Virus record (IMG/VR): IMGVR_UViG_3300045988_155985
From: a virus
Taxonomy: Duplodnaviria > Heunggongvirae > Uroviricota > Caudoviricetes
Direction: 5' to 3' (one strand)
Length of the DNA stretch: 48,901 nt
Part shown: positions 1 to 48,901 of the stretch, one piece after another
Layout: each line of letters begins with the position of its first letter
How positions within the stretch are numbered: the first letter of the stretch is position 1
The notes under the pieces: model-generated
What the model saw: only the letters and a program-made list of their open reading frames with translations
The model's database searches: none
What the model was told of the DNA's origin: nothing
Program-made: the position numbers and the translations under genes

Positions 1-55
1 TTATACCCGAAACCGAGCGATACCCGCCCTGGTTAAACCGGAGATAACCCGATGA
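1..55 (+). promoter_or_regulatory. 3' part (conserved 5' leader and RBS) of the promoter-operator-leader cassette; identical to 48847-48901, so it continues from the window end
   Basis: Exact 55-bp identity between window start and window end; same leader precedes ATGs at 32394 and 41286. Confidence 0.5.
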
Positions 56-273
56 AAGAACAAGACCGTAAAGTAATGCGTATTTCCTTCAAACGTGCGA
101 CTGAGCAGCAACGCAAAGAGTTCCTGGCTGATGATGTAGCGGCCGTTTATGACCTCATGAAAGAGGTTGTGGAATCAGGGAACTACACGGCGGCAAAGAT
201 GCTTAAACTGCAATTCTTGCTGGGCGACCTGAAATACAAATCCGAAGTTGTCGCCGGACGACGCGAGCATTAA
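52..273 (+). CDS. hypothetical protein, 73 aa, first gene downstream of cassette copy A/D
   Basis: ORF track; ATG at 52 preceded by GGAGA RBS in the conserved leader; followed by a terminator. Confidence 0.5.
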   Translation: MKEQDRKVMRISFKRATEQQRKEFLADDVAAVYDLMKEVVESGNYTAAKMLKLQFLLGDLKYKSEVVAGRREH

Positions 274-295
274 ACCGTAACGATAACGAACAACG

Positions 296-322
296 AGCCT
301 CGGCAATTGCCGGGGCTTTTTT
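296..322 (+). terminator. rho-independent terminator
   Basis: GC-rich hairpin AGCCTCGGCAATTGCCGGGGCT followed by TTTTTT. Confidence 0.6.
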
Positions 323-347
323 ACATCCAGACAAAGGAGAACATGGG

Positions 348-803
348 ATGCCTTCGACAAGCACCAAAAAAGAAATGGCGGTTAGTGATGTGCTTTACGC
401 GCTTTCGACTATATGTGACGGAGCAATGATGAGGATGAAAGTCCTCCATGAAGCATACGGAAAAAGTCACGATGAGGCAGCTAAAGAATGCCTGAATGAG
501 ATTGTGGACTTCATTGATAGCCATCGGTCGCTGATAGCTCTCGATAACCAGCCGCAAGCCGAAGAATGCCAGAAGCGCGAGTATAAAACGATATATGGGA
601 ATAAGTTCTCCTGTCTAAGCGAGTTGGCTGCAAAGGTGGCCGACATTCTGGAGAACAACAGCGGTCGAATGCATCAGGTTAGATATCAGTCTGAATATGA
701 AGCTCTAATCATGTTAGTTGATCAGTTAGTTGATACCGGAGCTTTACAGCTCAACTGCGTAAGGCTATCTGGTCATCCGATAAAAATGAATGGAAGGATA
801 TAA
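348..803 (+). CDS. hypothetical protein, 151 aa
   Basis: ORF track; ATG start; no recognisable motif. Confidence 0.5.
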   Translation: MPSTSTKKEMAVSDVLYALSTICDGAMMRMKVLHEAYGKSHDEAAKECLNEIVDFIDSHRSLIALDNQPQAEECQKREYKTIYGNKFSCLSELAAKVADILENNSGRMHQVRYQSEYEALIMLVDQLVDTGALQLNCVRLSGHPIKMNGRI

Positions 804-805
804 CC

Positions 806-1012
806 GTGGACTTGCCGAGTGATTTGTTCTGGTTTCCGCTTCCAATAAGAGATTTGTTGGTATTTCTGGCTGGCGCTTACGTCTGGAGAAAAGCGAAAGA
901 CACCTCGTTATCTTTGAGGTTTGTCTTAGCTATATCGGTAGGAACCGCGCTGGGTACGGCGTATCTCTTGATATTACTGGAGGTATTCATTGAAAAATGG
1001 ATAGTTTCATGA
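806..1012 (+). CDS. small hydrophobic (membrane) protein, 68 aa
   Basis: ORF track; two hydrophobic helices in translation. Confidence 0.45.
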   Translation: MDLPSDLFWFPLPIRDLLVFLAGAYVWRKAKDTSLSLRFVLAISVGTALGTAYLLILLEVFIEKWIVS

Positions 1013-1161
1013 ATGGTCTTGGCATTTTTCTGATGATTGTGGCCGTGTGTTTTTGTATCTCGCTGGTGGTTATTGCTGGTGTCCTGTGGCGCATCTTAGT
1101 GGCGCAGAGAGCTTTTCGGCTTAAGCGGGAGCAAATGCGCCTTGATTTCTATCGAAAGTAA
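1009..1161 (+). CDS. small membrane peptide, 50 aa, not in the ORF track (below 60 aa)
   Basis: Hand translation MNGLGIFLMIVAVCFCISLVVIAGVLWRILVAQRAFRLKREQMRLDFYRK; ATG overlaps upstream stop (ATGA); terminator follows. Confidence 0.4.
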   Translation: MNGLGIFLMIVAVCFCISLVVIAGVLWRILVAQRAFRLKREQMRLDFYRK

Positions 1162-1170
1162 CTCTTACAG

Positions 1171-1198
1171 CCTCGCGGTGTCGCGGGGCTTTTATTTT
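1171..1198 (+). terminator. rho-independent terminator
   Basis: Hairpin CCTCGCG-GTGT-CGCGGGG followed by CTTTTATTTT. Confidence 0.6.
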
Positions 1199-1209
1199 CA
1201 GGTGATGTT

Positions 1210-1620
1210 ATGGAAAAGAAAGAAGATAAACCGATTGCCATTGGTGCAGAGTCTGTTCCGTTTAAGTTTGAATTATCCCAACTGGTAACAATGCGTATCA
1301 GTGAAGAGTGGGGAGAAGTTCAAGCCCGTGCTCAGTATGCAAATGGCGAAAACCAGTATTTGATTCACTATCAGGCGGCTGATGGTCGTGCTACCACAGA
1401 GTGGTTCGGTGAATCGATGTTGATTGCGATGGAAGATGATCGTTATCCAGGCTGCCCTGTTTTTGCCTGTGTTGATTTGCCAGAAGGCGCGGTACTTGAA
1501 GACGACAAAGAAGAATGCTCGTCTGATGGCGAACTTGTCATTACCGGAATCGTTGATGGTAAGCCGGAATACTCTCGTATTGAGGTAAATAACGGCTGCC
1601 TTCGTTTGATCCCTGCGTAA
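1210..1620 (+). CDS. highly acidic hypothetical protein, 136 aa
   Basis: ORF track; by eye roughly 27 D/E against 9 K/R. Confidence 0.55.
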   Translation: MEKKEDKPIAIGAESVPFKFELSQLVTMRISEEWGEVQARAQYANGENQYLIHYQAADGRATTEWFGESMLIAMEDDRYPGCPVFACVDLPEGAVLEDDKEECSSDGELVITGIVDGKPEYSRIEVNNGCLRLIPA

Positions 1621-1854
1621 CGCATTACAGCAGCTCTTGTGCTTATCAGGGGCTGCGATAATGCGCAAACCAAAGCTGCCTCATTAACTCCAGCTCATTG
1701 TGGAGTTAATGCTGGTGGCTTTTTTATTACTGGAAGGTGGGCGACCGCCGTCAGTTGCGACCTGACGACAGTCATTCATACCCACAGGGTGCCGTGGATA
1801 CAAACCGAGGCCCACTTGCTTGCACAAGCGAGGGGATTTTAGCGGATAAACGGC

Positions 1855-2478
1855 ATGACAAAACATCTTAATGTGGTTTCTTTACCACTTTCTGTGTTGA
1901 TTGGTTATGAAAAGAACGCTCGCACACACTCCGTGGAGCAGGTAGATCAGATTGTTGCCAGCATACAGGAGTACGGATGGACTAATCCGATCCTGATAGA
2001 CGAGAACAACGTTGTAATTGCTGGTCATGGTCGAATTGCTGCGGCCACTCAGTTGGGGATGGATGATGTTCCCTGCATTGTTCTGGCTGGGCTAACGGAG
2101 AATCAGAAGAAGGCATATCGTCTGGCCGACAACCGTATTCCGCTGAATGCTGGTTGGGATGAAGAGTTGTTAAGCGCGGAGCTTGCAGATCTTGCGGCCG
2201 ATGATTTTGCTCTGGACTCAATTGGTTTTACTCAGCGCGAACTGGATAACTTATTGAGTGCGGCGGTCTACGATGACACAGAGGGTATGGATATCCCATT
2301 TGAGAAGGATGAGGCCAAATCAGGCGTAAAAGTTCAGTACCTGTCATTTGGAGGTCATAAAATCCCGGCAACGGATGAGGAAGCGGATCGTTTTGACTGC
2401 GCGGTGTCTCGTTATGTTGATGATAATGGCAGCTATATCGGATTTGTATCCGCATTGCTGGCTGGGGAGGTGTGCTGA
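1855..2478 (+). CDS. ParB/Srx (ParB-like nuclease) domain protein, paralog A
   Basis: IAGHGR motif and NAGWD motif typical of ParB N-terminal domain; about 55% identical by eye to the 5145-5735 product. Confidence 0.7.
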   Translation: MTKHLNVVSLPLSVLIGYEKNARTHSVEQVDQIVASIQEYGWTNPILIDENNVVIAGHGRIAAATQLGMDDVPCIVLAGLTENQKKAYRLADNRIPLNAGWDEELLSAELADLAADDFALDSIGFTQRELDNLLSAAVYDDTEGMDIPFEKDEAKSGVKVQYLSFGGHKIPATDEEADRFDCAVSRYVDDNGSYIGFVSALLAGEVC

Positions 2479-3851
2479 TGCTTCACCTGAATTACGACAT
2501 AACGCACCTACGCGGCGCGGAATATAACCCGCGTTTTATCGGTGAGGATGATCTTGCGAGGCTGGCCGAAAGCGTCAGGGAGCTGGGGCTTGTGAAGCCA
2601 TTGATAGTGCGCGGCGATTTGCTGGTGGCGGGACACCAAAGGACGAAGGCGCTACGTAAGTTGGGAATAACGCGTGCTGCGGTGTATGTGTTGCCCTGTG
2701 AAACGACGGTATACGACGAAGTTCGGTTTAACCAACTGCATAACGGAACGGATTTTGATAGCGGAGATGAGCGTTGCAGGGTGTCCGGTCTGGAAGATAA
2801 GCATGGTTTTGTTCAGGTATCGGCAAGCCAGATCTCAGGCAATATGCGCGCGAAAATGGCATATGTTCGAAAGAACATAGCGGAACTGGTTATCAAGTAT
2901 GGTCCGTGGGGTGGTTGTGTTGCTACTCAGTCTGGTGAGGTTATTCACTGTGCTCAGTATGCATTAGCAGCGAAAATGACGCGCACACCGCTAACGGTGT
3001 TTGTGATCCCTGATGTTGAGAAGGAAAAATACCAAAGTTATCTGAATAAAACTTATGGTGTATTTGAGTATTCTCATCTGGAGAAAACAACATACATCCA
3101 GACGTATGCGCAGCTTATGCGGTTGCGTAATGGTGGCAGCCTGAAATCAAACCTGTATGAGTCGTTGATCCTCCCGATCATTGCCAAGACGCCAAGAGGA
3201 ATTGATTTTGGTTCGGGGCAGGGAGACTACGCGCGAATGCTCAGGGCAAAGGGATATAACCTGCATGATCTCGAGCTTTTCCGCCGTAAGGGCGCTGGAA
3301 ACACTCTGGATAGGACCGCAACAAACCGGATGATTGATACGCTGGTGGACGACTTAAAAACGCGAGGGCGTTACGACTACGTGATTTGCGATAGCGTTTT
3401 GAACTCGGTCGATAGTGTCGAGGCTGAATGGTCCGTTCTGACGGTTCTGAAAGGCCTGTGTAAAGCTGGTGGGTCAATATTCTTTTCTGGTCGTAGCCGT
3501 GGAGAGCTGGAAACAGTCCTGAAGCAAACACAAGCGGCGAGTTCCAAAAGCCGGCTTTATTTTATTGATCATAACGGTTTTACCGCGTTGTACCGGAAGG
3601 GGCACTGGTTTTACCAGAAGTTTCACTCTGATGATGAAGTGAAGCAGTTGTGTCGTGTACATGGTTTCAGGATTAAGCGGTCAATATTCAACTGTAAGAG
3701 CTGGTATTTGCACGTCATTAACGATGATTCCCTTAGTTGGGCGAGTCTGGAGAAAGCTGTTCGTTTTGAGTTTGAGTTGCCGTTGCCTGGTGGTTCAACA
3801 ATCGGACGATCTGATGATGTGCTGGCGGCTTTCCGGCCGTTGATTAAGTAG
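2478..3851 (+). CDS. fusion protein: ParB/Srx-like N-terminal domain plus class I SAM-dependent methyltransferase-like C-terminal domain
   Basis: N-terminal VAGHQRTKAL (ParB GxxR-like); C-terminal GIDFGSGQG (motif I-like), acidic post-I, YDYVICDSVL (motif II-like); ATG 2478 overlaps upstream stop (TGATG); no DPPY/NPPY motif seen. Confidence 0.6.
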   Translation: MLHLNYDITHLRGAEYNPRFIGEDDLARLAESVRELGLVKPLIVRGDLLVAGHQRTKALRKLGITRAAVYVLPCETTVYDEVRFNQLHNGTDFDSGDERCRVSGLEDKHGFVQVSASQISGNMRAKMAYVRKNIAELVIKYGPWGGCVATQSGEVIHCAQYALAAKMTRTPLTVFVIPDVEKEKYQSYLNKTYGVFEYSHLEKTTYIQTYAQLMRLRNGGSLKSNLYESLILPIIAKTPRGIDFGSGQGDYARMLRAKGYNLHDLELFRRKGAGNTLDRTATNRMIDTLVDDLKTRGRYDYVICDSVLNSVDSVEAEWSVLTVLKGLCKAGGSIFFSGRSRGELETVLKQTQAASSKSRLYFIDHNGFTALYRKGHWFYQKFHSDDEVKQLCRVHGFRIKRSIFNCKSWYLHVINDDSLSWASLEKAVRFEFELPLPGGSTIGRSDDVLAAFRPLIK

Positions 3852-3867
3852 TCTGTAGGAGGCGCTG

Positions 3868-4587
3868 GTGGCTGACAGAATTGAGATAAAGATGGATTTT
3901 TCTTCTCAGGATATTCAACGACAACTCCAGCGCCTTGAAGAACGCGAATTGCCGTTCGCAATGGCGCTTGCGGCAACCAGAACGGCAAAGGCTTCTCAGG
4001 CTGCGATTAAGAATGAAATTAATCGGGTATTTGACAGGCCCACGCCGTGGATTCAGAACTCTACTTACGTTTTGGCCGCAAAGAAGAGTGATCCTACAGC
4101 CATTGTGTATGCTCGTGAATGGGGAGGAACGCCAGCCCCTGTAACGTTGACTCCGCAAATCGAAGGTGGCCAACGACAGTACAAACGCTCAGAAGGGGCG
4201 CTAAGGGCTGGTGGATATTTGCCTAACGGCTGGCAGCTTGCTCCTGGTCCCGGCGCAAAGCTGGACAAGTACGGGAATATTTCGCGGGGGCAATTACAGC
4301 AGGTCTTATCTGGCCTAAGAGTTCAGCGAGATGCGCATCAAAATCGCCGTCAGGGCAAGCCTACGGAGTTTTTTGTTGTTCGACCTGGTACAAGTAACCC
4401 GCTTCAACCAGGCGTCTGGCAGCGCGTTGGGCGGCGTCCTACGTTGATCCTTACGTTTATCCAGCAACCTAACTATTCGCAGCGTCTTGATTGGCATGGC
4501 GTGGCGCTGCGTGCTGGTGAGGATGCGTTTGCTGATGAAGTCACAAAGGCTATTGATGACATTCTTTCTAAGACCTTCTCTCGTTAA
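3868..4587 (+). CDS. hypothetical protein, 239 aa
   Basis: ORF track; GTG start 6 nt after AGGAGG; no motif recognised. Confidence 0.5.
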   Translation: MADRIEIKMDFSSQDIQRQLQRLEERELPFAMALAATRTAKASQAAIKNEINRVFDRPTPWIQNSTYVLAAKKSDPTAIVYAREWGGTPAPVTLTPQIEGGQRQYKRSEGALRAGGYLPNGWQLAPGPGAKLDKYGNISRGQLQQVLSGLRVQRDAHQNRRQGKPTEFFVVRPGTSNPLQPGVWQRVGRRPTLILTFIQQPNYSQRLDWHGVALRAGEDAFADEVTKAIDDILSKTFSR

Positions 4588-4779
4588 TCATCGTGTGGTT
4601 GATGGTGTTGTTATGCAGAGTGTATTCACTGTGTTCTGTAGCGTCGCTCGCTGGCTGTCTGTGGGGGAGCACGAGCATCGTTTCATCGTCCGGCAGAATT
4701 GGGTCCTTCTGGCCAAAAGCGTTGGATGCGGGTCATTCGAACCCCGATGTTCGGCTAGCTAAACGTGAAAAAAGTTAGG

Positions 4780-5144
4780 TTAAAAGTTGCGGTAAAAGAA
4801 ATTTACTCATCTCATTGAAAAATATCGGGAAAACGTGATTTTTTGCTGTATTTGTGCTGGTAAAAAGAAAGTAGAAAATTTTCTTTTAGATCATCAAGAT
4901 ACGCGCAGATCTTTAACCAATGTGATGTTGTTCTGATAAAAATCGTTATAAATCATGCAAATACATCCAATCTTTTAACCAAAACACCATCGCAAGATCC
5001 TTTTTACTTATAAAAACTTAATAAAATCAGATAATTATGCTGGTTTGTGTGATTTTTTATGAGTAAAAAGATCGTCATTTTTCTCTTTTAGTATCAATAA
5101 GTTAAACAGTTTTCTTTAACCTGTTGTGTTATGGCGGTTAAAAA
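4780..5144. promoter_or_regulatory. AT-rich non-coding region upstream of the packaging genes; candidate cos/pac and/or late promoter region
   Basis: 365 bp without credible ORF; three direct repeats TCTTT(T)AACC at about 4910, 4971 and 5113; four GATC sites. Confidence 0.3.
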
Positions 5145-5735
5145 ATGGCTCTAAAAATCGAATATTTACCAGTCGGTAAGCTGCTCAGATATGCCAAAAA
5201 TTCACGGACTCATTCAGATGAGCAAGTTGAACAGTTGGTGAACAGTATCCGTGAGTTCGGTTTCACTAATCCTGTGCTGATCGATGAAAAGAATGAACTG
5301 ATTGCGGGGCATGGTCGGCTTGCAGCAGCCGAAATTCTGGAAATGGATAAAGTTCCGGCGATTCGGTTGAGTAACCTTTCTGAAAAACAGAAGAAGGCTT
5401 ACAGGATTGCAGATAACAAGCTGGCCTTAAATGCTGGCTGGGATATGCAGCTTCTGGCCGAAGAAGTCAAAGAGTTAATGGATGATGATTTTGATATTGA
5501 TCTGCTTGGGTTTAATGATGCAGAGCTTGACGAAATGTTAAGCGATGAACAGCCGCAGGAAGAAGACGATAATTCTTCCCCTGTTGTTCAAATTAAGTAC
5601 CTGGCTATTGATAAAGAACGTATTCCCGCGACGGATATGGAAATTGCATTGTTGCTGGATGTTTATCGTCAGTACCACGACGCGCATGAAACGCATGAGG
5701 GATTTGTTCAGTATCTTGCTAATGGTTGCAAGTAA
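5145..5735 (+). CDS. ParB/Srx (ParB-like nuclease) domain protein, paralog B
   Basis: IAGHGR and NAGWD motifs; immediately upstream of TerS. Confidence 0.7.
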   Translation: MALKIEYLPVGKLLRYAKNSRTHSDEQVEQLVNSIREFGFTNPVLIDEKNELIAGHGRLAAAEILEMDKVPAIRLSNLSEKQKKAYRIADNKLALNAGWDMQLLAEEVKELMDDDFDIDLLGFNDAELDEMLSDEQPQEEDDNSSPVVQIKYLAIDKERIPATDMEIALLLDVYRQYHDAHETHEGFVQYLANGCK

Positions 5736-6286
5736 TGGCCATCGTCAGTAAGTCAGAGTTTGCCCGCCGGAAAGGTATTTCTCCGGCAATGGTTACGAAG
5801 CTCTGTCGTTCCGGTCGCATTCCAGTGCTGAAAAGCGGCAAGCTGGATTTTGATAAAGCAAGTGCGGCTTATGAAGCGAGCCGACAGGTTGGTCGTGAGG
5901 TATCTGCTGAAAACGGAAAAAGAGGGCATGGGATATCTTCGGAACAACCAGAGTTACCCGCTGATGATGCCGGATTAGCTGGTGGTACTTCCGGTGTTGC
6001 GGTGCAATTCAACAAGGCTAAGACCGCAGAAAAAATTTATCAGGCAAAGCTGAAACGCCTTGAATTTGAAGAAAAGGAAGGCTCTCTCATCGCTAAAGAT
6101 GCGGTCAGGGATGATGCATTTCTGGCAGCTAATGAATTGCGTAGCCGCTTATTTAGTATTGCTCCAAGAGCAGCTCCCCGTTGTGAAGGCAAAACAGCCA
6201 GGGAGATCGAACGCATTATTGAAGACGAGATTAATTTTGCGCTTCAGGCGCTCCAGGAATCCCGATTTATTAAGCAGGAAGAATAA
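5735..6286 (+). CDS. terminase small subunit, Nu1-like HTH type
   Basis: N-terminal HTH-like segment SKSEFARRKGISPAMVTKLCRSGRIPV; position before large terminase; ATG 5735 overlaps upstream stop (track start 5726 is TTG). Confidence 0.6.
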   Translation: MAIVSKSEFARRKGISPAMVTKLCRSGRIPVLKSGKLDFDKASAAYEASRQVGREVSAENGKRGHGISSEQPELPADDAGLAGGTSGVAVQFNKAKTAEKIYQAKLKRLEFEEKEGSLIAKDAVRDDAFLAANELRSRLFSIAPRAAPRCEGKTAREIERIIEDEINFALQALQESRFIKQEE

Positions 6287-6291
6287 ACCTC

Positions 6292-8148
6292 ATGGGCGAA
6301 ACAGTATGGAGCACCGCTTTTTTCCGTGCGCTTCGCCCTAAATCACGGCTAACTGTTTCCGAATGGGCTGATAAGTATCGTCATGTAGCGCCGGGAACGT
6401 CTCCAGAGCCAGGGCCGTGGCGTACAAGCCGAGTGCCATATTTGCGTGAACCAATGGATGTTATTGGTGACGCTGATACAGAAACAGTAGTGATGCAATG
6501 TAGCTCGCAAATTGGTAAATCCGAATTACAGCTAAATGTTATGGGTTACTTTGCAGATCAGGAGCCATCTCCTCAGTTGATGATTTATCCAACGGTAGAG
6601 GCGGCTGAGGCTTTTTCAAAAGAGCGTATTGATCCGACGTTCAAATATTCCCCTGGTTTGAAACACAAGCTGCATGAAGGGAAAGAGGGGCGCGGTGCAG
6701 CCAAAAAGTCCAGCACGACTATACGTATGAAGCATTACGCTGGTGGATATATAGCACTTGTTGGTGCTAATTCCCCAGCAGGTCTTGCATCCAGGCCAAT
6801 TCGAATACTGTTAGCTGATGAGATTGATCGTTACGGTGTGACGCAGGAGGGCGACCCACTAAAACTAGGTATTCAGCGTACTACCAACTTTCATAATCGT
6901 AAGAAAGTTTTTGTTTCTACTCCTGTTTTGGAGGAAACGAGCAAAATCCACAAGTGGTTTAAGCTCTCCGATCAGCGTTACTACCATGTTCCTTGCCCAT
7001 GTTGTGGCACCATGCAGGTGATGAAATGGTCGCAAGTCAGATGGGATAAGAGCGATTCAGGTGAGGCGTTACCGGAAACGGCCAGATATGAGTGCTGTGA
7101 GTGCGGCGGGATTATGCGCGGATCTGGTAAACCAGACGTTGATTGGTTGGCGAAGGGGGTATGGATAGCTGAACATACTGGAGTTAAAGGTATTGTTGGT
7201 TTTCATATTAACAGTCTTTACTCCCCGTGGGTTGCATTGTCAGAGCTGGTTGAAGAATTTACGGAAGCAACCAGAAACCGCGATAAAAATGGATTAATGG
7301 AGTTTATTAACCTTAAGCTGGGTGAGCCATGGAAAGAGGATGCTAAAGACGATATCGATCCTGAATACTTGTTGCAACGCAGAATAAGGTTTGAAGAGTT
7401 TTTACCAGATGATGTTTTATTGTTAAGTGCTGGTGTTGACGTACAGGACACGTATTTAGTTTGTGAATTGGTCGGTTGGGGAAAAGGTAAGGAGTCATGG
7501 GGGATAGAATATAAAATATTCCCAGGTGATCCCGCACAAGATGTTGTCTGGAAACAACTTGATGAATACTTACTCCGTAGCTGGTCATTCCGTGACGGTC
7601 GAAAATTACAGATTTCTTCCGTTTGTATTGACTCTGGTGGGCATTTTACGACAGAGGTATATCGCTTTACTAAGCCGAGAGAATCAAGGCGAATATACTC
7701 TATCAGGGGGCGTGGTGGGGTAGGTTTACCATTTATAGGAAAGCCAAATAATAATAACCGTGTGGGTGCTATGTTGTTTAATTTGGGGGTTGATGATGGT
7801 AAAGGGACCATCATGGCAAGAATTAAACTACATGATCCTGGTCCTGGTTATATGCATTTCCCATTAGATTCTGACAGAGGATATGATACCGAATACTTTA
7901 AAGGATTATTATCAGAGAAAAAAATATTTGAATATAAAAATGGGCAGACAAAAGAAAAGTGGGTGAAAGTCTACGAGCGTAACGAACCTCTTGATTGCCG
8001 TAACTATGCAACTGCCGCGATGGAAATTCTGAACCCTAATTTTAACTGGCTTGCCGAACAGGAAATGCGAGGTAATGTGTATGTGCAGAACTCGTCAGGT
8101 ATACGTAGAAGACGCCGTAGAGTTATAAGTAAAGGCGTAACCATATAG
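6292..8148 (+). CDS. terminase large subunit, lambda gpA-like
   Basis: 618 aa; recalled similarity to gpA (VSEWAD near N-terminus, CPCCG zinc-finger-like segment); gene order TerS-TerL-W-portal. Confidence 0.85.
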   Translation: MGETVWSTAFFRALRPKSRLTVSEWADKYRHVAPGTSPEPGPWRTSRVPYLREPMDVIGDADTETVVMQCSSQIGKSELQLNVMGYFADQEPSPQLMIYPTVEAAEAFSKERIDPTFKYSPGLKHKLHEGKEGRGAAKKSSTTIRMKHYAGGYIALVGANSPAGLASRPIRILLADEIDRYGVTQEGDPLKLGIQRTTNFHNRKKVFVSTPVLEETSKIHKWFKLSDQRYYHVPCPCCGTMQVMKWSQVRWDKSDSGEALPETARYECCECGGIMRGSGKPDVDWLAKGVWIAEHTGVKGIVGFHINSLYSPWVALSELVEEFTEATRNRDKNGLMEFINLKLGEPWKEDAKDDIDPEYLLQRRIRFEEFLPDDVLLLSAGVDVQDTYLVCELVGWGKGKESWGIEYKIFPGDPAQDVVWKQLDEYLLRSWSFRDGRKLQISSVCIDSGGHFTTEVYRFTKPRESRRIYSIRGRGGVGLPFIGKPNNNNRVGAMLFNLGVDDGKGTIMARIKLHDPGPGYMHFPLDSDRGYDTEYFKGLLSEKKIFEYKNGQTKEKWVKVYERNEPLDCRNYATAAMEILNPNFNWLAEQEMRGNVYVQNSSGIRRRRRRVISKGVTI

Positions 8149-8159
8149 AGGAAATATAA

Positions 8160-8399
8160 ATGAACAATGAAGCATTTTCTCTGACTGAAGCCAGAGAGAT
8201 GTTATCTGTCTGGCGGGAAGCATATCGCGCTATTGCTATTGGCGGTCAGTCATATAAATTTGGTACGCGGCAGTTAACTCGTGCGGATTTATCAGAAGTC
8301 AGAAAAGAGATGGATTACTGGCGTAATGAAGTGGAAAGATTATCAGCAGGTATACGCCGAGGCCCACGAATTAAACGAGTGGTGATAAGAGATTTATGA
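8160..8399 (+). CDS. head-tail joining protein, gpW-like
   Basis: 79 aa between terminase and portal; C-terminal RRGPR resembles gpW. Confidence 0.5.
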   Translation: MNNEAFSLTEAREMLSVWREAYRAIAIGGQSYKFGTRQLTRADLSEVRKEMDYWRNEVERLSAGIRRGPRIKRVVIRDL

Positions 8400-9970
8400 A
8401 TATTCTTGATCGAGTTATTGCGCCGTTTTCACCTCAGAGGGCATTAAATCGAGCTTTGGCAAGAAAACGGTTAGAAGCACTTGAAGGTATTAATAACCTT
8501 GGATATTCACGTCATGGTGCAAGCACTCATAAAAAATCATTAAGGGGTTGGTTTAGTAAAGCTGGTTCTCCTGATGATGATATTGTTAAAAATATAGATA
8601 AATTGCGTGAGCGTTCTCGTGATCTCTTCATGGGAAACCCGCTATCTGTTGGCGCAATAAAAACTATCAGGACAAACGTTGTTGGTTCCGGTTTAAAACT
8701 AAATGCGAACATTGATGCCGATTTCTTGGGGATGACGCAGGAAGAAGCGCGAGCATGGGAAAAGCATGTTGAGCGTGAGTTTAGATTATGGGCTGATTCT
8801 CCAAATTGTGATGCATCAAGAATGTGTACTTTTGGACAATTGCAATCATTGGTCCAAATATCTGCGTTAACATCTGGCGATATATTTGCTGCGCTACCAG
8901 TTATTAAGCGTAAGGGTGTTATATATGATTTGTGCGTCTATTTAATTGAAGGTGATCGTGTTTGCAATCCAGAGGATCGTTTTATACCAAATCTTTACGG
9001 TGGCGTAGAGGTTGGTGAATTTAGCGAGCCTGTGGCGTACTGGGTTGCAAAACATCACCCAGCCGGGACTTCTGGTTTTGTAACCCGCAAGTGGGAACGT
9101 ATTCCCGCATATGGGAGTAAAACAGGAAGAAGAAATATTCTGCATGTCATGCAGGATTTTGAAAGGCCTGGGCAACGCCGTGGCGTTCCTGTCCTTGCTC
9201 CTGTAATTGAAGCATTGAAGCAGTTAGGACGATACACCGATGCTGAATTGGTTGCTGCGGTTGTGTCAGGGATGTTTACTGTCTTTATTAAAACAGACGC
9301 TCCTGATGGACCAGTCGGTGAATCGGGTATCCCTCAGTACGAGCAGATCGATAACCATGATGATAACACCCAAGAAATGGGGAATGGCTCCATAGTAAGT
9401 TTGGGTGAAGGTGAGTCGATAGATACAGCAAATCCCGGGCGACCAAATACGGCATTTGATGGTTTTGTTGTCGCCATATGCCGTCAAATTGGGGCTGCTT
9501 TAGAACTCCCTTACGAACTCTTGGTAAAGCATTTTACAGCAAGTTATAGCGCAAGCAGGGCCGCATTACTTGAAGCCTGGAAAATGTTCCGTATGCGACG
9601 TGACTGGATGGTTCAGTCATTTTGCCAACCGATCTATGAGGAATGGTTGGCCGAAGCCGTTGCTAAAGGTCGTGTTATTGCCCCTGGTTTTTTTTATGGG
9701 CCTGAATATCGCGCTGCATGGAGTGGCGCTCAATGGTATGGCCCATCACAAGGCCAATTAGATCCCCTTAAAGAAGTCAAAGCTGCAAAACTGCGTGTTG
9801 AGGAAACATTCTCTACCCGTGAAAAGGAAGCGGCTGAAATGTCAGGTCTTAACTGGGAAGAAACCGCACAAATTTGTGGCAGAGAAGAGAATGCTCGCCG
9901 TGAGTTGGGGCTTATTAATCCTCCTGTTTCTGAGGTAAATGAACAAAATATGGAGACTGATGATGCCTAA
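8396..9970 (+). CDS. portal protein, lambda gpB-like
   Basis: 524 aa; position after TerL/W; overlapping start. Confidence 0.8.
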   Translation: MNILDRVIAPFSPQRALNRALARKRLEALEGINNLGYSRHGASTHKKSLRGWFSKAGSPDDDIVKNIDKLRERSRDLFMGNPLSVGAIKTIRTNVVGSGLKLNANIDADFLGMTQEEARAWEKHVEREFRLWADSPNCDASRMCTFGQLQSLVQISALTSGDIFAALPVIKRKGVIYDLCVYLIEGDRVCNPEDRFIPNLYGGVEVGEFSEPVAYWVAKHHPAGTSGFVTRKWERIPAYGSKTGRRNILHVMQDFERPGQRRGVPVLAPVIEALKQLGRYTDAELVAAVVSGMFTVFIKTDAPDGPVGESGIPQYEQIDNHDDNTQEMGNGSIVSLGEGESIDTANPGRPNTAFDGFVVAICRQIGAALELPYELLVKHFTASYSASRAALLEAWKMFRMRRDWMVQSFCQPIYEEWLAEAVAKGRVIAPGFFYGPEYRAAWSGAQWYGPSQGQLDPLKEVKAAKLRVEETFSTREKEAAEMSGLNWEETAQICGREENARRELGLINPPVSEVNEQNMETDDA

Positions 9971-11027
9971 TTGGTGGGAAATAAAAAATAGCACGGGTGA
10001 AGATGACACTCCGGCTGAGCTTTTAATATACGGGTATATTGGTGAATTTGATGAGGTTTCTTCTTCTGACATAGTTAATAAATTAAAGGATATTTCATCA
10101 AATGCTATCAACGTAAAAATTAATAGTTATGGTGGTTCTGTTTTTACAGCTCAAGCTATTCTTTCTTCATTAAAACGTCATAAGGCTAATATTACAGTTT
10201 ATATTGATGGTATTGCTGCATCGGCTGCAACCATTATTGCAATGGCAGGTGATAAAGTTGTTATCCCATCTAATGCTATGATGATGATCCATAATCCGTG
10301 GACATGGGCAATGGGGGATGCGGATGAATTGCGTGATATTGCTGAGATGATGGATAAGATACGAAATAGTATTTTATCTGCATATAAGGAGAAGACAGGA
10401 CTTTCTGAAGATAAGTTAATTGAACTAATGGATCAGGAAACTTGGCTAAATGCAGAAGAAGCTGTTGAGCTTGGGTTTGCTGACGAAGTTGAAAAACCAA
10501 TGCGTTTATCCGCTTCTATAAAGGAAGGGATGCTTTCGCTCAATGGAATAACTTTTGAAGCATCAAGGTTTTCAAAATTACCTGATTCGCTCGCAAAGTT
10601 GCCACAAAATAAAAATGAATTATCTACTGAATTAAATGAACAAACCGAGGACGATGTTGTGACTCTTGATGAATTAAAAAATAAACATCCAGAATTATAC
10701 AATCAGGTTTTTAATGCTGGTAAAGACGAGGGCGTTAAATCAGAACGCGAGCGCATTGAAACAATCGAGAATAGCGTGATTCCAGGTCATGACGACCTGG
10801 TTAAGAATGCAAAATTCAAAACGGGAGTTTCTGCGGCTGAACTTGCTTTGGAAATTATGAATGCAGAGCGAGCGCGTAACAAAAACTTTCTTAATCAACG
10901 GCAAGAAGACGCAAATGAGGTGAATGATTCAGTTGATGTTAATCAACCAGAAAACAACGGTGATAAACAAGCTGAAGTAGTAAAAAATGTTATTGGGTCA
11001 GTATTTAAAAACCGCGATAAAAATTAA
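9960..11027 (+). CDS. prohead protease (ClpP/S49-like) with C-terminal scaffold-like region
   Basis: NSYGGSV and GIAASAATIIAMAGD motifs typical of ClpP-like serine proteases; likely start ATG 9960 after GGAG (track start 9939). Confidence 0.75.
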   Translation: MMPNWWEIKNSTGEDDTPAELLIYGYIGEFDEVSSSDIVNKLKDISSNAINVKINSYGGSVFTAQAILSSLKRHKANITVYIDGIAASAATIIAMAGDKVVIPSNAMMMIHNPWTWAMGDADELRDIAEMMDKIRNSILSAYKEKTGLSEDKLIELMDQETWLNAEEAVELGFADEVEKPMRLSASIKEGMLSLNGITFEASRFSKLPDSLAKLPQNKNELSTELNEQTEDDVVTLDELKNKHPELYNQVFNAGKDEGVKSERERIETIENSVIPGHDDLVKNAKFKTGVSAAELALEIMNAERARNKNFLNQRQEDANEVNDSVDVNQPENNGDKQAEVVKNVIGSVFKNRDKN

Positions 11028-11036
11028 GGTGAGTTT

Positions 11037-11420
11037 ATGCGAGAGTCTTTTTCATTTGAACCAGATAATCTGATTATTTCTGGTGGTATGCCAGCAATTA
11101 CAACAAGTATTAAACTTGCCAGCGGTAAAGTAAATCGAGGTGAGTTGCTTGCTTTTGTCAGTATTGATCAGACAACAAATGTTGTCACTGTAGCACCAAT
11201 AAATCTCTCTGGTGAGGGGGTGGCAAAAGAACCGTATTGTATCGCTCAACACAGTATTGATGCGACTGATTCAGCGCAAGTTGGAACAGCATGGCTGACC
11301 GGAATGTTCAATGCACATGCGGTTATCCTTCCTGAATCAGCAAAGATTGCCGATGTATATCTGGCTTGCCGGAAGGTTGGGATATTCCTTAACACCGCAC
11401 AACAAAATCCATCTGCATAA
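11037..11420 (+). CDS. head decoration/accessory protein (gpD position)
   Basis: 127 aa between protease and major capsid gene; assignment by synteny only. Confidence 0.4.
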   Translation: MRESFSFEPDNLIISGGMPAITTSIKLASGKVNRGELLAFVSIDQTTNVVTVAPINLSGEGVAKEPYCIAQHSIDATDSAQVGTAWLTGMFNAHAVILPESAKIADVYLACRKVGIFLNTAQQNPSA

Positions 11421-11440
11421 TATAAAGAGGTCGTATTTTT

Positions 11441-12484
11441 ATGCCGAATATTGATATTTTTGAACGACGTACAATGCTTGAGCCTGTTATTCAGAATTTC
11501 AAGGCTCGTCGTTTTCTTCTTCGTACCTTTTTTCCTGGTGTTCAGACCTTTAATACAAAGAAAGTTGATCTGGATTTTGTTCGCGGTGGCCGTACTATGG
11601 CTCCGTTTGTTGGTAAAGGTTTTGGCTCAAAAACCGTTGAGCGACGCGGCTTTGTAACGAGAACTCTGGAGCCACCACTTGTTGCACCTGATTTGGTAAC
11701 AACAGCAGAGCTGCTTTTAAACAGGCTTCCGGGTGAGAATATTTACAACGCAAAATCGCCAGCAGAACGAGCCGCCGAGCAATTAGGTAAAGATTTGCTT
11801 GAGCTTGATGAAATGGTTAACCGCCGTGAAGAATGGATGTGTGCACAAGTCTTGTTTACGGGGCAGGTTGATATTGTTGGTGAAGGTGTGGATGACACAG
11901 TTTATTTTTGGCCTGAAGAGGAAGGAGATAAACCATATCTTGAACTGACAGGTGATGATTTATGGAGTGCAGCAAAATCAGATCCGTTGGTCAATGTTCG
12001 CAACTGGAAACGTCGGGTATCACTAACTTCAGGTTTTACACCTCGTGTTGCCGTAATGGGCGCAAAAGTTGTTGATGCTTTCGTTAAAAATGAAGCAGTA
12101 ACTAAATATCTTGATAATCGCCGAAAAGAGCTTGGGTATATTGAGCCTAAGGAGTTAGAAGAAGGCGTAACTCATTATGGCAATCTTGAAGGTGTCGATT
12201 TTTATGGTTACGACGAACTTATTCGCAATGATAAAACAGGAAAACCAGAACCATTAGTACCGGAAGATAAGATCCTCTTTGGCTCTCCTGGTCGAGGAAC
12301 GATGCTGTATGGTGCTGTAGAGCTTGTAGATGACGCCGAAAAGACTCTAACGATTGTTGAGTCACCACGAGTTCCAGACACCTGGGTAACTCGTAAGCCG
12401 GCTGGCCGTTATGTTGCCATGAAGTCATCTCCACTGCCTAATCCTGGTGTGGCTGATGCCTATCTGGTGGCTAAGGTGGTTTAA
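11441..12484 (+). CDS. major capsid protein, lambda gpE-like
   Basis: 347 aa; N-terminal FLLRTFFPGVQTFNTKKVDLD resembles gpE FLRLFFRESYPFTTEKVYLS. Confidence 0.8.
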   Translation: MPNIDIFERRTMLEPVIQNFKARRFLLRTFFPGVQTFNTKKVDLDFVRGGRTMAPFVGKGFGSKTVERRGFVTRTLEPPLVAPDLVTTAELLLNRLPGENIYNAKSPAERAAEQLGKDLLELDEMVNRREEWMCAQVLFTGQVDIVGEGVDDTVYFWPEEEGDKPYLELTGDDLWSAAKSDPLVNVRNWKRRVSLTSGFTPRVAVMGAKVVDAFVKNEAVTKYLDNRRKELGYIEPKELEEGVTHYGNLEGVDFYGYDELIRNDKTGKPEPLVPEDKILFGSPGRGTMLYGAVELVDDAEKTLTIVESPRVPDTWVTRKPAGRYVAMKSSPLPNPGVADAYLVAKVV

Positions 12485-12877
12485 ATGGCCAGACTGATTA
12501 AAAACATTGATACGATAAGCCACGGCTCGCTAAAAGCGGGCCGTTTGCTTAATGGGCTAATGGATAACTCCAGAATTGCCGAACTGATTGCGTCAGGACA
12601 TGCTATTGCCACCGAAGAGGATGGTGATTTGGCATCGGCCGGGGGCTATGATGCTGCTAAGTTAGCTTTTGAGCATGGATACGCATCTGCTGTTAATGAT
12701 GCTGTGGACGCGGGGTTGATTACGCGAACGGAGGCGGGTAGCTGTGTATTCGAGGTTGAGTTTGAGGATGATGGCGGCAATGAGGAAACGGTTGCTGATG
12801 ATTCATCTGAATCTGTAGCTACTTCTGATACCAGTAATGCGAAAAAATCAACGCAAAAAAAAGGTAATAAGAAGTAA
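12485..12877 (+). CDS. hypothetical head-associated protein with acidic C-terminal tail
   Basis: ORF track; synteny. Confidence 0.4.
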   Translation: MARLIKNIDTISHGSLKAGRLLNGLMDNSRIAELIASGHAIATEEDGDLASAGGYDAAKLAFEHGYASAVNDAVDAGLITRTEAGSCVFEVEFEDDGGNEETVADDSSESVATSDTSNAKKSTQKKGNKK

Positions 12878-13221
12878 TGAACTCCTTCAAAGAGGTTATA
12901 GCGCAAGATATTTCTGCAATATTCCTCAATGAAAAAGAGTTTGCCGATACATATAACATAGACGGCAAGGATATCCTTGCCGTTATTGATACAGACCTTA
13001 TTCATGAGCGGAATAAACGCTCATATGCTGAGTTTGCAGAGGGAATAAATCAGGGGCAAATAATATTATTTGTTTCAAGAAAAGATTTTCCTGTTCTCCC
13101 TGTCAAAGACCAGTCAATGAAAATCAACGGTAAAAATTATATTGTTGATGAAGTATCAGATAATGTTGGTGTATTGGAAATAACTCTCACTGTTAATACT
13201 AACAGAGGAATGCCGATTTGA
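12877..13221 (+). CDS. putative head-tail connector/adaptor protein
   Basis: Size and position between head and tail genes. Confidence 0.4.
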   Translation: MNSFKEVIAQDISAIFLNEKEFADTYNIDGKDILAVIDTDLIHERNKRSYAEFAEGINQGQIILFVSRKDFPVLPVKDQSMKINGKNYIVDEVSDNVGVLEITLTVNTNRGMPI

Positions 13222-13703
13222 TTAATCTTTTGATAGATGCAATAAAAAATCGGTTGGAACATGAGGTTTTCCATGATTTATTAGTGCAGGGGCCTCCTTA
13301 TGATGAAACAGACAGCGATATTAAATTGTTTGTTCCAACAATATTTAAAGGGTACTTGCCTCCTAAATCACAACCATCTCCAGATAAACCGCCAGAATTT
13401 CCTCATGTGATTATCAGGCCCACGGAAGGAGGAATGCAGCCTGAAACGGATGAAGTTAAGGTTAAGTTTCTTCTAGGTGGTTTTTGTGAGGACCATACTG
13501 GATATGAATGGGTAATGGCTCTTCTTGAAAGGATGATGTTTCATTTTCAGGAGAAGCCTTTACTTGAAGAGAAATTTCTCTTTCAGGGCGATATCAGATG
13601 GCGAATGTTTGATGATCAACCGTATCCATATTGGATAACGGAAGCAACTGGAACGTGGCTAGTATTAAAGCCTCAGAATATTCAGTCTCAGGAGTTTATC
13701 TAA
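13218..13703 (+). CDS. putative tail completion/neck protein
   Basis: Synteny; TTG start overlapping upstream stop. Confidence 0.4.
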   Translation: MINLLIDAIKNRLEHEVFHDLLVQGPPYDETDSDIKLFVPTIFKGYLPPKSQPSPDKPPEFPHVIIRPTEGGMQPETDEVKVKFLLGGFCEDHTGYEWVMALLERMMFHFQEKPLLEEKFLFQGDIRWRMFDDQPYPYWITEATGTWLVLKPQNIQSQEFI

Positions 13704-13994
13704 ATGGCTAATAAGAAAAGTAGTAAAGAAGATATAGAAAAGAAGGAAGATGTTGCTCAAACATTTGTATATATAGGACCAACAATCCCTCAACTCTCAA
13801 TTTTGAAGCATAAATTATTTAAGAATGGCTTATCTCCAGAGTGTAAAAAATTAATATCACATATTCCTGGTGCAAAGTGTTTGTTTGTGGCAACCAGTGA
13901 TTTTGCAGATGCAGAGAAAAGACTTTCTGATAAAACCAGTGTCGAGTATGTAATGTACTCTAGAGTTTCTTCTTCTATCATGGAGATTAAATAA
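13704..13994 (+). CDS. hypothetical protein, 96 aa
   Basis: ORF track; ATG start. Confidence 0.4.
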   Translation: MANKKSSKEDIEKKEDVAQTFVYIGPTIPQLSILKHKLFKNGLSPECKKLISHIPGAKCLFVATSDFADAEKRLSDKTSVEYVMYSRVSSSIMEIK

Positions 13995-15457
13995 TGGGAT
14001 ATCGCCACGGTATTTATATATCTGAACTGGCTACATCTATAACTCCTCCAGTGCAAGTTAGTGCTGGGTTGATTGTCGCATTTGGTACGGCTCCTGTTAA
14101 TCAGTTAGAAGATCCAGCCTCAGCGGTAAATAAACCTATCATTGCTTATACATACGCAGAGGCCGTATCTAAAATAGGATATAGCACAAACTTCGAGAAA
14201 TATACTTTAAGCGAAGTAATTAAAGTCGCATTTGGAATATATGGTGTTGCGCCAGTTGTATTTATCAATGTGCTTGATCCAGCAAAGCATAAGAAAGACG
14301 TTACTGATGAGTTAGTAAAACTTTCTGGCGGGAAAGGTACGCTCTCTAACGATGGTGTCTTATATAAATCTGTTGTTGTGAAAAAAGCAGATGGTGATTC
14401 GCCTGGGTTAACGGTTGATACCGATTATGTGCTGGCGCTGGATGATAATGGCTATACGGTCATTACAGCTATTAGCGGAGGAAAAATTACCGAAAAAGAC
14501 GCTACTCTTAAGGTTAGTTATACGCATCTTGATCCCGGTGCCGTAACTAAAAATGACATTATCGGTGGTGTGGATTCCAACACTAAAGCCAATACAGGGC
14601 TTGAGTTACTGTCAGATGTGTATCCCCGCTTCAAGTTAGTTCCTGGACAAGTGATTGCACCTGGATTTAGTTCTGATAGTGAAGTTGGTCAGCTAATGGC
14701 GGCTAAAGCCGCGCTGATTAGTGAATTGTTCAAAGCAGAAGCTATAACGGATGCGCCGACCGATAAATCTACTATCAGTGATTACTCGGCTGTTCCTGAA
14801 TGGAAACAGAACAATAATCACATGGCCGCTAACCAGACAGTGTGCTGGCCGATGGTGAAACTTGGTGACAATATTTACCATCACTCAACCCATTTAGCGG
14901 CCGCAACATGCTTGCTGGATAGTCAGTATGGTGATATTCCATCACGTTCTCCGTCAAATATAAAACTACAGATGGACGGTGCTGTACGTAAAGATGGCAG
15001 TGAAGTATGGCTTAACATTAGCCAGGCAAACTACTTAAATGGACAGGGGATTGTAACAAGCCTTAATTTTGATGGTTGGAAATCATGGGGAAACCGTAAT
15101 GCTATTTATCCAACATCTACAGACCCCAAAGACGCATTTCGTGTTTGCCGACGTATGTTTAACTGGGTGGGTAATACGTTAATTCTTTCGCATTGGTCAA
15201 AAATAGACAATCCTGCAAACCGTCGATTAATTGAATCGATTGTTACAAGTGCGAATATTTGGCTTAACGGCCTCACAGGTAATCAGGATATTGCAGGTGG
15301 TGTTGTTACCTTTGATCAGTCTGAAAACACGATTACGTCATTAATGGACGGGATTGTTAAATTCCATGTAAAAATGACACCATTCTCACCTGCCAGAGAT
15401 ATTGAGTTCGTCATGGAATATAATCCTGATTATCTGCTGAACTTGTTTTCTGAATAA
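13994..15457 (+). CDS. tail sheath protein
   Basis: 487 aa immediately before tube, chaperone and tape measure; myovirus order. Confidence 0.8.
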   Translation: MGYRHGIYISELATSITPPVQVSAGLIVAFGTAPVNQLEDPASAVNKPIIAYTYAEAVSKIGYSTNFEKYTLSEVIKVAFGIYGVAPVVFINVLDPAKHKKDVTDELVKLSGGKGTLSNDGVLYKSVVVKKADGDSPGLTVDTDYVLALDDNGYTVITAISGGKITEKDATLKVSYTHLDPGAVTKNDIIGGVDSNTKANTGLELLSDVYPRFKLVPGQVIAPGFSSDSEVGQLMAAKAALISELFKAEAITDAPTDKSTISDYSAVPEWKQNNNHMAANQTVCWPMVKLGDNIYHHSTHLAAATCLLDSQYGDIPSRSPSNIKLQMDGAVRKDGSEVWLNISQANYLNGQGIVTSLNFDGWKSWGNRNAIYPTSTDPKDAFRVCRRMFNWVGNTLILSHWSKIDNPANRRLIESIVTSANIWLNGLTGNQDIAGGVVTFDQSENTITSLMDGIVKFHVKMTPFSPARDIEFVMEYNPDYLLNLFSE

Positions 15458-15473
15458 ATAATAGGAGGTTGCT

Positions 15474-15995
15474 TTGAGCAATCAAATTCCTGAGAGACTT
15501 ATTAACTTTACAGTATACGGTGAGGGAAACCGTATTATCGGTGTTGCTGACGCAAAGCTGCCATCAATTGAGATGATGACAGAAACTGTTAGTGGTGCAG
15601 GTATCGCTGGAGAGCTTGAGAGCGGAACGCTGGGGCATTTCAAACCAATGACTGTCTCTCTTAAATGGCGAACTCTGACCTCTGCTGGTACAAAATTATT
15701 TCTATCCTCATCGCATCAGGTAGATTTTCGCGGTAGCCAGCAGGTTTATGATGCAGGAACAGGGAAATATAAAACGGTTCCTATTCGGGCTTCAATGAAG
15801 CTAAACCCTAAAAAACTGGATTTAGGTTCGCTACAGGTGGCAAAGGCTACTGATTCAGAGAATGAATTTGAAGTTCTCTATATCAAATTATTTATTGATG
15901 GAAAAGAAGTCCTGGAAATTGATAAGTTGAACTTTATTTGTATCTTTGATGGTGAAGATATATTAAAAAGCGTTCGTGATGATTTAGGTTTATAA
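15474..15995 (+). CDS. tail tube protein
   Basis: 173 aa after sheath; TTG start 5 nt after AGGAGG. Confidence 0.7.
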   Translation: MSNQIPERLINFTVYGEGNRIIGVADAKLPSIEMMTETVSGAGIAGELESGTLGHFKPMTVSLKWRTLTSAGTKLFLSSSHQVDFRGSQQVYDAGTGKYKTVPIRASMKLNPKKLDLGSLQVAKATDSENEFEVLYIKLFIDGKEVLEIDKLNFICIFDGEDILKSVRDDLGL

Positions 15996-16004
15996 GGTGA
16001 CAAA

Positions 16005-16286
16005 ATGGAAACCGTTAAATTAAGTAAAGAATATCGTTTTGAAGACTTTGAGCCGGTGACTGAACTCAACCTTGATTTAGACAACCTAAAAGGCAGTGAT
16101 ATTTTAGAGGTATCGGACTTACTGCAATCTCAAGGGCATGTTTCAGTTCAAACATCACTTGATAATAAAGTCCATGCAGCCTTGGCTGCTCGCTGTATTG
16201 GTCGTCCAATAGAGTATCTGAATGGATTACCAGCGAAAGACTTTGTTAAAGTTTGTCAAAAGGTACAGAATTTTTTGCTCTCGTAG
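16005..16286 (+). CDS. tail assembly chaperone (G-like), 0-frame product
   Basis: Position between tube and tape measure; ends just after slippery heptamer. Confidence 0.65.
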   Translation: METVKLSKEYRFEDFEPVTELNLDLDNLKGSDILEVSDLLQSQGHVSVQTSLDNKVHAALAARCIGRPIEYLNGLPAKDFVKVCQKVQNFLLS

Positions 16287-16435
16287 GTTTTGATGAGCAA
16301 AAACCTATTGATAAGCAAATAATGAGGGCCGCGAGTTCTCTATCTCAATCATCTCAATCAACACCTATATCCTACTGGCTTTCGCTTCGGTTGAGGCGAA
16401 TCGTCGCATGGATTGACGTGTTTAATGAGGATTAA
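16253..16435 (+). CDS. -1 frame extension of the tail chaperone (GT-like product), not an independent gene
   Basis: Overlapping ORF in -1 frame relative to 16005-16286; heptamer T_TTT_TTG at 16271-16277 in X_XXY_YYZ register. Confidence 0.55.
   Translation: MSKGTEFFALVGFDEQKPIDKQIMRAASSLSQSSQSTPISYWLSLRLRRIVAWIDVFNED
16271..16277 (+). other. programmed -1 ribosomal frameshift slippery site TTTTTTG
   Basis: Codons aaT TTT TTG in frame of 16005-16286; -1 frame continues to 16435. Confidence 0.55.
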
Positions 16436-16440
16436 TACTA

Positions 16441-19233
16441 ATGGCCAGCAATAAGAACTTTAAGCTGGCTTTTGAAATTGGCGGCAAAGTTGCCGCCTCT
16501 CTCCCCAAAAGTTTTACTACAGCTAATCAGGCTGTTGCTAAATTAAATGCAGAGCTTGCTGGATTAACGAAAGAACATGGGGAAATTCAAAAGCTACAAT
16601 CTGTAAAAGTAAAGGTTGGACAGACTGCCCTCGAATATCATAAAGCTGCTGCTCGCGTTGAAGAGTTACAGAAGCAAATAAAAAACACGGCCAATCCAAC
16701 CAGAGCGATGCTTCGTGACTTTGAGAAGGCAAAAACACATTCATCAAATTTACGAGCATCACTACGTTCTCAGCGTGAAGAACTGGCCGCTTTAAAGTCT
16801 GCGTATCAGGGAGCTGATACATCTGCCAGAGCTTTAGCCTCAAGAGAGAAAGAGCTTAAAGCAAGCATTGATCGTAATCGTGAGGCTCAGGCCCGTAGCG
16901 TTGAGCAGGTTAACCGCTACAGAACGGCTTTGGCTTTAGCCAGAGCAAATGTTCAGCAAGTGAAAAAACAGCAGGAGGAACTTAACCGGGCATTAGAAAA
17001 ACAACGTATTGATAAAATTAACAGCTATAAAAATGCGTTGGCTGAAGCACGGAAAAATGTTCTTGCAGTAAAACGTGCTCAGGAGGAGTTAAACCGCGCG
17101 TTGGAAAGGCAGCGTGAATTGAAGCGAGAGCATCTTGGTGAGGCAAAGAGTCAACTTGTAAGGTCAGGATTACAAACTGGTGCTGTAGCGGCTGGTGCAT
17201 TTGCTGCTGCTAACAATGCAGCAAATTTCAATCGTGAAAACAAAATGATTGGTCTTACGGCAGATATGAAGCCGGAAGAAGTTCAGGCGATGGGGCAGGC
17301 GATGCTTGTTACCGGAACGGCCACCAACCAGTTTGCATCTGATATTCAGGCCGCTCAGGGTTTTCTTGTCGCTGCTGGGCAGGATTATAAAGAGGCTCAG
17401 GCGAATCTACTAACTATTGGGCGAACAGCTACAGCTACTGGCTCTGATATCCTCGATGTCTCGAAAGCATCATTTACATTAAGTGACTCATTGAAGATTG
17501 ATCCATCTCAAATGAAGTCTGCAATGGGGATTCTGGTTCAGGCAGGGAAAGAGGGGAACTTTGAATTTAAAGATATGGCCAAAAATCTTCCTGTGCTTGG
17601 TGCTCAGTTCCAGGCATTAAAAATGGGAGGTAAAGAAGCCGCCGCGACGATGGGGGCAGCTTTGCAGATAGCTCGCAAAGGTGCTGCAACTTCGGATGAG
17701 GCTGCTAATAACATGAACAACTTTTTGGCGAAAATACTTTCCCCTGAAACACTAAAAAAAGCAAAGAAAAATTTCGGTGTAGATTTATATAAAATTGTCA
17801 CAACAGCGCAGAAAAAAGGGAAGAATCCATTCGAAGCTGCAATGCATTCTGTCATGAAAATGACTAAGAACGGAGATCAGAAGTTACTTGGTGAACTATT
17901 TGGCGATATGCAGGTTCAGAACTTTGTTCGTCCGATGATTCAAAACTGGAAGGAATACCAGAGAATCAAAGCAACATCTCTTGGGGCTGGAAGTGCTGTT
18001 ATTGACCGCGATTTTGCCAACATAACGAAAGACAATGCGGAGCGATTGAAACAATTACGTATTCAGGCTAGCAATGCATCATTAAGTTTTGGTCAGGCCT
18101 TGCAACCAGCTTTGAATGCCGCGCTTAGTGTTTTGGTTCCGCTGATTACAAAAATTAGTGAATTTGTAGCTAACAACCCCAATTTTGTGTCTCAGATTGT
18201 GATGGCGGCAGGTGCGTTTCTAACCATGAAAAGTGTGGTTATAGCGTGTAGGGTAGCTATGCTGGCTTTATCTGTAGCGACAAAGCTAACACCCTTCGGG
18301 TGGATTCAGATGGCTATATCTGCGCTGGTTGCCGCAGGAATATTGCTCTATCAGAATTGGGATAAGATCAGAGATTATGCTGTCAGAGTTTGGCCTTCTG
18401 TTAAGGAATATACAGTTAAATCATTTGAGGCTATAAAAAACTTTATCTTAAACTTTGACCTCAATGGATGGATTATATCTATGTTTGGTAAAGCATGGGA
18501 TTATCTTTCCAACATAAACTGGAGTTCGGCAGGAGTAAGAATTTACAGTACATTAATTAGTGCTTTTAAATGGATGTCTCCGCTTCCGTTCTTAATTAAA
18601 GCATTTAAACTTACAACAAATTACCTTTCTGGCATTAACTGGAGCGAAACAGGAAAGAAAATCATAGATACACTGGTATCTGTTTTTATGCGTTTTTCAC
18701 CAGTTGGATTCATTATAAGAGCATTCCAATCTGTAACGGCTTATTTATCTGGGATAAACTGGAGTGAGTCAGGTGCAAAAATAATTGAGACGTTAATCGC
18801 TGGGATAAAATCAAAAGCAAATGCTTTAATTAATGAAGTGAAAGGCGTTTTTTCTTCTGTACGTGAGTATTTACCGTTCTCTGACGCGAAAAAAGGTCCA
18901 TTCTCACAGCTAACAAAGTCAGGTGGTGCAATAATGACTACTCTGGCATCAGGTGTTAGCAGAAATAACAGCTTACAGAATGCAATAGCAACCAAGTTCG
19001 GGCAATCAAATTTATCACCTCACGGGATATCTGCCGCCGGGACTTCTGGACCTCGCCAGAACGTTAACGCTGTGACTGGTGGAATAACCTATTCACCTGT
19101 AATCAATCTTCCGGCTGGTTCACCAAAGGAAACTGAGGCGGCAGCTAAAAGAGCATTAGATGCGGGATATTCTGATTTTGAGAAGAAATTGAGTGCTCAT
19201 ATGTTCCAACAACGGAGATTAAGTTTTGGATGA
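16441..19233 (+). CDS. tail tape measure protein
   Basis: 930 aa; N-terminal coiled-coil-like repeats, central Ala/Gly-rich and hydrophobic segments. Confidence 0.85.
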   Translation: MASNKNFKLAFEIGGKVAASLPKSFTTANQAVAKLNAELAGLTKEHGEIQKLQSVKVKVGQTALEYHKAAARVEELQKQIKNTANPTRAMLRDFEKAKTHSSNLRASLRSQREELAALKSAYQGADTSARALASREKELKASIDRNREAQARSVEQVNRYRTALALARANVQQVKKQQEELNRALEKQRIDKINSYKNALAEARKNVLAVKRAQEELNRALERQRELKREHLGEAKSQLVRSGLQTGAVAAGAFAAANNAANFNRENKMIGLTADMKPEEVQAMGQAMLVTGTATNQFASDIQAAQGFLVAAGQDYKEAQANLLTIGRTATATGSDILDVSKASFTLSDSLKIDPSQMKSAMGILVQAGKEGNFEFKDMAKNLPVLGAQFQALKMGGKEAAATMGAALQIARKGAATSDEAANNMNNFLAKILSPETLKKAKKNFGVDLYKIVTTAQKKGKNPFEAAMHSVMKMTKNGDQKLLGELFGDMQVQNFVRPMIQNWKEYQRIKATSLGAGSAVIDRDFANITKDNAERLKQLRIQASNASLSFGQALQPALNAALSVLVPLITKISEFVANNPNFVSQIVMAAGAFLTMKSVVIACRVAMLALSVATKLTPFGWIQMAISALVAAGILLYQNWDKIRDYAVRVWPSVKEYTVKSFEAIKNFILNFDLNGWIISMFGKAWDYLSNINWSSAGVRIYSTLISAFKWMSPLPFLIKAFKLTTNYLSGINWSETGKKIIDTLVSVFMRFSPVGFIIRAFQSVTAYLSGINWSESGAKIIETLIAGIKSKANALINEVKGVFSSVREYLPFSDAKKGPFSQLTKSGGAIMTTLASGVSRNNSLQNAIATKFGQSNLSPHGISAAGTSGPRQNVNAVTGGITYSPVINLPAGSPKETEAAAKRALDAGYSDFEKKLSAHMFQQRRLSFG
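18511..18810 (+). repeat. tandem 120-bp repeats (about 2.5 copies) inside the tape measure gene
   Basis: AACTGGAG recurs at 18517, 18637 and 18757; protein motif INWSxxG repeated. Confidence 0.6.
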
Positions 19234-19444
19234 TTATAGAACGGTTCAAGGGGACTCATGGGATAGTATCGCGTTAAAGTTGTATGGTAATGAGTACCTG
19301 TCTTATCTTCTTATTGATGCTAATACTGAGCACCGATTCACGGTGCTTTTTTCTGCGGGAATTATTCTTAAAGTTCCTGATGCTCCGGTTATGCCAATAT
19401 CAGTAAACAATTTGCCTCCGTGGAGACGCAATAGTGTTACGTAA
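19226..19444 (+). CDS. small tail protein, P2 gpX-like (LysM-like)
   Basis: 72 aa directly after tape measure; TTG start. Confidence 0.5.
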   Translation: MDDYRTVQGDSWDSIALKLYGNEYLSYLLIDANTEHRFTVLFSAGIILKVPDAPVMPISVNNLPPWRRNSVT

Positions 19445-20435
19445 AACGCTTTTTGATGTTATATATCAGAATGTAAATATTACCGCTCATATGTCACCTG
19501 ATGTTTTGTCAATGTCTTATACAGATAATGAAGATGGTCAGGTCGATGATATTTCTATTATATTAAAAAATGATGATGGGAAATGGTCTGGAGACTGGAC
19601 ACCTAAAAAGGGTGATTTTATTGATTTGAGCTTTAAGCCTATAAATCAAATCGTCCTTGAGTGCGGGAAATTCCAGGTAGATGGCATAACTTGCTCTGGA
19701 CCACCTTCTGTTGTTGAGGTAACTGCTGTTTCTGTTCCTGTTTCATCAGGCATTAGACGTGATTTAAAAAGTAATGCATGGGAAAAAACAACTCTTAAAG
19801 ATATAGCAACTTCTATAGCTAAATTAGCTAACCTTGAACTGTTGTTTCTTATTGATGGTGATAGTAATCCATATTATGCGCGTGAAGATCAAATGGAGGA
19901 AAGCGATTTAAAATTTCTCCATCGACTTTGCCAGGATGAAGGGTTGTCGTTAAAGGTCACTGATAGCCAATTAATAATATTTGCTCAAGAGATGTTTGAG
20001 CAAAAAGATCCTATTGCTACGCTTACGTTAGGTATTGATGAGATAATCAGATATAGCTTTAGCACACAATCTACAGATTTGTATAAAAGTTGCACGTGCA
20101 AATATCGCGTACCTAAAAAAAGAAAGTCGCTTTCGTATACTTGGGTAGATCCATCCGTAGAAGAAGGGTCGAATCTTAAGATAAGAAAACTGGTAGCTAA
20201 TTTAGATGAAGCAAAACGTAAGGCAAAGGCTGCTTTGCGGCTTAAAAATAGATATCAAAATACAGGATCTTTAGTATTGGTTGGAGACACCAGATTGGTT
20301 GCTGGTGTAACTATAAATCTGGACGGATTCGGTTCATTTTCTGGAAAATATCTTATATCGAAAGCTGTGCATTCAATTGGGGCTAGTGGTTATACCACCT
20401 CGATTGATGTCCGAAGAGTAATTAATGGGTATTAA
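19434..20435 (+). CDS. tail protein, P2 gpD-like
   Basis: 333 aa; synteny X-D-V-W-J-I-H-G. Confidence 0.65.
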   Translation: MLRKTLFDVIYQNVNITAHMSPDVLSMSYTDNEDGQVDDISIILKNDDGKWSGDWTPKKGDFIDLSFKPINQIVLECGKFQVDGITCSGPPSVVEVTAVSVPVSSGIRRDLKSNAWEKTTLKDIATSIAKLANLELLFLIDGDSNPYYAREDQMEESDLKFLHRLCQDEGLSLKVTDSQLIIFAQEMFEQKDPIATLTLGIDEIIRYSFSTQSTDLYKSCTCKYRVPKKRKSLSYTWVDPSVEEGSNLKIRKLVANLDEAKRKAKAALRLKNRYQNTGSLVLVGDTRLVAGVTINLDGFGSFSGKYLISKAVHSIGASGYTTSIDVRRVINGY

Positions 20436-20437
20436 TT

Positions 20438-21058
20438 ATGAATGATTTAGAAACATTATTACGTCAGACAATAAGAGTTGGCGTTGTTTCTGATATTGAT
20501 GATGGTGATGTTACAGCAAGAGTTACTTTCGATGATCAGGATAACGTCACTTCGGCAAAGTTATCAGTTATTGTGAAAAATACGGATAAGAATGCTGATT
20601 ACTGGATGCCAGATATTGGTGAGCAAGTTTTGTGTATCTTTCATCCCGCAGGGCCGCAACAAGGTTTTATTCTTGGTAGTTTTTATGATGAAACACAGAA
20701 GCCGCCATCTAATACGGTTAATAAACGCGTCATTAGATTTAATAACGGAACTCGTATTGAGGTAGACAGAGAATCTAATTTACTCCTTGTTGATGCTGTC
20801 GGAGATGTAACCGTTAAGGCTACAGGAACTGTAACTATTGATGCTCCAGAAACCATCATTACCGGAAATGCTACAGTTGAAGGATTACTAACCTTCAAAG
20901 GTGGAATGAAAGGATCTTCTGCTGGAGGTGTTGCAGCTACAATTTCTGGGGATGTTAAGGTTGTTGGTGGTGATATAGATGTTGATGGGATTAAATCTAA
21001 AGGCCACCATCACACAGCTCAGGGGGAATACGCTCCGACAACGGAGGCTCAGGCATGA
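20438..21058 (+). CDS. baseplate spike/hub protein, gpV-like
   Basis: 206 aa; C-terminal Gly-rich beta-helix-like segment. Confidence 0.65.
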   Translation: MNDLETLLRQTIRVGVVSDIDDGDVTARVTFDDQDNVTSAKLSVIVKNTDKNADYWMPDIGEQVLCIFHPAGPQQGFILGSFYDETQKPPSNTVNKRVIRFNNGTRIEVDRESNLLLVDAVGDVTVKATGTVTIDAPETIITGNATVEGLLTFKGGMKGSSAGGVAATISGDVKVVGGDIDVDGIKSKGHHHTAQGEYAPTTEAQA

Positions 21059-21522
21059 TTGTGGGTATGCTTGGTACAATGCCTTTTGTTGCCTCATCAA
21101 TAGTGGTGAATACGTTCAACAATTTTAAAAGGACGTCAAAGCGTCGTGTAGCGCGTCATGATGTTATTGGGCTTAAACCTGTTCTGGAGGATATAGGTCC
21201 AGATCTGGATGAAGTTAGTTTTAATATGCGGTTGGATACAACACTTGGCATTGTTCCATTGGCTGCGCTTTCATTACTTAGGACAATGCAATCAATTCAG
21301 GAAGTAAATCCTGTTGTAATTGGTATTCAGTATTTTGGTAATTTTATAATTACAGATATAGAGGAATCATGGACTTATTTCGGTCCAACTGGGAATCCAC
21401 GAGTGATAATCGTCGGCATTAAATTACAGGAAGTCGGACAGACCTCTCTGAAAGAAGCATTAGTTGATATTGCTGGCAATATAGAGTCAAAAACTAGAAG
21501 TGCGTTAGGTAAATTATTATGA
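21055..21522 (+). CDS. tail/baseplate protein, unassigned
   Basis: 155 aa within baseplate operon; overlapping start. Confidence 0.4.
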   Translation: MIVGMLGTMPFVASSIVVNTFNNFKRTSKRRVARHDVIGLKPVLEDIGPDLDEVSFNMRLDTTLGIVPLAALSLLRTMQSIQEVNPVVIGIQYFGNFIITDIEESWTYFGPTGNPRVIIVGIKLQEVGQTSLKEALVDIAGNIESKTRSALGKLL

Positions 21523-21839
21523 ATAATACGTTTACCATATCATCACCTTCTTACTCGATTGATTGGTCGCCCAAAACAGTTGTAGAAGAAGTTTTGCAAA
21601 ATGTCTCTACTATTATTAATACTCAGATTGGCACTGTACCATATGCCAGAAAATTAGGAGTTAATTCAAGTCTTGTTGATAGCCCCAGCCCAATTTTTAT
21701 TGCTACAGCAACACGAGAAATAATTCAAAAAATTAGTGAGTTTGAGCCTAGAGCGATTATCCATTCTGTTACTTTTGAAAGAACGGACGTTTCTGATGGT
21801 TTTATTAGGCCAAAACTTGTGATAGGAGTTAGAGAATGA
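21519..21839 (+). CDS. baseplate wedge protein, gpW/gp25-like
   Basis: 106 aa directly before gpJ-like gene. Confidence 0.65.
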   Translation: MNNTFTISSPSYSIDWSPKTVVEEVLQNVSTIINTQIGTVPYARKLGVNSSLVDSPSPIFIATATREIIQKISEFEPRAIIHSVTFERTDVSDGFIRPKLVIGVRE

Positions 21840-22960
21840 CGTTGCCGCGCGGTGGTTTGCCAGATATTACTTTCGCAGATTCTAACCCGACTGATATAAC
21901 AACTCGTTCAATCAGGGCTTTTGAGAGTATAACAGGTGAAACATTAGCACCTGCTGATCCACGTAGATTATTCATCTTATCATTGTGTGAGATTATTATA
22001 CAGCAAAGAAAAGCTATCGATTTTTCTGCAAAACAAAACCTTCTTACATATGGTGAAGGTGAATATCTCGACCATATAGGCTATCTGACGGATACGCCTA
22101 GGCTGGAAGCTCAATCTGCCTTGACTACATTTGAGTTTAATCTGTCAACAAAATTATCGGGGATATATACAATACCTGCTGGCACTCAAATTTCAACTGG
22201 AAATAGTGTTATTTTCCAAACAGATGTTTTGTTGGAAATACCAGCTGGGAAAACAGTTGGTACAGTCTCAGGATATGCTGTTATACCTGGTTTATCGGGG
22301 AATGGCTTTTTACCAGGGCAAATAAATGAGTTGGTGACTCCATTGCCGTATGTTTCCAGCGTAAGGAATCTAACAACATCTAATTCTGGTGCTGATACAG
22401 AGTCAGATGATAATTATGCTGAAAGAATAAAACTTTCGCCGGAAAAACTATCTACAGCAGGGCCGGAGGATTCTTATAAATATTGGACAAGAACAGCCAA
22501 TCAGAATATAAAAGATGTGAATGTATATACACCATCGCCCGGAACTGTAGAAATCCGTTCTTTGTTAGAGAACGGAGATATACCTTCTGATGAATTATTA
22601 GAGCAGATAAATAGCGTTCTCTCTGCAACTAATATTCGACCATTCACAGATAAAGTTCTTGTTAAGAAACCAGAGAGCATTGAATACGATATAATAATTA
22701 AATACTGGATTAACTCATCGGACAAAAACAGAACAACTTTAATTCAAAGTGAGGTTGAGAAAGCTATTGATGAGTATAAACAATGGCAACGTTCGGTTAT
22801 GGGAAGAGATATAAATCCAGATGAAATTATTCAACGTTTAAAAAATGCTGGGGCTAAAAGATTAGAAATATCAAGTCCTGTATTTACTGTGGTTGGAGAG
22901 ACGCAGGTCGCCAGAGAGAGAAATATAAATTGCCAGTATGCGGGGTTAGAAGATGGCTGA
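21836..22960 (+). CDS. baseplate protein J-like
   Basis: 374 aa; synteny. Confidence 0.75.
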   Translation: MTLPRGGLPDITFADSNPTDITTRSIRAFESITGETLAPADPRRLFILSLCEIIIQQRKAIDFSAKQNLLTYGEGEYLDHIGYLTDTPRLEAQSALTTFEFNLSTKLSGIYTIPAGTQISTGNSVIFQTDVLLEIPAGKTVGTVSGYAVIPGLSGNGFLPGQINELVTPLPYVSSVRNLTTSNSGADTESDDNYAERIKLSPEKLSTAGPEDSYKYWTRTANQNIKDVNVYTPSPGTVEIRSLLENGDIPSDELLEQINSVLSATNIRPFTDKVLVKKPESIEYDIIIKYWINSSDKNRTTLIQSEVEKAIDEYKQWQRSVMGRDINPDEIIQRLKNAGAKRLEISSPVFTVVGETQVARERNINCQYAGLEDG

Positions 22961-23534
22961 TATCTTTAATGTTAGCTTGTTGGATGTTTTACCTCCTAAC
23001 TTAGCTAGAGATCCCAACGTGATAGCTATGTCGAAAGCTATCGATGATGAACTACAAGCAATTAACAATTTAATATATAAGACAGAAATATATAGCGTTG
23101 TTGATAACCTGGATTCAGTTGTTCTCGATCATTTAGCTTGGCAATGGAATGCTGATACATGGAGGGATAGTTGGCCTGTATCGTTAAAGCGTTCTGTTTT
23201 TAAATCAATAATACGAACAAAGCGAATAAAGGGTACAAGGGCAGCGGTTGAAGATGTAGTAAATAGCTTGGGTGGAGAGGTAAACATAACAGAATGGTTT
23301 GAAACATCACCACCTGGCGAACCATATACAGCCTCAATTGTTGCTTCGATTAACTCTTTTGATGGTGCCGTTCCTTCGAAAGAGATGTTGGAAGATACGT
23401 TAAGAAGTATCAAGAGCGCAAAGTCGGCAAGAACATTATTTACATTTTCGCAAGCAGCCAATGTTTCTGGTGGTGTCGGTATTGTTGGTGCTTGTCAGCC
23501 TGTGTCTTATGTACGATTAATTGGCGAGTGCTAA
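22953..23534 (+). CDS. tail protein I-like
   Basis: 193 aa between J and tail fibre. Confidence 0.6.
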   Translation: MADIFNVSLLDVLPPNLARDPNVIAMSKAIDDELQAINNLIYKTEIYSVVDNLDSVVLDHLAWQWNADTWRDSWPVSLKRSVFKSIIRTKRIKGTRAAVEDVVNSLGGEVNITEWFETSPPGEPYTASIVASINSFDGAVPSKEMLEDTLRSIKSAKSARTLFTFSQAANVSGGVGIVGACQPVSYVRLIGEC

Positions 23535-23564
23535 TTCGCAATTTGTTAATTCAAGGAATTAAAC

Positions 23565-25799
23565 GTGAGTAAATTATTATTTACGATGACTGACGCCGGG
23601 CGTCAGGAGCTGGTTAATGCCAACAAAACAGGAACAAATAAAGTTGAGATTGTTTCTGTTGGTTTAGGTAGTAGATATTATGTCACGTCAACTTCACAAA
23701 CAAATATAACAAACGAAATAAAACGACTTACCACAATAGGTGGCAAAGTTGTTTCCCCTGATACAATTCATGTAACAGCGAAGGATGATAGTAAAGATGA
23801 GTATGTTGTCCATACAATAGGATTGTATACGAATAAGGGTACGTTGTTTGCTGTATACTCACAAGAACAAGCAATAATAAATAAAGCATCATCTACTATC
23901 GCTTTAATATCAAGTGATATAGCAATTAAAACTCTTGATACTAAAAATATTACATTTGGTGATATTGAGTTTATTAATCCTCCCGCGACCGAAACTGTTG
24001 TTGGGGTGGCAAGATTTGCTAATGAACAAGAAATTGATGCAGGTACAGATGATTCCCTTGCTGTTTCAGCAAAGCGGCTTAAGCAAGCCATTGTGAAACA
24101 TGAGCAATCACGTAATCATCCTGATGCAACTTTAACCTCAAAAGGCTTTGTTCAACTTAGCAGCGCCACCAATAGCACGTCTGAAACGCTTGCTGCGACG
24201 CCTAAGGCTGTTAAGGCAGCATATGACCTTGCTAACGCTAAATACACCGCACAGGACGCTACCACAGCGCGAAAAGGGATTGTTCAGCTCAGTAGTGCCA
24301 CCAACAGCACGTCTGAAACGCTAGCAGCAACACCAAAGGCTGTTAAGGCAGCGTATGATCTTGCGGTCGGAAAGGCTCCGTCCAATCACACGCATTCGTG
24401 GGAGCAGATAACAAATGTGCCTGTAGCTTCACTGACTGTAAGGGGAATAACTCAGCTCAGTAGTGCCACTAACAGCACGTCTGAAACGCTGGCTGCGACA
24501 CCAAAAGCTGTTAAGGCGGTAATGGATGAAACGAACAAGAAAGCGCCCTTAAACAGTCCTGCGCTGACCGGAACACCAACAACACCAACTGCGCCAAAAG
24601 GTACTAACAATACTCAGATCGCAAGCACGGCTTATGTTATGGCTGCGATCGCTGCCCTCGTGGACTCGTCGCCTGACGCACTGAATACGCTGAACGAGCT
24701 GGCTGCGGCGTTGGGCAACGACCCGAATTTTGCGACCACCATGACTAACGCGCTTGCGGGTAAGCAACCGAAAGATGCCACCCTGACGGCGCTGGCCGGG
24801 CTTGCTACTGCGGCAGACAGGTTTCCGTATTTTACGGGGAATGATGTTGCCAGTCTGGCAACCCTGACAAAAGTTGGGCGGGATATTCTTGCGAAATCGA
24901 CCGTTGCCGCCGTTATCGAATACCTCGGTTTGCAGGAAACGGTAAACAGGGCTGGTAACGCCGTGCAAAAAAATGGCGATACCTTGTCCGGTGGGCTTAC
25001 TTTTGAAAATGACTCAATCCTTGCTTGGATTCGAAATACTGACTGGGCGAAGATTGGATTTAAAAATGATGCCGATGGTGACACTGATTCATACATGTGG
25101 TTTGAAACAGGCGACAACGGCAATGAATATTTCAAATGGAGAAGCAAACAAAGCACCACAACAAAAGACCTGATGACGCTGAAATGGGATGCACTAAATA
25201 TTCTTGTTAATGCCGTCATTAATGGCAGCCTTGGAGTTGGTACGACGAATGCGTTAGGTGGTAGCTCTATTGTTCTTGGTGATAATGATACCGGATTTAA
25301 ACAGAATGGAGACGGTATTCTTGATGTTTACGCTAATAGTCAGCGAGTATTCCGCTTTCAGAATGGAGTTGCTATTGCTTTTAAAAACATTCAGGCAGGT
25401 GATAGTAAAAAATTCTCGCTATCCAGCTCCAACACCTCCACAAAGAATGTAACGTTTAATTTATGGGGTGCTTCAACCCGTCCAGTAGTTGCAGAGTTAG
25501 GCGATGAGGCAGGATGGCATTTCTATAGCCAGCGAAATACAGATAACTCGGTAATATTTTCTGTTAACGGTCAGATACAGCCCAGCAACTGGGGGAATTT
25601 TGATTCACGCTATGTAAAAGATGTTCGCCTGGGTACGCGAGTTGTTCAATTGATGGCGCGTGGTGGTCGTTATGAAAAAGCCGGACACGCAATTACCGGA
25701 TTAAGAATCATTGGTGAAGTAGATGGCGATGATGAAGCCATCTTCAGACCAATACAAAAATACATCAATGGCACATGGTATAACGTCGCACAGGTGTAA
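23565..25799 (+). CDS. tail fibre protein: constant N-terminal part plus variable C-terminal part in the currently expressed orientation
   Basis: 744 aa; GTG start after AAGGAA; internal fibre repeats; crossover site at 24923-24946 lies inside the gene. Confidence 0.8.
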   Translation: MSKLLFTMTDAGRQELVNANKTGTNKVEIVSVGLGSRYYVTSTSQTNITNEIKRLTTIGGKVVSPDTIHVTAKDDSKDEYVVHTIGLYTNKGTLFAVYSQEQAIINKASSTIALISSDIAIKTLDTKNITFGDIEFINPPATETVVGVARFANEQEIDAGTDDSLAVSAKRLKQAIVKHEQSRNHPDATLTSKGFVQLSSATNSTSETLAATPKAVKAAYDLANAKYTAQDATTARKGIVQLSSATNSTSETLAATPKAVKAAYDLAVGKAPSNHTHSWEQITNVPVASLTVRGITQLSSATNSTSETLAATPKAVKAVMDETNKKAPLNSPALTGTPTTPTAPKGTNNTQIASTAYVMAAIAALVDSSPDALNTLNELAAALGNDPNFATTMTNALAGKQPKDATLTALAGLATAADRFPYFTGNDVASLATLTKVGRDILAKSTVAAVIEYLGLQETVNRAGNAVQKNGDTLSGGLTFENDSILAWIRNTDWAKIGFKNDADGDTDSYMWFETGDNGNEYFKWRSKQSTTTKDLMTLKWDALNILVNAVINGSLGVGTTNALGGSSIVLGDNDTGFKQNGDGILDVYANSQRVFRFQNGVAIAFKNIQAGDSKKFSLSSSNTSTKNVTFNLWGASTRPVVAELGDEAGWHFYSQRNTDNSVIFSVNGQIQPSNWGNFDSRYVKDVRLGTRVVQLMARGGRYEKAGHAITGLRIIGEVDGDDEAIFRPIQKYINGTWYNVAQV
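24145..24530 (+). repeat. three imperfect direct repeats of about 78 bp inside the tail fibre gene
   Basis: Repeated peptide QLSSATNSTSETLAATPKAVKA; copies at about 24151, 24283 and 24451. Confidence 0.6.
24923..24946. repeat. left inverted repeat / recombination site of the invertible segment
   Basis: CCTCGGTTTGCAGGAAACGGTAAA; exact reverse complement at 27888-27911; core resembles gix/cix sites as recalled. Confidence 0.7.
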
Positions 25800-25802
25800 A
25801 TT

Positions 25803-26336
25803 ATGCAGCATTTAAAAAATATTAAGTCAGGAAATCCAAAAACAAAAGAGCAATATCAGCTAACAAAGAATTTTGATGTTATCTGGTTATGGTCCGAAGA
25901 CGGTAAAAACTGGTATGAAGAACAAAAGAACTTTCAGGAAAACACAATAAAGCTAGCTTACACAGCAGAGGGAATTATTGTTGCTATTGATAAGGATGTA
26001 TCGGCAATTAATCCAGAAGGTTTAAGCGTTGTTGAGTTGCCTGATATAACGGCCAATAGACGGGCTGATATTTCGGGTAACTGGATGTTCAAAGATGGCG
26101 CGGTGATAAAGCGAACTTATACCGAGGAGGAACAGAGGCAGCAGGCAGAGAATGAAAAGCAAAGCCTGTTGCAACTTGTCAGGGATAAAACCCAGCTATG
26201 GGACTCACAGCTACGGCTGGGTATCATTTCCGACGAGAATAAACTAAAATTAACCGAGTGGATGCTCTATGCGCAGAAAGTCGAATCTACAGACACCTCC
26301 AGCCTGCCAGTAACGTTTCCCGAACAACCAGAATGA
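25803..26336 (+). CDS. tail fibre assembly protein (expressed orientation)
   Basis: 177 aa; N-terminus [14 protein letters not shown] shared with the minus-strand paralog. Confidence 0.75.
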
Positions 26337-26364
26337 GACAAGGCCCGCTATCGGGCCTTAATTT

Positions 26365-26892
26365 TTATTCAGGCTTTTGTGGCCATTCAGGATTTGCCGT
26401 ATCCACACGGCTGACCAGAACACTGTAGCGTTCCCATGATTCCAGTCGTGCGCGTTCCTCATCCGTCGCCATATTCAGCCTGACAGCGCGCTCCAGTGGC
26501 TGAATAACGCTTTCTGCTTCGGAAAGTAACGCGGCCTTTTGTGATTCGGCCTGTTGTTGCTGTTCGTCAGCCGTATAAATCCGTTTAACCACAGCTCCGT
26601 CCTTAAACATCCACTTACCGGAATCATCGGCCCGACGATTGGTTGTTATATCGGGAACCTCAACGACGCTAAAACCTTCAGGGTTAAGCGTGGATGCATC
26701 TTTGGTGATGGCGACAATAATATTATTTTCATCGTAAACAATCTTTATGGTGTCTGGCTGAAAGTTTTTCACTTCCTCATACCAGTTTTTTCCGTCCTCA
26801 GAGTAAAGCCAGATAACTCCGTGTTTCTTTGTTAACTCATACTGTTCCAGTGTTTTAGCGTTACCCGCTTTTATGTTCTTTAAGTGCATCAT
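26365..26892 (-). CDS. alternative tail fibre assembly protein (silent orientation)
   Basis: 175 aa; paralogous N-terminus [14 protein letters not shown]; convergent to 25803-26336. Confidence 0.75.
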
Positions 26893-26893
26893 A

Positions 26894-27904
26894 TTAAACG
26901 CTCGCTACATTATACCAGGTGCCATTTATATACTTTTGAACGGGTCTGTAATAAACGCCCGCTATATTATCGGCAGAATTGGACCCTGTATCCTGAACAT
27001 TAATACCAGTCAATACATGACCTGACGGGCACTGGAAATTCCATGTTTGCCAGTTGTTCACGCCATAATATTGCTGTGAACCAAGTCGAACATCTTTCAC
27101 ATAACGGGAATCAAAGTTACCGTAATCTGAGGGATTAACACGCCCTGTAATATTTATGGTTTTATTACTTTGAATACTGCCGGAGACAAAGCGCATAACA
27201 TGGACGTTATTAGCATAAACATCCAGATACCCGTCGCCATTTTGTTTAAATCCCGTGTCATTATCACCCAAAACAATCGAGTTACCGCCAAGAGCACTGG
27301 ATGTACCGATGCCCAGTGCACCATTCAATTGACCTCCAGATAATGACAACGCCCCAACATCAGCAGCAGTCGGTTTAATGTGCGAACTGTAAATTACATA
27401 TACAGTTCCATCTGTCAGACCTGTTGGTTTATTCGCTGTATAAGTTGGTGATGTATGAATCGTTACGCTGGCGTTACTGGTATAATCCCACTGAATATTA
27501 ACACCTGTGGCGTAATTACCTATTTCAACATAAACATCATAGGTATCACCTGATGTATTCACCCATGCAAAATTAGTAAATCCAACCGATGTCCGTCGCC
27601 ATAACGCACCAGTAAGACCTTTTGGATTTCCATTTCCCGCACGAAGAACAAGTTCAGATATACCAGCCTGCATAGGGGAGTTAACATTATATCCAGCACC
27701 ACCAATCAGGCTTATGTAAACCACGGAACTGGCTTGTGGCATTGTTACAGTTGCCAGTTTGAACCATCCAGCACCACCACTAAAAGACATGGTTGTTGAA
27801 TTTGTTGTGCCGATATTACGCAGGAATAGTTTTTTATCGGGAATATCTGCGCCGTTCTGGTTTTTCTGTAATGCGCCAGAAGCCTGATTTACCGTTTCCT
27901 GCAA
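26894..27904 (-). CDS. alternative tail fibre C-terminal variable region (promoterless until inversion)
   Basis: Track start is TTG; encodes LQETVNQ which continues the fibre frame across the crossover site; shares [17 protein letters not shown] and C-terminal [11 protein letters not shown] with the plus-strand fibre. Confidence 0.7.
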
Positions 27905-27911
27905 ACCGAGG
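27888..27911. repeat. right inverted repeat / recombination site of the invertible segment
   Basis: TTTACCGTTTCCTGCAAACCGAGG, reverse complement of 24923-24946. Confidence 0.7.
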
Positions 27912-27985
27912 TTTTTGCGAATTGCCTCTGTGTCGTCTGAACGATATTTTTTCCCGCTTTTAGCAACAATCGCGGTTTAGAAAGT

Positions 27986-28540
27986 ATGCAATATGGTTAT
28001 GCGAGGGTGTCAACTTTTGACCAGAATTTGGAATTACAACTGGAGGCGCTCAGGAGTTTAGGATGTGACCGGATTTTTGAAGATAAAATATCCGGTGCTA
28101 AATCAAAACGACCAGGACTTGATAAGCTACTTAAGGTGTTACGGCCGGGCGATACGGTTATTGTCTGGAAGCTGGACCGAATGGGGCGTTCTCTGATTCA
28201 TCTTGTTGATTTACTTAACCATTTTTTATCAAACAACATTGAGTTTATTTCGATTACGGAAGGGATAAAAATTAGCACTTCAATTGGCCGCTTTGCCTAC
28301 ACGATGCTGAGTGCAGTCGCAGAGATGGAGCGGGAAAATATGATTGAAAGAACGCGTGCAGGATTGGCGGTGGCAAGGGCTAACGGCAGGATAGGAGGAC
28401 GCCGCTCAAAGCTGGCACCAGAGCAATGGGAACAGATCGGAAGGCTTATTGCGAATGGTGTTTCACGTAAGCGGATAGCGATTATCTTCGATGTTACCTT
28501 ATCCACGCTTTACCGCAGGTTTCCGGCTGGGAATCATTGA
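27986..28540 (+). CDS. serine-recombinase DNA invertase (Hin/Gin/Cin family)
   Basis: N-terminal GYARVSTFDQ with catalytic Ser, central resolvase motifs, C-terminal HTH; adjacent to the invertible segment. Confidence 0.9.
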   Translation: MQYGYARVSTFDQNLELQLEALRSLGCDRIFEDKISGAKSKRPGLDKLLKVLRPGDTVIVWKLDRMGRSLIHLVDLLNHFLSNNIEFISITEGIKISTSIGRFAYTMLSAVAEMERENMIERTRAGLAVARANGRIGGRRSKLAPEQWEQIGRLIANGVSRKRIAIIFDVTLSTLYRRFPAGNH

Positions 28541-28670
28541 CTGGAGTTAGGCCAGTAGTATGATGCTCGCAAAACGAGATCCAATTTAGATCCTTTTACT
28601 GGTGGATTATCGTTCGATCAGTGAGAGACTTCGTGCATGACCGAAAGTGTTGTGGTAGAGTTCTCTTAAA

Positions 28671-28685
28671 ACCACGTAACGTGGT
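28671..28685. promoter_or_regulatory. 15-bp palindrome ACCACGTAACGTGGT upstream of repA; same half-sites as the cI/cro operators
   Basis: Perfect ACCAC-N5-GTGGT palindrome. Confidence 0.4.
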
Positions 28686-28729
28686 TATGATTGTGGGTGT
28701 CTGGTTGGAAAGTGACCAGATATGGAAAC

Positions 28730-28850
28730 AAAAAGCCCGCAGATAAATCTGCGGGCTTCTTGCGACATCCACGGAAAACCAACAATTAACCATGGGCGCC
28801 TCGACAACTCCCATTATACGTTGGTTTTCCGTGGACGCAAGAGCGAACAT
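28730..28850 (-). ncRNA. candidate CopA-like antisense RNA against the repA leader
   Basis: Minus-strand terminator (hairpin 28735-28756 followed by T-run on the minus strand) and a 15-bp-stem hairpin at 28769-28834 just upstream of the repA ATG. Confidence 0.3.
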
Positions 28851-29699
28851 ATGGATAGACCAATGCCGTCTCTACGTTCAGCTTACGTTTGTAATTTGTC
28901 GCCGGAGTTCCAGCCTCCAAAGCACCATACGCACAAGCTGCCGCTGGTGTTATCTGATGCTTTACAGCGCATTAATGGGCGTGATCTTACGTGTGAGGTT
29001 GCGTTCTACGTTAATCAACCGTCAGAGCGGAAGCGCCGGATAAACGAGCATCGTCGTCGGGCGATTAATGCTGTGATCGCTGCGATTTTGCACCATGTAA
29101 ACATCATTTCTAAGCGGGTTCTGGCTAGTGCTGAGGCGTTGGCTGATTTTTGCGGCCTGTCTACCGTATCCGAAGCTGGGAACAAGTCTATAACGCGCTG
29201 TACAAGGGCGTTGTCGCAACTGAAAGCGTTAGGTTTTATTGATTATGAACGTCGCTGGGATCGGGTGAATAAACAGTATTGGCCAGCGAAAATAGAGATT
29301 CGTGATCAACTGCTGGAAACCGTTGGTATTACTGAACAAGCATGGAGACGTGCGGTTAGCCAGAAACTTAATTACTTCAATGCGAAGAATAGCGAACGGC
29401 TTAAAAAAGCGATAACGGAGGCTGATTATAAGCGTATTGTTATTCAGGAGCAGATGGAGAATGTATGGCGTCAGAGGAAGACGGCCAGAGAGATAAAGGC
29501 AAAACAGAAAGCAGCGGAGAGAGCTGCGCGTCTTGTTCGGGAAAAGGGAGAGGCCGAACTTCGTCATCAAATCACTAGAGAGGTTAGCCAGGAATTTGCT
29601 GATGGCATGTATCCTGGAGCTGACCTTGCATATTTACGATCCCTCGTTGAGCAGCGTTATAACAGGTTAAGAAAGACCTGGAAATCACTCCAACATTAA
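28851..29699 (+). CDS. repA: plasmid replication initiator RepA, IncFII RepA1-like
   Basis: Segment GNKSITRCTRALSQLKALGFIDY matches recalled RepA1 GKLSITRATRALTFLSELGLITY; basic C-terminal half; ATG 28851 preferred over track start 28722 because the leader is structured. Confidence 0.7.
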   Translation: MDRPMPSLRSAYVCNLSPEFQPPKHHTHKLPLVLSDALQRINGRDLTCEVAFYVNQPSERKRRINEHRRRAINAVIAAILHHVNIISKRVLASAEALADFCGLSTVSEAGNKSITRCTRALSQLKALGFIDYERRWDRVNKQYWPAKIEIRDQLLETVGITEQAWRRAVSQKLNYFNAKNSERLKKAITEADYKRIVIQEQMENVWRQRKTAREIKAKQKAAERAARLVREKGEAELRHQITREVSQEFADGMYPGADLAYLRSLVEQRYNRLRKTWKSLQH

Positions 29700-30330
29700 C
29701 CCACCTGAATGATGAATCCGGTTTTACCGGAGGATTATCTACGTCGCAATAAAATATCTGTTCAAAAAACAATCTAAATTAATTTTCTCTAAACCTGAAC
29801 ACAGCGTAAATATCGCCTTTACAGGCATCAGCTAATCAAGTTATCCACAGTTTTGATATGTATATGCAAATGGTTTTTTATAATAGATGCACTAAACAAA
29901 TAAATGCAAAATCACTTTCTTTTATTAAAACTTTCTTTATTTAACTTACGCAGGCTTTGCCTGTGAATATGTTCGCCCTTGCAGCGAGCTAAAGCTCGCG
30001 CCGGTTCGAATCGCTACGCTCAAATATACCTCCTCCGGCACTTGCCGGAGGCATGGAGCAGCCTGATCATCCTTTTCGAAACGGCACGTTTCGAACTATA
30101 CAAAATCAATTTATATAAGGCCGAAACAAGGCCTACGGCCGGGCTTTGCAGGAGGAAGGGGCGAGCCTTATCAATAAACGTCGATAAATACGCACACAGT
30201 AGCCATCAGAACGCGATAAAACGTAAGAAACATCATTTCCTATTAGACATAGAAAACTTGTCTTATACGCAATGTAGTAAATTTCTATTGCCACATAGGA
30301 AAAGATTTCCTACCATCGTAGATATAATAA
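29700..30330. promoter_or_regulatory. candidate vegetative origin region downstream of repA
   Basis: Perfect DnaA box TTATCCACA at 29841-29849; AT-rich stretch; perfect palindromes at 29985-29998, 30032-30051 and 30075-30095. Confidence 0.4.
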
Positions 30331-30342
30331 ATGGAGATGGTT

Positions 30343-30630
30343 ATGGATAAAGATACTGTTTTAAAAATGTTGAATCCGGCTTGTTTAAAAAAAGCGGATG
30401 AATGGGAATCTCCTACATGTGGAGAAGTTCGGGCAGTCATTGGCCTGACCGGAATGAGCGGCTCGCAGTTGGCCAAAAAACTTGGCTTAAAAGATAGTCG
30501 CAATGTTCGCAACTGGCAGATGTTAAAGGAGTCCACATCCAGATCCAGCATTCCGTATGCAGCCTGGGCGCTGCTGTGTTACTTCGCTGGGTTAGGGTTA
30601 ATCTTCATTGATAACAAAACAGATGTTTGA
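30343..30630 (+). CDS. HTH (Xre-like) protein with C-terminal hydrophobic helix
   Basis: Segment MSGSQLAKKLGLKDSRNVRNWQ HTH-like; C-terminal IPYAAWALLCYFAGLGLIF. Confidence 0.4.
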   Translation: MDKDTVLKMLNPACLKKADEWESPTCGEVRAVIGLTGMSGSQLAKKLGLKDSRNVRNWQMLKESTSRSSIPYAAWALLCYFAGLGLIFIDNKTDV

Positions 30631-30653
30631 AACATGCAAATATGAGGTTTGTT

Positions 30654-30917
30654 ATGGAACTTGTACGCAAAACACGCAAAGAGTTCTTGGACCTGTATCG
30701 CATGGGAGCTTTCACTTGTGTTGTGGCTACCCAGGACGAAGTGACAAAAAGCTGGCGGCTTTTTGCTCTCAATAAAAAAGGGATTGCCGTTTTCATTGAA
30801 AAAGCCCGTGGTGGTATCCGCGAATGGGCGGGATTGAATTATGTGGCTGATTTTTGCGCAGCTATGGGGATTCGTCGCTGGGAAGTCCATATGCCAGGAG
30901 TAAAGTCACAAAAATAG
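30654..30917 (+). CDS. hypothetical protein, about 87 aa
   Basis: ORF track (TTG 30627); ATG 30654 has GAGG 7 nt upstream. Confidence 0.4.
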   Translation: MELVRKTRKEFLDLYRMGAFTCVVATQDEVTKSWRLFALNKKGIAVFIEKARGGIREWAGLNYVADFCAAMGIRRWEVHMPGVKSQK

Positions 30918-31106
30918 GGATTTCGCGTCGAAAATGAGGCGAAACTGAAAACGAGATTTCATTAACAAATAAGCAACATAAAAAACGGTGGAAAACGCCC
31001 AGGAAAACATGATCTTTTGAGCGGATTTTTTAGATCCGACAATGAACGGTGATCCGGTGGTGCCGATAACGTCCATTATGTTAAATAGCCCCGTTTTTCT
31101 TGAAAT

Positions 31107-31152
31107 TATAACTCACAGGTTATATAGTTAGTGATATAAACTACAGGTTATA
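31107..31152. promoter_or_regulatory. two operator-like palindromes upstream of the toxin-antitoxin pair
   Basis: TATAAC-N6-GTTATA at 31107-31124 and TATAAA-N6-GTTATA at 31135-31152. Confidence 0.4.
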
Positions 31153-31161
31153 GGATTGAGC

Positions 31162-31509
31162 ATGTGGACGGTACTTTTTAGCCAGCGATTTGACGACTGG
31201 CTAAATGAGCAAGAAGACGCTCTTCAGGAAAAGGTTTTGGCTGATTTGAAAAAGCTACAGGTTTACGGACCTGAGTTACCCAGGCCATATGCCGATACCG
31301 TAAAAGGTTCTCGGTACAAAAATATGAAAGAGCTTCGCGTTCAGTTTTCTGGCCGTCCGATAAGAGCCTTTTATGCGTTCGATCCGATTCGCCGGGCCAT
31401 CGTTCTTTGTGCAGGAGACAAAAGTAACGATAAACGGTTTTATGAAAAACTGGTGCGTATAGCTGAGGATGAGTTTGCAGCACATCTGAACACACTGGAG
31501 AGCAAGTAA
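31162..31509 (+). CDS. RelE/ParE-superfamily toxin, HigB-like
   Basis: About 115 aa; toxin-first order followed by HTH antitoxin; ATG 31162 after AGGA (track start 31156 is TTG). Confidence 0.6.
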   Translation: MWTVLFSQRFDDWLNEQEDALQEKVLADLKKLQVYGPELPRPYADTVKGSRYKNMKELRVQFSGRPIRAFYAFDPIRRAIVLCAGDKSNDKRFYEKLVRIAEDEFAAHLNTLESK

Positions 31510-31808
31510 TGAGAACATTAGATGAGGTGATTGCCAGCCGTTCACCTGAAAGCCAGGCGCGAATTAAAGAAATGGCAGATGAGATGATTCTTGAGGTCGG
31601 CTTGCAGATGATGCGTGAAGAACTCCAGTTATCACAAAAACAGGTTGCTGAGGCGATGGGTATAAGCCAGCCAGCAGTAACAAAGCTGGAGCAGCGCGGA
31701 AATGATTTAAAGCTGGCGACATTAAAGCGTTACGTTGAAGCTATGGGAGGCAAATTAAGCCTGGATGTTGAGCTTCCTACAGGAAAGCGAGTAGCGTTCC
31801 ATGTCTAA
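31509..31808 (+). CDS. HTH Xre-family antitoxin, HigA-like
   Basis: HTH LSQKQVAEAMGISQPAVTKLE; start overlaps toxin stop. Confidence 0.65.
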   Translation: MRTLDEVIASRSPESQARIKEMADEMILEVGLQMMREELQLSQKQVAEAMGISQPAVTKLEQRGNDLKLATLKRYVEAMGGKLSLDVELPTGKRVAFHV

Positions 31809-31816
31809 CATAATGT

Positions 31817-31835
31817 AAGGCCCCATTGGGGCCTT
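31817..31835. terminator. hairpin between convergent genes
   Basis: AAGGCCCC-ATT-GGGGCCTT between higA-like stop and the minus-strand gene stop. Confidence 0.4.
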
Positions 31836-31841
31836 ACTTAT

Positions 31842-32126
31842 TTACTTACCATTTTTGCGGTTTTTTTCGGACTTCATAAGCTGGCTAACGCGCCCTGGTG
31901 TGATATTTAACATGCGGCTTACTTCAGCTTGTGATCCTACTTCCTCTACTAGCGATGCAACATAGCGAGATTTTCCTGAGGAGGTTAATCCATTATATGT
32001 TGCTCGTACGACTTTTCCCTGAGCTTCTCTCATATCAACTAATGCCTGAGCAACCTGCTCAAAACCTTTAATTGTTACTTCTGTTAATGCTCGAATAGCA
32101 TCAATTTCAGATTTTTGTTTAGCCAT
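31842..32126 (-). CDS. putative HTH DNA-binding regulator
   Basis: HTH-like segment QAEVSRMLNITPGRVSQLM; ATG 32126 after GAGGTG. Confidence 0.45.
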   Translation of the reverse strand: MAKQKSEIDAIRALTEVTIKGFEQVAQALVDMREAQGKVVRATYNGLTSSGKSRYVASLVEEVGSQAEVSRMLNITPGRVSQLMKSEKNRKNGK

Positions 32127-32280
32127 TTGGCACCTCAAATTGTTTAAAATGTGTTAATTACAAAATTCAGCCGATACCATGTTCAATGGTATAGCATTGC
32201 TGAAATGTCTTTTTCAAGACCTTGCCAATAAGCTAAACAAAAATGTTTAATGCTTCGCCTAAAAAAACACCAGTTACTAT

Positions 32281-32393
32281 TATTTATATAATTATAGATT
32301 TATATAAAAAGTGCTTTACAGGTGGGAAAAAATTTCCTAAGGTTATACCCGAAACCGAGCGATACCCGCCCTGGTTAAACCGGAGATAACCCG
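32281..32393 (+). promoter_or_regulatory. promoter-operator-leader cassette, copy B
   Basis: AT-rich repeat 32281-32310; -35-like TTTACA 32315-32320; 17-bp spacer with inverted repeat GGAAA-AAA-TTTCC; -10-like TAAGGT 32338-32343; conserved 50-nt leader. Confidence 0.5.
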
Positions 32394-32774
32394 ATGAGCA
32401 TGATTAAAATCCGCAAAAACGCTTTCCTTAAAATTCAAACTATCCTGGCTGGTTCTGTTGGCGTGATTTGCCGTTCTTCCTCAAGCCGCATCGATGACGG
32501 CTACGATGATGAGTATCGTGTGTCCTCATGCGATGAGGCTTTAACCTGGCTGAAGGAGAATCAGGAACGTGCCCAGGTATATCTGGAAACAGAGAACGGC
32601 AATCAGATGCTGCGTATTAGCGGTCGTTATGGATTTGAAACTACATTCATGGCCTATTTTAATCAGGCTTACTTTGACAAGGAGTTGGCTTGGTACACTG
32701 ATCGCATGAGCAAAAGCGAGCCAGCCCCGATTACACCGCCGAACAATAAACCATTTTTATTCCTCGTTAAGTAA
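32394..32774 (+). CDS. hypothetical protein, 126 aa, first gene of cassette B
   Basis: ORF track; ATG within conserved leader context. Confidence 0.5.
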   Translation: MSMIKIRKNAFLKIQTILAGSVGVICRSSSSRIDDGYDDEYRVSSCDEALTWLKENQERAQVYLETENGNQMLRISGRYGFETTFMAYFNQAYFDKELAWYTDRMSKSEPAPITPPNNKPFLFLVK

Positions 32775-32782
32775 ACACAATG

Positions 32783-32809
32783 CGCAAAGTGTCATTTTGA
32801 CACTTTGCG
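32783..32809. promoter_or_regulatory. perfect 27-bp palindrome (12-bp arms), candidate operator
   Basis: CGCAAAGTGTCA-TTT-TGACACTTTGCG; half-site AAAGTGTCATTTTGA recurs at 41116-41130. Confidence 0.35.
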
Positions 32810-32837
32810 AGTGTTAATATTGTGCGAGGAGGGTGCT

Positions 32838-33110
32838 ATGACGGGTTATGAATTGAAATTATGGCGTCGTGGGATGAACTGGACGCAGGAGCGAGCCGCC
32901 GAAGAATTTGGGATATCGTTGGCTACATATAAGCGATATGAGAAGGGGGAGCCGCCGAGGGTCATTGAGATGGCCATTCGCGTTCTGTCGTTTGACGATA
33001 TGGTGAAGGATCTTTCACACCTTGATAAAGACGCGATTCTGTTAAGGCTGCAAACCCTTGTATGGGAAAAGGTTAAAGTGTCGTCAGAATTGGAACAAGG
33101 GATCAAATGA
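32838..33110 (+). CDS. HTH (Xre-like) transcriptional regulator
   Basis: HTH WTQERAAEEFGISLATYKRYE; ATG 32838 after GAGGAGGG (track start 32805 is TTG inside the palindrome). Confidence 0.55.
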   Translation: MTGYELKLWRRGMNWTQERAAEEFGISLATYKRYEKGEPPRVIEMAIRVLSFDDMVKDLSHLDKDAILLRLQTLVWEKVKVSSELEQGIK

Positions 33111-33155
33111 TCCTTTACGGATCGTTTTATGGTGGTGTAATGTAAGCGCCAGAAA

Positions 33156-33186
33156 GACAAAAACCGCCTTGCCGGGCGGTTTTCAG
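33156..33186. terminator. bidirectional rho-independent terminator
   Basis: Hairpin AACCGCC-TTGCCG-GGCGGTT flanked by A-run and T-run. Confidence 0.55.
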
Positions 33187-33919
33187 TCTGAAATTTAAAT
33201 CTTGCTTGGTAGGCTGGATTTAAAAAGACACCTCTTGATTGGGGCGGCTTTCTTGCGTCTAAAGATAATCAAATCTTTTTGCGCCTGCAACCCCTTTTTT
33301 ACTGGTGCCCATTTCAGACTCACGCTCGCGTCGTTGTCTTTGCCACTTCGTTGGGTTCGGTGTTTTTGGGCGAAGTGGCGCGCGGGTATGCGTACAAGGG
33401 GAAAGTGTGCTGACGCAAGCCAGGAACAGCGATCTAAACTAAGTCGAGTCTGAGAAAGGCAGGAGTGCGACAACTCGCCTGTGCTCTATGAGCAGAAGAA
33501 GGTATATCAGACGACCAATGGCATGATTGTGGGCCACAGGGCGCACACGGCGGCGAAGCATTGGAAACGATGTGGAGCTATCTGGTGGCATGAGTTCCGG
33601 TACTCGATCTCGAGCTTTTTTTGATGCTTTTGAGAAGGGGCCGGAACTCCGGTAAAGGGCACCCTGTATGGGGGGAGGGGGGGTTGTGTCTGAAGGGTGG
33701 TTATCGGTTATGGTGGAATTATGATGCGTAGAAAAGCGAGTTTGCTGCAAGCTATTGGGTCCATTATTTCTTTGTTTCCGGCAGTTGATCATTTTCGTCA
33801 TATGGCGACACGTTCCAGTATGGGCTTGGCGCGTGACGCTGACGCTATTCGAAAGGATTTTCAGAAAGTCTCTGGTGTTGATAAGAGAGAAAAGAGTAAG
33901 GGGCCGTAGCCCCTTGTAG

Positions 33920-35065
33920 TTATGGTCTGCTTTTCTGTGCCAGCTTATCAGCACATGTTTTTATCAGATCCTGTAGTGTCCTGGCTGGCAGGTTTGCATC
34001 CAGAACGCTGAGTATGCTGTTGTGATCAGCCTGGTCGACTACTTTGCCTGTCGGTGGTAGTAGCTTGAGCTGAGGATTCAGGTTTTCGTCAAAGCTGATA
34101 AGTGCTCTGGCGTTTCTGAGCAGATCAAGAAGTAAGGCTGATATCACATTTTCCTGAGTCATTGCTGGCAGATTTAGCGCCGCTTTAGTTTTCCCTGTTG
34201 CCTTGTCAAACTCCTTGATTAGTTCCTTCCTGTAGTTCGGTTCCGTTAATAGCCGATTATGCTCTGTTGCCGCGCGGATAATCGTTTTTTCCTGGTATAG
34301 TCGTTTAGCCAGATCACGCTCGTACTGTGTTTTTAACACGCTGCTGATAGCGTTAAAGGCTTCAATGTAGGCCAGCTTGATATCTTTCACGCCTGGACCG
34401 TCGATGCTCTCCATGAGCAAGGTAAATCCGTCTTTTGTCATGCGATAGATTGTTATTTCGCGGTCGCTTCCTTCCAGCGGTCGTTGTTCTTTAAAAAAGT
34501 GACGCGCCGCAGCTGTGCGAGGAATGCGTAACGCATCGATGGCCATAACGATGGAATTGTTTGTGGTGCTGAATGCCTGGGCAACATCGGCTGAGGTTGT
34601 GAGTGGCTCGTTATTGCACACCTTAATGTAAAACATCGGTTTGGCGTTGAGCGTATCGACAACCTCACGAGCATTGTTTGGCGAGACGGTTACGGTCGCG
34701 GCCGTTTGCGCGTTCTGGTTGAAATAGCAGTCTTCCAGTTTTTCGAACACATCCCAAGCCTGATCGGTTTCAAGCATTTTGGCGTGACGTGCAGCCCCGC
34801 GTTCTGTCCAGAGGATGAGGGAGCGGACTTTAGGTGAAACTGGATTTTGTGAGTAGTTTAAAGCTACCCGCAATTCTTTAAGGTCATTACCAACAACTTT
34901 GAAAAAGTGTTTCCCTTCAACGAAACGTACTTTGTTCTCATGATGATTCTGGCGAATACGCACCGGCTCAGTGCCGTAAAGCTGTGCCAGTAACTCGGTA
35001 GTAATGACAGGGATTTGGTTATGCAGGATAGGCTGTAGGGTGTTAACGGTCGGAAGCGTTTTCAT
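33920..35065 (-). CDS. antirepressor (Ant-like) with ORF6N/Rha-like domains
   Basis: 381 aa; N-terminal VITTELLAQLYG and central ADVAQAFS segments resemble antirepressor/Rha-family domains. Confidence 0.7.
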   Translation of the reverse strand: MKTLPTVNTLQPILHNQIPVITTELLAQLYGTEPVRIRQNHHENKVRFVEGKHFFKVVGNDLKELRVALNYSQNPVSPKVRSLILWTERGAARHAKMLETDQAWDVFEKLEDCYFNQNAQTAATVTVSPNNAREVVDTLNAKPMFYIKVCNNEPLTTSADVAQAFSTTNNSIVMAIDALRIPRTAAARHFFKEQRPLEGSDREITIYRMTKDGFTLLMESIDGPGVKDIKLAYIEAFNAISSVLKTQYERDLAKRLYQEKTIIRAATEHNRLLTEPNYRKELIKEFDKATGKTKAALNLPAMTQENVISALLLDLLRNARALISFDENLNPQLKLLPPTGKVVDQADHNSILSVLDANLPARTLQDLIKTCADKLAQKSRP

Positions 35066-35253
35066 TTTGTACCTCCCATAACTACTTTGGTTACGAGGGC
35101 GATTTTTGCGTCAGAAACAGCGTTATCGTTGCTGGCGATGCGCATAGCTTCTCGCTCAATGATTTCAGCCAGGCGGAATTTATCGGCGTATGAGGCTTTC
35201 TTGAGAAGGATCTTTACGAGGTTGACGTAATAGTCATGGGGTAGGTTTGTCAT
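35062..35253 (-). CDS. small protein translationally coupled to ant (icd-like position)
   Basis: 63 aa; stop TGA overlaps ant ATG (ATGA). Confidence 0.45.
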   Translation of the reverse strand: MTNLPHDYYVNLVKILLKKASYADKFRLAEIIEREAMRIASNDNAVSDAKIALVTKVVMGGTK

Positions 35254-35418
35254 TGTGATGATTCCCTTAAAGGTTAAGGATACTCACCACCGTCAGGTTC
35301 CAATCATTGGGTGGTGAGACGTGCAGGGTTGGAACTACCGGACACAATGACGAACCGGCGAGTCTTACGACTCCCCCGCACGCCCCACCATAATTTGGGT
35401 GTAGCAGTGCTTTACGCA

Positions 35419-35440
35419 TAAAAAAACCGCTAACGCGGTA
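35419..35440 (-). terminator. minus-strand rho-independent terminator
   Basis: On the minus strand: hairpin ACCGCGTTAGCGGT followed by TTTTTTT. Confidence 0.5.
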
Positions 35441-35585
35441 TGCGCCATTGTGTCTACGGGGTTCCAATCCCGACCGTAGATTTTGCTACGGCTCGGAAAG
35501 TGTCCACCAATGGCGCATTCATGTCAATACGGCGGGATTTTAACAGAGACAACCACATAGCGTGGGTTTATTGGTAGGCAGAAAC

Positions 35586-35613
35586 AAAAAAACCGCCCTA
35601 TTGAGGACGGTTC
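35586..35613 (-). terminator. minus-strand rho-independent terminator
   Basis: On the minus strand: hairpin AACCGTCC-TCAATA-GGGCGGTT followed by TTTTTTTG. Confidence 0.55.
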
Positions 35614-35760
35614 TTTCGTGCTGATCGGATTCGCGGTCCTTTCAGCATAACGTCGTTGTATAAACAACCACGCAAGCACAAGCGGCGTATCTATTCTTAC
35701 TCAACTGAGGTGAATAGTCCACTATTCATATAAAGAAATTTAGTTCCTTAGTTCATGCAG
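35586..35760 (-). ncRNA. candidate small regulatory RNA upstream of the ant operon (c4-like position)
   Basis: ORF-free leader on the minus strand ending at terminators; self-complementary motifs GGTTCCAA and TTGGAAC nearby; no promoter defined. Confidence 0.25.
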
Positions 35761-35999
35761 AATGAAGTTTTTTAACTTCTTCGGATGTAATTACATGTAA
35801 TAAAAGCATTTGTTATTCCTTCATTATGAAGGCGAGGACGTGTAATATGGCTTGGGGCCTTTTCGCCGATTCGCACCCGGGCACCGACTTTAAGGAAAGG
35901 ATCATCCACTTGCCGTACACGCAAGCACAAGCGGTGTGCTTGCTCTCGCGTCATTTTCGTCGGTGGAGATGCCGTGAAACGGCCTGTAAGGGCCACACA

Positions 36000-36122
36000 A
36001 TGAAAAAATACTACATGTGTATTTTTATCGTTGTTACTGGAGCTTTGTTTACGCCACATGGGGAGGGTTGGAAGATTACTGATAACGCTCTGAATGTGAC
36101 GATAAACATTAGCAGCAAGTAG
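36000..36122 (+). CDS. small hydrophobic peptide, 40 aa
   Basis: MKKYYMCIFIVVTGALF N-terminus; ATG 36000; strong terminator immediately downstream. Confidence 0.3.
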   Translation: MKKYYMCIFIVVTGALFTPHGEGWKITDNALNVTINISSK

Positions 36123-36128
36123 CGATTA

Positions 36129-36150
36129 GGCCCCTTCGGGGGCCTTTTTT
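36129..36150 (+). terminator. rho-independent terminator
   Basis: Hairpin GGCCCC-TTCG-GGGGCC followed by TTTTTT. Confidence 0.6.
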
Positions 36151-36372
36151 ATGGTTGAATTTAAACGCTGGAGCGCATTAAGCCTTTCAGAACTGCTTCA
36201 CGTACCCATTCTGGCCTGGTAGATAGCAGGGCAAATAAGCAACCAGCTTGCAGCCGTTTGAGGTCGGTTAGACGAGTTTTCAGTAACCGTGTATATTGTT
36301 GTTCGGACATAACAAATTCCCCTTGTTGTGTCGCGACGGCCAACAGTTGGCGCTGGAGGCCGTCACCTTCTC

Positions 36373-36627
36373 TTACTTCTGGTTGTATTGAGCCTTGAGT
36401 AACTCAAAAGACTTTGTCAGCACTTCTTTCAATGACATATCCATTGAGCTGGCGAACGTTTTGTACTCGCGTTTAAATTCAGGGTCGACGTTAAACGCCA
36501 TTTGTGCCCCACCTGATTTGGTTCTGGCTGGCGTTTCAGTCGGGTCGAAAACCTGCGGTTGTTCGATCGATGGCGGTACGCCTTTGCTGTTCTTCTTTGG
36601 TGGTTTTGATGGTGCGGCCATGTGCAT
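36373..36627 (-). CDS. small partition/centromere-binding protein, ParG-like (ribbon-helix-helix)
   Basis: 84 aa downstream of parA; basic flexible N-terminus and C-terminal RHH-like segment. Confidence 0.55.
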   Translation of the reverse strand: MHMAAPSKPPKKNSKGVPPSIEQPQVFDPTETPARTKSGGAQMAFNVDPEFKREYKTFASSMDMSLKEVLTKSFELLKAQYNQK

Positions 36628-36664
36628 CCCCTCTTATATAAATCTATAAAACTATAATTATATA

Positions 36665-37318
36665 TTACGCGGCAGTAGTCAGAGCCTCAAGCTGGTTGAT
36701 AATCCCCTGAATAACGTCGTCTGCCTTTTTGCGTGGCGCAACGTATGAGCACTCAATGAGGCTTAAGCCCTTATCCTGAGCTTTGCTCAGAGCTGGCTTG
36801 TGGGGAATGTACTTATCGACAACAAAGTATGGCGTATTAGCCAGGTACTCTTGGGCTTCAATATAGTCAGCTTCGTTTTCAGCCGCGCCGGAAAACACCA
36901 TGCAAATTTTCTTGATTGGTACACCCTTTTTAACGATGCCGTGAGCTGTGTTAACGGTGGTTTCCAGGTCATCGGTAGAGAATCTGGTTGGTAAAATAAC
37001 CATATCCAGAAATTCAGAGAGCTTCGGTACTGATTCAGATGCGTAGGCACCGCCATCGACGATAACCAGGTCGTATACTTCTGATTCGATGATTTTCTGG
37101 ACTTGTGATGGTGTGCCGCACGGCTGCGCCGCGATTGCTGGTTCGATATTGTTGGCCATTCTGCGTTGTACCCAACGCGTTACCGTTCCGTTAAGCACAT
37201 CCATATCGATCAGGCATACATTCCAGCCGGCCTTTGCATAAGCAACTGCTAAAGCACGGGCAATTGTTGATTTGGTTACGCCGCCTTTTCCGTTGAAAAT
37301 ACCTACAGAGATAGTCAT
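36665..37318 (-). CDS. parA: partition ATPase, small ParA (ParF-like, type Ib)
   Basis: Deviant Walker A GKGGVTKST; about 217 aa; ATG 37318 (track start 37333). Confidence 0.85.
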   Translation of the reverse strand: MTISVGIFNGKGGVTKSTIARALAVAYAKAGWNVCLIDMDVLNGTVTRWVQRRMANNIEPAIAAQPCGTPSQVQKIIESEVYDLVIVDGGAYASESVPKLSEFLDMVILPTRFSTDDLETTVNTAHGIVKKGVPIKKICMVFSGAAENEADYIEAQEYLANTPYFVVDKYIPHKPALSKAQDKGLSLIECSYVAPRKKADDVIQGIINQLEALTTAA

Positions 37319-37341
37319 TTGTCGAGACTCCATGTGTTTGG

Positions 37342-37446
37342 TTATATAATTCTATAAATCTATATTTATAGAACGAGGTAAGCATAACCAACTTTTTGGC
37401 GGATGAAAAGCGTTTTATATAATTATATAAAACTATAATCATATAA
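37342..37446. repeat. AT-rich TATAATTATA-type repeat cluster upstream of parA; candidate centromere/operator
   Basis: Two blocks (37342-37373, 37412-37446); a related block at 36632-36667 between parA and parG. Confidence 0.4.
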
Positions 37447-37464
37447 GCGGGCGTTAGCCCGCTT
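37446..37464 (-). terminator. hairpin downstream of the minus-strand gene 37469-37843
   Basis: GCGGGC-GTTA-GCCCGC followed on the minus strand by AT-rich sequence. Confidence 0.35.
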
Positions 37465-37468
37465 GCAG

Positions 37469-37843
37469 TCAGAGGTCAGCTATCGTTGATATCAGTTGAT
37501 TTGCTAGCTGTCGCTGTTTACGTGAGAGGGTTAGAGCTGCTTCTGAGCGGTCGCTAAGAGGGGTATTCTCATCGAGAATCATGAGGCATACAGAAATGAT
37601 AGCTCTGTTATATGCCATCAATGACTGGCACAGCTTTGATACAGAAGGCACATCGTATTGTAAGGCTGTTTTGAGGCAGGCTTTTTGCTCGTAAGCAAGA
37701 TGAAGGGTAGATGATATCCAGTCGATATCTTTCTCATTATCAATGATTTGGCATAACATACACTCAATCGCTATGTTCAACGCTTGGATTTCGATTCCAG
37801 CAGTGATCAGAGTTTCGTTTTTATTGGCTGTATGTAATTCCAT
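37469..37843 (-). CDS. hypothetical protein, 124 aa, downstream of the repressor gene
   Basis: ORF track; ATG 37843; operator palindrome 37879-37893 just upstream. Confidence 0.45.
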   Translation of the reverse strand: MELHTANKNETLITAGIEIQALNIAIECMLCQIIDNEKDIDWISSTLHLAYEQKACLKTALQYDVPSVSKLCQSLMAYNRAIISVCLMILDENTPLSDRSEAALTLSRKQRQLANQLISTIADL

Positions 37844-37878
37844 GCGTAGCCTCTTTTATACTTTCACATGTTGTCAAA

Positions 37879-37893
37879 ACCACAAAATGTGGT
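37879..37893. promoter_or_regulatory. operator palindrome ACCACAAAATGTGGT
   Basis: Perfect ACCAC-N5-GTGGT between the cI-like stop and the next minus-strand gene. Confidence 0.45.
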
Positions 37894-37935
37894 TTTTTTG
37901 AGCGTAGAAATGCACGGCTTTCGCCGTGCTGTGTA

Positions 37936-38592
37936 TCATAACCAGTTGACAACACTAACTACGCGGCCCAGAACTTTATAACGCTTAAATTCCTCGTTAT
38001 TCAGATGCTTAGTGTTCATTTCAGCATCCCTTTCGGTTGACAGCATAACAGCATTGTCACCCGGTATGACTCTACAGTGCCTCAAAACAACCAGGCCATT
38101 TCTGTCTTCAAGGGCATAGATCCCCTCATGAATCTCTGTATCGTCTGTATTAATCAGGACTTGGGAGCCAGGGGATATTGTTGGTGACATTAACTCATCG
38201 TTGCTCTGGAGAACTGACAGAGACGATGAGTTGATGTTCTTGCTTCGTAGAATCTCCTGTTCTATCGCCAGCACTGGCTTTTCTCCGGCGTGCGATGCTA
38301 TGTCATTTTTTATAGCTACAAGCCCAGGAATAACAGGAGCGTTAGTATTCTGGGGTGGGAACGGGTTATCTGTTAAGCACGCGATATAAGGCGCTGATGC
38401 TTTCAGGGCGTGCGCGATTTTCTTGATGGCAGGTATAGATGGTTGTCTTAATCCGGCCTCATAGTTCTGCAAGGTGCTTAAGCCTATTCCAGTGACTTGC
38501 TGGAGATCTCCGGCAGTCATGCCGGATTGTTTCCGTAGAGTCTGAATGCGCAGACCTATTTCTTTCTTGATGTTCTCGTCGTTGCTTTTCAT
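37936..38592 (-). CDS. prophage repressor, cI/LexA-like (N-terminal HTH, C-terminal S24 peptidase-like)
   Basis: HTH GMTAGDLQQVTGIGLSTLQNYE; C-terminal segment with Ser and Lys candidates; divergent from cro-like gene. Confidence 0.8.
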   Translation of the reverse strand: MKSNDENIKKEIGLRIQTLRKQSGMTAGDLQQVTGIGLSTLQNYEAGLRQPSIPAIKKIAHALKASAPYIACLTDNPFPPQNTNAPVIPGLVAIKNDIASHAGEKPVLAIEQEILRSKNINSSSLSVLQSNDELMSPTISPGSQVLINTDDTEIHEGIYALEDRNGLVVLRHCRVIPGDNAVMLSTERDAEMNTKHLNNEEFKRYKVLGRVVSVVNWL

Positions 38593-38629
38593 GTCTCATC
38601 AATCGTGAATGGTGGGTTATTTATACATT

Positions 38630-38747
38630 ACCACATTTAGTGGTTTTCACATGGTAAGACGAGAGGTGGACCACAAATAGAAGGTTATTTTTTGTTTCGC
38701 CCATTGAAAAACTCACGATATGTGGTTTTAATACCACATATCGTGGT
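38630..38747. promoter_or_regulatory. operator cluster in the cI-cro intergenic region
   Basis: ACCACATTTAGTGGT at 38630-38644, imperfect CTCACGATATGTGGT at 38712-38726, ACCACATATCGTGGT at 38733-38747, half-site at 38670. Confidence 0.5.
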
Positions 38748-38765
38748 TTAACTGGAGTTCGTTAA

Positions 38766-39260
38766 ATGACCTTTCAGGAGTGGGTTGACGAGAATGGAGG
38801 CCAAATTGGTGTTGCCAGAAAGTTTGGCTTTACGTCATCACTGATTGGTGCCTGGTATCGCTTCGAGAGATTCCCTCGTGCGGATAACCTGACGCTGCTG
38901 GTGGCGTGTTCGGAAGGCCGGATTAACGTCCAGCAATGGGCGGCAGATTTTGCCGAACGTCAGCGCCAGCGTAGCGATGGCACATCGGTTCGGCAGAACA
39001 AGATCAAAGGGAATCTCCCTGTTAACTGCTTATCAAGGCTGAAAGCGGTTTTCTCTGAGCTGGGGATGCCTGCGGAGCGTTGCAATCTACGCGGTCCGCG
39101 ATTCATTGCTCGCTGGAAACACTCACACGTAACCGTTTCAGAGGTTCGTGATGCGATTGCCGTGCTGGAGCTTAAGAATAAAGATTCCAGCGATATCGAG
39201 CTGATTCATAAGGAGATTAGCAACGCCCGGCGTTCAGCACTTGGGAGGCTTGAGGAATGA
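38766..39260 (+). CDS. Cro-like early regulator with C-terminal extension
   Basis: Divergent from repressor across the operator cluster; N-terminal HTH-like segment. Confidence 0.5.
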   Translation: MTFQEWVDENGGQIGVARKFGFTSSLIGAWYRFERFPRADNLTLLVACSEGRINVQQWAADFAERQRQRSDGTSVRQNKIKGNLPVNCLSRLKAVFSELGMPAERCNLRGPRFIARWKHSHVTVSEVRDAIAVLELKNKDSSDIELIHKEISNARRSALGRLEE

Positions 39261-39772
39261 TGATTCTGGCCTTCTTTGGTGATAATCACCAGATTCAATC
39301 GCAGGTGGTGCACTACCTTGATCAAACGATTAAAGGATTTGTTATCGATCATATTGATAACGATAGTAAACGTCTATCTGTAGAGCAGAAAATTGGACGT
39401 GTGCAGCGACTGGTTGCCAGCCGTAACAGACGTGACACCGTAACAGTCGTCACGGGGATAACGGAGGTCATGGAGTACCAGATGTTGCTGCATCGTGGAG
39501 CTGTTTTCTGCGTTCTTCCTGGCATTCTGCCAGCAATTCTTGCTCGTGGTTTTGTCCCTATTGATGAGTCGTTTTTATATGTAACCCCAAGCCGTTCTCT
39601 TCTGGATACGGAGGCGAAGCGTCGCATTTATATACTGCCGGACGAGGCATTTTCTGAATGTTACCGCCGTGAAATGAGGTTGGGTAAACGAGAAGTGTCT
39701 GTTGTTCGTGATGGCAGGTTTTTAAGAAGCCGCACGGTGAAAAGCACCAGAAATGACGGGGGCCATCAATGA
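39257..39772 (+). CDS. hypothetical protein, 171 aa
   Basis: ORF track; start overlaps upstream stop. Confidence 0.4.
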   Translation: MMILAFFGDNHQIQSQVVHYLDQTIKGFVIDHIDNDSKRLSVEQKIGRVQRLVASRNRRDTVTVVTGITEVMEYQMLLHRGAVFCVLPGILPAILARGFVPIDESFLYVTPSRSLLDTEAKRRIYILPDEAFSECYRREMRLGKREVSVVRDGRFLRSRTVKSTRNDGGHQ

Positions 39773-40002
39773 GTAGTTATGTTCGCGGTGCTGCGATGCA
39801 TTGCCAGAATCCCCAATTCTGGCGCTTTCTGACCAGTAAAACAGGGAAGAACGTTTCAAACAGTTCTGAGGCCTCTGTGATTCTGCGTGAGTTTTGCGGG
39901 ATCTCATCCCGTAAAGAGCTGGCAAAGAACTACGCGGCCAGAAGCATGTATGTCCAGTTAATCAACGAGTTCAACCTCTTTATCAATGGTAAGGGGCGCT
40001 GA
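39769..40002 (+). CDS. hypothetical protein, 77 aa
   Basis: ORF track; ATGA overlap. Confidence 0.4.
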   Translation: MSSYVRGAAMHCQNPQFWRFLTSKTGKNVSNSSEASVILREFCGISSRKELAKNYAARSMYVQLINEFNLFINGKGR

Positions 40003-40406
40003 TGAACGGACGTACACCAACGAAGAAAGAGAAACTTTATATACAAGCGGTGCTCACTCACGTGGGTTGCATAGCTTGCATTATTGATGGCCGTGAAATT
40101 GATAATCCAGAGCTGTGGACGGAGCTACATCACGATCCTGATTACGGCAGCGTTGATGAGAATTGCCACTTCCATAGCTTTGGGTTGTGCGCACCACATC
40201 ATCGCGGTGTTGTGCCTGGTGGTGGGCGCGTGCCTCCGCATATTGCCGTTCGTCACCCTCCCCTGAGTAATTGTGCTCGCTTTGTTGAGCGTTATGGCAC
40301 CGATGAATTTTTGTGTGCGCAGACGTGGGAGCTGTTGCCGCAGTCAGTTAAAGACGAAATTGGGTTTGATCTTAGTCTTGGTGAAGTACCAGGGGATACC
40401 AAATGA
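40002..40406 (+). CDS. HNH-type nuclease, P1 Ref-like
   Basis: GRTPTKKEK...CIAC...HH...C..HH pattern matches recalled P1 Ref. Confidence 0.55.
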   Translation: MNGRTPTKKEKLYIQAVLTHVGCIACIIDGREIDNPELWTELHHDPDYGSVDENCHFHSFGLCAPHHRGVVPGGGRVPPHIAVRHPPLSNCARFVERYGTDEFLCAQTWELLPQSVKDEIGFDLSLGEVPGDTK

Positions 40407-40735
40407 GATATACCGGCTTTCGCAAACCAGCGACCAGGAAAAGCAAATACGGCAATAAAAAAACTGTTGTCGATGATATCTCTTTTGATAGCAAAAAAGA
40501 GGCTGATTACTACTGCGAACTGAAGCTACTGAGAAAAGCTGGCCGCGTTGTGACGTTTCTTATGCAGGTGCCTTTTCATCTGCCAGGTGGTGTCGTTTAT
40601 AAACTTGATTTCATGGTGTTTTATGACGATGGGACGATTGATTGTGTCGACACTAAAGGTGTGCGAACAGACGTCTACATCATGAAGAAAAAGCAGGTAG
40701 AGGCGCTTTATCCCGTCACGATACGGGAGATCTGA
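40403..40735 (+). CDS. DUF1064-family phage protein
   Basis: KYGNKKTVVDDISFDSKKEADYYCELKLLRKAG matches recalled DUF1064 signature. Confidence 0.55.
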   Translation: MRYTGFRKPATRKSKYGNKKTVVDDISFDSKKEADYYCELKLLRKAGRVVTFLMQVPFHLPGGVVYKLDFMVFYDDGTIDCVDTKGVRTDVYIMKKKQVEALYPVTIREI

Positions 40736-40738
40736 ACA

Positions 40739-41116
40739 GTGAGACGCGATCTGGATAGCTTGTTTGAGCTATGGGCGCTGTGGGTGCGCAATGGCTGCAA
40801 CGCCCGTAGCGGTTTCGCGTCGATGTTAGAAATGATGATGGTTACGCGCTGCCAGTTTACCGGAGGGGGCGGCGCACCAAATGACTCACTGGAAACCAGT
40901 ATCGAGGGAGCGGTGACGGCCCTCACGGTAGTTGATGAGACTGCGGCGCTGGTTGTCCGAATTGAATACGGGGCGTGGGAGATTCGGGGCCTCGACATAA
41001 ATGCACCGCATATTGATAAAGCCCACGCCCTTTCTCTTAGTCTCAGACAGTATCGCCGGAAGCTGGCAAAAGCCAGGGCGTATGTTGTCGACTATTTGAA
41101 AAAGCGAAGAGAGTAA
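40739..41116 (+). CDS. putative late-gene antiterminator, Q-like
   Basis: 125 aa; pattern LWALWVRNG...GFASM...LRQYRRKLAKARAYV resembles Q-family; sits before a promoter cassette. Confidence 0.4.
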   Translation: MRRDLDSLFELWALWVRNGCNARSGFASMLEMMMVTRCQFTGGGGAPNDSLETSIEGAVTALTVVDETAALVVRIEYGAWEIRGLDINAPHIDKAHALSLSLRQYRRKLAKARAYVVDYLKKRRE

Positions 41117-41166
41117 AAGTGTCATTTTGAGCTGTTTTGATGGTGTGTAGACATCGGTAACATCGA

Positions 41167-41285
41167 AAATCTATAAATATATAATTATAGATTTATATAA
41201 AAAGTGCTTTACAGGTGGGAAAAAATTTCCTAAGGTTATACCCGAAACCGAGCGATACCCGCCCTGGTTAAACCGGAGAAATCTG
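41167..41285 (+). promoter_or_regulatory. promoter-operator-leader cassette, copy C
   Basis: AT-rich repeat 41167-41203; TTTACA 41208-41213; spacer with GGAAA-AAA-TTTCC; TAAGGT 41231-41236; conserved leader. Confidence 0.5.
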
Positions 41286-42353
41286 ATGAATAAACAAGAA
41301 ATTATTTCTGACTGGATCAACAACCCTAACAGCCTGTTAAGCACTGATACTGGCTACCTATTACGCCATGTTAATGGTCGTATGGTCAAAAGCGATGAGC
41401 ACGAAACCTTTTTCTTTGTTGAAGACGATGGGCGCATCTATGAGGATGGTTACTCTTATGAAGCCCAAACTGGTTGTATCCCTGCGGAGCTGGTGGACGT
41501 AACAGAAGATCTGCGCAAAGCATGGCTTGAACAGCAGCAGCGCGGAGATGATTACGTAAACACCTATCAGGAACGCCAGAACGCGCGTCTTGCCCGATAT
41601 ATTGCTCGTGCAGAAAAAGCCAGAAAAGAAGGTGCGGTAGCGCATAAGCGAGCGCATGACCTGTTGGATGTGATCCCGTTAGGCCAGCCGATTTTAGTTG
41701 ACCATTATAGCGCGAAAGGCCATCGCCGCCGTTTGTCTAAAGCTGATGCGTTATTAAGAAAAGCGTTTGTTGAATGCGAAAGTAAAGCATCACACTACGA
41801 GAGCAAAGCCGCAGGTGTTGGTCGTAATGGAATTTCGTCTGATGATCCTGATGCGCTATTTAAGTTGCTTCGTAAGCTGCAAGGCTGCATGAAGTCACAC
41901 GTCAAAATGAAGGCCGCAAATAAGGCCATTCGCAAATACAAAAAAGACCAATTACAGCAGCTTTCTGCATTAATCGATCTCAGGTTTACAGAAAGCGAAG
42001 CCAAAGAGTTACTGGCCGGAGATTTCTGTGGGCGCATCGGATTCCCTTCATACGCACTGAGCAACAATAACGCCGAAATCAAACGACTACAGAGCCGTAT
42101 TAAGGAGCTTGAATCGGTCAAGTCTGTAACAGGAGCACAGCGCGAAGAATACGACGGCTTTTCTATGGAGATAGATCCAGAGGATAACCGCATCCTGTTT
42201 TATTTCCCTGGCAAACCAGAGGCAAACATTCGTTCGCTGCTTAAATCACGCGCCTTTAAGTGGAGTCCAACCCGTAATGCATGGGTTCGCAAGATTACTC
42301 CAAACGCCCTGGCTGATGCCCGATATCTAAAAGAATCGCTATTGAAAGCCTGA
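41286..42353 (+). CDS. hypothetical protein, 355 aa, first gene of cassette C
   Basis: ORF track; basic helical C-terminal half; no catalytic motif recognised. Confidence 0.5.
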   Translation: MNKQEIISDWINNPNSLLSTDTGYLLRHVNGRMVKSDEHETFFFVEDDGRIYEDGYSYEAQTGCIPAELVDVTEDLRKAWLEQQQRGDDYVNTYQERQNARLARYIARAEKARKEGAVAHKRAHDLLDVIPLGQPILVDHYSAKGHRRRLSKADALLRKAFVECESKASHYESKAAGVGRNGISSDDPDALFKLLRKLQGCMKSHVKMKAANKAIRKYKKDQLQQLSALIDLRFTESEAKELLAGDFCGRIGFPSYALSNNNAEIKRLQSRIKELESVKSVTGAQREEYDGFSMEIDPEDNRILFYFPGKPEANIRSLLKSRAFKWSPTRNAWVRKITPNALADARYLKESLLKA

Positions 42354-42363
42354 CAGTAAGCCT

Positions 42364-42390
42364 ACGGCGGGACGTCTCCCGCCGTATATA
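42364..42390 (+). terminator. hairpin/terminator after the 355-aa gene
   Basis: Perfect 9-bp stem ACGGCGGGA-CGTC-TCCCGCCGT followed by AT-rich tract. Confidence 0.4.
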
Positions 42391-42430
42391 GAATTATATA
42401 TTTATATAAATGTATAAGGACGCCTCGACA

Positions 42431-42712
42431 ATGAAACGCAAAATTATTAACCCCCAAGATGTGATTAATTTCCTGACCGATCACCCATGTTCAAAAGTGG
42501 ACGTAATCGCGGAGCACATTGGTGTGTCGCAGAACTCTATGCGTTGCAGACTGAGAAGCATGGTTGCCGAAGGACAGATAACAACCAGGAAAATAAATGG
42601 TTGCCTGTACTACTCCGCTAAACCGGAATTGCCATTTGGCATGAATCCTAACTCCATGTTGTTTAACACCTTATTAGCCAAAGTTAAGCCGTTGAGAGGG
42701 GCTGTGGCATGA
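42431..42712 (+). CDS. winged-helix DNA-binding protein
   Basis: HTH-like DVIAEHIGVSQNSMRCRLRSMVAEGQI; ATG 42431 after AAGGA (track start 42410). Confidence 0.45.
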   Translation: MKRKIINPQDVINFLTDHPCSKVDVIAEHIGVSQNSMRCRLRSMVAEGQITTRKINGCLYYSAKPELPFGMNPNSMLFNTLLAKVKPLRGAVA

Positions 42713-43074
42713 GCATCAAAACCCATACCGGAATAATCATCACCATTGATGGTGAGAAAAAAGTGAAGTTACGCGAAACGCCGACAACCTGGTGTGTTGG
42801 TCTGAAAGAAACATATCGCAAGGAAGATGGGCGCCGTTGTGGGTCGCCACTTTCCAGCCGTCGCCTCCTTTTGAGCACGATAAAACCTATCGGGCAGGTT
42901 GAGCAACCAACGACTCCGGTAACGAAGATTTCAGACAAGAGTCTGGCAAACCTGATCGCTGATGCGGACAAGGTGCTGGAGCGAAACACCCCCGTTGCAG
43001 ATGAGGAATGGTGGCAGGATTTCCGAGCCGCAATGCTAGAGCTTCAGGAACGTCGTCGGGAGGAGTTGAAGTGA
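42709..43074 (+). CDS. hypothetical protein, 121 aa
   Basis: ORF track; RBS GAGAGGGG. Confidence 0.45.
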   Translation: MSIKTHTGIIITIDGEKKVKLRETPTTWCVGLKETYRKEDGRRCGSPLSSRRLLLSTIKPIGQVEQPTTPVTKISDKSLANLIADADKVLERNTPVADEEWWQDFRAAMLELQERRREELK

Positions 43075-43262
43075 GCAAGAAAAATGCCGGATGGGTCAGG
43101 CCAATGAAGGCGAATAAACATCATTATTTTAATGAAGGTGAAGTAACCAGCATTTGCGGCCGTTGGATGTATTTTGGTGATTACCGTGAGCCAGACACTT
43201 TTGAGAGTCCTGATGATTGCGTGTCTTGTCGCCGGAAATTGAACAAGGTGGCTTCTAAATGA
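43071..43262 (+). CDS. small Cys-containing (zinc-ribbon-like) protein
   Basis: GTG 43071 after GGGAGGAG overlapping upstream stop; ICGRW...CVSC. Confidence 0.4.
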   Translation: MSKKNAGWVRPMKANKHHYFNEGEVTSICGRWMYFGDYREPDTFESPDDCVSCRRKLNKVASK

Positions 43263-43957
43263 AAGAACGTGGTGTTGTTTTTAATGACGATATGGTTAGG
43301 GCCATCCTCGAAGGAAGGAAGACGCAGACTCGCCGACCTGTAAAAAATGTCAGGGCCGATAACTGCCTGGTTATCCGTAAACCGACAAAGAAACGCAATG
43401 GTGTCTATACCCACGTTATGGATGCACCGGAACATGGTTTATGCCCGTTCGGTAACGTTGGTGATCGCATATGGGTCCGTGAAGCGTGGGCGATATTAGG
43501 CAATGAGGATGGTTGCAGTGTGGACTGGAACGACAACCTTTGTCATGGCGATGAGAAGAACGCAGCAAGGATTTATCGGGCCAGTTGCGAGCAAAAGCCT
43601 GGTGATTACGGCCTGTGGTCGATCCCCGATGATGCCGACTGGAAACCTCACACTGTGAATGAAAAGTTTGATGGCGGGTGGTGTCCATCAATTCACATGC
43701 CGCGCTGGGCTTCGCGTATTTTGCTGGAAATTACCGACGTGCGTGTGGAACGGCTGCATGACATGAGCGAGGCAGATGCTAAAGCGGAAGGCGCATCTCC
43801 GGCGACGTACAAGATTACACCGCCGGAAGCTGTTTATCGCGTTGGCTTTGGTGATATCTGGCGCGGTATTTACGGGCAAGAGAACTGGCTATCTAACCCG
43901 TGGGTATGGGTAATTGAGTTTAAGCGTATTCAGGAGGCAACCAGTGAGCAAGATTGA
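43259..43957 (+). CDS. hypothetical protein, possibly ASCH-like
   Basis: N-terminal MVRAILEGRKTQTRRP and GDRIWVREAW segments; low-confidence recall. Confidence 0.4.
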   Translation: MKERGVVFNDDMVRAILEGRKTQTRRPVKNVRADNCLVIRKPTKKRNGVYTHVMDAPEHGLCPFGNVGDRIWVREAWAILGNEDGCSVDWNDNLCHGDEKNAARIYRASCEQKPGDYGLWSIPDDADWKPHTVNEKFDGGWCPSIHMPRWASRILLEITDVRVERLHDMSEADAKAEGASPATYKITPPEAVYRVGFGDIWRGIYGQENWLSNPWVWVIEFKRIQEATSEQD

Positions 43958-44372
43958 CTATCAGGTACTGCGTGAGGCAGCAGTAGCAATTGAAACAGTA
44001 GCAACGCCTCAAAAATTGCTGGCATTTCGTATGAAAGTCACACCTCAGGTTGTGCTGGCACTACTGGATGAACGGGAAGCAGACAAAAAGCGCATTGCAG
44101 AACTGGAAGCTCGGGAAATAAAACCAGCCAAAGGTGAAGTTCTTGTCGTTGTTTCTGGTTTTACTGGTTGCGGAAAAAGCGCCATTGCCGGGGAAATAGA
44201 AATCGCGATGAAGGCTATTGGTGTACCGGTTCAGTGGACTAATGGCGATGCGGAAAAGCGCATGACAGGAGCTGACTGGCTGACAGAGATTGAGATGTAC
44301 AAACCAACAGTGCGCATCGTGGAAGTTAATGTGCCACGCGCCGCTGGCATTCGCATCAAAGGAGGTGAGTAA
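43944..44372 (+). CDS. hypothetical protein, about 142 aa
   Basis: GTG 43944 after CAGGAGG (track start 43914 is TTG). Confidence 0.4.
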   Translation: MSKIDYQVLREAAVAIETVATPQKLLAFRMKVTPQVVLALLDEREADKKRIAELEAREIKPAKGEVLVVVSGFTGCGKSAIAGEIEIAMKAIGVPVQWTNGDAEKRMTGADWLTEIEMYKPTVRIVEVNVPRAAGIRIKGGE

Positions 44373-44548
44373 TGCGTGTGGCATGTATCGGCTTGTTACC
44401 GTACCCGACTCGTTTTTGGGCTTCTGCGCTAATTGCAAAGCCACATGTCCTGATGGCTGACAACATCATCCCGGCACCAAAGCGCCGCCATACCGGTATT
44501 GCATCGGCACGACGAGCAGCAAAGAGACGCAGGAGAGCAAAACGATGA
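44372..44548 (+). CDS. small protein with very basic C-terminus, 58 aa, not in the ORF track
   Basis: ATG after AAGGAGGTGA; C-terminus RRAAKRRRRAKR; coupled to flanking genes. Confidence 0.35.
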   Translation: MRVACIGLLPYPTRFWASALIAKPHVLMADNIIPAPKRRHTGIASARRAAKRRRRAKR

Positions 44549-44733
44549 AAAACCGTAAAGCAAAGATTCTGTTAGTTCGTAGAAACGCTCCTGGCGTCTG
44601 GCAGTGGGTGAGACTCAGCAACCGACGGATGGGGTTAATGAAACATTACGGGATGATGGATTGTGGTTTTTGCAAAAAGCCCAGCGCGGCGCAAAACCGC
44701 TGGAAAAACCATTTGCGCACTAAAGGAGAGTGA
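44545..44733 (+). CDS. hypothetical protein, 62 aa
   Basis: ORF track; ATGA overlap. Confidence 0.35.
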   Translation: MKNRKAKILLVRRNAPGVWQWVRLSNRRMGLMKHYGMMDCGFCKKPSAAQNRWKNHLRTKGE

Positions 44734-44734
44734 T

Positions 44735-45250
44735 ATGGCGTTAACACACCGCGAACTCTGTCAGATTGCGTACAAGTTCCTTAAGCGCAACGGGTTCAAG
44801 GTTTGTTTTCATGACCGCTTTATAGCTGTAACCAGTACCGGAGAACAGCCAGATGCTATGGGATTCAGAAATTCAGCATCATGCCTGATAGAGGCGAAGT
44901 GTTCTCGTGCTGATTTGTTGGCAGATAGAAAAAAGCGTTTCCGTAAAAATCCCTCACTTGGCATGGGCGACTGGCGATTCTTTATTAGTGAGCCGGGAAT
45001 TATTTCAATTGAGGATTTACCACCTGGCTGGGGATTACTTCACGTTGTTAACGGAAGAGTACGGAAAGTACATGGGTGGCCCAAGGGTAATTGCTGTTGG
45101 GGTAATCCTGACGATAAGCCATTTACTGGAAATAAGCAGGTTGAATGCGATTACATGTTATCTGCATTAAGGCGCATGGAGTTGAGAGGGCACCTTAATG
45201 AAATATATGACGGTGTAATCCTTAATAAGCAAGAAGGAAACGCGGCATGA
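44735..45250 (+). CDS. putative PD-(D/E)xK-type nuclease
   Basis: ATG 44735 after AAAGGAGAG; candidate motif PDAMG ... IEAKCS. Confidence 0.4.
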   Translation: MALTHRELCQIAYKFLKRNGFKVCFHDRFIAVTSTGEQPDAMGFRNSASCLIEAKCSRADLLADRKKRFRKNPSLGMGDWRFFISEPGIISIEDLPPGWGLLHVVNGRVRKVHGWPKGNCCWGNPDDKPFTGNKQVECDYMLSALRRMELRGHLNEIYDGVILNKQEGNAA

Positions 45251-45651
45251 CCACTGTAACCGACAAAGAACTGATTAAAGAAATCAAAGAGCGCATAGGC
45301 AGCCTGGACGTGAGAGACAATATTGAGCGCCGTGCTTATGAAATTGCTCTGGCGTCGCTGGAAGCAGAGCCAGTGCTTTATATGAACCGATTTACCGGAA
45401 AGACATTCTCACTGGAAGGGCAACCAGGAGCAGATAAGGAGCCGGAAATATACGTGCCGCTATACACTGCTCCGCCAGCGCCGGTAGTGCCTGATGATGG
45501 TCGCGAACAGTTCGAAGCACTTGTCAGGTTTCATGCGGATGATAAAAACCATGAAACATTATTGCTTCGTGCTAACGAAGGGATGAATTACCAGGACCCG
45601 AATGTTGATCTGGCGTGGATATTCTGGAAGTCCAGTCGTGAACATATATAA
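45247..45651 (+). CDS. hypothetical protein, 134 aa
   Basis: ORF track; ATGA overlap. Confidence 0.45.
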   Translation: MTTVTDKELIKEIKERIGSLDVRDNIERRAYEIALASLEAEPVLYMNRFTGKTFSLEGQPGADKEPEIYVPLYTAPPAPVVPDDGREQFEALVRFHADDKNHETLLLRANEGMNYQDPNVDLAWIFWKSSREHI

Positions 45652-45993
45652 GCTGTAGTGAGAAGCCATGCGATTACGAGCAGTATTCAGATATTCAGAG
45701 CGGGTAATGAAGCACATACAACCGAAAACATGGCAGAAACTGGACTCTATGGGAGCTAAGTTGGAGAAGATTACTCAACTTAAGCAGTGGCATATCGGCG
45801 AATATTATGGAAGTCCTGGTCGGGATGTTCGGTTGGTAAAAAGTTGAACATTGATTTTTTATTGATCGATTAACCACGATGTGAAGGTTTTTTTATGGGA
45901 AAACCTTGTTTTAGGTGGTAACTGGGTGTAGTGTTTCATTTAACGTAGTAAAACTGCGTTAAGCGATTACCGCGTAATTTGTTGCTTTATGAA

Positions 45994-46024
45994 GCCCTGC
46001 CTTTTTCGGCGGGGCTTTTTTTTT
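45994..46024 (+). terminator. rho-independent terminator immediately upstream of the lysis genes
   Basis: 8-bp stem GCCCTGCC-TTTTTC-GGCGGGGC followed by T9. Confidence 0.6.
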
Positions 46025-46037
46025 AACGAGGATTTCA

Positions 46038-46433
46038 ATGTCAGCAGAACCAATTTCCGGTACGGCCGTTGCTGCTGGTGGCCTGATGGGTGCCAGCGTT
46101 TTTGGTATTGCAACTGGTATTGATTACGGCGTTGTATTCGGGGCATTTGCTGGCGCTGTTTTCTATGTTGCTACAGCGGTGAATATTAGCCGTCTCAAGC
46201 TGATTGGCTATTTCTTTACATCGTTCATTGTTGGAGTGATTGGAGCGCCGTTAGTTGGCTCATTTCTTGCCAAATGGACCAGCTACAACGATCGTCCTCT
46301 TGATGCACTTGGTGCGGTTATTGTGGCTGCATTGACAATTAAAATCCTCACGTTCGTAAACAGCCAGGATCTCGGTAGCATCTTTGGAATGCTTTCCCGC
46401 TTACGTGGAGGGGGTTCAAATGGTAAGCAGTGA
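46038..46433 (+). CDS. holin-like membrane protein
   Basis: 131 aa with several hydrophobic helices; first gene of the lysis cassette. Confidence 0.6.
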   Translation: MSAEPISGTAVAAGGLMGASVFGIATGIDYGVVFGAFAGAVFYVATAVNISRLKLIGYFFTSFIVGVIGAPLVGSFLAKWTSYNDRPLDALGAVIVAALTIKILTFVNSQDLGSIFGMLSRLRGGGSNGKQ

Positions 46434-46716
46434 CCCGTCAGCACTGATTAATGCGGTGCTTTGCACAGTAATAGTAATGGCGCTGATGCTTTATCGACGG
46501 AAAGACTCCAGGCATCGTCCATTTGTTTCCTTTCTGGCTTATATCTACGTCATTGTATACGCCAATGTTCCCTTCCGTTATGTGTTCGGTCTTTATCAAG
46601 AATCCCACTGGCTGGTGGTTATTGGAAATCTGATTATCTGCATCGTTGTTCTGTATTTCAGGGGCAATCTGGCGCGGATAGTTGACGCATTAGGGTTTAA
46701 TCATGACCAAAGATGA
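46420..46716 (+). CDS. second membrane protein of the lysis cassette
   Basis: Three hydrophobic helices; ATG 46420 after GGAGGGGG overlaps holin 3' end (track start 46384 is TTG). Confidence 0.45.
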   Translation: MVSSDPSALINAVLCTVIVMALMLYRRKDSRHRPFVSFLAYIYVIVYANVPFRYVFGLYQESHWLVVIGNLIICIVVLYFRGNLARIVDALGFNHDQR

Positions 46717-47245
46717 GATTTTTAACAGCGTTCTTGGAAAAGAGGGCGGCTATGTGGATCACCCTGACGACAAGGGAGGCCCAACAAAGTGGGGCATTAC
46801 TCAGAACACTGCCCGTGCTCATGGATATCGTGGCGATATGCGCGATTTAACCCGCGAACAGGCACTGGAAATCCTTGAGGCTGATTACTGGTACGGACCA
46901 CGCTTTGATCAGGTGGCCGCATTATCCTCTGATATTGCCGCAGAGCTGTGTGACACGGGGGTGAACATGGGGCCAACAGTGGCGTCAAAAATGCTTCAAC
47001 GCTGGCTGAATGTGTTCAACCTGCGCGGGAAGCTGTATCCCGATTTGGATGCAGACGGACGAATCGGTCCACGTACCATTAATGCGCTACGTGCTTATCT
47101 TGGGAATCGGGGAAAAGACGGCGAACGGGTGATGCTGACGTCGCTGAACTGTACGCAGGGCGAACGCTATCTGGAGCTGGCGGAGAAGCGCGAGGCTAAT
47201 GAGTCGTTTGTCTACGGCTGGATGAAAGAGCGAGTGGTGGTATGA
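46703..47245 (+). CDS. endolysin, GH108-like N-terminal domain with peptidoglycan-binding C-terminal domain
   Basis: N-terminal GKEGGYVDHPDDKGGPTKWGIT resembles GH108 signature. Confidence 0.75.
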   Translation: MTKDEIFNSVLGKEGGYVDHPDDKGGPTKWGITQNTARAHGYRGDMRDLTREQALEILEADYWYGPRFDQVAALSSDIAAELCDTGVNMGPTVASKMLQRWLNVFNLRGKLYPDLDADGRIGPRTINALRAYLGNRGKDGERVMLTSLNCTQGERYLELAEKREANESFVYGWMKERVVV

Positions 47246-47520
47246 CTGGTTTGAAAGCCGTTTTGTCATTTATCGGCACCGTTATATTGGTTGCATTCGG
47301 TGCGTTTGGTTTTGGTCGTATGAAGGGGCGAGAAAAGGCCGAAGATGAAGCTGAAAAGCAGCGCATTAATGAGAATGCAGCCGCTGTAAAAGCCACTGCG
47401 GAGCGGCGTATAGAAGTGACAAAAGAGGTGGGGAATGTACAGCAGAGTGTTAACCATATGGCTGATGACGATGTTGATCGCGAGCTGCGGGAGTCGTGGA
47501 AGCGTCCCGGTGGTGGTTGA
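47242..47520 (+). CDS. i-spanin (Rz-like)
   Basis: N-terminal TM helix then charged helical region; overlaps endolysin stop. Confidence 0.55.
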   Translation: MTGLKAVLSFIGTVILVAFGAFGFGRMKGREKAEDEAEKQRINENAAAVKATAERRIEVTKEVGNVQQSVNHMADDDVDRELRESWKRPGGG

Positions 47521-47644
47521 TACCGCCTGTGATTGGGTAAAGCCCATCTACCTGACTGATCACGACATCGATGTTATGGACCGCCAGACAAAGAAAGATA
47601 TTCTGGCTCATAACAGGGCATGGGAAATCAACTGCCCAAAGTAA
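47435..47644 (+). CDS. o-spanin (Rz1-like lipoprotein), overlapping the i-spanin in another frame
   Basis: Lipobox-like LIASC with Cys at residue 18; starts inside 47242-47520. Confidence 0.6.
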   Translation: MYSRVLTIWLMTMLIASCGSRGSVPVVVDTACDWVKPIYLTDHDIDVMDRQTKKDILAHNRAWEINCPK

Positions 47645-47813
47645 TATATATTTCTGTAATTATATAAATATATAGTTACAACATTCTATGCGCTTTTCTC
47701 ATGAGCGCACGCATCAACCATGTTTGTCTGATATGCCGCCGCGCCCAAAAATCCTGAATTTATTGGCTGGGATTTTCGTGCGCGGCGCCACACCAGACAA
47801 ACAGATCAAATAT

Positions 47814-47889
47814 GGCCCCTTAGCTCAGTGGTTAGAGCAGGCGACTCATAATCGCACGGTCATCGGTTCAAATCCGGTAGGGGCCACCA
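47814..47889 (+). tRNA. tRNA with CAU anticodon (Met or lysidine-dependent Ile2; resembles ileX-type)
   Basis: Perfect 7-bp acceptor stem GGCCCCT/AGGGGCC; D-arm GCTC/GAGC; anticodon loop CTCATAA; T-arm with TTCAAAT; encoded 3' CCA. Confidence 0.85.
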
Positions 47890-48102
47890 ATTCACTCTCA
47901 CACATAAAGATGAGCACGAAGGAAGTAACTCCACCGCGCTTATCTTTATGCGTGCCTGGTGCGCATTTCGGGCGAACGTGGGGCTAAGTTACAGGCAGGG
48001 CCTGTTATCCGCAAAGGGGTAAAAGCTGGAGCGGCACGGAACTGTAGCCGTGTTACCAAAACAGCGTTGTCGGGCGATATCCGGCACACAACAGGCAAGG
48101 GC

Positions 48103-48135
48103 ATTAATCAGTCTGGTTAGTGCCCTTTTCGTTGT
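48103..48135 (+). terminator. hairpin/terminator downstream of the tRNA
   Basis: GGGCATTAATCAGTCTGGTTAGTGCCC followed by TTTTCGTT. Confidence 0.4.
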
Positions 48136-48197
48136 GTTTGCTGTAGAGCTGGCCAGCGTTATGACTGCCGGAGATAAGCGCCGGAGACACAACTAAC

Positions 48198-48785
48198 ATG
48201 GAGGCAATTGCATTGTTTAATCTGATTTATGCAGATCCCCCCTGGGAATACAAAGACAAGTGTAAGGATGGGAATCGTGGCGCTGGTTTTAAGTATCCAA
48301 CGATGAAAGCTGAGGATATTGCTCGTATTCCTGTCTGGCAGCTTGCTAATCCTGAATCGTGTTTGTTGGCCATGTGGTGGGTTCCGACTCAGCCAGAAGA
48401 AGCGTTGCTGGTGGTGAAAGCATGGGGATTCAGGCTGATGACCATGAAGGGCTTCACATGGAACAAATGTGGTAGCCGACAGCCAGACAAGCTGGTGATG
48501 GGGATGGGGCATATGACTCGTGCAAACAGTGAAGATTGCTTGTTTGCGGTAAAAGGCAAACTGCCGACCCGCCTTGATGCGGGGATTATTCAGTCGTTTA
48601 CATCGCCTCGTCTGGAGCATTCTCGGAAGCCTGATGTGGTCCGTGACAAGCTGGTAAAGCTGTTAGGCGATGTTCCTCGTATTGAGCTGTTTGCTCGCGG
48701 TGATTTACCTGATGGCTGGCATGGCTGGGGCAACCAGTGCAACGGAGGTATCCAGTTGCATGATGCTCTCTGGCAAATGTCATAG
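48198..48785 (+). CDS. DNA N6-adenine methyltransferase, MT-A70 family
   Basis: LIYADPPWEY (DPPW motif); 195 aa. Confidence 0.75.
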   Translation: MEAIALFNLIYADPPWEYKDKCKDGNRGAGFKYPTMKAEDIARIPVWQLANPESCLLAMWWVPTQPEEALLVVKAWGFRLMTMKGFTWNKCGSRQPDKLVMGMGHMTRANSEDCLFAVKGKLPTRLDAGIIQSFTSPRLEHSRKPDVVRDKLVKLLGDVPRIELFARGDLPDGWHGWGNQCNGGIQLHDALWQMS

Positions 48786-48901
48786 AATTATATAATTATA
48801 GATTTATATAAAAAATGCTTTACAGGTGGGAAAAAATTTCCTAAGGTTATACCCGAAACCGAGCGATACCCGCCCTGGTTAAACCGGAGATAACCCGATG
48901 A
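48786..48901 (+). promoter_or_regulatory. promoter-operator-leader cassette, copy D (same physical copy as window start on the circle)
   Basis: AT-rich repeat 48786-48815; TTTACA 48819-48824; spacer with GGAAA-AAA-TTTCC; TAAGGT 48842-48847; leader continues as 1-55. Confidence 0.5.

Follow-up and report, generated by a model that had tools for sequence, protein, structure and literature searches.

The window, a stretch of 48,901 nt, has a 55-bp overlap between its two ends and is therefore circular at ~48.8 kb. It is an E. coli phage-plasmid: among 5426 complete E. coli genomes, 72 carry a ~48 kb plasmid at least 99% identical to it, and both Yersinia and Escherichia phage records match it at ≥99% identity. 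The preliminary description had placed four ORFs in the region studied here, and all of them (ParB1, a fusion protein, a 239-aa protein and ParB2) are found on the plus strand at the positions it gave. The gene order is ParB1, fusion, 239-aa gene, probable cos, ParB2, the terminase small subunit TerS (5735..6286, plus strand; PHROG 57, E 7.4e-42) and the terminase large subunit TerL of the lambda gpA type (6292..8148, plus strand; Pfam GpA_ATPase, E 7e-76, and GpA_nuclease, E 2e-84). ParB1 and the fusion are neighboured by lysis-region and terminase genes and share one strand with the lysis and packaging genes. No promoter was identified, and gene order points to late expression. The same late region also holds a gene for an MT-A70 family methyltransferase (48198..48785, plus strand; Pfam MT-A70, E 4e-23; also annotated by RefSeq on the ATCC 25922 plasmid), which on the circle lies ~2.5 kb upstream of ParB1.

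ParB1 (1855..2478, plus strand) is a short ParB/Srx-fold protein of 207 aa. Its stop codon overlaps the start codon of the fusion gene (2478..3851, plus strand) in the sequence TGATG, with GGAGG upstream, and the two genes form a translationally coupled, conserved two-gene accessory cassette. A ParB-like ORF lies directly upstream of the fusion, usually overlapping it, in 55 of the 56 viral loci that have upstream sequence, and the pairing holds down to ~32% identity of the fusion; ParB1 is thus the obligate partner encoded ahead of the fusion, and this linkage predicts a complex of the two proteins. The same pair is present in Bradyrhizobium and Klebsiella prophages and in one metagenomic phage. 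Downstream of cassette loci lie gpA, Terminase_6, Terminase_3 and TerL_ATPase terminases as well as portals, so that at least four terminase families are represented behind the cassette. The module is thus widespread, and it is uncharacterised. Two relatives, L087 and L088, lack exactly ParB1 and the fusion while retaining the 239-aa gene, the intergenic region with cos, ParB2, TerS and TerL at ~75% DNA identity, which identifies the pair as the variable unit.

The gene that follows the cassette (3868..4587, plus strand) encodes a 239-aa protein of unknown function with no sequence match in Pfam, NCBIfam or the PDB. It had been listed as an unknown protein and is no orphan: it matches PHROG 1924, a family labelled 'minor tail', at E 2.5e-97 and has 106 homologues, the distant ones being encoded immediately before Nu1/gpA terminase genes. 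Together with the cos region and ParB2-TerS-TerL, the 239-aa gene constitutes the packaging backbone; it lies outside the cassette. Within the intergenic region, a 12-nt segment, GGTCATTCGAAC (4731..4742, no strand assigned), is probably cosN, the cohesive-end segment: the records of Yersinia phages vB_YpM_39 and vB_YpM_44 start on the window at 4731 and 4743, respectively, and in an intergenic alignment of four relatives 4731-4742 falls within the only long near-invariant block, GGGTCATTCG.ACCCCG. Just downstream of it, an AT-rich tract (4778..5143, no strand assigned), noted earlier as 4780-5144, has a GC content of 0.285 against 0.445 for the whole window. This tract contains five YTTTAACC repeats, out of eight matches in the whole 48.9 kb, and GTTAACC-type repeats are visible in the relative L018 as well. 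The tract is a candidate cosB-like terminase recognition region.

ParB2 (5145..5735, plus strand; 196 aa) is a second short ParB/Srx-fold protein. PHROG 620 covers ParB1 (E 4e-74) and ParB2 (E 4.6e-75) end to end, and the N-terminal fold match places them in the ParB/Srx (ParB-CTPase) fold, PF02195; against Pfam ParB_N (threshold 26.3 bits), ParB2 scores above the threshold at 33.7 bits and ParB1 slightly below it at 23.9 bits. ParB1 consists of an N-domain with NxR and GHGR motifs followed by a conserved C-terminal module; ParB2 has the same N-domain and, like the partner ParBs, the C-terminal module as well. In Box II of the short ParBs, G55 and H56 are conserved and R58 is nearly invariant. 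Additionally, a ParB-DNA methyltransferase model aligns through its ParB module with the first ~150 aa of ParB1 (E 3e-37).

That ParB1 and ParB2 are paralogues, as the preliminary description held, is confirmed by their 48% protein identity (E 5e-62). It had further read them as duplication copies bounding an inserted module made of the fusion, the 239-aa gene and the AT-rich DNA, and the two genes do flank this interval in the same orientation and share both domains. However, an identity of only 48%, with highly diverged DNA, sits poorly with such copies; in a neighbour-joining tree ParB2 falls outside the clade formed by ParB1 and the partner ParBs of other enterobacterial phages (L019-L022); the natural presence/absence variant represented by L087 and L088 drops ParB1 and the fusion alone; and the 239-aa gene and cos belong to the backbone of gpA-type packaging modules. 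The variant loci, the tree and the backbone genes already contradict the boundary reading, which we regard as very improbable. With this level of identity, and a branch point outside the group of ParB1 and the orthologues closest to it, ParB2 is, on these comparisons, an old paralogue rather than a duplication scar.

The stop codon of ParB2 overlaps the start codon of TerS in the sequence TAATG; ParB2 is translationally coupled to TerS and is the first gene past the probable cos. Such an arrangement would suit ParB-like proteins, ParB2 and perhaps ParB1, that serve as packaging accessory factors, binding near cos and assisting the terminase in recognising or cutting DNA, or that act as nucleases, with the methyltransferase being secondary or regulatory. 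In line with this, the stretch from cos to ParB2 holds the five YTTTAACC repeats, solitary ParBs of ~200 aa occur in other phages directly before TerS-TerL (one, in L094, abuts TerS, and another, in L105, lies upstream of TerL), and 'ParB-like nuclease' is a historical label of the family. Yet in distant phages with the 239-aa gene and a gpA terminase, TerS follows cos with no intervening ParB, so a ParB is dispensable for this type of packaging system; no nuclease domain is detected; and the invariant SAM-binding residues of the fusion argue for catalysis. Domain and profile searches including Pfam recognise no DNA-binding domain in ParB1, ParB2 or the fusion, which counts against binding near cos and also against a role of the cassette on DNA. 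We consider the accessory role improbable for the ParB-like proteins as a group, while it may still hold for ParB2 alone.

The fusion protein comprises 457 aa from the ATG at 2478, where its homologues also begin; its coordinates had been given correctly, but the earlier length of 459 aa counts from an upstream GTG at 2472. Counted in that longer form, residues 3-459 of 459 align with positions 1-457 of 458 of PHROG 5475, a phage family of unknown function, hence end to end (E 1.6e-265), and at least 781 homologues are found. An AlphaFold2 model of the fusion has a pLDDT of 94.8 and a pTM of 0.90. An HMM search of the fusion, the check proposed in the preliminary description, returns Methyltransf_23 (PF13489) at 32.6 bits, over the cut-off of 27, and ParB_N at the N-terminus at 24.3 bits, slightly under the threshold of 26.3. 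The earlier picture, in which a class I SAM methyltransferase is attached to a ParB/Srx fold and the protein adjoins the packaging genes, is supported in outline, with a second, degenerate ParB/Srx fold lying between the two. The first fold, N1 (residues ~1-92; 2478..2753, plus strand), contains invariant Y16-N-P-R19 and A51-G-H-Q-R55, the Box II GxxR motif appearing as GHQR55 throughout the fusion family. The N1 family profile hits Spo0J (6sdk; E 1.1e-8), where AGHQR lines up with AGERR, and in hhalign it matches the short-ParB family at E 2e-16 over 70 columns with 27% identity. The degenerate fold, N2 (residues 96-216; 2763..3125, plus strand), has no arginine at the position aligned to Box II.

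The methyltransferase domain (residues ~225-457; 3150..3848, plus strand) is composed of a Rossmann class I SAM fold and C-terminal helices. The PF13489 score, motif I GxGxG, the acidic motif II residue and the Rossmann fold assign it to the class I SAM methyltransferases, and D243-F-G-x-G247, E266 and D305/N309 are invariant. Because the SAM-binding motifs are invariant among 87 homologues and the structural model is confident, the enzyme is likely active. A scan for [DNS]PP[YFW] finds no such motif in the fusion, as had been noted earlier for the DPPY type, and Pfam gives no PF01555 match; the PHROG 498 and PADLOC models for N6-adenine/N4-cytosine enzymes reach the ParB module only. Signs of a C5-cytosine methyltransferase are likewise missing: PF00145 has no Pfam match in the fusion, the methyltransferase domain contains no Pro-Cys motif (the sole 'PC', residue 73, belongs to the ParB domain), and C304 lies outside the invariant and nearly invariant columns of the fusion alignment. 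The nearest structural neighbours of the domain are Trm9, METTL6, UbiG, cap guanine-N7 and other small-molecule methyltransferases, whose substrates are small molecules, tRNA and mRNA caps. Both the lack of the known catalytic motifs of DNA amino- and C5-methyltransferases and the substrates of these neighbours count against a DNA target.

The same observations favour an active methyltransferase with a target other than DNA, which may be RNA (e.g. tRNA of host or phage), a protein, for instance one of the packaging machinery or capsid, or else some nucleotide or small molecule bound in the ParB/Srx folds; its closeness to the terminase would then reflect late timing alone. ParB/Srx folds work as ATP-using enzymes in sulfiredoxin, serine kinases and SbnI, and the middle domain N2 is as similar to these three as it is to ParB. 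Evidence on the nucleotide points the same way. The preliminary description had suggested that the fusion may bind CTP, but the only protein of this architecture reported as tested in the available text of PMC12704722, 'Mtase23', a Methyltransf_23 fusion with an identical GHQRTKA Box II, bound ATP in DRaCALA. What speaks against a non-DNA target is that the same partner ParB module is fused to DPPY-motif methyltransferases in the same genomic slot, the two arrangements being nearly mutually exclusive, and that the strict tie to four terminase families fits a role related to DNA or packaging. We rate such a target as unlikely, though a serious alternative.

These DPPY-motif enzymes are [D/S]PPY fusions of ~400-460 aa (PHROG 498; PADLOC MTase_II PDLC03229), which also lie beside TerS/TerL, often as tandem pairs. 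Their ParB module (~140-150 aa) is 50-64% identical to the N-terminus of ParB1 and ParB2. They carry a DPPY/SPPY catalytic motif, whereas the Methyltransf_23 fusion lacks one and carries a ParB domain only distantly related to that module (27%). The orphan ParB-methyltransferase fusions mentioned in the preliminary description are enzymes of this DPPY type, and thus of a different methyltransferase family from the fusion studied here. The [D/S]PPY fusions and the ParB1-fusion cassette occur together in only 2 of 76 and 0 of 48 loci, and the former therefore appear, from this distribution, to fill the same slot as an alternative to the cassette.

The genomic setting corresponds to a published one. 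As cited in PMC6536676 and PMC4738411, Iyer, Zhang, Burroughs and Aravind described in 2013 the "ParB-terminase large subunit (ParB-Tls) locus" of phages and prophages, in which a ParB-like gene and a modification enzyme, sometimes fused, lie directly upstream of the terminase genes and are predicted to act on phage DNA, modifying it while it is packaged. A ParB-like gene and a modification enzyme precede the terminase in the window and in 76 related loci, which by gene content places the cassette in the published "ParB-terminase locus". The enzymes described in the available text for such loci are N6A/N4C and 5mC DNA methyltransferases and hypermodification enzymes; the fusion, in contrast, is of the generic Methyltransf_23 type without DNA methyltransferase motifs; it is consistently accompanied by another, separate ParB and contains a further ParB fold inside. 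A ParB-CTPase fold fused to Methyltransf_23 (PF13489), with the same two Pfam domains and enriched in phages and prophages, was catalogued in 2025 by Kaljević et al. (PMC12704722). Their 'Mtase23' protein, from an alphaproteobacterial genome, has the Box II G-H-Q-R-T-K-A found at residues 52-58 of the fusion, so that the likeness covers domains and motif; the available text of that paper describes no obligate partner ParB, tandem ParB folds or substrate for this architecture.

Two further systems resemble the cassette in part. In the 5mYOX176/ParB176 system (O'Toole et al. 2026; PMC13229309), a phage thymine dioxygenase needs a ParB-like protein before it can modify dsDNA; this ParB, which has no obvious DNA-binding domain, is encoded beside the enzyme, and terminases often co-occur, but 5mYOX176 is an Fe/2OG dioxygenase unfused to its ParB. 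The GmrS/GmrSD doublet, a Type IV restriction enzyme of ECOR17, pairs a protein that is only ParB_N-like with a ParB_N-like/effector protein and so parallels the cassette; it differs in its DUF262 branch of the fold, its DGQQR motif and its HNH nuclease effector, and it is a defence system of the host instead of a phage gene (PMC12373910).

Canonical partition ParBs (Spo0J, TIGR00180) have a like fold at the N-terminus, with NPR and GxxR motifs; GxxR is GERR in them and GHQR or GHGR in the fusion and short ParBs. As the element is kept as a plasmid and the proteins weakly match the TIGR00180 and Noc models, the ParB genes might serve a plasmid lifestyle, through partition with ParA or through KorB-like silencing of the prophage-plasmid. 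Against this, the TIGR00180 scores of 16-40 bits cover the N-domain only and are far under the cut-off of 58.45, and searches with Pfam and TIGR00180 find no helix-turn-helix and no C-terminal dimerisation domain. In the annotation of the ATCC 25922 plasmid, no parA adjoins the ParB genes: RepA and ParA lie away from the cassette, ParA ~12 kb off and beside a small adjacent gene of its own. Moreover, the genes sit between lysis and packaging genes, and prophages integrated into chromosomes carry this cassette too. A plasmid-maintenance function is hence highly improbable.

We propose that the cassette methylates phage DNA at the time of packaging through a nucleotide-gated ParB adaptor and a methyltransferase, a prediction that we hold as evenly poised and as the likeliest role. 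The DNA-modifying, self-marking role raised in the preliminary description fits what was predicted for ParB-Tls loci in the available text of PMC6536676 and PMC4738411. In the proposed mechanism, the cassette would be expressed late, and ParB fold 1 of the fusion would bind a nucleotide, probably ATP. Fold 1 and ParB1, possibly together with the degenerate internal fold, would form the adaptor; its nucleotide switch may be dispensable, because the thymine dioxygenase ParB remained functional when residues of its NTP site were mutated (PMC13229309). At about the time of packaging, the adaptor would position or activate the SAM-dependent methyltransferase on phage dsDNA that has been replicated, and progeny DNA would consequently leave the cell with a methyl mark of neither the standard DPPY type nor the C5 type, a mark that could weaken restriction by the next host or set phage DNA apart from that of the host.

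All open reading frames reported for this region in the preliminary description are present where it placed them. The two ParB proteins, ParB1 (1855-2478, 207 aa) and ParB2 (5145-5735, 196 aa), are indeed paralogous, sharing about 48-49% identity (E 5e-62), and each matches PHROG 620 end to end. The gene at 2478-3851 does encode a fusion of ParB-like and methyltransferase domains, with Pfam Methyltransf_23 scoring 32.6 bits (above threshold) and ParB_N scoring 24.3 bits (just below threshold), and the protein matches PHROG 5475 end to end (E 1.6e-265). A motif search likewise found no DPPY-type motif in the fusion, as described. Its length, however, is 457 aa from the ATG at 2478, where its homologues also start, and not the 459 aa first reported. 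The 239-aa protein (3868-4587) exists but is not without a family, being a member of PHROG 1924 with 106 homologues. The segment 4780-5144 is AT-rich as noted, with a GC content of 0.285 versus 0.445 for the whole window. GC is 0.48-0.52 across ParB1, the fusion and the 239-aa gene (1855-4587) versus 0.43-0.45 across ParB2 and the terminase genes (5145-8148), a contrast that hints weakly at different origins. The genes of the window have been sequenced many times and are annotated in RefSeq, and their architecture is catalogued in the literature; the feature is real and belongs to a known kind.

The real unit of this region is a conserved, modular and terminase-linked cassette consisting of ParB1 and the fusion. 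The two genes share a TGATG, in which the stop codon of ParB1 overlaps the start codon of the fusion, with GGAGG just 5' of it. The fusion belongs to a large family of at least 781 homologues, from phages of Enterobacteriaceae and rhizobia and from metagenomes, and a ParB_N protein of ~200 aa lies directly or closely 5' of it in a Bradyrhizobium prophage, a Klebsiella lambdoid prophage and a metagenomic phage. Scanning IMG/VR for the fusion yielded 76 loci, 56 of which have a full-length fusion and sufficient upstream sequence; in 55 of these 56, a ParB1/ParB2-like ORF sits just 5' of the fusion, mostly overlapping it, even where fusion identity falls to about 32%. On the 3' side of the fusion, about 25 loci have gpA-type terminases, and the remaining loci carry Terminase_6, Terminase_3 or TerL_ATPase-type terminases and several portal families. 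In one Bradyrhizobium prophage locus (L005, 11054-17196), an opposite-strand cluster adjoins the ParB and ParB-methyltransferase pair and encodes an Amidoligase_2 protein, two GGACT/AIG2-like proteins and an MTS/N6_Mtase-like protein, followed in the sister loci L006 and L007 by a Terminase_3 gene; this cluster looks like a further modification gene set.

ParB1 and ParB2 had been read as duplication boundaries around an inserted module. Two viral contigs, L087 and L088, are decisive against this reading. Both are ~75% identical in DNA to the window over the 239-aa gene, the intergenic region, ParB2, the small terminase gene TerS (5735-6286) and the large terminase gene TerL (6292-8148), and they lack only ParB1 and the fusion, such that a homologue of 1210-1620 is followed directly by the 239-aa gene; neither is among the 76 loci of the fusion scan. 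More remote homologues of the 239-aa gene lie immediately 5' of Nu1/gpA terminase genes without any ParB. Taken together, these loci indicate that the 239-aa gene and the intergenic region belong to the backbone and that ParB1 and the fusion form a ~2 kb accessory insert. A recent tandem ParB duplication was rejected on the protein identity, the strong divergence of the two genes at the DNA level and the tree, a neighbour-joining tree without bootstrap support that places the ParB2 clade outside a grouping of ParB1 with partner ParBs from other enterobacterial phages (L019-L022). Sequence identities point the same way as the tree, ParB1 sharing 53% with the L019 partner and 49% with ParB2. ParB2 is a separate addition; it is translationally coupled to TerS by a TAATG overlap, and it may well serve some packaging-related function itself. 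The 239-aa family (window 3868-4587; L169 6001-6726; L170 6001-6747) is consistently the last gene before cos/TerS in gpA-type phages. No domain was detected in it; the label of PHROG 1924, "minor tail protein", is doubtful, and a packaging-linked role is possible.

The first 55 bases of the window (1-55) are identical to the last (48847-48901), so the window is a circular contig of about 48,846 bp and its end genes are neighbours. Of 5426 complete E. coli genomes, 72 carry ~48 kb plasmids, that of ATCC 25922 among them, to which the region under study is at least 99% identical; 78 of the 79 matching places are plasmid-borne. The region matches three Yersinia phage records and one Escherichia phage record at the same level. 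According to the RefSeq annotation, the ATCC 25922 plasmid encodes a contractile-tail phage together with RepA, ParA, a repressor and a toxin-antitoxin pair, and its ParA adjoins a small gene of its own. This combination identifies the element as a phage-plasmid whose partition system lies elsewhere; a partition role for the window ParBs was rejected on their domain content and the separate ParA locus. The element is also convenient for experiments, since it is a ~48 kb plasmid of a reference strain and plaque-forming relatives are known. The stretch from the lysis genes to the ParB cassette contains a tRNA with a CAT anticodon (47814-47889), assigned to Met by ARAGORN and to Ile by RefSeq, and an MT-A70 family methyltransferase (48198-48785). 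The latter gives the late region that holds the cassette a second candidate methyltransferase, of a conventional type.

The intergenic region contains a candidate cos site. In two Yersinia phage records of this element, the first base corresponds to window position 4731 (vB_YpM_39) or 4743 (vB_YpM_44), and the 12 nt by which these starts differ read GGTCATTCGAAC. When the intergenic regions of four relatives are aligned, the 12-nt segment falls inside their sole long near-invariant block, GGGTCATTCG.ACCCCG, whose flanks are inverted (window 4728-4746). The segment is probably a cosN that, like that of lambda, yields cohesive ends of 12 nt, judging from the starts of records that are themselves marked circular. 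Downstream of it, 4778-5143 (366 bp) holds five of the window's eight YTTTAACC sites; the outermost pair is on the minus strand, and the three between them are on the plus strand. Related GTTAACC repeats are visible in the related locus L018. This makes 4778-5143 a plausible candidate terminase recognition region, in which the repeats could be binding sites for the small terminase or ParB2. A sigma-70 promoter scan found no promoter in the intergenic region. With cos at 4731-4742, the cassette and the 239-aa gene would lie at one end of packaged DNA and ParB2 at the opposite end, and the two sides would be adjacent only in the circular or concatemeric form.

The AlphaFold2 model of the fusion is confident (pLDDT 94.8, pTM 0.90) and supports its predicted domain architecture. 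Residues 1-92 are modelled as a first ParB fold, in which YNPR and AGHQR are invariant and align to NPYQPR and AGERR of Spo0J, and the SAM-binding motifs are conserved. According to Kaljević et al. 2025 (PMC12704722), Methyltransf_23 is among the domains most commonly fused to the ParB fold in phages, and an ATP-binding "Mtase23" protein is described whose phosphate-binding Box II, GHQRTKA, is identical to residues 52-58 of the fusion. The fusion had been suggested to bind CTP; on the basis of this identical Box II, ATP is the likelier ligand. A concrete model of the ParB fold reused as an enzyme adaptor emerges from three features: the fusion is strictly paired with a second ParB, it contains an internal pseudo-ParB fold, and the protein with the identical Box II binds ATP.

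The most likely mechanism, in our view, is a cassette expressed late that combines a nucleotide-gated ParB adaptor with a methyltransferase, the latter marking phage DNA around the time of packaging. What we infer here is the late expression, complex formation between ParB1 and the fusion, gating of the fusion by ATP, a DNA substrate and any anti-restriction effect. The window arrangement corresponds to the "ParB-terminase large subunit locus", a type long predicted, and rarely tested, to modify phage DNA at packaging. As described in PMC6536676 and PMC4738411, Iyer et al. 2013 proposed for such loci that their ParB-like proteins, which may be fused to methyltransferases, guide the modification of DNA while it is packaged. 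That a ParB can activate an enzyme has a working precedent in a phage thymine dioxygenase that requires a ParB-like partner specifically for action on dsDNA (O'Toole et al. 2026, PMC13229309), and a host Type IV restriction system that pairs a ParB_N-only protein with a ParB_N-effector protein (PMC12373910) parallels the architecture of ParB1 and the fusion. M.EcoGII was tried as a ParB-fused prophage methyltransferase and rejected, and the Sinorhizobium prophage paper makes no mention of ParB; the plasmid methyltransferases M.EcoGIX and M.BceJIII were dropped as evidence, ParB homologues being mentioned in the available excerpts only as neighbouring leading-region genes.

The main rival is that the substrate of the fusion is not DNA, for which speak the absence of DNA methyltransferase motifs from the fusion and the enzyme-like relatives of the ParB/Srx fold. 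Both ParB1 and ParB2 align with a ParB-DNA methyltransferase model over its first ~150 residues (E 1e-37 to 1e-40). A second IMG/VR scan, using a narrow short-ParB alignment, returned more than 600 relatives of the ParB module, and 48 of the best 80 of these loci contain a DPPY-type methyltransferase ORF, mostly ParB fusions of ~400-460 aa with DPPY or SPPY that commonly adjoin TerS/TerL and sometimes form tandem pairs. Any DPPY-type methyltransferase occurs in only two of the 76 fusion loci, and the fusion in none of the 48 DPPY loci, so that the cassette and the DPPY modules look like alternative occupants of one slot. This supports a DNA-directed role, indirectly but genuinely. That the cassette is a two-component, ATP-gated ParB-fold machine placing a methyl mark of a new kind in phage DNA during packaging, protecting it from host defences or sensitising it to them, we regard as improbable; such a class I enzyme without known DNA catalytic motifs might target, for example, a ring nitrogen, an exocyclic oxygen or the phosphate backbone. 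If true, this would be an unrecognised DNA modification common to phages of many bacterial groups, and the interest of the system would be high only in that case. As the methyltransferase is of no known DNA-modifying type, its substrate could reveal either a new phage DNA mark or non-DNA targets of ParB-terminase loci.

PADLOC matches were restricted to the ParB module of a methyltransferase model, and membership in a defence system was rejected. Among the ParB-module relatives, L089-L102, L109, L120 and L122 carry ORFs of ~260-330 aa that combine the module (about 60% identity over ~140 aa) with a C-terminal region of at least ~120 aa, in which no DPPY motif was found. In L121, L134, L153, L154, L156 and L161, a ParB-methyltransferase fusion with SPPY stands next to one with DPPY, in most cases 5' of TerS/TerL, and this tandem arrangement is recurrent.

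Follow-up and report, generated by a model that had tools for sequence, protein, structure and literature searches.

The cos sites of phages lambda and N15 contain the heptamer GGGTCCT at an equal distance of 23 bp before the nick (48473-48479 in lambda), and from the comparison of the two phages we take this heptamer to be cosQ in both. The lambda cosQ heptamer reportedly goes back to the work of Wieczorek and Feiss (2001). The pac site of P1 combines repeats with GATC sites and is controlled by Dam methylation. Among lambda-like phages the 7-bp cosQ is highly conserved, and in the lambda group the dinucleotide 5'-CG-3' flanks both nick positions (PMC4669245). The terS gene of N15 is located 89 bp from the genome end and is preceded by a single R3-type site and one proposed accessory site, whereas the recognition sites of SPP1 are distributed across a few hundred bp of bent, AT-rich DNA (PMC4669245). 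The Vibrio phages X29, phi 2, Rostov 7 and vB_VpaM_XM1 (XM1), whose TerL proteins are 63-66% identical to that of the virus described here, belong to the proposed family 'Weiviridae' (PMC11432961). X29 was reported with defined ends, and its authors described steep coverage drop-offs at the contig ends. In our literature search, no cos description was found for X29 and XM1, no published one was found for the ~48-kb Escherichia phage-plasmid family, and publications on Yersinia phages, vB_EcoM-613R2 and XM1 contained no description of the cos site presented below.

We analysed a stretch of 48,901 nucleotides of viral DNA (IMG/VR record IMGVR_UViG_3300045988_155985), called the window here. Positions 4588-5144 of the window are likely to be a cos region built on the lambda plan, belonging to a ~48-kb myovirus-type Escherichia phage-plasmid. 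This reading rests on sequence and comparison: the end positions of relatives, a cosQ heptamer at the spacing known from lambda, and a repeat that is over-represented, conserved and altered in concert between lineages. An earlier note on the same DNA had singled out the 365-bp interval 4780-5144 as AT-rich and free of ORFs. Both properties were confirmed, since the GC content is 0.28-0.32 (28-32%) over 4800-5249 as opposed to 0.45-0.54 in the flanks, and no ORF inside 4780-5144 is longer than 33 residues. The full non-coding gap is wider than that interval and extends over 557 bp (4588-5144), from the end of a 239-residue gene at 4587 to the start of a gene for a ParB/Srx-like protein at 5145. 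Two ORFs of 61 and 91 residues across 4487-4778, which would overlap the cosQ and cosN elements, were rejected because homologous records do not annotate them and the stretch has indels in relatives. Searches of 4400-5400 detected no tRNA (ARAGORN) and no Rfam RNA, even at E-values of up to 1.

The proposed nicks, at 4730/4731 in the top strand and 4742/4743 in the bottom strand, delimit the cohesive-end 12-mer GGTCATTCGAAC of cosN (4731-4742). Three deposited Yersinia phages, whose identity to the window over the gap is 97-99.7%, have record starts on either side of this 12-mer: the records of vB_YpM_39 and vB_YpM_41 begin at 4731, and that of vB_YpM_44 begins at 4743. These start points could in principle be editorial, because the records are labelled circular and the literature search found no paper on the Yersinia vB_YpM phages. 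The linear record of XM1 carries the homologous 12-mer at both ends, the X29 record breaks at it, and in the metagenomic contig L038 an Illumina adapter is fused directly to it at the contig end. The presence of the 12-mer at both ends of XM1 and beside the L038 adapter would fit the fill-in of a 5' overhang, depending on how the libraries were prepared, and the cohesive end of 12-nt stagger may be a 5' overhang. Of 19 distinct relatives, 18 have the 12-mer unchanged. Fixed unique ends with a 12-nt stagger are thus indicated indirectly, by the records of relatives. The deposited ends are located 38-49 bp from the interval 4780-5144, and not elsewhere on the circle. The earlier proposal of a cos at the repeats therefore holds in that cos is positioned just upstream of the ParB-like, TerS and TerL genes, but the cut is outside 4780-5144, at 4731-4742; both the 12-mer and the cosQ-like heptamer are situated where the gap has a normal GC content. 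The nick is preceded by GCG, which fits the lambda-like CG rule, whereas the cohesive end is followed on its right by CC (CCCG), which does not. Because of this right flank and the few bases that GGTCATTCGAAC has in common with the lambda 12-mer GGGCGGCGACCT, the site falls outside the lambda cohesive-end group sensu stricto. These positions place the genome ends of a common ~48-kb Escherichia phage-plasmid family, which 72 of 5426 complete E. coli genomes carry, among them that of the reference strain ATCC 25922.

The cosQ-like heptamer GGGTCCT, the proposed packaging-termination signal, occupies 4701-4707 on the plus strand, 23 bp before the nick, and is kept in all close relatives and in the Vibrio phages X29, XM1 and Rostov 7. 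The 23-bp spacer that separates it from cosN (4708-4730, plus strand) ends with GCG, and its length is common to lambda, N15, the Vibrio phages and more than 80 IMG/VR loci. The heptamer, its spacing and the end positions therefore define a lambda-type cosQ-cosN unit. The pattern GGGTCCT-N20-GCGGGT-N9-CCCG was matched by more than 120 IMG/VR contigs, and most of the 80 examined contigs that reach far enough have the start of a gpA-type TerL at 590-880 bp downstream of the nick. The heptamer of lambda cosQ, with its spacing of 23 bp, thus reaches far beyond the lambdoid siphoviruses, to Escherichia and Vibrio myoviruses and to these uncultured viral contigs, and this wide spread bears on the recognition of the downstream cos by gpA-type terminases. 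The spacer between cosN and the first repeat (4743-4777, plus strand), delimited by positional alignment with relatives, lambda and N15, consists of CCCG, the conserved TCGGCTAGCT with CTAGCT at 4755-4760, and an A-tract, and it takes the place that I2 has in lambda. Lambda likewise has a TCG.CTA element and an A/T-rich spacer after cosN, and CTAG recurs at the same offset in many unrelated loci that were chosen solely by the cosQ/cosN pattern.

The AT-rich part of the gap contains about nine copies of the motif GGTWAAARR on both strands of 4778-5144. Seven of the ten exact matches of the 48.9-kb window are inside these 367 bp, and two more copies with one mismatch, AGTAAAAAG, are present at 5000-5008 (minus strand) and 5062-5070 (plus strand). 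When 4743-5144 was shuffled 5000 times with dinucleotides preserved, the shuffled sequences held 0.09 matches on average and none as many as seven; this figure is inflated because the pattern was picked after seeing the data. In an alignment of four lineages, the motif columns had a conservation of 0.79 and the remaining columns one of 0.53, a result that 10000 random placements never equalled. All copies of the repeat shift jointly between lineages, to GGTTAACAA in contig L031 and to GTTAACAC in the Vibrio phages, and in both cases the changed motif occupies the position of the first two sites, S1 and S2. The distance of the first repeat from the nick equals that of lambda R3 in all lineages compared.

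S1 (GGTTAAAAG, 4778-4786, plus strand, conservation 0.93) covers +48 to +56 from the left end, which is the lambda R3 position, and is followed by S2 (GGTAAAAGA, 4791-4799, plus strand, conservation 0.78) and by S3 (GGTAAAAAG, 4859-4867, plus strand), which opens a module A that is duplicated 203 bp downstream. S4 (4910-4918) and S5 (4972-4980) are on the minus strand and read TCTTTAACC and CTTTTAACC in the top strand; S4 is probably dispensable because it is deleted in the deposited vB_YpM_44 genome. S6 (5000-5008, minus strand, CTTTTTACT in the top strand with one mismatch) adjoins a conserved GATC at 4996, and S7 (5062-5070, plus strand, conservation 0.93), which reads AGTAAAAAG here and GGTAAAAAG in relatives, is overlapped by a conserved GATC at 5070. 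S6 and S7 form an inverted pair, the inverted repeat I1 of this array. S8 (5113-5121, minus strand, TCTTTAACC in the top strand) precedes S9 (GGTTAAAAA, 5136-5144, plus strand), which is positioned directly before the ParB-like start codon and is the weakest and least conserved copy (0.59). An RNA hairpin formed by S8 and S9 over this start codon was considered and rejected, as it was no better than those of shuffled sequences (z = -0.26). The three direct repeats TCTTT(T)AACC described in the earlier note are present at 4910-4918, 4971-4980 (as TCTTTTAACC) and 5113-5121 and correspond to S4, S5 and S8, so they are part of a larger set in both orientations. Because the repeats are over-represented, conserved and begin at +48, they qualify as elements of the cosB type; the array most likely provides cosB-like docking sites for TerS, and the note's candidates for TerS-binding sites are still the best ones. 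At ~370 bp, the array has three times the length of lambda cosB.

Two plus-strand sites in the array match the IHF consensus WATCARNNNNTTR, which has nine matches in the whole window. The first, AATCAGATAATTA at 5025-5037, is located between S6 (minus) and S7 (plus), and the second, TATCAATAAGTTA at 5092-5104, between S7 (plus) and S8 (minus). The flanks of both sites are conserved across lineages and the N4 positions vary; IHF may bind there. An IHF-consensus site between opposed repeats is also a property of lambda cos, and the plus-IHF-minus succession of S7, IHF site and S8 reproduces the order R3-I1-R2.

The large terminase subunit (6292-8148, plus strand) is of the lambda gpA type (Pfam GpA_ATPase, E = 7e-76; GpA_nuclease, E = 2e-84) and is followed, as in lambda, by a lambda-type portal and a ClpP-like protease. 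TerS (5735-6286, plus strand, 183 residues from the ATG at 5735) belongs to phrog_57 (E = 7e-42) and contains a predicted N-terminal domain of the winged helix-turn-helix (wHTH) type. It has no Pfam Nu1 match, sequence searches against the PDB gave nothing significant, and a profile comparison aligned only residues 3-33 of lambda gpNu1, with a probability of 4.5%. The N-terminus has weak HTH matches, including P2 Cox (E = 0.013). In the AF2 model, the N-terminal domain has a pLDDT of ~89, and the top folds retrieved by Foldseek were consistently of the MerR/Xis wHTH type, all with E > 0.4 and none significant. We predict that the N-terminal domain of TerS is a MerR/Xis-type wHTH. The Nu1/gpA-like terminase expected earlier is thus gpA-like in its large subunit, but its small subunit resembles Nu1 at the wHTH level only and has no match to the Nu1 family.

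Based on these comparisons, a packaging mechanism can be proposed. The gpA-type TerL would nick GGTCATTCGAAC with a 12-nt stagger and generate 5'-protruding cohesive ends, and GGGTCCT at 4701-4707 would serve as cosQ at the end of packaging, as the next cos is cleaved. The AT-rich interval would be the equivalent of cosB, and TerS would read its nine GGTWAAARR sites through the N-terminal wHTH. Because the first site is at +48, the lambda R3 position, bound TerS would place TerL on cosN. Two IHF-type bends may bring the oppositely oriented sites together, and packaging would proceed rightwards into the ParB-like, terS and terL genes. We infer that TerS is the protein that binds the repeats, for which the predicted wHTH and the repeats of L038, a contig lacking the ParB-like gene, provide support. 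A minimal cos cassette of ~4690-5144 would be useful for transduction assays, cosmid-type vectors and the choice of genome start points.

The element is an ordinary lambda-type cos site with an unusually long repeat array. It shares with lambda the heptamer 23 bp before the nick, the 12-nt cohesive end, the CG to the left of the nick and a first repeat at about +48 to +50 from the left end. It differs from lambda in having nine 9-bp repeats over 370 bp in place of three 16-bp R sites over 120 bp, in the ParB/Srx-like gene between cos and terS, and in its association with a myovirus virion and a plasmid prophage. N15 has the same cosQ heptamer and spacing, 12-nt ends and a plasmid prophage, but neither an array spanning 370 bp nor an interposed gene. 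The Vibrio X29 group keeps the order of cosQ, cosN, repeats, ParB-like protein, TerS and TerL, with the homologous 12-mer GGTGCTCGCGAC; its repeats, however, are five direct copies of GTTAACAC/G in ~90 bp and in a single orientation, and only 140-150 bp separate the genome end from the ParB-like gene. The presence of several candidate recognition sites over a few hundred bp of AT-rich DNA recalls the pac site of SPP1, and a few GATC sites adjoin the repeats as in P1. Unlike these two pac sites, the locus has fixed cohesive ends instead of headful packaging and a gpA-type terminase, and its GATC sites are mostly not conserved.

The protein encoded between cos and terS (5145-5735, plus strand, 196 residues, phrog_620) has a ParB/Srx N-terminal domain as its only Pfam match (ParB_N). 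No HTH was detected in it, and its PDB sequence matches span the ParB N-terminal domain only. The array could be the binding or loading platform of this protein and not of TerS, a reading that we regard as rather unlikely. The ParB-like protein would then be an accessory factor at the cos-proximal end, involved, for example, in end protection, DNA bridging or the control of terminase access, leaving TerS with no more than the first site or the first two. Arrays of at least five copies occur only where a ParB-like gene is located between cos and terS, namely in the group of the window, in L031 and in the Vibrio X29 group, whereas at most other cosQ/cosN loci terS follows after a spacer of 60-260 bp with fewer than three copies of any 7-mer. 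By this correlation, the ParB-like protein is as good a candidate as TerS, and the order of the three genes is conserved from Escherichia to Vibrio. However, the N-terminal domain is the only one recognized in the protein, with no detectable HTH, and L038, whose examined 6 kb contain no ParB-like gene either between cos and terS or elsewhere, keeps three related repeats (GGTAACT) at the R3 position. The recognition helix of its TerS is close to the Vibrio one (SHVWV.KL), and changes in the repeat motif match those in the TerS recognition helix no less closely than those in the C-terminal half of the ParB-like protein. The TerS of L029, with an apparent identity of 49%, was considered as a natural experiment and set aside as uninformative, since the gene is frameshifted. 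No packaging role for ParB-like proteins near terminases was found in the literature. A parS centromere of a ParABS system was also rejected, because ParB_N was the only domain detected, the motif is not palindromic and the X29-group Vibrio phages keep the module. In the homologous plasmid of ATCC 25922, NZ_CP009073, ParA is encoded beside its own small partner gene, at a distance from the ParB-like gene of ~16 kb on the upstream side and ~32 kb around the rest of the circle.

The array and the ParB/Srx gene might also constitute an undescribed accessory module of cos packaging, in which TerS and the ParB-like protein share the platform; we consider this unlikely. The HTH-less protein, possibly nucleotide-dependent, would be recruited to the array or spread from it at the first-packaged end, where it could aid the assembly of the terminase or protect or mark the end. 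Why a ParB/Srx-like gene between cos and terS accompanies expanded arrays is a question of wider interest.

It is quite improbable that the array mainly controls the transcription of the ParB-like/terS/terL operon, with the repeats acting as operators of an activator-dependent late promoter or an H-NS-type silenced region, and with cos confined to 4701-4799. The array does reach the ParB-like start codon, S8 and S9 flank the ribosome-binding region, and the DNA is AT-rich with many A-tracts; such control would also be compatible with a cosB role, for example in TerS autoregulation. However, no sigma-70-like promoter was found in 4300-5400, for which shuffled sequences average 2.4, and the plus strand of the region has no intrinsic terminator that would cut off the upstream same-strand genes. 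The element at 48775-75 could drive read-through, as the lambda late transcript crosses cos, and the spacing between the nick and the first repeat is constant across lineages, at the R3 value. This 105-bp element resembles a promoter or leader and is present in three copies.

Control of packaging or late expression by Dam methylation of a GATC cluster, in the style of P1 pac, is very unlikely. The four GATC sites to which the earlier note drew attention are indeed present, at 4889, 4908, 4996 and 5070, compared with 0.78 expected locally, and 31 of 5000 shuffles reached four. The enrichment is modest, as 1.75% of all 365-bp windows of the genome hold at least four. The sites at 4996 and 5070, which adjoin the inverted pair S6/S7, are the only ones conserved across most other lineages. 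As a group the four sites are not conserved: those at 4889 and 4908 are each missing from one near-identical record of a Yersinia phage, vB_YpM_44 carries a deletion of both along with S4, no aligned site exists in L031, and the site at 5070 is absent from L029 and L034. A P1-type, Dam-controlled pac was rejected because the ends are fixed, the terminase is of the gpA type and not a P1-type pacase, and two of the four sites are variable. The related idea of late-promoter control by the cluster is weakly founded as well.

A replication origin for plasmid maintenance or lytic replication is the least credible reading, since the combination of short repeats and AT-rich DNA with IHF-consensus sites and some GATC sites recalls iteron-type origins only in general, whereas repA is ~24 kb away, 4588-5144 contains no perfect or near-perfect DnaA box, the repeats near repA are unrelated in sequence to GGTWAAARR, and the X29-group Vibrio phages keep a similar array at the same distance from the genome ends. 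The repA gene and the DnaA boxes are grouped at ~28.5-30.4 kb, where the sole perfect DnaA box of the window, at 29841, is accompanied by three near-perfect ones.

The cos cleavage site and cosQ of the window are predicted at positions 4701–4742, and the interval 4780–5144 probably constitutes the adjoining recognition array. The earlier note had proposed that the interval itself was a cos/pac site; it was right about the kind of element, but the cleavage site and cosQ lie outside the interval. Both are located within a 557-bp gap separating a gene encoding 239 amino acids (3868–4587) from the second of two ParB/Srx-like genes (5145–5735). The first ParB/Srx-like gene (1855–2478) and a ParB_N-methyltransferase fusion (2472–3851) precede the gap, and the genes for TerS (5735–6286, phrog_57), gpA-type TerL (6292–8148), a gpW-like adaptor, a lambda-family portal and a ClpP-type protease follow, all on the plus strand. 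Three of these genes contain the ParB/Srx N-terminal domain, which one of them combines with a methyltransferase domain. Identity between the two short paralogues is 49%, and the plasmid ParA gene adjoins none of the three.

The region around the array is 97–99.8% identical to circular plasmids of approximately 48 kb found in 72 of 5426 complete E. coli genomes, including that of ATCC 25922. It is also nearly identical to vB_YpM_39, 41 and 44, phages that plate on Yersinia pestis, and to two partial Escherichia phage records. Since the homologous ATCC 25922 plasmid combines, in its RefSeq annotation, a full myovirus gene set with repA, a ParA gene and a toxin-antitoxin pair, the window is a phage-plasmid. 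In PLSDB, the family is found mainly in Escherichia; E. fergusonii and Klebsiella aerogenes contribute one plasmid each, and Salmonella carries a more distant group. The nearest distinct relatives are the Vibrio phages X29, phi 2, Rostov 7 and XM1, the TerL proteins of which are 63–66% identical to that of the window. The terS gene of one otherwise close relative (L029, 2924–3463) contains a frameshift after about 17 codons: the prophage is defective, or the shift is a sequencing error.

The position of the cut is indicated by the ends of deposited sequences. The records of vB_YpM_39 and 41 start with GGTCATTCGAAC directly followed by CCCG and finish with GGATGCG, and that of vB_YpM_44 starts with CCCG and finishes with the 12-mer found at 4731–4742 of the window. 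The three deposits, broken on two sides of one 12-mer, display what appears to be the pattern of cos-phage assemblies with filled-in cohesive ends. The four Vibrio phages share the gene order of the window, and their linear records terminate at the homologous place: XM1 carries GGTGCTCGCGAC at both ends, and the break in X29 is within one base of the homologous 12-mer. The contig of a more distant IMG/VR relative, L038, opens with a remnant of an Illumina adapter, GCTCTTCCGATCT, fused directly to GGTAGGCGCGGC and CCCG. The junction marks a physical end of the DNA at the position that the 12-mer holds in the window. The presence of the 12-mer at both ends and beside an adapter fits a 5′ overhang, a polarity that we infer, which was filled in when the libraries were prepared. 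Among close relatives the 12-mer stays unchanged in 18 of 19 distinct sequences, and the cosQ-cosN block is the best-conserved stretch of the gap. The adapter remnant and the cohesive-end 12-mer of L038 (positions 1–25) form the end of contig IMGVR_UViG_3300045988_118791, and untrimmed adapters at contig ends can flag true virion termini in public metagenome assemblies.

The heptamer GGGTCCT is located at 4701–4707, exactly 23 bp before the 12-mer. The same heptamer is present in lambda at 48473–48479, followed by 23 bp and the nick, and N15 has the same arrangement. Going by the published coordinates, we take the heptamer to be cosQ. The 7-bp cosQ is highly conserved in lambda-like phages and essential for the cutting of the downstream cos (Feiss and colleagues; PMC4669245, PMC4856287). 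An alignment of lambda, N15, the window and its relatives from the first base of the cohesive end puts their parts in register: CCCG or CGCG at positions 13–16, a TCG.CTA element at about 20–30, an A/T tract after it, and at +45 to +50, the position of lambda R3, the first of the lineage-specific repeats. The cos of the window, which has most structural features of the lambda class, probably works like that of lambda. It lies outside the strict lambda cohesive-end group, because it has a different 12-mer, CC to the right of the cohesive end instead of the CG that is the rule in that group, and a TerS that does not belong to the Nu1 family. Unlike in lambda, the array is expanded three-fold and a ParB/Srx-like gene is interposed between cos and terS.

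The signature GGGTCCT-N20-GCGGGT-N9-CCCG was found by an exact-pattern scan of IMG/VR in at least 120 viral contigs. Among the 80 of these that were examined, most of the long-enough contigs encode a gpA-type TerL 590–880 bp downstream of the predicted nick, and the signature therefore represents a widespread type of cos rather than chance matches. As it looks like a broad cos class, a systematic survey may be worthwhile. Although the search pattern did not include it, a CTAG at about +25 is likewise common to many signature contigs (L047–L126).

The interval 4780–5144 is AT-rich (GC content down to 0.28–0.32) and free of ORFs longer than 33 codons, and it contains three TCTTT(T)AACC copies (4910, 4971 and 5113) and four GATC sites (4889, 4908, 4996 and 5070), in agreement with the earlier note. 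The three copies are members of a larger family with the degenerate 9-mer GGTWAAARR, seven of whose ten exact matches in the window are within 4778–5144. Two additional copies with one mismatch each bring the array to nine sites, S1–S9, starting at 4778, 4791, 4859, 5062 and 5136 on the plus strand (S1, S2, S3, S7 and S9) and at 4910, 4972, 5000 and 5113 on the minus strand (S4, S5, S6 and S8). When the local sequence was shuffled 5000 times with its dinucleotides preserved, no shuffle reached seven matches (mean 0.09), a figure to be read in light of the pattern having been picked after the data were seen. Conservation is therefore the fairer test: in a four-lineage alignment it was 0.79 in motif columns and 0.53 in the remaining columns, a result equalled by none of 10000 random placements. 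The array is partly an old duplication, since the S3–S4 segment is repeated 203 bp downstream as the S7–S8 segment. A natural 90-bp deletion in vB_YpM_44 (OR545055.1) removes 4869–4958, including S4, which suggests that this part is dispensable.

The repeat differs between lineages, and all copies inside one lineage change together. It is GGTWAAAAG in the window and in the groups that L019 and L027 stand for, GGTTAACAA in at least ten copies in L031, GTTAACAC/G in five direct copies in the Vibrio X29 group, GGTAACT in three copies in L038, and a GTTCATGAAC-type palindrome in L041 and L097. Such concerted change at fixed positions is characteristic of sites that a single protein recognizes while its specificity drifts. 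The IHF consensus WATCARNNNNTTR, matched nine times in the window, occurs between the oppositely oriented repeats S6 and S7 (5025–5037) and S7 and S8 (5092–5104). Across lineages, the flanks of these sites are kept and the four N positions vary. The order S7(+)-IHF-S8(-) mirrors R3-I1-R2 of lambda (PMC4669245).

The best candidate for the reader of the repeats is TerS. In its first 40 residues, TerS matches HTH families, P2 Cox and residues 3–33 of gpNu1, weakly but at consistent positions. TerS is the recognition subunit of the terminase family. Its AlphaFold model begins with a confidently predicted β-α-α-β-α domain at the N terminus (pLDDT about 89), which a disordered linker joins to a helical C-terminal portion. 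Nearly all Foldseek matches of the model are MerR/Xis-type winged-HTH DNA-binding domains (RacA, BldC and excisionases), and the lambda-type TerS N-terminal domain 6hn7_B ranks 48th; none is significant (E > 0.4). The main rival reader is the ParB/Srx-like protein encoded at 5145–5735, as arrays of at least five copies occur only in lineages with such a gene between cos and terS. However, the only domain detected in it is the ParB N-terminal one, with no HTH, and the literature searched describes no role in packaging for such a protein. Furthermore, the ParB-like gene is absent from L038 between cos and terS and across 6 kb of its sequence, and L038 still retains related GGTAAC repeats at the R3 position. 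The recognition helix of L038 TerS is very close to the Vibrio one (SHVWV.KL).

Besides the probable recognition by TerS in packaging, an activator-dependent promoter or TerS autoregulation at the gap is possible; no sigma-70-like site or plus-strand terminator was found in 4300–5400, and no RNA elements were found at the gap. The Dam-sensitive control that the earlier note had raised is not borne out. The local GATC enrichment is modest (four sites against 0.78 expected, a density equalled in 1.75% of the 365-bp windows of the genome), sites 4889 and 4908 are each missing from one near-identical phage record, and the vB_YpM_44 deletion takes out both. Only sites 4996 and 5070, which abut S6 and S7, are conserved. 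In the whole window GATC is under-represented: it occurs 132 times, dinucleotide-preserving shuffles give 167 ± 11, and none of the 100 shuffles fell below 132. A centromere was rejected: in the ATCC 25922 plasmid about 16 kb separate the ParB-like gene from the ParA gene upstream of it, which has its own small partner, and the X29-group Vibrio phages retain the same array. A replication origin was likewise rejected, as repA, the sole perfect DnaA box of the window and three near-perfect ones are at about 28.5–30.4 kb, none is in the gap, and the repeats near repA are unrelated to those of the gap. The DnaA boxes around repA (perfect at 29841–29849; one mismatch at 28499, 30342 and 30418) likely mark the plasmid origin.

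Three copies of an element of about 105 bp, near-identical over about 100 bp, are located at 32284–32397, 41172–41290 and 48775–48901 continuing into 1–75. Each terminates at the ATG of a plus-strand gene, opens with an AT-rich palindrome (TATATAATTATA) and includes TTTACA. The element looks like a shared promoter/operator and leader that may drive three operons; its third copy precedes cos on the same strand by 4.9 kb. Rfam matches above the gathering score at 35307–35395 (minus strand), 35420–35492 (minus strand) and 35853–36150 (plus strand) are to C4 antisense RNA, isrK and ryfA. C4 antisense RNA is the immunity RNA of the P1/P7 type, and the matches suggest that this phage-plasmid has an antirepressor immunity system controlled by antisense RNA. 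A tRNA at 47814–47889 with the anticodon CAT was called tRNA-Met by ARAGORN; its homologue in the ATCC 25922 plasmid is annotated as tRNA-Ile, and it is probably a lysidine-type tRNA-Ile2.

What the first reader, a model, noticed from the sequence alone, without database searches (positions are those of the whole stretch)
24923..27911. Invertible tail-fibre segment with perfect 24-bp inverted repeats
CCTCGGTTTGCAGGAAACGGTAAA at 24923-24946 is exactly inverted at 27888-27911. The segment carries the C-terminal fibre exon plus assembly gene in each orientation, with a Hin/Gin-type invertase next door. The silent exon (26894-27904) continues the fibre reading frame across the crossover site, so its apparent start is a track artefact. 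This is a host-range switch; both receptor-binding variants are candidates for different host specificity.
Basis: partly seen in the sequence, partly recalled or inferred. Interest (0 to 1): 0.5.

Follow-up and report, generated by a model that had tools for sequence, protein, structure and literature searches.

The report
Invertible tail-fibre host-range switch
This is a classical Mu/P1-type DNA-inversion switch that lets a ~49-kb phage-plasmid swap the receptor-binding tip of its tail fibre; it is real and very probably active, but it is a well-known kind of device.

Summary
The 24-bp inverted repeat is exact and not chance. It is the inner part of two 26-bp gix/cix-like crossover sites, with exchange predicted at TC 24925-6 and GA 27908-9.

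- **Layout:** the ~3-kb segment holds two convergent cassettes, each a fibre C-terminus plus its chaperone. A Gin-like serine invertase follows, with an enhancer-like element in its 5' end.
- **Frame:** flipping the segment in silico gives an intact 791-aa fibre.
- **Expressed tip:** 97.6% identical to the P2 gpH C-terminus.
- **Silent tip:** it is the expressed tip in a sibling plasmid and in a P2-like prophage.
- **Evidence of inversion:** sibling phage-plasmids carry the same segment in both orientations. Two 48,056-bp plasmids are 99.99% identical and differ only by this flip. Another flipped pair, ATCC 25922 plasmid and p25POL-A, has an invertase identical to the window's.

This is a new member of a known kind.

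One unusual feature: the invertase belongs to a conserved sub-clade. It lacks residues that control Fis/enhancer activation in Hin (Asp for the invariant Lys47; Ala-Tyr-Thr for Phe105-Phe106-His107). Its Fis-contact patch and enhancer are kept.

Host-range consequences are inferred, not shown.

The parts
23565..24924 (+). Constant N-terminal part of the tail-fibre gene (Sc, about 453 codons), outside the invertible segment. It contains Phage_fiber_2 repeats.
   Evidence: ORF. Pfam PF03406, E 7.5e-58. 98-99% aa identical in sibling plasmids whatever cassette follows it.
24913..24938 (-). Left 26-bp crossover site, gix/cix-like: TTATCGAATACC-TC-GGTTTGCAGGAA on the + strand. The predicted exchange point is the core TC at 24925-24926.
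   Evidence: 32/36 identical to the annotated D108 G-segment repeat. Placed against P1 cixL and its annotated crossover. Homology with relatives breaks here.
24923..24946 (+).
24927..25799 (+). Sv: the currently expressed variable C-terminal fibre exon (about 291 codons), of P2 gpH type.
   Evidence: 97.6% aa identical to the C-terminus of P2 gpH, starting exactly at the site. 99.7% identical to the silent copy in the C311 prophage, and also in the silent position in CP070025.
25803..26336 (+). U: tail-fibre assembly chaperone paired with Sv.
   Evidence: Pfam Caudo_TAP, E 2.5e-34.
26340..26359 (+). G+C-rich hairpin between the convergent cassettes. It is terminator-like, with a T-run on the + strand only.
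   Evidence: D108 annotates terminators on both strands at the same place.
26365..26892 (-). U': chaperone paired with the silent exon.
   Evidence: Pfam Caudo_TAP, E 1.4e-37. 57% identical to U.
26894..27907 (-). Sv': the silent alternative C-terminal fibre exon (about 338 codons). It has no start of its own.
   Evidence: In-silico inversion gives a 791-aa fibre. 98.2% aa identical to the expressed fibre tip of sibling plasmid C311_p2, and 97% to the expressed tip of the C311 prophage. Only 37.6% identical to Sv over the last 234 aa.
27888..27911 (-). Right copy of the perfect 24-bp inverted repeat.
27896..27921 (+). Right 26-bp crossover site: TTCCTGCAAACC-GA-GGTTTTTGCGAA. The predicted exchange point is the core GA at 27908-27909.
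   Evidence: The outer half-site stays with the invertase flank in all 16 siblings, while the inner half-site travels with the segment.
27986..28540 (+). DNA invertase, a small serine recombinase of 184 aa with catalytic Ser9.
   Evidence: Pfam Resolvase + HTH_7. Collinear with the Gin crystal structure over residues 2-181, E 1.6e-61. Protein identical to that of the ATCC 25922 plasmid and p25POL-A, which are flips of each other.
28004..28075 (+). Enhancer-like element inside the 5' end of the invertase gene. It has two Fis-consensus 15-mers, 28008-28022 and 28056-28070, with centres 48 bp apart, about 106 bp from the right crossover core.
   Evidence: Homologous to nt 19-90 of cin, which the P1 record annotates as the Cin enhancer. 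Both cores are kept in all 8 invertase genes compared, although the encoded residues differ. Fis binding was not tested.

Best explanation
This is a G-segment-type programmed DNA inversion that switches the receptor-binding end of the tail fibre of a ~49-kb phage-plasmid. The element combines an IncFII-type RepA with a P2/Mu-like contractile tail.

Proposed mechanism:
1. The serine invertase (27986-28540) binds as dimers to the two 26-bp sites, 24913-24938 and 27896-27921.
2. It synapses them, together with the Fis-bound enhancer in the 5' end of its own gene.
3. It makes 2-nt staggered cuts at the identical, non-palindromic cores (TC/GA), rotates one half of the tetramer by 180 degrees and religates.

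Consequences for expression:
- The fibre's constant N-terminal 453 codons and its promoter stay outside the segment.
- In the present orientation they are fused to Sv (P2 gpH-type tip) and followed by chaperone U.
- After inversion they are fused in frame to Sv' and followed by chaperone U'.
- A lysogen population therefore releases two virion types with different adsorption specificity.

Shown here: the sites, the frames, the cassettes, the recombinase family, and both orientations in near-identical siblings. Inferred: Fis dependence, switching rate, and the host-range difference.
For: - **Repeat:** exact, with 0/100 shuffles matching.
- **Sites:** 32/36 identical to the D108/Mu repeat and alignable to P1 cixL with its annotated crossover.
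- **Frame:** in-frame fusion after in-silico inversion gives 791 aa.
- **Cassettes:** two Caudo_TAP chaperones and two dissimilar fibre tips.
- **Recombinase:** Resolvase + HTH_7, collinear with Gin at E 1.6e-61, Ser9 and Arg42 kept.
- **Enhancer:** a homologue of the annotated Cin enhancer, with both Fis cores at 48-bp spacing, conserved across 8 divergent invertase genes.
- **Both orientations in nature:**
  - CP057727 and CP099296 are both 48,056 bp. Their flanks differ by 2 mismatches in 19,428 bp and 3 in 25,740 bp. The 2,957-bp segment is inverted, with 1 mismatch.
  - ATCC 25922 plasmid versus p25POL-A and CP035864 versus CP025877 are also 100% inverted.
  - The window's silent tip is expressed in C311_p2, and its expressed tip is silent in CP070025.
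- **Exchange point:** an inner half-site SNP moves with the segment while the outer half-sites stay. This confines exchange to about 11 bp around the core.
- **Same machinery:** the window's invertase is identical in protein to that of the ATCC 25922 plasmid and p25POL-A. The 190 nt spanning the right site and the enhancer differ by 0-1 nt.
- **Live phages:** relatives (Yersinia phages vB_YpM_39/41/44) are deposited as phages isolated on Y. pestis.
Against: - No read-level data exist for this molecule, so its own switching is unobserved.
- All seven assemblies of the ATCC 25922 48,488-bp plasmid are in one orientation. This suggests that switching is slow or that assemblies report the majority form.
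- The invertase departs from Hin/Gin/Cin at residues that matter experimentally. It has Asp46 where 15 aligned invertases have Lys (Hin K47). It has Ala104-Tyr105 where Hin has Phe105-Phe106; in Hin, F105A gave no inversion in vivo and F106Y very little (PMC3798978, PMC4513852).
- No sigma-70-like promoter passed the scan between the right site and the invertase start.
- The host-range effect is untested.
Confidence: 0.88

Rival explanations
1. The switch is a frozen relic in this copy. The architecture is inherited, but this invertase is weak or inactive. The orientation differences among relatives would then be old events, or catalysed in trans by other resident invertases such as Pin of e14 or P2-like prophage invertases.
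For: - Ala104/Tyr105/Asp46 sit at positions where the Hin mutants F105A, F106Y and K47A are null, very weak and about 3-fold down, respectively.
- All seven ATCC 25922 plasmid assemblies share one orientation.
- P2 carries a fixed copy of the same tip, with a relic site 32/34 identical and no partner. Freezing therefore does happen.
- P2-like prophages with a Gin-like invertase serve the same segment, so action in trans is plausible.
Against: - The variant residues are conserved across about 86 protein clusters spanning 65-99% identity. Every member examined lies beside convergent fibre/chaperone cassettes, in Mu-like, P1-like and this family. That is purifying selection on a working enzyme.
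- Two plasmids differing by 6 substitutions in 48 kb differ by the flip, so inversion is recent.
- The sites, cores and enhancer are intact and identical to those of flipped siblings.
Confidence: 0.07
2. The orientation differences arise from RecA-dependent homologous recombination between the short inverted repeats, or from wholesale cassette replacement, rather than from site-specific recombination.
For: - The repeats are 24-36 bp of perfect identity.
- Cassette mosaicism is rampant. Many siblings share only one cassette with the window, and homology breaks at the repeat.
Against: - 24-36 bp is near the lower limit for RecA-mediated exchange (general knowledge, not tested here).
- In the two informative flips, the SNP at position 6 of the inner half-site moved with the segment. 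Exchange therefore lay in the outer ~11 bp that contain the core, not spread along the repeat.
- A dedicated invertase with an enhancer lies adjacent in every member.
- Replacement explains the mosaics. It does not explain a clean flip between 99.99% identical plasmids.
Confidence: 0.03
3. The primary role of the inversion is in the lysogen, for example producing a chimeric fibre-like protein that blocks adsorption of other phages, as reported for PinQ/PinR in cryptic prophages. Virion host range would be secondary.
For: Papers in the library report that inversion by PinQ (PMC12529663) and PinR (10.1101/2025.03.28.646004) in cryptic prophages inhibits T2 adsorption (abstracts only).
Against: - The element has a complete virion gene set, and close relatives were isolated as infectious phages.
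- Both exons are full receptor-binding tips, each with a matched chaperone, placed in a late tail operon.
- Nothing here suggests expression in the lysogen.
Confidence: 0.02

Closest known systems
Bacteriophage Mu/D108 G segment with Gin
   Same: - A ~3-kb segment ordered Sc | Sv-U, U'-Sv' | invertase.
- Invertase immediately outside, next to the silent exon and reading away from the segment.
- The crossover repeat is 32/36 identical, including the codons for LQETVN.
- Terminator hairpin between U and U'.
- Enhancer in the 5' end of the invertase gene.
   Different: - The invertase is only about 56% identical to Gin and belongs to a different sub-clade (F-A-Y-T-x-L and Asp46, versus F-F-F-H-x-M and Lys46).
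- The fibre tips differ (52% for Sv; only the last ~80 aa align for Sv').
- The host element is a plasmid-prophage with IncFII-type RepA, not a transposable phage.
Bacteriophage P1 C segment with Cin (and P1-like SJ46/D6-type phage-plasmids)
   Same: - A phage-plasmid with an invertible S/U-U'/S' segment and an annotated enhancer at nt 19-90 of cin, homologous to window 28004-28075.
- The SJ46-type invertase is 88% identical to the window's. Its locus shares the same outer half-site and flank, GGTTTTTGCGAATTGC.
   Different: - P1's C segment is larger (P1 record 32225-36480, about 4.26 kb), and cin lies on the opposite side of the segment from the fibre constant part.
- P1 Cin is a canonical FFFH invertase.
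- The rest of the genome is unrelated in size and organisation.
Bacteriophage P2 gpH/gpG (fixed tail fibre)
   Same: - The expressed tip Sv is 97.6% aa identical to gpH residues ~378-669.
- The baseplate J/I-H-G gene order is P2-like.
- P2 H carries a 32/34-identical relic of the left site at codon 375.
   Different: - P2 has no inverted partner site, no second cassette and no invertase in that locus, so its specificity is fixed.
P2-like prophages with an invertible H segment (Escherichia phage P88; prophages of E. coli C311 and TUM14668)
   Same: - The C311 prophage carries the whole segment at 98.4% nt identity, bounded exactly by the crossover sites and in the opposite state (Sv' expressed).
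- C311 and TUM14668 have collinear flanks with the core of the segment inverted.
   Different: - Their invertase is Gin-like in its N-terminal two thirds and about 56% identical to the window's.
- The invertase-side outer half-site differs (GGTTTTAGATAA).
- They are integrated prophages, not plasmids.

Membership tests
Fis/enhancer-dependent DNA invertases (Gin/Hin/Cin/Pin) | Small serine recombinase: N-terminal catalytic domain with the nucleophilic Ser (Gin S9 / Hin S10), C-terminal HTH, about 185-195 aa. | tested here: met
   PF00239 (E 9.7e-45) plus PF02796. Collinear with Gin structure 3UJ3 over residues 2-181, E 1.6e-61. S9 and R42 are kept in nearly all of the 116 aligned homologues (S9 in 115, R42 in all).
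Fis/enhancer-dependent DNA invertases (Gin/Hin/Cin/Pin) | Two 26-bp imperfectly palindromic sites in inverted orientation, with identical non-palindromic 2-bp cores. | tested here: met
   Sites 24913-24938 and 27896-27921, with cores TC and GA. Aligned to the D108 repeats and to P1 cixL with its annotated crossover. Only two sites are present.
Fis/enhancer-dependent DNA invertases (Gin/Hin/Cin/Pin) | Recombinational enhancer with two Fis sites, centres 48 bp apart, in cis about 100 bp from one site, inside the 5' end of the invertase gene. | tested here: inconclusive
   At sequence level the feature is met. The region is homologous to the annotated Cin enhancer, with cores at 28008-28022 and 28056-28070, conserved in 8 of 8 genes. 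But the consensus is loose (about 7 perfect matches per kb per strand by chance), the region is coding, and Fis binding is not testable here. The 48-bp spacing rule is from my own knowledge (Johnson, Glasgow & Simon 1987).
Fis/enhancer-dependent DNA invertases (Gin/Hin/Cin/Pin) | Fis-contact patch on DBD helix 1 (Hin Q151, R154, L155), conserved in invertases but not in resolvases (PMC3798978). | tested here: met
   Window Q150, R153 and L154, kept in nearly all clade members.
Fis/enhancer-dependent DNA invertases (Gin/Hin/Cin/Pin) | Basic helix B. [quoted passage not shown] | tested here: not met
   Window D46-K47-x-x-K50. The invariant Lys is Asp here, and D or N throughout the sub-clade. 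The other two basic residues are kept.
Fis/enhancer-dependent DNA invertases (Gin/Hin/Cin/Pin) | Phenylalanine switch and regulatory residues on helix E (Hin F105, F106, H107, M109; PMC4513852). | tested here: not met
   Window A104, Y105, T106 and L108, conserved in about 86 clusters at 65% identity or more. Gin and Cin have F, F, H and M.
Mu G / P1 C-type invertible tail-fibre segment | The constant fibre N-terminus and its promoter lie outside the segment. Two alternative C-terminal exons lie inside in opposite orientation, and each fuses in frame across the site. | tested here: met
   744-aa fibre as read, 791-aa fibre after in-silico inversion. The silent exon has no start of its own, and its frame is open across the site.
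Mu G / P1 C-type invertible tail-fibre segment | Each exon is followed by its own assembly chaperone (U/U'). | tested here: met
   Two convergent Caudo_TAP genes, 57% identical to each other.
Mu G / P1 C-type invertible tail-fibre segment | Both orientations occur in populations. | tested here: met
   Met at family level. There are clean flips between near-identical sibling plasmids, with invertase, site and enhancer identical to the window's. It cannot be tested for this molecule without reads.
Mu G / P1 C-type invertible tail-fibre segment | The two orientations give different host ranges. | not testable with these tools
   Only indirect evidence is available. The tips are 37.6% identical over 234 aa, and the N-terminal ~166 aa of Sv' are unrelated to Sv. 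Sv equals the P2 gpH tip.
Shufflon (R64 Rci) or multiple-inversion systems (p15B Min) | More than two crossover sites delimiting several invertible sub-segments. Shufflons also use a tyrosine recombinase. | tested here: not met
   Exactly two sites are present, and the recombinase is of the serine type.

The most novel reading that the evidence does not exclude
The invertase represents a conserved, uncharacterised sub-lineage of tail-fibre DNA invertases. It occurs in this phage-plasmid family, in SJ46/P1-like elements, and in Mu-like prophages of Citrobacter and Salmonella. Its activation gate is built differently from Hin/Gin/Cin:
- Asp or Asn replaces the invariant helix-B lysine.
- Ala-Tyr-Thr-x-Leu replaces the Phe-Phe-His-x-Met switch.

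The Fis patch and the enhancer are nonetheless retained. If so, this sub-lineage may differ in Fis/enhancer dependence, switching rate or directionality control. It would be a natural experiment on how serine-invertase gating can be rewired.
Probability: 0.2. Interest if true: 0.45.

Novelty: new member of a known kind. Interest (0 to 1): 0.25.

Why it matters
The mechanism teaches little that Mu, P1 and e14 did not already show.

- **For annotation:** the 'silent' 336-aa ORF and the second chaperone should be annotated as the alternative end of the fibre gene, not as separate 'phage tail protein' or 'hypothetical' genes. That is how most sibling records list them.
- **For host-range prediction:** any prediction for this widespread ~48-kb E. 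coli/Yersinia phage-plasmid family must consider both tips.
- **For evolution:** the same 3-kb module, bounded exactly by the crossover sites, is shared at 98% identity with a P2-like prophage that uses a different invertase. The expressed tip is essentially P2 gpH. The crossover sites therefore also act as module boundaries for exchange of receptor-binding cassettes among P2-like, Mu-like, P1-like and plasmid-borne phages.
- **For enzymology:** the variant invertase sub-clade is a modest lead.

Tried and rejected
- **Re-sequenced strain:** I looked for orientation polymorphism among assemblies of one strain. All seven ATCC 25922 48,488-bp plasmid records have the same orientation. This briefly looked like evidence against activity, until p25POL-A proved to be the exact flip.
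- **First comparisons:** CP070025, C311_p2, and the L004/L005 prophage pair showed cassettes in swapped positions, but always with one cassette replaced. They were not clean flips. A panel of 12 further siblings was needed.
- **Named phage-plasmid group:** pSLy3 belongs to the SSU5 supergroup and is unrelated. No paper in the library mentions the closest records.
- **Characterised member of the variant clade:** I searched for candidates such as Fin of Fels-2 or PinB and found none. The best named member is the unstudied SJ46 invertase.
- **Fis consensus scans:** GNNYRNNWNNYRNNC missed the proximal core, which has T at -7. The looser KNNYRNNWNNYRNNM pattern occurs about 7 times per kb per strand, so I rely on homology to the annotated Cin enhancer instead.
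- **Multi-site shufflon or Min-type system:** rejected, as there are only two sites.
- **Promoter scan:** it gave fewer hits than the shuffles and none upstream of the invertase, so no promoter is claimed.
- **Failed call:** one search failed because of a frame error and was redone.

Full report
**Observation.** The 24-mer CCTCGGTTTGCAGGAAACGGTAAA is present at 24923-24946 on the + strand and at 27888-27911 on the - strand, with no mismatch. None of 100 dinucleotide-preserving shuffles gave a single match. A general repeat scan recovers it as a 55-nt, 78% inverted repeat. The scan also finds longer, weaker inverted similarities inside the segment (348 nt at 71%, 118 nt at 75%), which reflect homology between the two cassettes.
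- fibre 23565-25799 (+), 744 aa
- chaperone 25803-26336 (+)
- chaperone 26365-26892 (-)
- a 336-aa ORF 26894-27904 (-)
- a 184-aa ORF 27986-28540 (+)

**What the window is.** Pfam identifies baseplate J and P2 tail protein I upstream, and Phage_fiber_2 repeats in the fibre. It also finds two Caudo_TAP chaperones, a Resolvase+HTH_7 recombinase, and an IncFII-type RepA at 28722-29699 immediately downstream. The region matches about 500 plasmid records, nearly all non-mobilizable ~48-kb Escherichia plasmids. It also matches three Yersinia phages (vB_YpM_39/41/44, ~49 kb) isolated on Y. pestis EV76. The annotated map of the ATCC 25922 48,488-bp plasmid shows a full myovirus gene set plus RepA, ParA, ParB-like genes and a RelE/ParE toxin-antitoxin pair. 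The window is therefore essentially one genome of a phage-plasmid family. I found no paper describing this family.

**The sites.** Read against D108/Mu, the left junction TTATCGAATACCTCGGTTTGCAGGAAACGGTAAACA is 32/36 identical to the annotated G-segment repeat TTATCCAAAACGTCGGTTTACAGGAAACGGTAAACA. P1's record annotates cixL and places the crossover inside the central dinucleotide. By that homology the sites are 26 bp long:
- left 24913-24938, outer half TTATCGAATACC, core TC, inner half GGTTTGCAGGAA
- right 27896-27921, inner half TTCCTGCAAACC, core GA, outer half GGTTTTTGCGAA

The cores are identical in inverted orientation and non-palindromic, as inversion requires. No other site exists in the window. 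A 20-nt search with up to 4 mismatches finds two. The palindromic core motif AAACCNNGGTTT gives only two further one-mismatch hits, which is chance level.

**Frames and cassettes.**
- Inverting 24923-27911 in silico yields an uninterrupted 791-aa fibre.
- The silent exon's frame is open for 25 codons upstream of its nominal TTG, across the site, with no start codon. The TTG is simply the Leu codon of LGLQETVN.
- The two tips are only 37.6% identical over the last 234 aa, and the N-terminal ~166 aa of Sv' are unrelated to Sv.
- The chaperones are 57% identical.
- A G+C-rich hairpin sits between the convergent chaperone genes at 26340-26359, with a T-run on the + strand only. D108 annotates terminators on both strands there.

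**What the tips are.**
- Sv, the expressed tip, is 97.6% aa identical to the C-terminus of P2 gpH. The homology starts exactly at the site.
- P2 H has a 32/34-identical relic of the left site at codon 375 and no partner. P2 is thus a frozen version of this cassette.
- Sv' is 98.2% identical to the expressed fibre tip of sibling plasmid C311_p2. It is 97% identical to the expressed tip of a P2-like prophage in the E. coli C311 chromosome.
- Sv' is silent in the ATCC 25922 plasmid and in the TUM14668 prophage.
- Both tips are therefore used in nature.

**The recombinase.** It aligns end to end with the Gin crystal structure (E 1.6e-61) and is about 56% identical to D108 Gin. Ser9 and Arg42 are present. 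I used two experimental papers to list features of the Fis/enhancer-dependent subclass.
- *Met:* the Fis-contact patch (Hin Q151/R154/L155) is present (PMC3798978).
- *Not met:* the helix-B lysine, described as invariant in 15 invertases (Hin K47), is Asp46 here. K47A lowered Hin inversion about 3-fold.
- *Not met:* the helix-E residues F105-F106-H107-x-M109 of Hin are A104-Y105-T106-x-L108 here. In Hin, F105A gave no inversion in vivo and F106Y very little (PMC4513852).

A database search shows that this is not decay. Among the 116 full-length (>=175 aa) sequences aligned from the 120 best homologues, about 86 clusters at 65-99% identity keep F-A-Y-T-x-L and D/N46. More distant ones revert to the Gin pattern. 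Members at 88% identity (the protein is also in Salmonella phage SJ46; the contig examined shows a P1-like context), 80% (Citrobacter, Mu-like prophage) and 70% (Salmonella, Mu-like prophage) all sit beside convergent fibre/chaperone cassettes. It is a conserved sub-lineage of fibre invertases with no characterised member that I could find.

**The enhancer.** P1's record annotates the Cin enhancer at nt 19-90 of cin. The homologous stretch here is 28004-28075. It holds two 15-mers fitting the degenerate Fis consensus KNNYRNNWNNYRNNM: TGTCAACTTTTGACC at 28008-28022 and GTTTAGGATGTGACC at 28056-28070. Their centres are 48 bp apart, and the nearer one is about 106 bp from the right core. Both 15-mers fit in all eight invertase genes compared, including the 64-80% identical clade members. 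This holds although the residues encoded over the second core vary (SLGCDR, RLKCDQ, RAECEQ, RANCEL, SAGCEL, CAGCEQ). The consensus alone is weak evidence, at about 7 perfect matches per kb per strand. The argument rests on homology and on nucleotide conservation across amino-acid change. Fis binding itself is untested.

1. An in-silico inverted right junction (Sv next to the invertase) matches CP070025 over 100% of its length at 99.3%.
2. The as-is junction matches the ATCC 25922-type plasmids.
3. In C311_p2, whose flanks are 98.3-98.7% identical to the window, window 25745-27915 lies inverted and begins exactly at the left site.
4. I fetched 16 sibling loci and cut out the segment between the cores. 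Several pairs match over 100% of the segment in inverted orientation while the flanks are collinear: ATCC 25922 plasmid versus p25POL-A, CP035864 versus CP025877, and CP057727 versus MW390530, CP099296 and CP117657.
5. Whole-plasmid comparison of CP057727 and CP099296, both 48,056 bp and from different isolates, gives:
   - 19,428 bp with 2 mismatches
   - 25,740 bp with 3 mismatches
   - the 2,957-bp segment inverted, with 1 mismatch
6. In the informative flips a G/A polymorphism at position 6 of the inner half-site travels with the segment, while the outer half-sites never move. This confines exchange to ACC-TC-GGTTT.
7. The window's invertase is identical in protein to that of the ATCC 25922 plasmid and p25POL-A. 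The 190 nt covering the right site and the enhancer differ by 0-1 nt.

All seven assemblies of the ATCC 25922 plasmid share one orientation. That fits slow switching plus majority-rule assembly, but it is a caution.

**Module exchange.** The whole segment (window 24909-27915) is 98.4% identical to a stretch of the C311 chromosome. There it lies in a P2-like prophage in the opposite state, served by a Gin-like invertase only about 56% identical to the window's. The related TUM14668 prophage has collinear flanks with the core of the segment inverted. Many siblings share only one cassette with the window, with homology breaking at the repeat. The crossover sites are thus also the seams along which receptor-binding cassettes move between P2-like, Mu-like, P1-like and plasmid-borne phages.

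**Verdict.** This is a Mu G / P1 C-type host-range switch, a new member of a known kind, and very probably active. The only departure from the textbook is the invertase sub-clade with altered gating residues. I rate that a modest lead (probability 0.2 that it behaves differently in regulation). The host-range difference and switching in this particular molecule remain to be shown experimentally.

Noticed in passing
window 27986-28540: The invertase belongs to a conserved sub-clade (about 86 clusters at 65-99% identity). It has Asp/Asn at the helix-B position that is 'always lysine' in Hin-type invertases, and F-A-Y-T-x-L in place of F-F-F-H-x-M on helix E. No characterised member was found. 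The closest named member is the Salmonella phage SJ46 invertase (88%).
   Followed up: partly
window 24909-27915; L004 4001-7007 (E. coli C311 chromosome): The complete invertible segment is 98.4% identical to one in a P2-like prophage that has unrelated flanks and a different invertase, and the match is bounded exactly by the crossover sites. The same strain also carries a sibling phage-plasmid (C311_p2) that expresses the same Sv' tip. This suggests cassette exchange between co-resident elements.
   Followed up: partly
window 35307-35395 (-), 35420-35492 (-), 35853-36150 (+): Rfam gathering-level hits to C4 antisense RNA (the P1/P7-type immunity RNA), isrK and ryfA lie clustered together. 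In relatives an ORF6N/antirepressor-like gene lies in the corresponding part of the map, so this is possibly a P1-like immI-type control region.
   Followed up: no
window 47814-47889 (+): There is a single tRNA gene with anticodon CAT. ARAGORN calls it Met. PGAP annotates a tRNA gene in the ATCC 25922 plasmid, at a similar place in the map, as tRNA-Ile, which would imply lysidine modification.
   Followed up: no
window 24140-24532: Three direct repeats of about 93 nt (71-85% identical to the reference copy; spacing 132 and 168 nt) encode the Phage_fiber_2 repeats in the constant part of the fibre. The ATCC 25922-type sibling aligns with a longer constant part (486 versus 452 columns), so repeat number or length varies in the family.
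   Followed up: no
window 26340-26369: The hairpin between the convergent chaperone genes has a T-run only on the + strand. After inversion the late transcript would meet the hairpin without a T-tail. It might then read through antisense to U/Sv and into the invertase gene, which is a possible orientation-dependent effect on invertase expression.
   Followed up: no
window 28729-28762 and 28768-28835: Between the invertase and the body of repA lie a near-perfect hairpin (16-nt arms, 2-nt loop) and a perfect 16-bp inverted repeat with a 36-nt spacer. They fall inside the 5' end of the longest repA ORF. Siblings annotate repA with either 981-nt or 837-nt lengths. This is possibly a copy-control RNA or leader structure of the IncFII-type replicon.
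   Followed up: no
L012, L003 (Yersinia phages vB_YpM_41 and vB_YpM_44): The segments of these two phages match 87% in the same orientation and also 39% in inverted orientation. This hints at partly duplicated or exchanged cassette parts within the segment.
   Followed up: no

Follow-up and report, generated by a model that had tools for sequence, protein, structure and literature searches.

The best-known replicons with an initiator of the IncFII type, those of R1 and R100/NR1, follow the layout copB - copA/copT - tap - repA - CIS - oriR. The I-complex and IncL/M replicons that can be set beside them (ColIb-P9 IncI-alpha, pMU720 IncB, IncK, IncZ and pMU604) are controlled through RNAI or Inc RNA, a leader peptide and an activating pseudoknot. 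In Gram-positive plasmids, antisense RNA instead induces refolding of the message, leading to attenuation in pT181 and pIP501/pAMbeta1 and to RBS sequestration in pSK41. In these Gram-positive systems the antisense RNA binds an upstream 'pre-emptor' and frees a downstream segment for an inhibitory helix, which is also the logic of the model put forward below.

Replicons of plasmids are also carried by phages. The phage-plasmids P1, N15 and SSU5/pHCM2 are temperate tailed phages kept as low-copy plasmids with the help of partition and toxin-antitoxin genes, and P1 has both a plasmid replicon (oriR/RepA) and a separate, C1-controlled lytic replicon (oriL/RepL). Phage-plasmids are increasingly seen as carriers of resistance genes and yet, to our knowledge, the setting of copy number and mutual exclusion are understood for a few models only (P1, N15). 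How, then, does a phage-plasmid with a different replicon regulate its own maintenance?

The DNA considered here, called the window, is the whole stretch of 48,901 nucleotides. The element it holds is a temperate myovirus type of 49 kb whose head genes are lambda-like and whose contractile tail is P2/Mu-like, just as the initial annotation described it (a lambda-head, P2-tail virus). It shares with P1, N15 and SSU5 the low-copy plasmid lifestyle and the partition and toxin-antitoxin genes, but differs from all of them in virion module, size (~49 kb) and replicon type. The maintenance genes are ParA together with a HigB-like (Gp49) toxin and an HTH antitoxin, which bears out the ParA and HigBA named earlier; the ParG assignment is unconfirmed, as the 84-aa ORF after parA gave no match in a Pfam search and belongs only to a PHROG of unknown function. 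A P1-type C4 antisense immunity RNA is also present. No further replication initiator is annotated in one full-length relative and, in contrast to P1, there is one evident replicon, itself carrying a putative repressor operator. Through this replicon a tailed phage of 49 kb can persist as a free plasmid in E. coli and related bacteria. The region from 28.5 to 30.1 kb would form a single plasmid-type theta replicon of a temperate myovirus kept as a plasmid. The best joint explanation, considered reasonably probable as a whole, combines this theta replicon with a counter-transcript of ~80 nt started within a hairpin loop, a refolding switch and a repressor-linked repA promoter. The earlier reading of the locus is thus partly supported, being right in kind and wrong in detail.

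The RepA initiator and the region downstream of its gene

The replicon is centred on the following features, of which relatives are denoted by L numbers.

28863-29699, plus strand: repA, replication initiator of 278 aa, placed by PF02387, NF040977 and a conserved ATG
29717-29731, plus strand: small hairpin TCCGG-TTTTA-CCGGA just past the repA stop, common to IncFII and other relatives
29763-29775, plus strand: 13-mer CAAAAAACAATCT, identical in the canonical IncFII repA-oriR spacer (L035, ~1498-1510) and found also in L032
29841-29849, plus strand: DnaA box TTATCCACA, left edge of a conserved origin block
29850-29945, no strand: AT-rich region with three ATGCA(A/C) repeats, at 29864, 29887 and 29904
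29950-30095, no strand: four hairpins (29951-63, 29984-99, 30032-51, 30075-95) with invariant flanks CCGCCCTTGCAGCG...CGCGCCGGTTCG

RepA matches PF02387 (IncFII_repA) at E = 8e-44 with 150.5 bits (cut-off 22.9) over profile positions 2-272 of 275, and NF040977 (RepA_IncFII_LM), a model that explicitly spans IncFII and L/M, with 232.2 bits (cut-off 70) over positions 1-266 of 266. With both family-model cut-offs exceeded over the full length, the protein is a member of the IncFII/IncL-M initiator superfamily, and at the level of these Pfam and NCBIfam models the window shares its initiator with IncFII. The IncFII-type label applied initially holds to this extent but not at the level of the narrower models, since the IncFII-specific TIGR03474 (incFII_RepA) gives 79.3 bits against a cut-off of 446.9 and PRK13750 gives 82.3 against 478, scores that for the RepA of the IncFII control L035 are 581 and 618, respectively. 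Identity to true IncFII RepA is ~40% over 97 residues. The replicon is a distant cousin of classic IncFII and lies outside IncFII sensu stricto.

The 277-aa homologues of RepA begin at an ATG equivalent to 28863, while the in-frame ATG at 28851, a possible alternative start (282 aa), is not conserved among relatives. A start at 28722 (325 aa), found in databases (PGAP and a Yersinia phage record), was rejected because the frame upstream is disrupted by the hypervariable indels (6, 8, 9 and 11 nt), and the starts of the homologues also oppose it. No clear SD was found before ATG 28863, and the SD-like AAGAG is paired in the fold of the free mRNA.

The order of elements is also shared with IncFII, namely a counter-transcript leader, repA, a post-stop hairpin, an A-rich spacer with the 13-mer, a DnaA box and an AT-rich origin. 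The DnaA box, reported initially as perfect, is indeed so and is the sole perfect copy in the 48.9-kb window, where 0.46 are expected; since one or more turn up in 40 of 100 shuffles, the box alone is not significant. In relatives the box keeps its place, which agrees with that in canonical IncFII: the box is kept in L003 and L032, has one mismatch in L006 and is present in L004, L005 and the IncFII control L035, and it lies 142 bp past the repA stop as against ~177 bp in L035. The layout that defines the IncFII oriR, a DnaA box at the repA-proximal edge followed by AT-rich DNA, appears in the window too. Within the AT-rich DNA the ATGCA repeats mark a candidate RepA-binding and unwinding region. 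Three such repeats also occur in L005 and L036, and the DnaA box and repeats are retained down to 37% RepA identity.

The three palindromes reported between 29985 and 30095 are all there, inside the conserved block, and a fourth hairpin (29951-63) can be added to them. They read GCGAGC-TAAA-GCTCGC (29984-99), CCTCCGGC-ACTT-GCCGGAGG (30032-51) and TTCGAAACG-GCA-CGTTTCGAA (30075-95), and for the hairpins as single-stranded DNA the folding z is -4.0 (plus strand) and -4.9 (minus strand). The hairpin at 29984-99 is 100% paired in seven lineages, with three of its six pairs changed on both sides, and the block 29841-30097 is far better conserved than the intergenic DNA that flanks it. The four-hairpin stretch is the probable structured part of the origin, upon which RepA would act some 140 bp past its own stop codon. 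A G4-type, primase-dependent initiation site for single strands is one candidate role for these hairpins. DnaA box, ATGCA repeats and covarying hairpin together form an origin block that is shared with L005 and L036, two relatives with a PK-repBA leader.

An 18-nt direct repeat (28594-611 / 29722-39) was taken as chance because it is not visibly conserved in L003. Separately, a 27-nt partial inverted repeat (28837-63 / 29956-82) links the leader with the origin side.

The repA leader and its predicted counter-transcript

In the IncFII layout control is exerted between copB and repA, and it is here that the window departs most from it. Genes for copB and tap, both annotated in the control L035, are absent upstream of repA in the window. 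The gap between the invertase gene and repA is ~320 nt and holds small ORFs of 41 and 32 aa, over sequence that L003 and L006 conserve poorly and with indels. Of the IncFII replicon first proposed, what stands is a plasmid-type theta replicon with a downstream DnaA-box origin; CopA, copB and tap are all missing. The leader itself contains the following features.

28726-28806, minus strand: predicted antisense (counter-transcript) RNA of ~80 nt, its ends inferred from promoter and terminator
28729-28762, minus strand: stem-loop II, serving as intrinsic terminator of the antisense RNA, with TTTTTGTTT after it on the minus strand
28759-28841, plus strand: target hairpin in the repA mRNA leader, with a 16-bp stem, a 6-bp base extension and a 36-nt loop
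28784-28789, no strand: hypervariable segment (AATTAA in the window) in the loops of both antisense stem-loop I and the target hairpin
28813-28840, minus strand: antisense promoter, with -35 TTGCGT (28840-28835), a 16-nt spacer and -10 TATAAT (28818-28813)
28819-28865, plus strand: predicted alternative ('OFF') helix, in which right arm 28819-33 pairs with 28850-65

CopA/CopT-type antisense control had been proposed from a leader hairpin at 28769-28834 and a minus-strand terminator at 28735-28756, with an RNA of roughly 100 nt expected. Both structures exist. The hairpin is built on a perfect inverted repeat of 16 bp (28768-28783 / 28820-28835), its arms 36 nt apart, and has a base extension of CTTGCG (28759-64) with CGCAAG (28836-41), and the terminator has a stem of GCCCGCAGA (28735-43) with TCTGCGGGC (28748-56) inside an inverted repeat 28729-44 / 28747-62. 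In the two stems 99.1% of cells are paired and three double changes are found, two of them in the hairpin stem; in the terminator a compensatory change from A-U to G-C is found in L003, L016 and L032, and the 60% RepA clade shows a third type of pair. In that same clade the stem sequences of the target hairpin are entirely different and the structure is retained. Terminator-containing Rfam models align to the minus-strand terminator, although a search of 28400-30500 at E <= 10 returned nothing beyond such terminator-driven noise (Thr_leader, CsrC).

Where does transcription towards this terminator begin? The antisense promoter is invariant in 15 of 15 variants, its spacer is the right arm of the target hairpin, and the 60% clade has TTGCAT-18-TATAAT at the equivalent place despite its wholly different stems. 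The consensus scan missed it because the -35 matches at only three of six positions. As this is the only conserved minus-strand promoter and it lies inside the hairpin loop, the antisense RNA probably holds one hairpin arm and is ~80 nt long, which replaces the earlier estimate. A short structured RNA would thereby be bounded by an opposite-strand promoter and an intrinsic terminator, and a counter-transcript with its end at this terminator is very probably encoded in the leader. The parts of the RNA would be a 5' tail (UUGUCGAGG), stem-loop I with the recognition loop, and stem-loop II, the terminator. A like fold is found in 11 sequence variants and the RNAalifold consensus has two stem-loops and 25 pairs, six with compensatory changes, counts of which overstate the number of events because the window-clade changes derive from few independent lineages (L003, L016/L032 and L006). 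For instance, stem-loop I changes from CCAUGG/CCGUGG to CCAUAG/CUGUGG in L003. The counter-transcript part of the CopA/CopT proposal has thus held up, with the hairpin reassigned to the target mRNA and the antisense promoter to its loop. In size the predicted two-stem-loop RNA (~80-90 nt) resembles that of IncFII, but unlike the IncFII one its promoter sits inside the target hairpin. Copy control therefore appears, as read from the sequence, to use an antisense RNA that is built unlike the textbook IncFII one.

A canonical CopA/CopT-type counter-transcript would instead be at least 100 nt long, with its start in the 5' end of repA, to the right of the hairpin. The resulting RNA, with the whole 16-bp hairpin and the terminator, would kiss the mRNA hairpin and block a coupled leader peptide. 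The full minus-strand segment (28722-28850) does fold very stably into hairpin and terminator (-69.5 kcal/mol, z = -9.3, with none of 200 shuffles equally stable) and replicons with this family of RepA use CopA or RNAI. Leader ORFs lend this design some further credit, in that the stop of such an ORF overlaps the repA start in L005 (GTGA) and L031 (33 aa, ATGA), and an ORF of 13 codons runs across that start in L003 and L032, ending 25 nt beyond it; in the window an ORF from ATG 28792, in the loop, runs for 83 codons, and as its ATG lies inside the antisense target a tap-like coupling is possible. No short leader ORF of the tap/repY type ends at the repA start in the window, however, where frame 2 is without a start codon. 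Nor is there a conserved promoter right of the hairpin, in a region that varies between clades and has indels, the sole minus-strand match of the scan being ~400 nt off, inside repA. The Rfam CopA model (RF00042), which scores 106.3 bits on the IncFII control L035, finds nothing in the whole window when run at gathering score, nor in 28400-30500 with the limit relaxed to E <= 10, and a perfect unbulged helix of 16-20 bp is unusual for a functional antisense RNA. The canonical design is consequently regarded as unlikely.

The same hairpins could also be read without any antisense RNA, as cis-acting sense elements, one a leaky terminator or attenuator and the other a translational operator, with an incidental TATAAT in the loop. 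On the plus strand the 28729-62 hairpin is followed by TTCTT, or by TTTTT in the variant L018, and this T-run places the hairpin in the path of transcripts from the two repA promoters, P1 and P2, described below; being present in the sense transcript too, the terminator hairpin could attenuate it. The sense leader fold is very stable (z = -7.8), and covariation in the 16-bp stem supports a sense hairpin rather than the antisense RNA. Set against this, a much better U-run is found on the minus strand, TATAAT and the TTG of the -35 are conserved in two clades that have no stem sequence in common, stem-loop I has its own compensatory change in L003, a purely cis-acting structure has difficulty in explaining the hypervariable loop, and related replicons are known to be antisense-controlled. 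Such a cis-only leader is improbable, a little more so than the canonical CopA-like design.

Still less credible is the view of the 16-bp inverted repeat as a DNA element, either a site for RepA or another protein (autoregulation, handcuffing) or a cruciform. Its arms are long and perfect, a palindrome bound by a dimer would also show symmetric arm changes, and the partial inverted repeat noted above reaches the origin side. Yet a promoter-bearing spacer of 36 bp is atypical of an operator, the arms have no motif in common with the ATGCA repeats of the origin, G-U-type substitutions are tolerated, and the bipartite stems of the 60% clade, which have an internal loop and a 1-nt deletion that is compensatory, are RNA-like.

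Returning to the in-loop counter-transcript, the manner in which it would act follows from the relationship between the two RNAs: the left arm of the hairpin is the antisense target, whilst the right arm is identical in sequence to a portion of the antisense RNA. The U-rich loop of stem-loop I would pair with the A/C-rich hypervariable segment of the target loop, pairing would then spread over the left arm, and the freed right arm would re-pair with the repA translation start, thereby stopping RepA synthesis. In constrained folds the probability that the AUG is unpaired drops from ~0.95 to 0.01-0.05 once 28727-28806 is masked, the OFF helix covering both ATG 28851 and the repA ATG at 28863. 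The same topology is found in L003, L006 and L032, a corresponding helix lies over the SD of the leader ORF in L004 and L030, and it is weak in L031. The energy of the OFF helix stands out only modestly against shuffled sequence (z of -1.5 to -2.0), and at one position of the right arm a U to A change is accompanied by changes in both the left-arm and the start-region partner. An antisense-triggered switch that sequesters the repA start codon is inferred from this modelling. Made from a constitutive promoter, the ~80-nt counter-transcript would in this way set copy number.

Inhibition by refolding, as predicted for the window, differs from the steric block of the leader-peptide RBS in IncFII. 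Compared with the Gram-positive refolding plasmids, initiator families and hosts are unrelated, and the inhibitory helix is predicted over the start codon, affecting translation, and not at a terminator as in attenuation. The I-complex differs in that its antisense RNA is a single stem-loop transcribed from outside the target loop, as opposed to the predicted two stem-loops with a start inside it, and in that the window has no CGCC partner beside the RBS for the loop GGCG. An I-complex-style pseudoknot was rejected, the only CGCC being 37 nt past the ATG and unseen in L003, as was GGAGUU (28903-08) as a partner of the invariant loop core CCUCGACAACUCC, it too being unseen in L003. The Rfam PK-repBA model (RF01089) has no match in the window at E <= 10. 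It does match the leaders of the relatives L005 (49.3 bits, 63% RepA identity) and L036 (56.7 bits, 37%), and L005 has a classical promoter and stem-loop/terminator counter-transcript with a coupled leader peptide of 15 aa. In L004/L030 a leader ORF of 162 aa likewise has a stop that overlaps the start of repA (ATGA).

The loop is also the place where relatives differ most. Among 15 distinct sequences the hypervariable segment of 6-11 nt has at least ten length or sequence alleles, including AATTAA, AACAACAAT and AACAATAT, with indel lengths that are not multiples of three, while its flanks are ~99% identical (17 polymorphic sites in the other ~385 nt). For replicons of the I-complex type, incompatibility is expected to be determined by the nucleotides in the antisense RNA loop (PMC10724649). 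The hypervariable segment is a candidate specificity or incompatibility determinant, and it is proposed that, with specificity set by this loop, related phage-plasmids can escape each other's copy control.

Transcription of repA and the putative repressor link

Upstream of the leader hairpins, and in the immunity region, lie the following features.

28537-28564, plus strand: candidate upstream repA promoter P1, TTGACT-16-TATGAT, with 10 of 12 consensus matches in the scan
28577-28593, no strand: two AGATCC repeats, each with a Dam GATC, 11 bp apart and just downstream of P1
28653-28661, plus strand: candidate second repA promoter P2, an extended -10 (TGgTAGAGT) with a predicted start near 28668
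28670-28686, no strand: operator-like perfect palindrome AACCACGTAACGTGGTT, matching the CI-like repressor operators
37936-38592, minus strand: CI-like repressor gene, with HTH_3 and a weak Peptidase_S24 match, whose 218-aa product is a candidate binder of 28670-86
38629-45, 38711-27 and 38732-48, no strand: three operator palindromes between the CI-like gene and a divergent 164-aa gene

P1 sits immediately after the invertase stop codon and has equivalents in L003, L006 and L032 (TTGACT-16-TATCAT) and in the 60% clade (TTGACG-17-TAGAAT). The GATCC pair next to it is kept at equal spacing in L003, L006 and L004. The motif of P2, TGnTAGAGT, is conserved across every clade, the 60% RepA clade included. 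Transcription of repA probably starts from two promoters, with P2 as the inner one, an arrangement that resembles PcopB and PrepA of IncFII, where the inner promoter is likewise repressible.

Perfect copies of ACCAC-N5-GTGGT number four in the window, one in the leader at 28670, one at 37879 and two in the immunity intergenic region, and with up to one mismatch there are eight sites where 0.8 are expected, a count that none of 100 shuffles reaches. In L003, L006 and L032 the half-sites of the leader palindrome are conserved and the spacer varies. In a second clade (L037) the leader and immunity sites both carry the half-site TTGTAGT instead, the leader palindrome co-varying with the repressor operators; the repressor of L037 is 27% identical to that of the window and its operators differ. 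The binder of the leader site may be either the CI-like protein or the 164-aa protein, the operator being suggested by motif sharing in two clades.

An operator for the CI-like repressor at about +3 of P2 would couple replication to the lysogeny switch, and the repressor role that belongs to CopB in IncFII would seemingly be held here by a phage CI-like protein. From this one may speculate, tentatively and with more doubt than conviction, that one replicon serves both plasmid and lytic modes, the antisense loop acting as the specificity of immunity at the level of replication. In the lysogen, the repressor would occupy the operator and a trickle of RepA, titratable by the antisense RNA, would constitute the plasmid mode. 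Upon induction the repressor would be lost, P2 would fire and RepA would outrun the antisense RNA, driving lytic amplification from the same origin that serves the plasmid mode. The fast-evolving recognition loop, of (CAA)n type, would let near-identical phage-plasmids coexist or displace each other.

Spread of the family and implications

The element belongs to an already known family of phage-plasmids of 47-52 kb, comprising three Yersinia phages and ~60 plasmids. It is found in 71 of 5426 complete E. coli genomes (~1.3%), at 82 places that are all on plasmids and always extrachromosomal, and the carriers include the reference strain E. coli ATCC 25922 (CP032086). Members are also packaged as Yersinia phages, with Yersinia pestis amongst the hosts. 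Membership of the pSLy3 phage-plasmid group was ruled out, as pSLy3 elements are SSU5-like and larger than 100 kb. A literature search found no mention of vB_YpM_39/41/44 or pECO-b75, and in the PLSDB entries seen for the family (MOB-suite) the replicon is untyped, as it is of 'unknown function' in PHROGs.

If the proposed control is true, the antisense RNA with its hypervariable loop would be a marker for replicon typing and incompatibility in this family, and the leader would show antisense-triggered refolding in compact form, within an enterobacterial replicon of IncFII/L-M type. The leader operator, if true, would directly link the switch between lysis and lysogeny to plasmid replication. 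The antisense RNA, if true, would also explain copy-up mutations upstream of repA. A preprint of August 2026 on copy-number heteroresistance of phage-plasmids (10.64898/2026.08.19.745698) cites CP032086 and has the wording 'upstream of repA' three times and 'mutations in repA' four times, and seemingly makes no use of the words 'antisense' or 'hairpin'. Scans for the invariant loop core gave no match in one-genome-per-species contigs, and 22 loci in viral and metagenome sequence.

Phage-plasmid family and replicon class

Matches to phages and plasmids, together with the gene annotation of a full-length relative, identify the element by sequence as a phage-plasmid already present in the databases. 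Across 28541-30330 it shares 98.7-98.9% identity with three Yersinia pestis phages (vB_YpM_39, 41 and 44) and 95-99.4% with some 60 non-mobilizable plasmids (47-52 kb) carried by E. coli, Salmonella and Klebsiella. Of 5426 complete E. coli genomes, 71 have this replicon region, ATCC 25922 among them, and it is plasmid-borne in every case. The relative is annotated with head genes (terminase, portal, ClpP-like protease, major capsid), tail genes (sheath, tube, tape measure, P2/Mu-like baseplate), an invertible tail-fibre segment with invertase, ParA, a RelE/ParE-type toxin with an HTH antitoxin, and Rha, with repA as the sole replication gene. The window also carries a tRNA-Met (CAT) gene at 47814-47889, and its invertible tail-fibre module (25803-28540) comprises:

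25803-26336 (+) and 26365-26892 (-), opposed tail-fibre assembly genes
26894-27904 (-), inverted fibre C-terminus
27986-28540, adjoining Hin/Gin-type invertase

A literature search found no published description of this family's replicon, and PHROGs categorises its RepA as 'unknown function'. A preprint on phage-plasmid-mediated heteroresistance (bioRxiv 10.64898/2026.08.19.745698) cites CP032086, the ATCC 25922 copy of the element, and its term counts indicate that it discusses copy number as well as mutations within repA and upstream of it; relevant copy-up mutations may already be contained in this 2026 text.

The initial annotation described an IncFII-type replicon under CopA/CopT-like control. 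Its family match stands (Pfam IncFII_repA), and a score of 232 bits against the broad NCBIfam equivalog RepA_IncFII_LM (cut-off 70) places the protein in the IncFII/L-M superfamily. The narrower assignment does not stand, as RepA falls far under the cut-offs of both IncFII-specific models (79 versus 447 bits and 82 versus 478 bits) and an Rfam search of 28400-30500 gave no CopA match even at E <= 10. By BLASTP, RepA shares 40% identity over 97 residues with a true IncFII RepA, and in tblastn against plasmids IncFII members reach just 29-45% query coverage. By comparison, the annotation of the canonical IncFII control L035 includes copB, tap and repA, and its CopA match scores 106 bits. The I-complex leader PK-repBA is matched by L005, a conjugative-plasmid locus with 63% RepA identity, and by L036 (37%). 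In L005 the layout is the textbook one: a TTGAAA-16-TATAAT counter-promoter, a terminator formed by a single long stem-loop, and a leader peptide of 15 aa with its stop codon overlapping the start of repA. The window leader matches neither the CopA nor the PK-repBA model. The window thus holds a genuine IncFII/L-M superfamily replicon, within a known phage-plasmid family, which by its sequence is not a strict-sense IncFII or CopA member and whose predicted antisense control is an undescribed variant.

The repA leader and its predicted antisense RNA

Loci were collected if they contained the conserved loop core or encoded a RepA relative at 60-85% identity, and the 30 obtained represent 15 different leaders within the 81-100% clade and four loci of a 60% clade. 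The main elements of the leader are:

28537-28564, P1, candidate outer repA promoter, conserved
28653-28661, P2, candidate inner repA promoter, extended -10 TGgTAGAGT, conserved in every clade
28670-28686, perfect palindrome AACCACGTAACGTGGTT, following P2
28735-28756, GC-rich terminator stem, followed by TTTTTGTTT on the minus strand
28768-28783 and 28820-28835, arms of a perfect 16-bp inverted repeat, extended by a further 6 bp
28840-28835 and 28818-28813 (-), predicted antisense promoter TTGCGT-16-TATAAT, its perfect -10 inside the hairpin loop

The hairpin and minus-strand terminator proposed initially are both present, and the minus strand of 28722-28850 folds at -69.5 kcal/mol (z = -9.3). 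Both promoter hexamers are unchanged in 15/15 leader sequences of the 81-100% clade, and at the equivalent position the 60% clade has retained TTGCAT-18-TATAAT; a promoter scan and comparison with relatives found no conserved promoter-like sequence to the right of the hairpin. Transcription from about 7 nt past the -10 to the terminator would give an RNA of about 80 nt, which is predicted to fold as a 5' tail and stem-loops I and II in 11/11 variants tested, an arrangement also returned as the RNAalifold consensus, in which six pairs have both partners substituted. In the terminator stem and the 16-bp hairpin of the sense strand, pairing reaches 99.1% and three double changes occur; since few lineages contribute these changes, they lend support without being conclusive. 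The stronger argument comes from the 60% clade, where stem sequences unrelated to those of the window have replaced them wholesale while the structure is retained.

The segment 28784-28789 (AATTAA), which sits in the loops of both antisense stem-loop I and the target hairpin, is hypervariable, with alleles elsewhere of AACTAA, AACAAT, AACAACAAT, AACAATAT, AAACATAT, AAAACAAT and others; the remaining ~385 nt contain 17 polymorphic sites within the window clade, mostly singletons. This is the pattern that would be expected of an incompatibility-setting recognition loop. In the more distant relatives L003 and L006 the equivalent region forms a longer stem with a loop of 5-6 nt. Two independent contigs (L008/L017) carry a 5-nt duplication, GGAAA, in the left arm (equivalent to 28774-28778), giving a bulged target stem and a larger antisense loop.

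Database records (L001, L002, L007) give repA a start corresponding to either 28722 (325 aa) or 28851 (282 aa), the 325-aa form extending across 28722-28862 and through the antisense control region. RepA homologues at 81-85% and ~60% identity are 277 aa long, with a start codon corresponding to ATG 28863. Upstream of it, near-identical elements differ by indels of 6, 8, 9 and 11 nt that disrupt every reading frame, so that 28722 is ruled out as an over-extension; ATG 28851 is in the repA frame solely in the window clade. Conservation and frame-breaking indels indicate a start at 28863 and a protein of 278 aa.

Of the two hairpin arms, the antisense RNA would be complementary only to the left; the right arm therefore shares its sequence with part of that RNA. 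When the leader is folded from P1 to +70 the repA AUG is open (unpaired probability ~0.95); masking 28727-28806, to mimic a duplex, lets the right arm pair with 28850-28865 and lowers the probability to 0.01-0.05. Antisense pairing over 28727-28806 is thus modelled to free the right arm to cover the repA start region. The predicted helix, which has two parts flanking a small CGC-AAGR-GCG hairpin, recurs with different partner sequences in folds of L003, L006 and L032. At one right-arm position the window has U where L003 and L032 have A, and its left-arm and start-region partners change jointly with it. In L004 and L030, of the 60% clade, the released arm is predicted to cover the SD of a leader ORF coupled to repA. 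The z-score of this inhibited structure is just -1.5 to -2.0 and the helix is weak in L031, another 60%-clade locus. From these folds we infer inhibition of repA by refolding. The AUG itself has no clear SD from which ribosomes would start, a further weakness of the model.

The 60% clade carries an ORF of 158-162 aa between control region and repA (L004:2516-3004, L030:2516-3004, L034:112-588), shrunk to 33 aa in L031 (2903-3004). The L004 ORF is a diverged copy of the N-terminal half of RepA (29% identity), its TGA overlapping the repA ATG (ATGA), and the short L031 form keeps the N-terminus of the longer ORF; this 'leader peptide' accordingly appears, from sequence, to derive from a duplicated repA.

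Operator-like sites and the phage repressor

The palindrome after P2 has the form ACCAC-N5-GTGGT, of which the window has just four perfect copies: the leader copy itself, another ahead of the par operon (37879-37893, between the CI-like gene and a 124-aa gene/ParA operon) and two in the 173-bp intergenic region between the CI-like repressor gene (HTH_3 and weak Peptidase_S24) and its divergent neighbour. Allowing up to one mismatch there are eight sites against 0.8 expected, a number that no shuffle reached. The C. freundii relative L037 has a repressor 27% identical to that of the window and an immunity half-site TTGTAGT, whose six copies in 20.8 kb are all accounted for by the immunity region (five) and the repA leader (one). 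As L037 uses TTGTAGT at both places, the leader site and the immunity operators have by sequence changed together. This points to repression of the inner repA promoter by a phage regulator, the part taken by CopB in IncFII, and the replicon is probably linked to the prophage repressor. Since the full-length relative has no other initiator annotated, it is hypothesised that one replicon may be derepressed for lytic growth too. The perfect palindrome at 37879-37893 raises the possibility that partition may answer to the same regulator as repA.

Just downstream of P1, at 28577-28593, lie two AGATCC repeats (Dam GATC) exactly 11 bp apart, kept in all clades, with three GATC sites in the 60% clade; they could form a methylation/SeqA-sensitive or protein-binding element. 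Elsewhere, adjoining an ORF6N/Rha antirepressor-like gene (33920-35065, minus strand), three Rfam matches at gathering score mark what looks like a second, P1-like immunity layer:

35307-35395 (-), C4 antisense RNA (P1/P7-type immunity), 77.8 bits
35420-35492 (-), isrK, 67.7 bits
35853-36150 (+), ryfA, 138 bits

The origin region downstream of repA

The DnaA box and three palindromes noted initially are confirmed. The box (TTATCCACA, 29841-29849) is the sole perfect copy in the window, where 0.46 would be expected by chance, so that one box is unsurprising and its evidential value lies in its conserved position. The palindromes (29984-29999, 30032-30051 and 30075-30095) are joined by a fourth hairpin at 29951-29963, and in the 81-85% relatives strong conservation between repA and the next gene is confined to 29841-30097. 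Common to relatives down to 37% RepA identity are the box, three ATGCA repeats (29864, 29887, 29904) and the invariant flanks CCGCCCTTGCAGCG...CGCGCCGGTTCG of the first palindrome, which is paired in 7/7 lineages with 3/6 pairs changed on both sides. IncFII and the window share a hairpin just past the repA stop codon and the 13-mer CAAAAAACAATCT. The origin hairpins show significant folding as ssDNA and may serve as priming or loading signals that unwinding exposes.

A long-range inverted repeat of 27 nt (78% complementary) has one half in the repA start region (28837-28863) and the other where the origin hairpins begin on the left (29956-29982). Finally, a conserved promoter-like TTGCCA-17-TACCAT (30288-30316), whose spacer holds the inverted repeat AGGAAA-N3-TTTCCT, precedes a conserved gene of 95 aa (PHROG 8351, weak repressor-like match) that always follows the origin.

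Follow-up and report, generated by a model that had tools for sequence, protein, structure and literature searches.

A candidate prophage-repressor operator at the head of the repA leader in IncFII-type phage-plasmids

Introduction

When a prophage persists as a plasmid, does the repressor that maintains lysogeny also act on the replication gene? This question is raised by a locus in the 48,901-nucleotide stretch of tailed-phage DNA analysed here as a whole (hereafter the window), in which a perfect palindrome lies upstream of the replication gene repA and its arms recur around the gene of a cI-type repressor. A sequence-only reading of the window had proposed that the lysogeny repressor binds both places, linking plasmid copy control to the lysis–lysogeny state. 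Our literature search found no description of the regulation or the operators of these phage-plasmids, and two leads were set aside as unrelated, namely pSLy3, a member of the SSU5 supergroup, and HQ103, a 32-kb P2-like phage. Here, we examine the operator family, the replicon in which one of its members lies, and the conservation of both across five replicon lineages.

Results

The window is a circular phage-plasmid

The 4 kb surrounding the repA-proximal site shows 98–99% identity to circular E. coli plasmids of ~48 kb, such as NZ_CP009073.1 of strain ATCC 25922, and is just as similar to the deposited genomes of the Yersinia phages vB_YpM_39/41/44. The annotation of these relatives comprises a complete contractile-tail virion, with head, tail and lysis gene sets, and also a Hin-type invertase, a Mu-like invertible tail-fibre segment, RepA, a ParA operon, toxin–antitoxin pairs and a cI-type repressor. 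The repA leader region is present in 71 of the 5,426 complete E. coli genomes, and all 77 matching places lie on plasmids, with none on a chromosome. Because the matches are confined to plasmids and the relatives carry phage genes, the window is a circular myovirus-type phage-plasmid, the family of which is thus carried by ~1.3% of complete E. coli genomes; one of the carriers is ATCC 25922, a strain used for quality control. The same family is also present in Salmonella, and a more distant relative with blaTEM-1 occurs in Serratia. In the latter, plasmid p2 of Serratia marcescens (L013; CP083756.1), the resistance gene is inserted between the invertase and the replicon module (22462–24804); this resistance-bearing phage-plasmid shares the rep–par–cI layout with the window, while its head and tail genes are different. 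Within the window, an inversion boundary with a match to Mu was placed at 27840–27915, and a tRNA gene lies near the right end (47814–47886, plus strand).

A putative operator family occupies regulatory spots of the element

The palindrome ACCACGTAACGTGGT stands at 28671–28685, precisely where the sequence-only reading had put it, with a counterpart at 13018–13032 in the 98% identical element of ATCC 25922 (NZ_CP009073.1). The pattern ACCAC-N5-GTGGT has four exact matches in the 48.9-kb window (starting at 28671, 37879, 38630 and 38733), compared with a chance expectation of 0.02 per window on average; none of 100 dinucleotide-preserving shuffles of the window, which served as the null model, contained more than one match. 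Extended by one base on either side, the repA-proximal site becomes a perfect 17-bp palindrome, centre included (AACCACGTAACGTGGTT, 28670–28686), which heads the repA leader and is referred to below as O_rep. When the 12 bases of AACCAC-N5-GTGGTT are scored, only two sites in the window, at 28670 and 37878, show no mismatch, and O_rep (0 of 12) therefore fits the consensus better than any of the sites between cI and the cro-like gene. The latter form the O_R cluster (38629–38748), with copies at 38629 (one mismatch), ~38668 (three, counted by eye), 38711 (two) and 38732 (one), and all four overlap the promoters from which cI and the rightward operon are divergently transcribed. The two palindromes that had been reported there, at 38630 and 38733, are indeed exact matches; the imperfect copies, of which one had been noted, number two.

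The other perfect site, O_par (37878–37894), had been described as lying just after cI. It is present there, and its place can be given more precisely as between the cI terminator hairpin and the gene of a 124-aa protein, ~34–35 bp upstream of the ATG of that gene, on the minus strand, at the head of the parA operon. O_par is kept in the Salmonella relative, and GTGGTT half-sites take its place in the Serratia-type relatives. No convincing promoter could be placed at O_par; transcripts from cI may continue into the partition operon, or the action of cI at this site may be atypical. A candidate fifth operator with one mismatch, AACCACATAGCGTGGGT (35551–35567), lies upstream of the isrK, C4 RNA and antirepressor operon, just past a terminator and ~25 nt upstream of a TTGACA −35 element, and is conserved in the ATCC 25922 plasmid (L001:19476). 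The Rfam match to isrK begins at the start predicted for this TTGACA promoter; since the centre of the candidate operator then falls at about −67, which is unusual for simple repression, a repressing role is uncertain. Judged by eye, simple promoter occlusion does not suit the surroundings of the par and ant copies, and the operator family may therefore not act in a uniform manner.

Taken together, the sites of the family are confined to regulatory spots of the element. Within it, the isolated sites, O_rep and O_par, are the best matches, as would be expected if single sites had to bind the repressor without cooperative help. That O_rep is a single site, with no cooperative pair of the kind found at N15 OL, nevertheless counts against its role in repA control. 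Other identities of O_rep were considered. A hix/gix recombination site was rejected on its half-site spacing, which differs from that of hix (by eye), and a DnaA box was rejected as the palindrome is absent from the TTATNCACA matches. RepA itself is unlikely to be the protein binding O_rep, because the same arms flank cI.

Elsewhere in the window, within the tail genes, the sequence ACCACCTTCTGTTGT occupies 19700–19714, and in several IMG/VR relatives (L002–L004) it is an exact ACCAC-N5-GTGGT palindrome, ACCACCTTCTGTGGT. Recurrent as it is, this palindrome is probably a coincidence of coding sequence.

O_rep heads the leader of an IncFII-type replicon

The product of repA (28851–29699, plus strand) is an IncFII-type replication initiator, matching PF02387 (IncFII_repA) with E = 1.3e-43 and 149.8 bits against a cut-off of 22.9, and matching no other family; in addition, PLSDB typing assigns the Serratia relative to IncFII. 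Two start codons come into question. The longest ORF matches Pfam only from residue 52 onward, which places the true start at 28851 or 28863 rather than at 28722, and ATG 28863 is the one that aligns with the start annotated by RefSeq in the Salmonella relative. The RefSeq models of repA in the E. coli relatives, that of ATCC 25922 among them, begin at the position corresponding to 28722 and cross both the antisense terminator and the leader hairpin described below; this long model probably reflects an over-extended annotation. The distance of ~165 bp between palindrome and repA given by the sequence-only reading accordingly holds for ATG 28851 (166 bp) and would grow to 178 bp if translation starts at ATG 28863.

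The palindrome is not adjacent to the repA ATG, as a predicted antisense-RNA control region lies between the two, and O_rep stands at the start of a repA leader of ~185–195 nt. The counter-transcript would be driven by a predicted promoter, TTGCGT-16-TATAAT (28813–28840, minus strand), which is conserved in four lineages, and would give an RNA of ~85 nt (28722–28806, minus strand) built of inverted repeats, with a stem–loop and an intrinsic terminator hairpin (28729–28762) followed by a U-run. Its predicted fold has an energy of −41.1 kcal/mol (z = −6.3), and it is complementary to the repA leader, including a 15-mer, CGCCTCGACAACTCC (28797–28811), that is invariant in all lineages. A search for the Rfam CopA family or any other replicon antisense family gave no match to the counter-transcript even at E up to 1, and the Rfam matches seen below threshold were hairpin-plus-terminator look-alikes. 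No tap-like leader peptide was evident by eye in the repA leader.

Further upstream, no copB-like ORF was found between hin (stop codon at 28540) and repA; on the palindrome's upstream side of this interval, the plus strand contains no ATG-initiated ORF of at least 20 aa, only overlapping GTG/TTG ORFs of 32–41 aa. Downstream, ~140 bp past the repA stop codon, lies an oriR-like region (29841–29945, plus strand) that opens with a DnaA box, TTATCCACA, at 29841 and continues into an AT-rich stretch. This is the sole perfect DnaA box of the window, a count of one being within chance expectation; going by the layout of IncFII replicons, this region is a putative origin. Overall, the replicon appears to have an R1-type layout without the CopB repressor.

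Two GATC sites 11 bp apart (GATCCAATTTAGATCC, 28578–28592) are situated just downstream of the predicted promoter P1 (see below). The GATC…GATC pair is kept in all five replicon lineages, with different bases in between, and may provide a Dam/SeqA input into repA transcription.

The right arm of O_rep is invariant in five replicon lineages

Related replicons were gathered through RepA, from plasmid and phage databases, and by means of a 20-base leader pattern in metagenomes, which yielded 15 true replicons; a contig scan with the 15-mer CGCCTCGACAACTCC returned only chance matches from unrelated phyla. The replicons fall into five lineages. The E. coli type, with many near-identical copies, carries ACCAC-GTAAC-GTGGT at the O_rep position. 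The Salmonella type, with cI 65% and RepA ~85% identical and ~76% DNA identity in the repA region, carries ACCACGTTGTGTGGT, and a third type, known from IMG/VR and metagenomes (RepA 81% identical), carries ACCACGATGTGTGGT. The two remaining lineages are of the Serratia type, with RepA only 28–32% identical to that of the window (and cI 35% identical in Serratia p2), and have ACCCCGAAATGTGGTT or a variant of it. Written as arm, spacer and arm, the sites read ACCAC-GTAAC-GTGGT, ACCAC-GTTGT-GTGGT, ACCAC-GATGT-GTGGT and ACCCC-GAAAT-GTGGT, the spacer thus varying between GTAAC, GTTGT, GATGT and GAAAT, and in the fifth lineage the left arm is shifted by 2 bp.

In the five-lineage alignment, the interval from P1 to the antisense terminator contains just two stretches of 4 nt or more without any variation, TAGAGT (28656–28661) and GTGGTT (28681–28686), the latter being the right arm of O_rep. 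Counted by column, invariance amounts to 6/6 in the right arm, 3/6 in the left arm, 0/5 in the spacer and 8/9 in TGnTAGAGT, against 18/85, 1/8 and 10/42 in the flanks, or ~20–25% of the flanking columns overall. In the Serratia-type replicons, the left arm is degenerate (A to C) or out of register by 2 bp (L213), leaving a half-site at best. Since the left arm changes with no compensating change in the right arm, this pattern argues against an RNA hairpin and for the recognition of half-sites by a protein.

The 46.8 kb of Serratia p2 contain just three copies of the 8-mer ATGTGGTT, and these lie upstream of repA, upstream of par and in the cI–cro region. The same plasmid has two more GTGGTT half-sites, 21 bp apart (L013, 42021–42060), upstream of an HTH gene (L013, 41549–41896, minus strand) and of holin genes, which hints at an extra repressor target in the Serratia lineage.

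Among the relatives, cI, RepA and the 124-aa gene travel together. We found none with an altered repressor specificity in which co-variation of the repA site could be followed: all of them keep the recognition helix of cI along with the GTGGTT half-site, so that the comparison shows conservation but not co-variation.

Two predicted promoters precede the repA leader

The only promoter called by a generic scan in this region, P1 (TTGACT-16-TATGAT, 28537–28564, plus strand; 10/12 matches), shares bases with the stop codon of hin, and it persists in the Salmonella and Serratia lineages despite a different upstream gene. Its predicted start is at ~28571. By analogy with plasmid R1, P1 is probably a constitutive upstream promoter of repA, the counterpart of PcopB. 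A second candidate, P2, consists of an extended −10 element, TGgTAGAGT (28653–28661, plus strand), conserved between lineages: a lenient scan found TGnTAGAGT in all four lineages scanned, and its TAGAGT hexamer is the invariant run noted above. In four of the five lineages, 9 nt separate the end of TGnTAGAGT from ACCAC, irrespective of sequence differences within this interval. P2 also has its weaknesses, namely no recognizable −35 element (2–3 of 6 bases), a −10 hexamer with 4/6 matches, and its absence from the calls of the generic scan. Transcription from P2 is predicted to start at ~28668, ~7 nt past the −10 element, which would put O_rep at about +3 to +19, a placement resembling that of lac O1. 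A promoter reading out of the palindrome on the minus strand (CACAAT at 28695) was discarded, as it is not conserved.

The repressor, its neighbours and an antirepressor module

In the cI-type repressor (37936–38592, minus strand; 218 aa), an HTH_3 domain at the N-terminus is followed by a CI-like domain at the C-terminus. A PDB sequence search with cI returned significant matches to generic HTH domains only and none to the C-terminal domain. The recognition helix, STLQNYEAG in the context TGI..STLQNYEAG.R, does not differ between the three aligned cI proteins, which include homologues at 65% and 35% identity, and this invariance explains the unchanging half-site. To the right of O_R, the first gene of the rightward early operon (38766–39260, plus strand) encodes a 164-aa protein with a weakly Cro/repressor-like N-terminus, residues 1–56 of which match phrog_35 ('transcriptional repressor', E = 1.5e-4). 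Other products of the early operon are nucleases of the Ref-like and resolvase-like kinds and a DUF3560 protein that partly matches a 'primase' PHROG; the last is the sole replication-related match in the operon, where no second replication initiator was recognized. Several further HTH proteins are encoded by the element. The partition operon (36373–37843, minus strand) consists of the genes for the 124-aa protein, to which no function is assigned, a ParA ATPase (36665–37333) and an 84-aa protein.

The minus strand at 33920–35492 contains a module resembling P1 immI and Gifsy-1 IsrK–AnrP, made up of isrK RNA (35420–35492; RF01394), a C4 antisense RNA (35307–35395; RF01695), a 63-aa ORF and an antirepressor (33920–35065) with ORF6N/Ant and Rha domains that matches PHROG antirepressor families with E down to 8e-65. 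A ryfA-family sRNA (35853–36150, plus strand; RF00126, 138 bits) adjoins this region. The Ant-type antirepressor is likely to inactivate cI and to be the route of prophage induction. In cI, the match to Peptidase_S24 stays below the Pfam cut-off, and, given this and the antirepressor module, induction may proceed through the antirepressor rather than through RecA-stimulated cleavage of cI. A BLASTP comparison of cI with a LexA sequence was uninformative on S24 autocleavage. As for a LexA box that might provide an SOS link, the sole CTGT-N8-ACAG in the window lies within tail genes and is at chance level.

Discussion

All computational tests that we ran agree with the proposal that O_rep belongs to the immunity-operator family, is functional and is positioned to influence the transcription of repA. 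On the best reading of the sequence, O_rep would be a high-affinity cI operator that acts on an IncFII-type replicon via the transcription of repA. We put the probability that the cI-type repressor binds O_rep and lowers repA transcription at roughly 0.6, and we hold the particular geometry in which it does so by occluding P2 more tentatively, at rather less than even odds. Under this mechanism, repA would be transcribed from two promoters, P1 upstream and P2 just before the palindrome, and a cI dimer bound to O_rep would occupy P2 from about +3 to +19 while also standing in the path of transcripts from P1. The counter-transcript of ~85 nt (running from 28806 to 28722 on the minus strand) would pair with the leader and set the basal level of RepA synthesis. 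In a lysogen, cI would shut P2, so that RepA would be made only from the antisense-limited P1 transcripts and the copy number would be low. P2 would open when cI is missing, as on entry into a naive cell or at very low copy number, or when it is inactivated by the antirepressor, and the resulting burst of RepA would promote replication from the origin downstream of repA, serving establishment or lytic growth. In this scheme, cI would take the role that CopB has at PrepA of plasmid R1, with the same logic as that of CB acting on OL and repA in N15 and phiKO2.

The same conserved elements have to be weighed against other explanations. cI could bind O_rep with no local occlusion at all, either as a roadblock to transcripts from P1, which lies ~100 nt upstream, or by anchoring a loop to O_R or O_par, 9–10 kb away; if looping, its effect on repA could be secondary, or its purpose could be to stabilize repression at O_R. 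This is favoured by P1 being conserved and the only promoter found by the generic scan, with P2 lacking a −35 element, and by single perfect sites far from the main cluster, which recall lambda OL–OR looping. The same question has been posed, and left open, for phiKO2 (PMC4997575). Neither variant, however, explains why the invariant TGnTAGAGT keeps a constant distance of 9 nt to the operator in four of the five lineages. Looping over 10 kb from a single dimer site would be a weak design, and a roadblock would still mean that the repressor controls repA. We consider this alternative unlikely.

Another protein might also be the one that binds ACCAC-N5-GTGGT, be it the Cro-like 164-aa protein alone, another HTH protein or a host factor, in which case the copy at repA would report on that regulator and not on the lysogeny repressor. 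The element does encode several other HTH proteins, and in phiKO2 Cro and CB differ in their site preference (PMC4997575). Yet four copies over the divergent promoters of cI and the rightward operon make a classic operator layout, the half-site and the recognition helix of cI are conserved together across lineages, and the sites keep to the regulatory spots of the element; we judge a binder other than cI to be quite improbable. That the palindrome acts as an RNA hairpin in a P1-derived repA leader, affecting its stability or processing, or is neutral sequence kept by short divergence, seems to us very improbable indeed. A stem of 6–8 bp could form, and the palindrome does lie within the predicted P1 transcript, but the right arm is invariant where the left one is altered with no compensation (A to C in the Serratia type, the 2-bp shift in L213), the same arms are found again in the sites that flank cI, within transcripts unrelated to this one, only 0.02 matches per window would be expected by chance, and the flanks have diverged to ~20–25% invariant columns.

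Repression of repA by cI at O_rep may also be part of something larger. The sites point to a small cI regulon of immunity, replication, partition and perhaps the antirepressor. In the fullest version, cI would be the single master switch of this regulon, governing immunity through O_R, replication through O_rep, partition through O_par and possibly the antirepressor operon; being plasmid-encoded, it would double as a CopB-like sensor of copy number, with feedback between copy number and the stability of lysogeny; and lytic DNA replication would be driven solely by the IncFII-type RepA replicon after its derepression at P2. Taken jointly, these propositions are possible but doubtful.

If cI does control repA at O_rep, copy number, and hence the dosage of cargo genes, would be tied to the lysogeny switch, and a burst of RepA for establishment after infection would be built into the element. 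A plasmid copy-control module of the CopB/PrepA kind would have been rewired to a phage regulator, and a second, independent example would stand beside N15 of the way in which phage-plasmids merge two lifestyles.

The closest functional parallel is offered by the N15 group. In N15 and phiKO2, two OL operators overlap the repA promoter; the repressor CB, which has no clear LexA-type cleavage motifs, binds to them and thereby represses repA and reduces the copy number (PMC4997575). The window resembles N15, phiKO2 and PY54 in the (predicted) presence of a prophage-repressor operator at the repA of a plasmid prophage, and its repressor, like CB, shows no clear LexA-type cleavage motifs, an antirepressor being present here. 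The differences are substantial. The RepA of N15 is a large multidomain initiator of the primase/helicase type, unlike the one described here, which matches only PF02387; N15 is linear with telomeres, whereas the relatives of the window are circular records. The two OL sites of N15 are adjacent to each other and next to cB, whereas here a single site lies 10 kb from cI in the leader of an IncFII-type replicon with predicted antisense control. The operator of N15, T-A-N10-T-A over 16 bp, is likewise unrelated to AACCAC-N5-GTGGTT. Judged from the sequences of RepA, repressor and operator, which are unrelated, the resemblance to N15 is functional and not one of family membership.

The replicon itself recalls plasmid R1, with its constitutive PcopB, its CopB-repressed PrepA and its antisense RNA, CopA (PMC5717011). 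Shared with R1 and other IncFII plasmids are the RepA family (PF02387) and, as predicted here, an upstream constitutive and a downstream repressible repA promoter, a counter-transcript pairing with the leader and an origin downstream of repA. In contrast to R1, the window has no copB, and its predicted repressible promoter carries the operator of the prophage repressor instead. Its counter-transcript, moreover, lacks a match to Rfam CopA, a tap-like leader peptide is not seen by eye, and its RepA shares only family-level (Pfam) similarity with the classical IncFII initiators.

Phage P1 provides another parallel, with one immunity repressor, single operators scattered over a plasmid prophage and one of them at a replication function, and the immI-like module of C4 antisense RNA (RF01695) and antirepressor is found here too. 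In P1, C1 controls the lytic replicon (repL), and the plasmid replicon, repA, is controlled by iterons; in the window, by contrast, the operator lies at the only replicon recognized. The lambda OR and OL regions are similar in having palindromes of 15–17 bp with conserved arms and a free centre, clustered over the divergent promoters of the repressor gene and the early operon. They differ in that the significant matches of the window's cI to solved repressor structures are limited to generic HTH domains, and its extra sites lie at plasmid functions (rep, par) rather than at an early-left operon. The principle of a prophage repressor controlling plasmid replication is thus already known from N15 and phiKO2; the window would extend it to an IncFII-type replicon with predicted antisense control.
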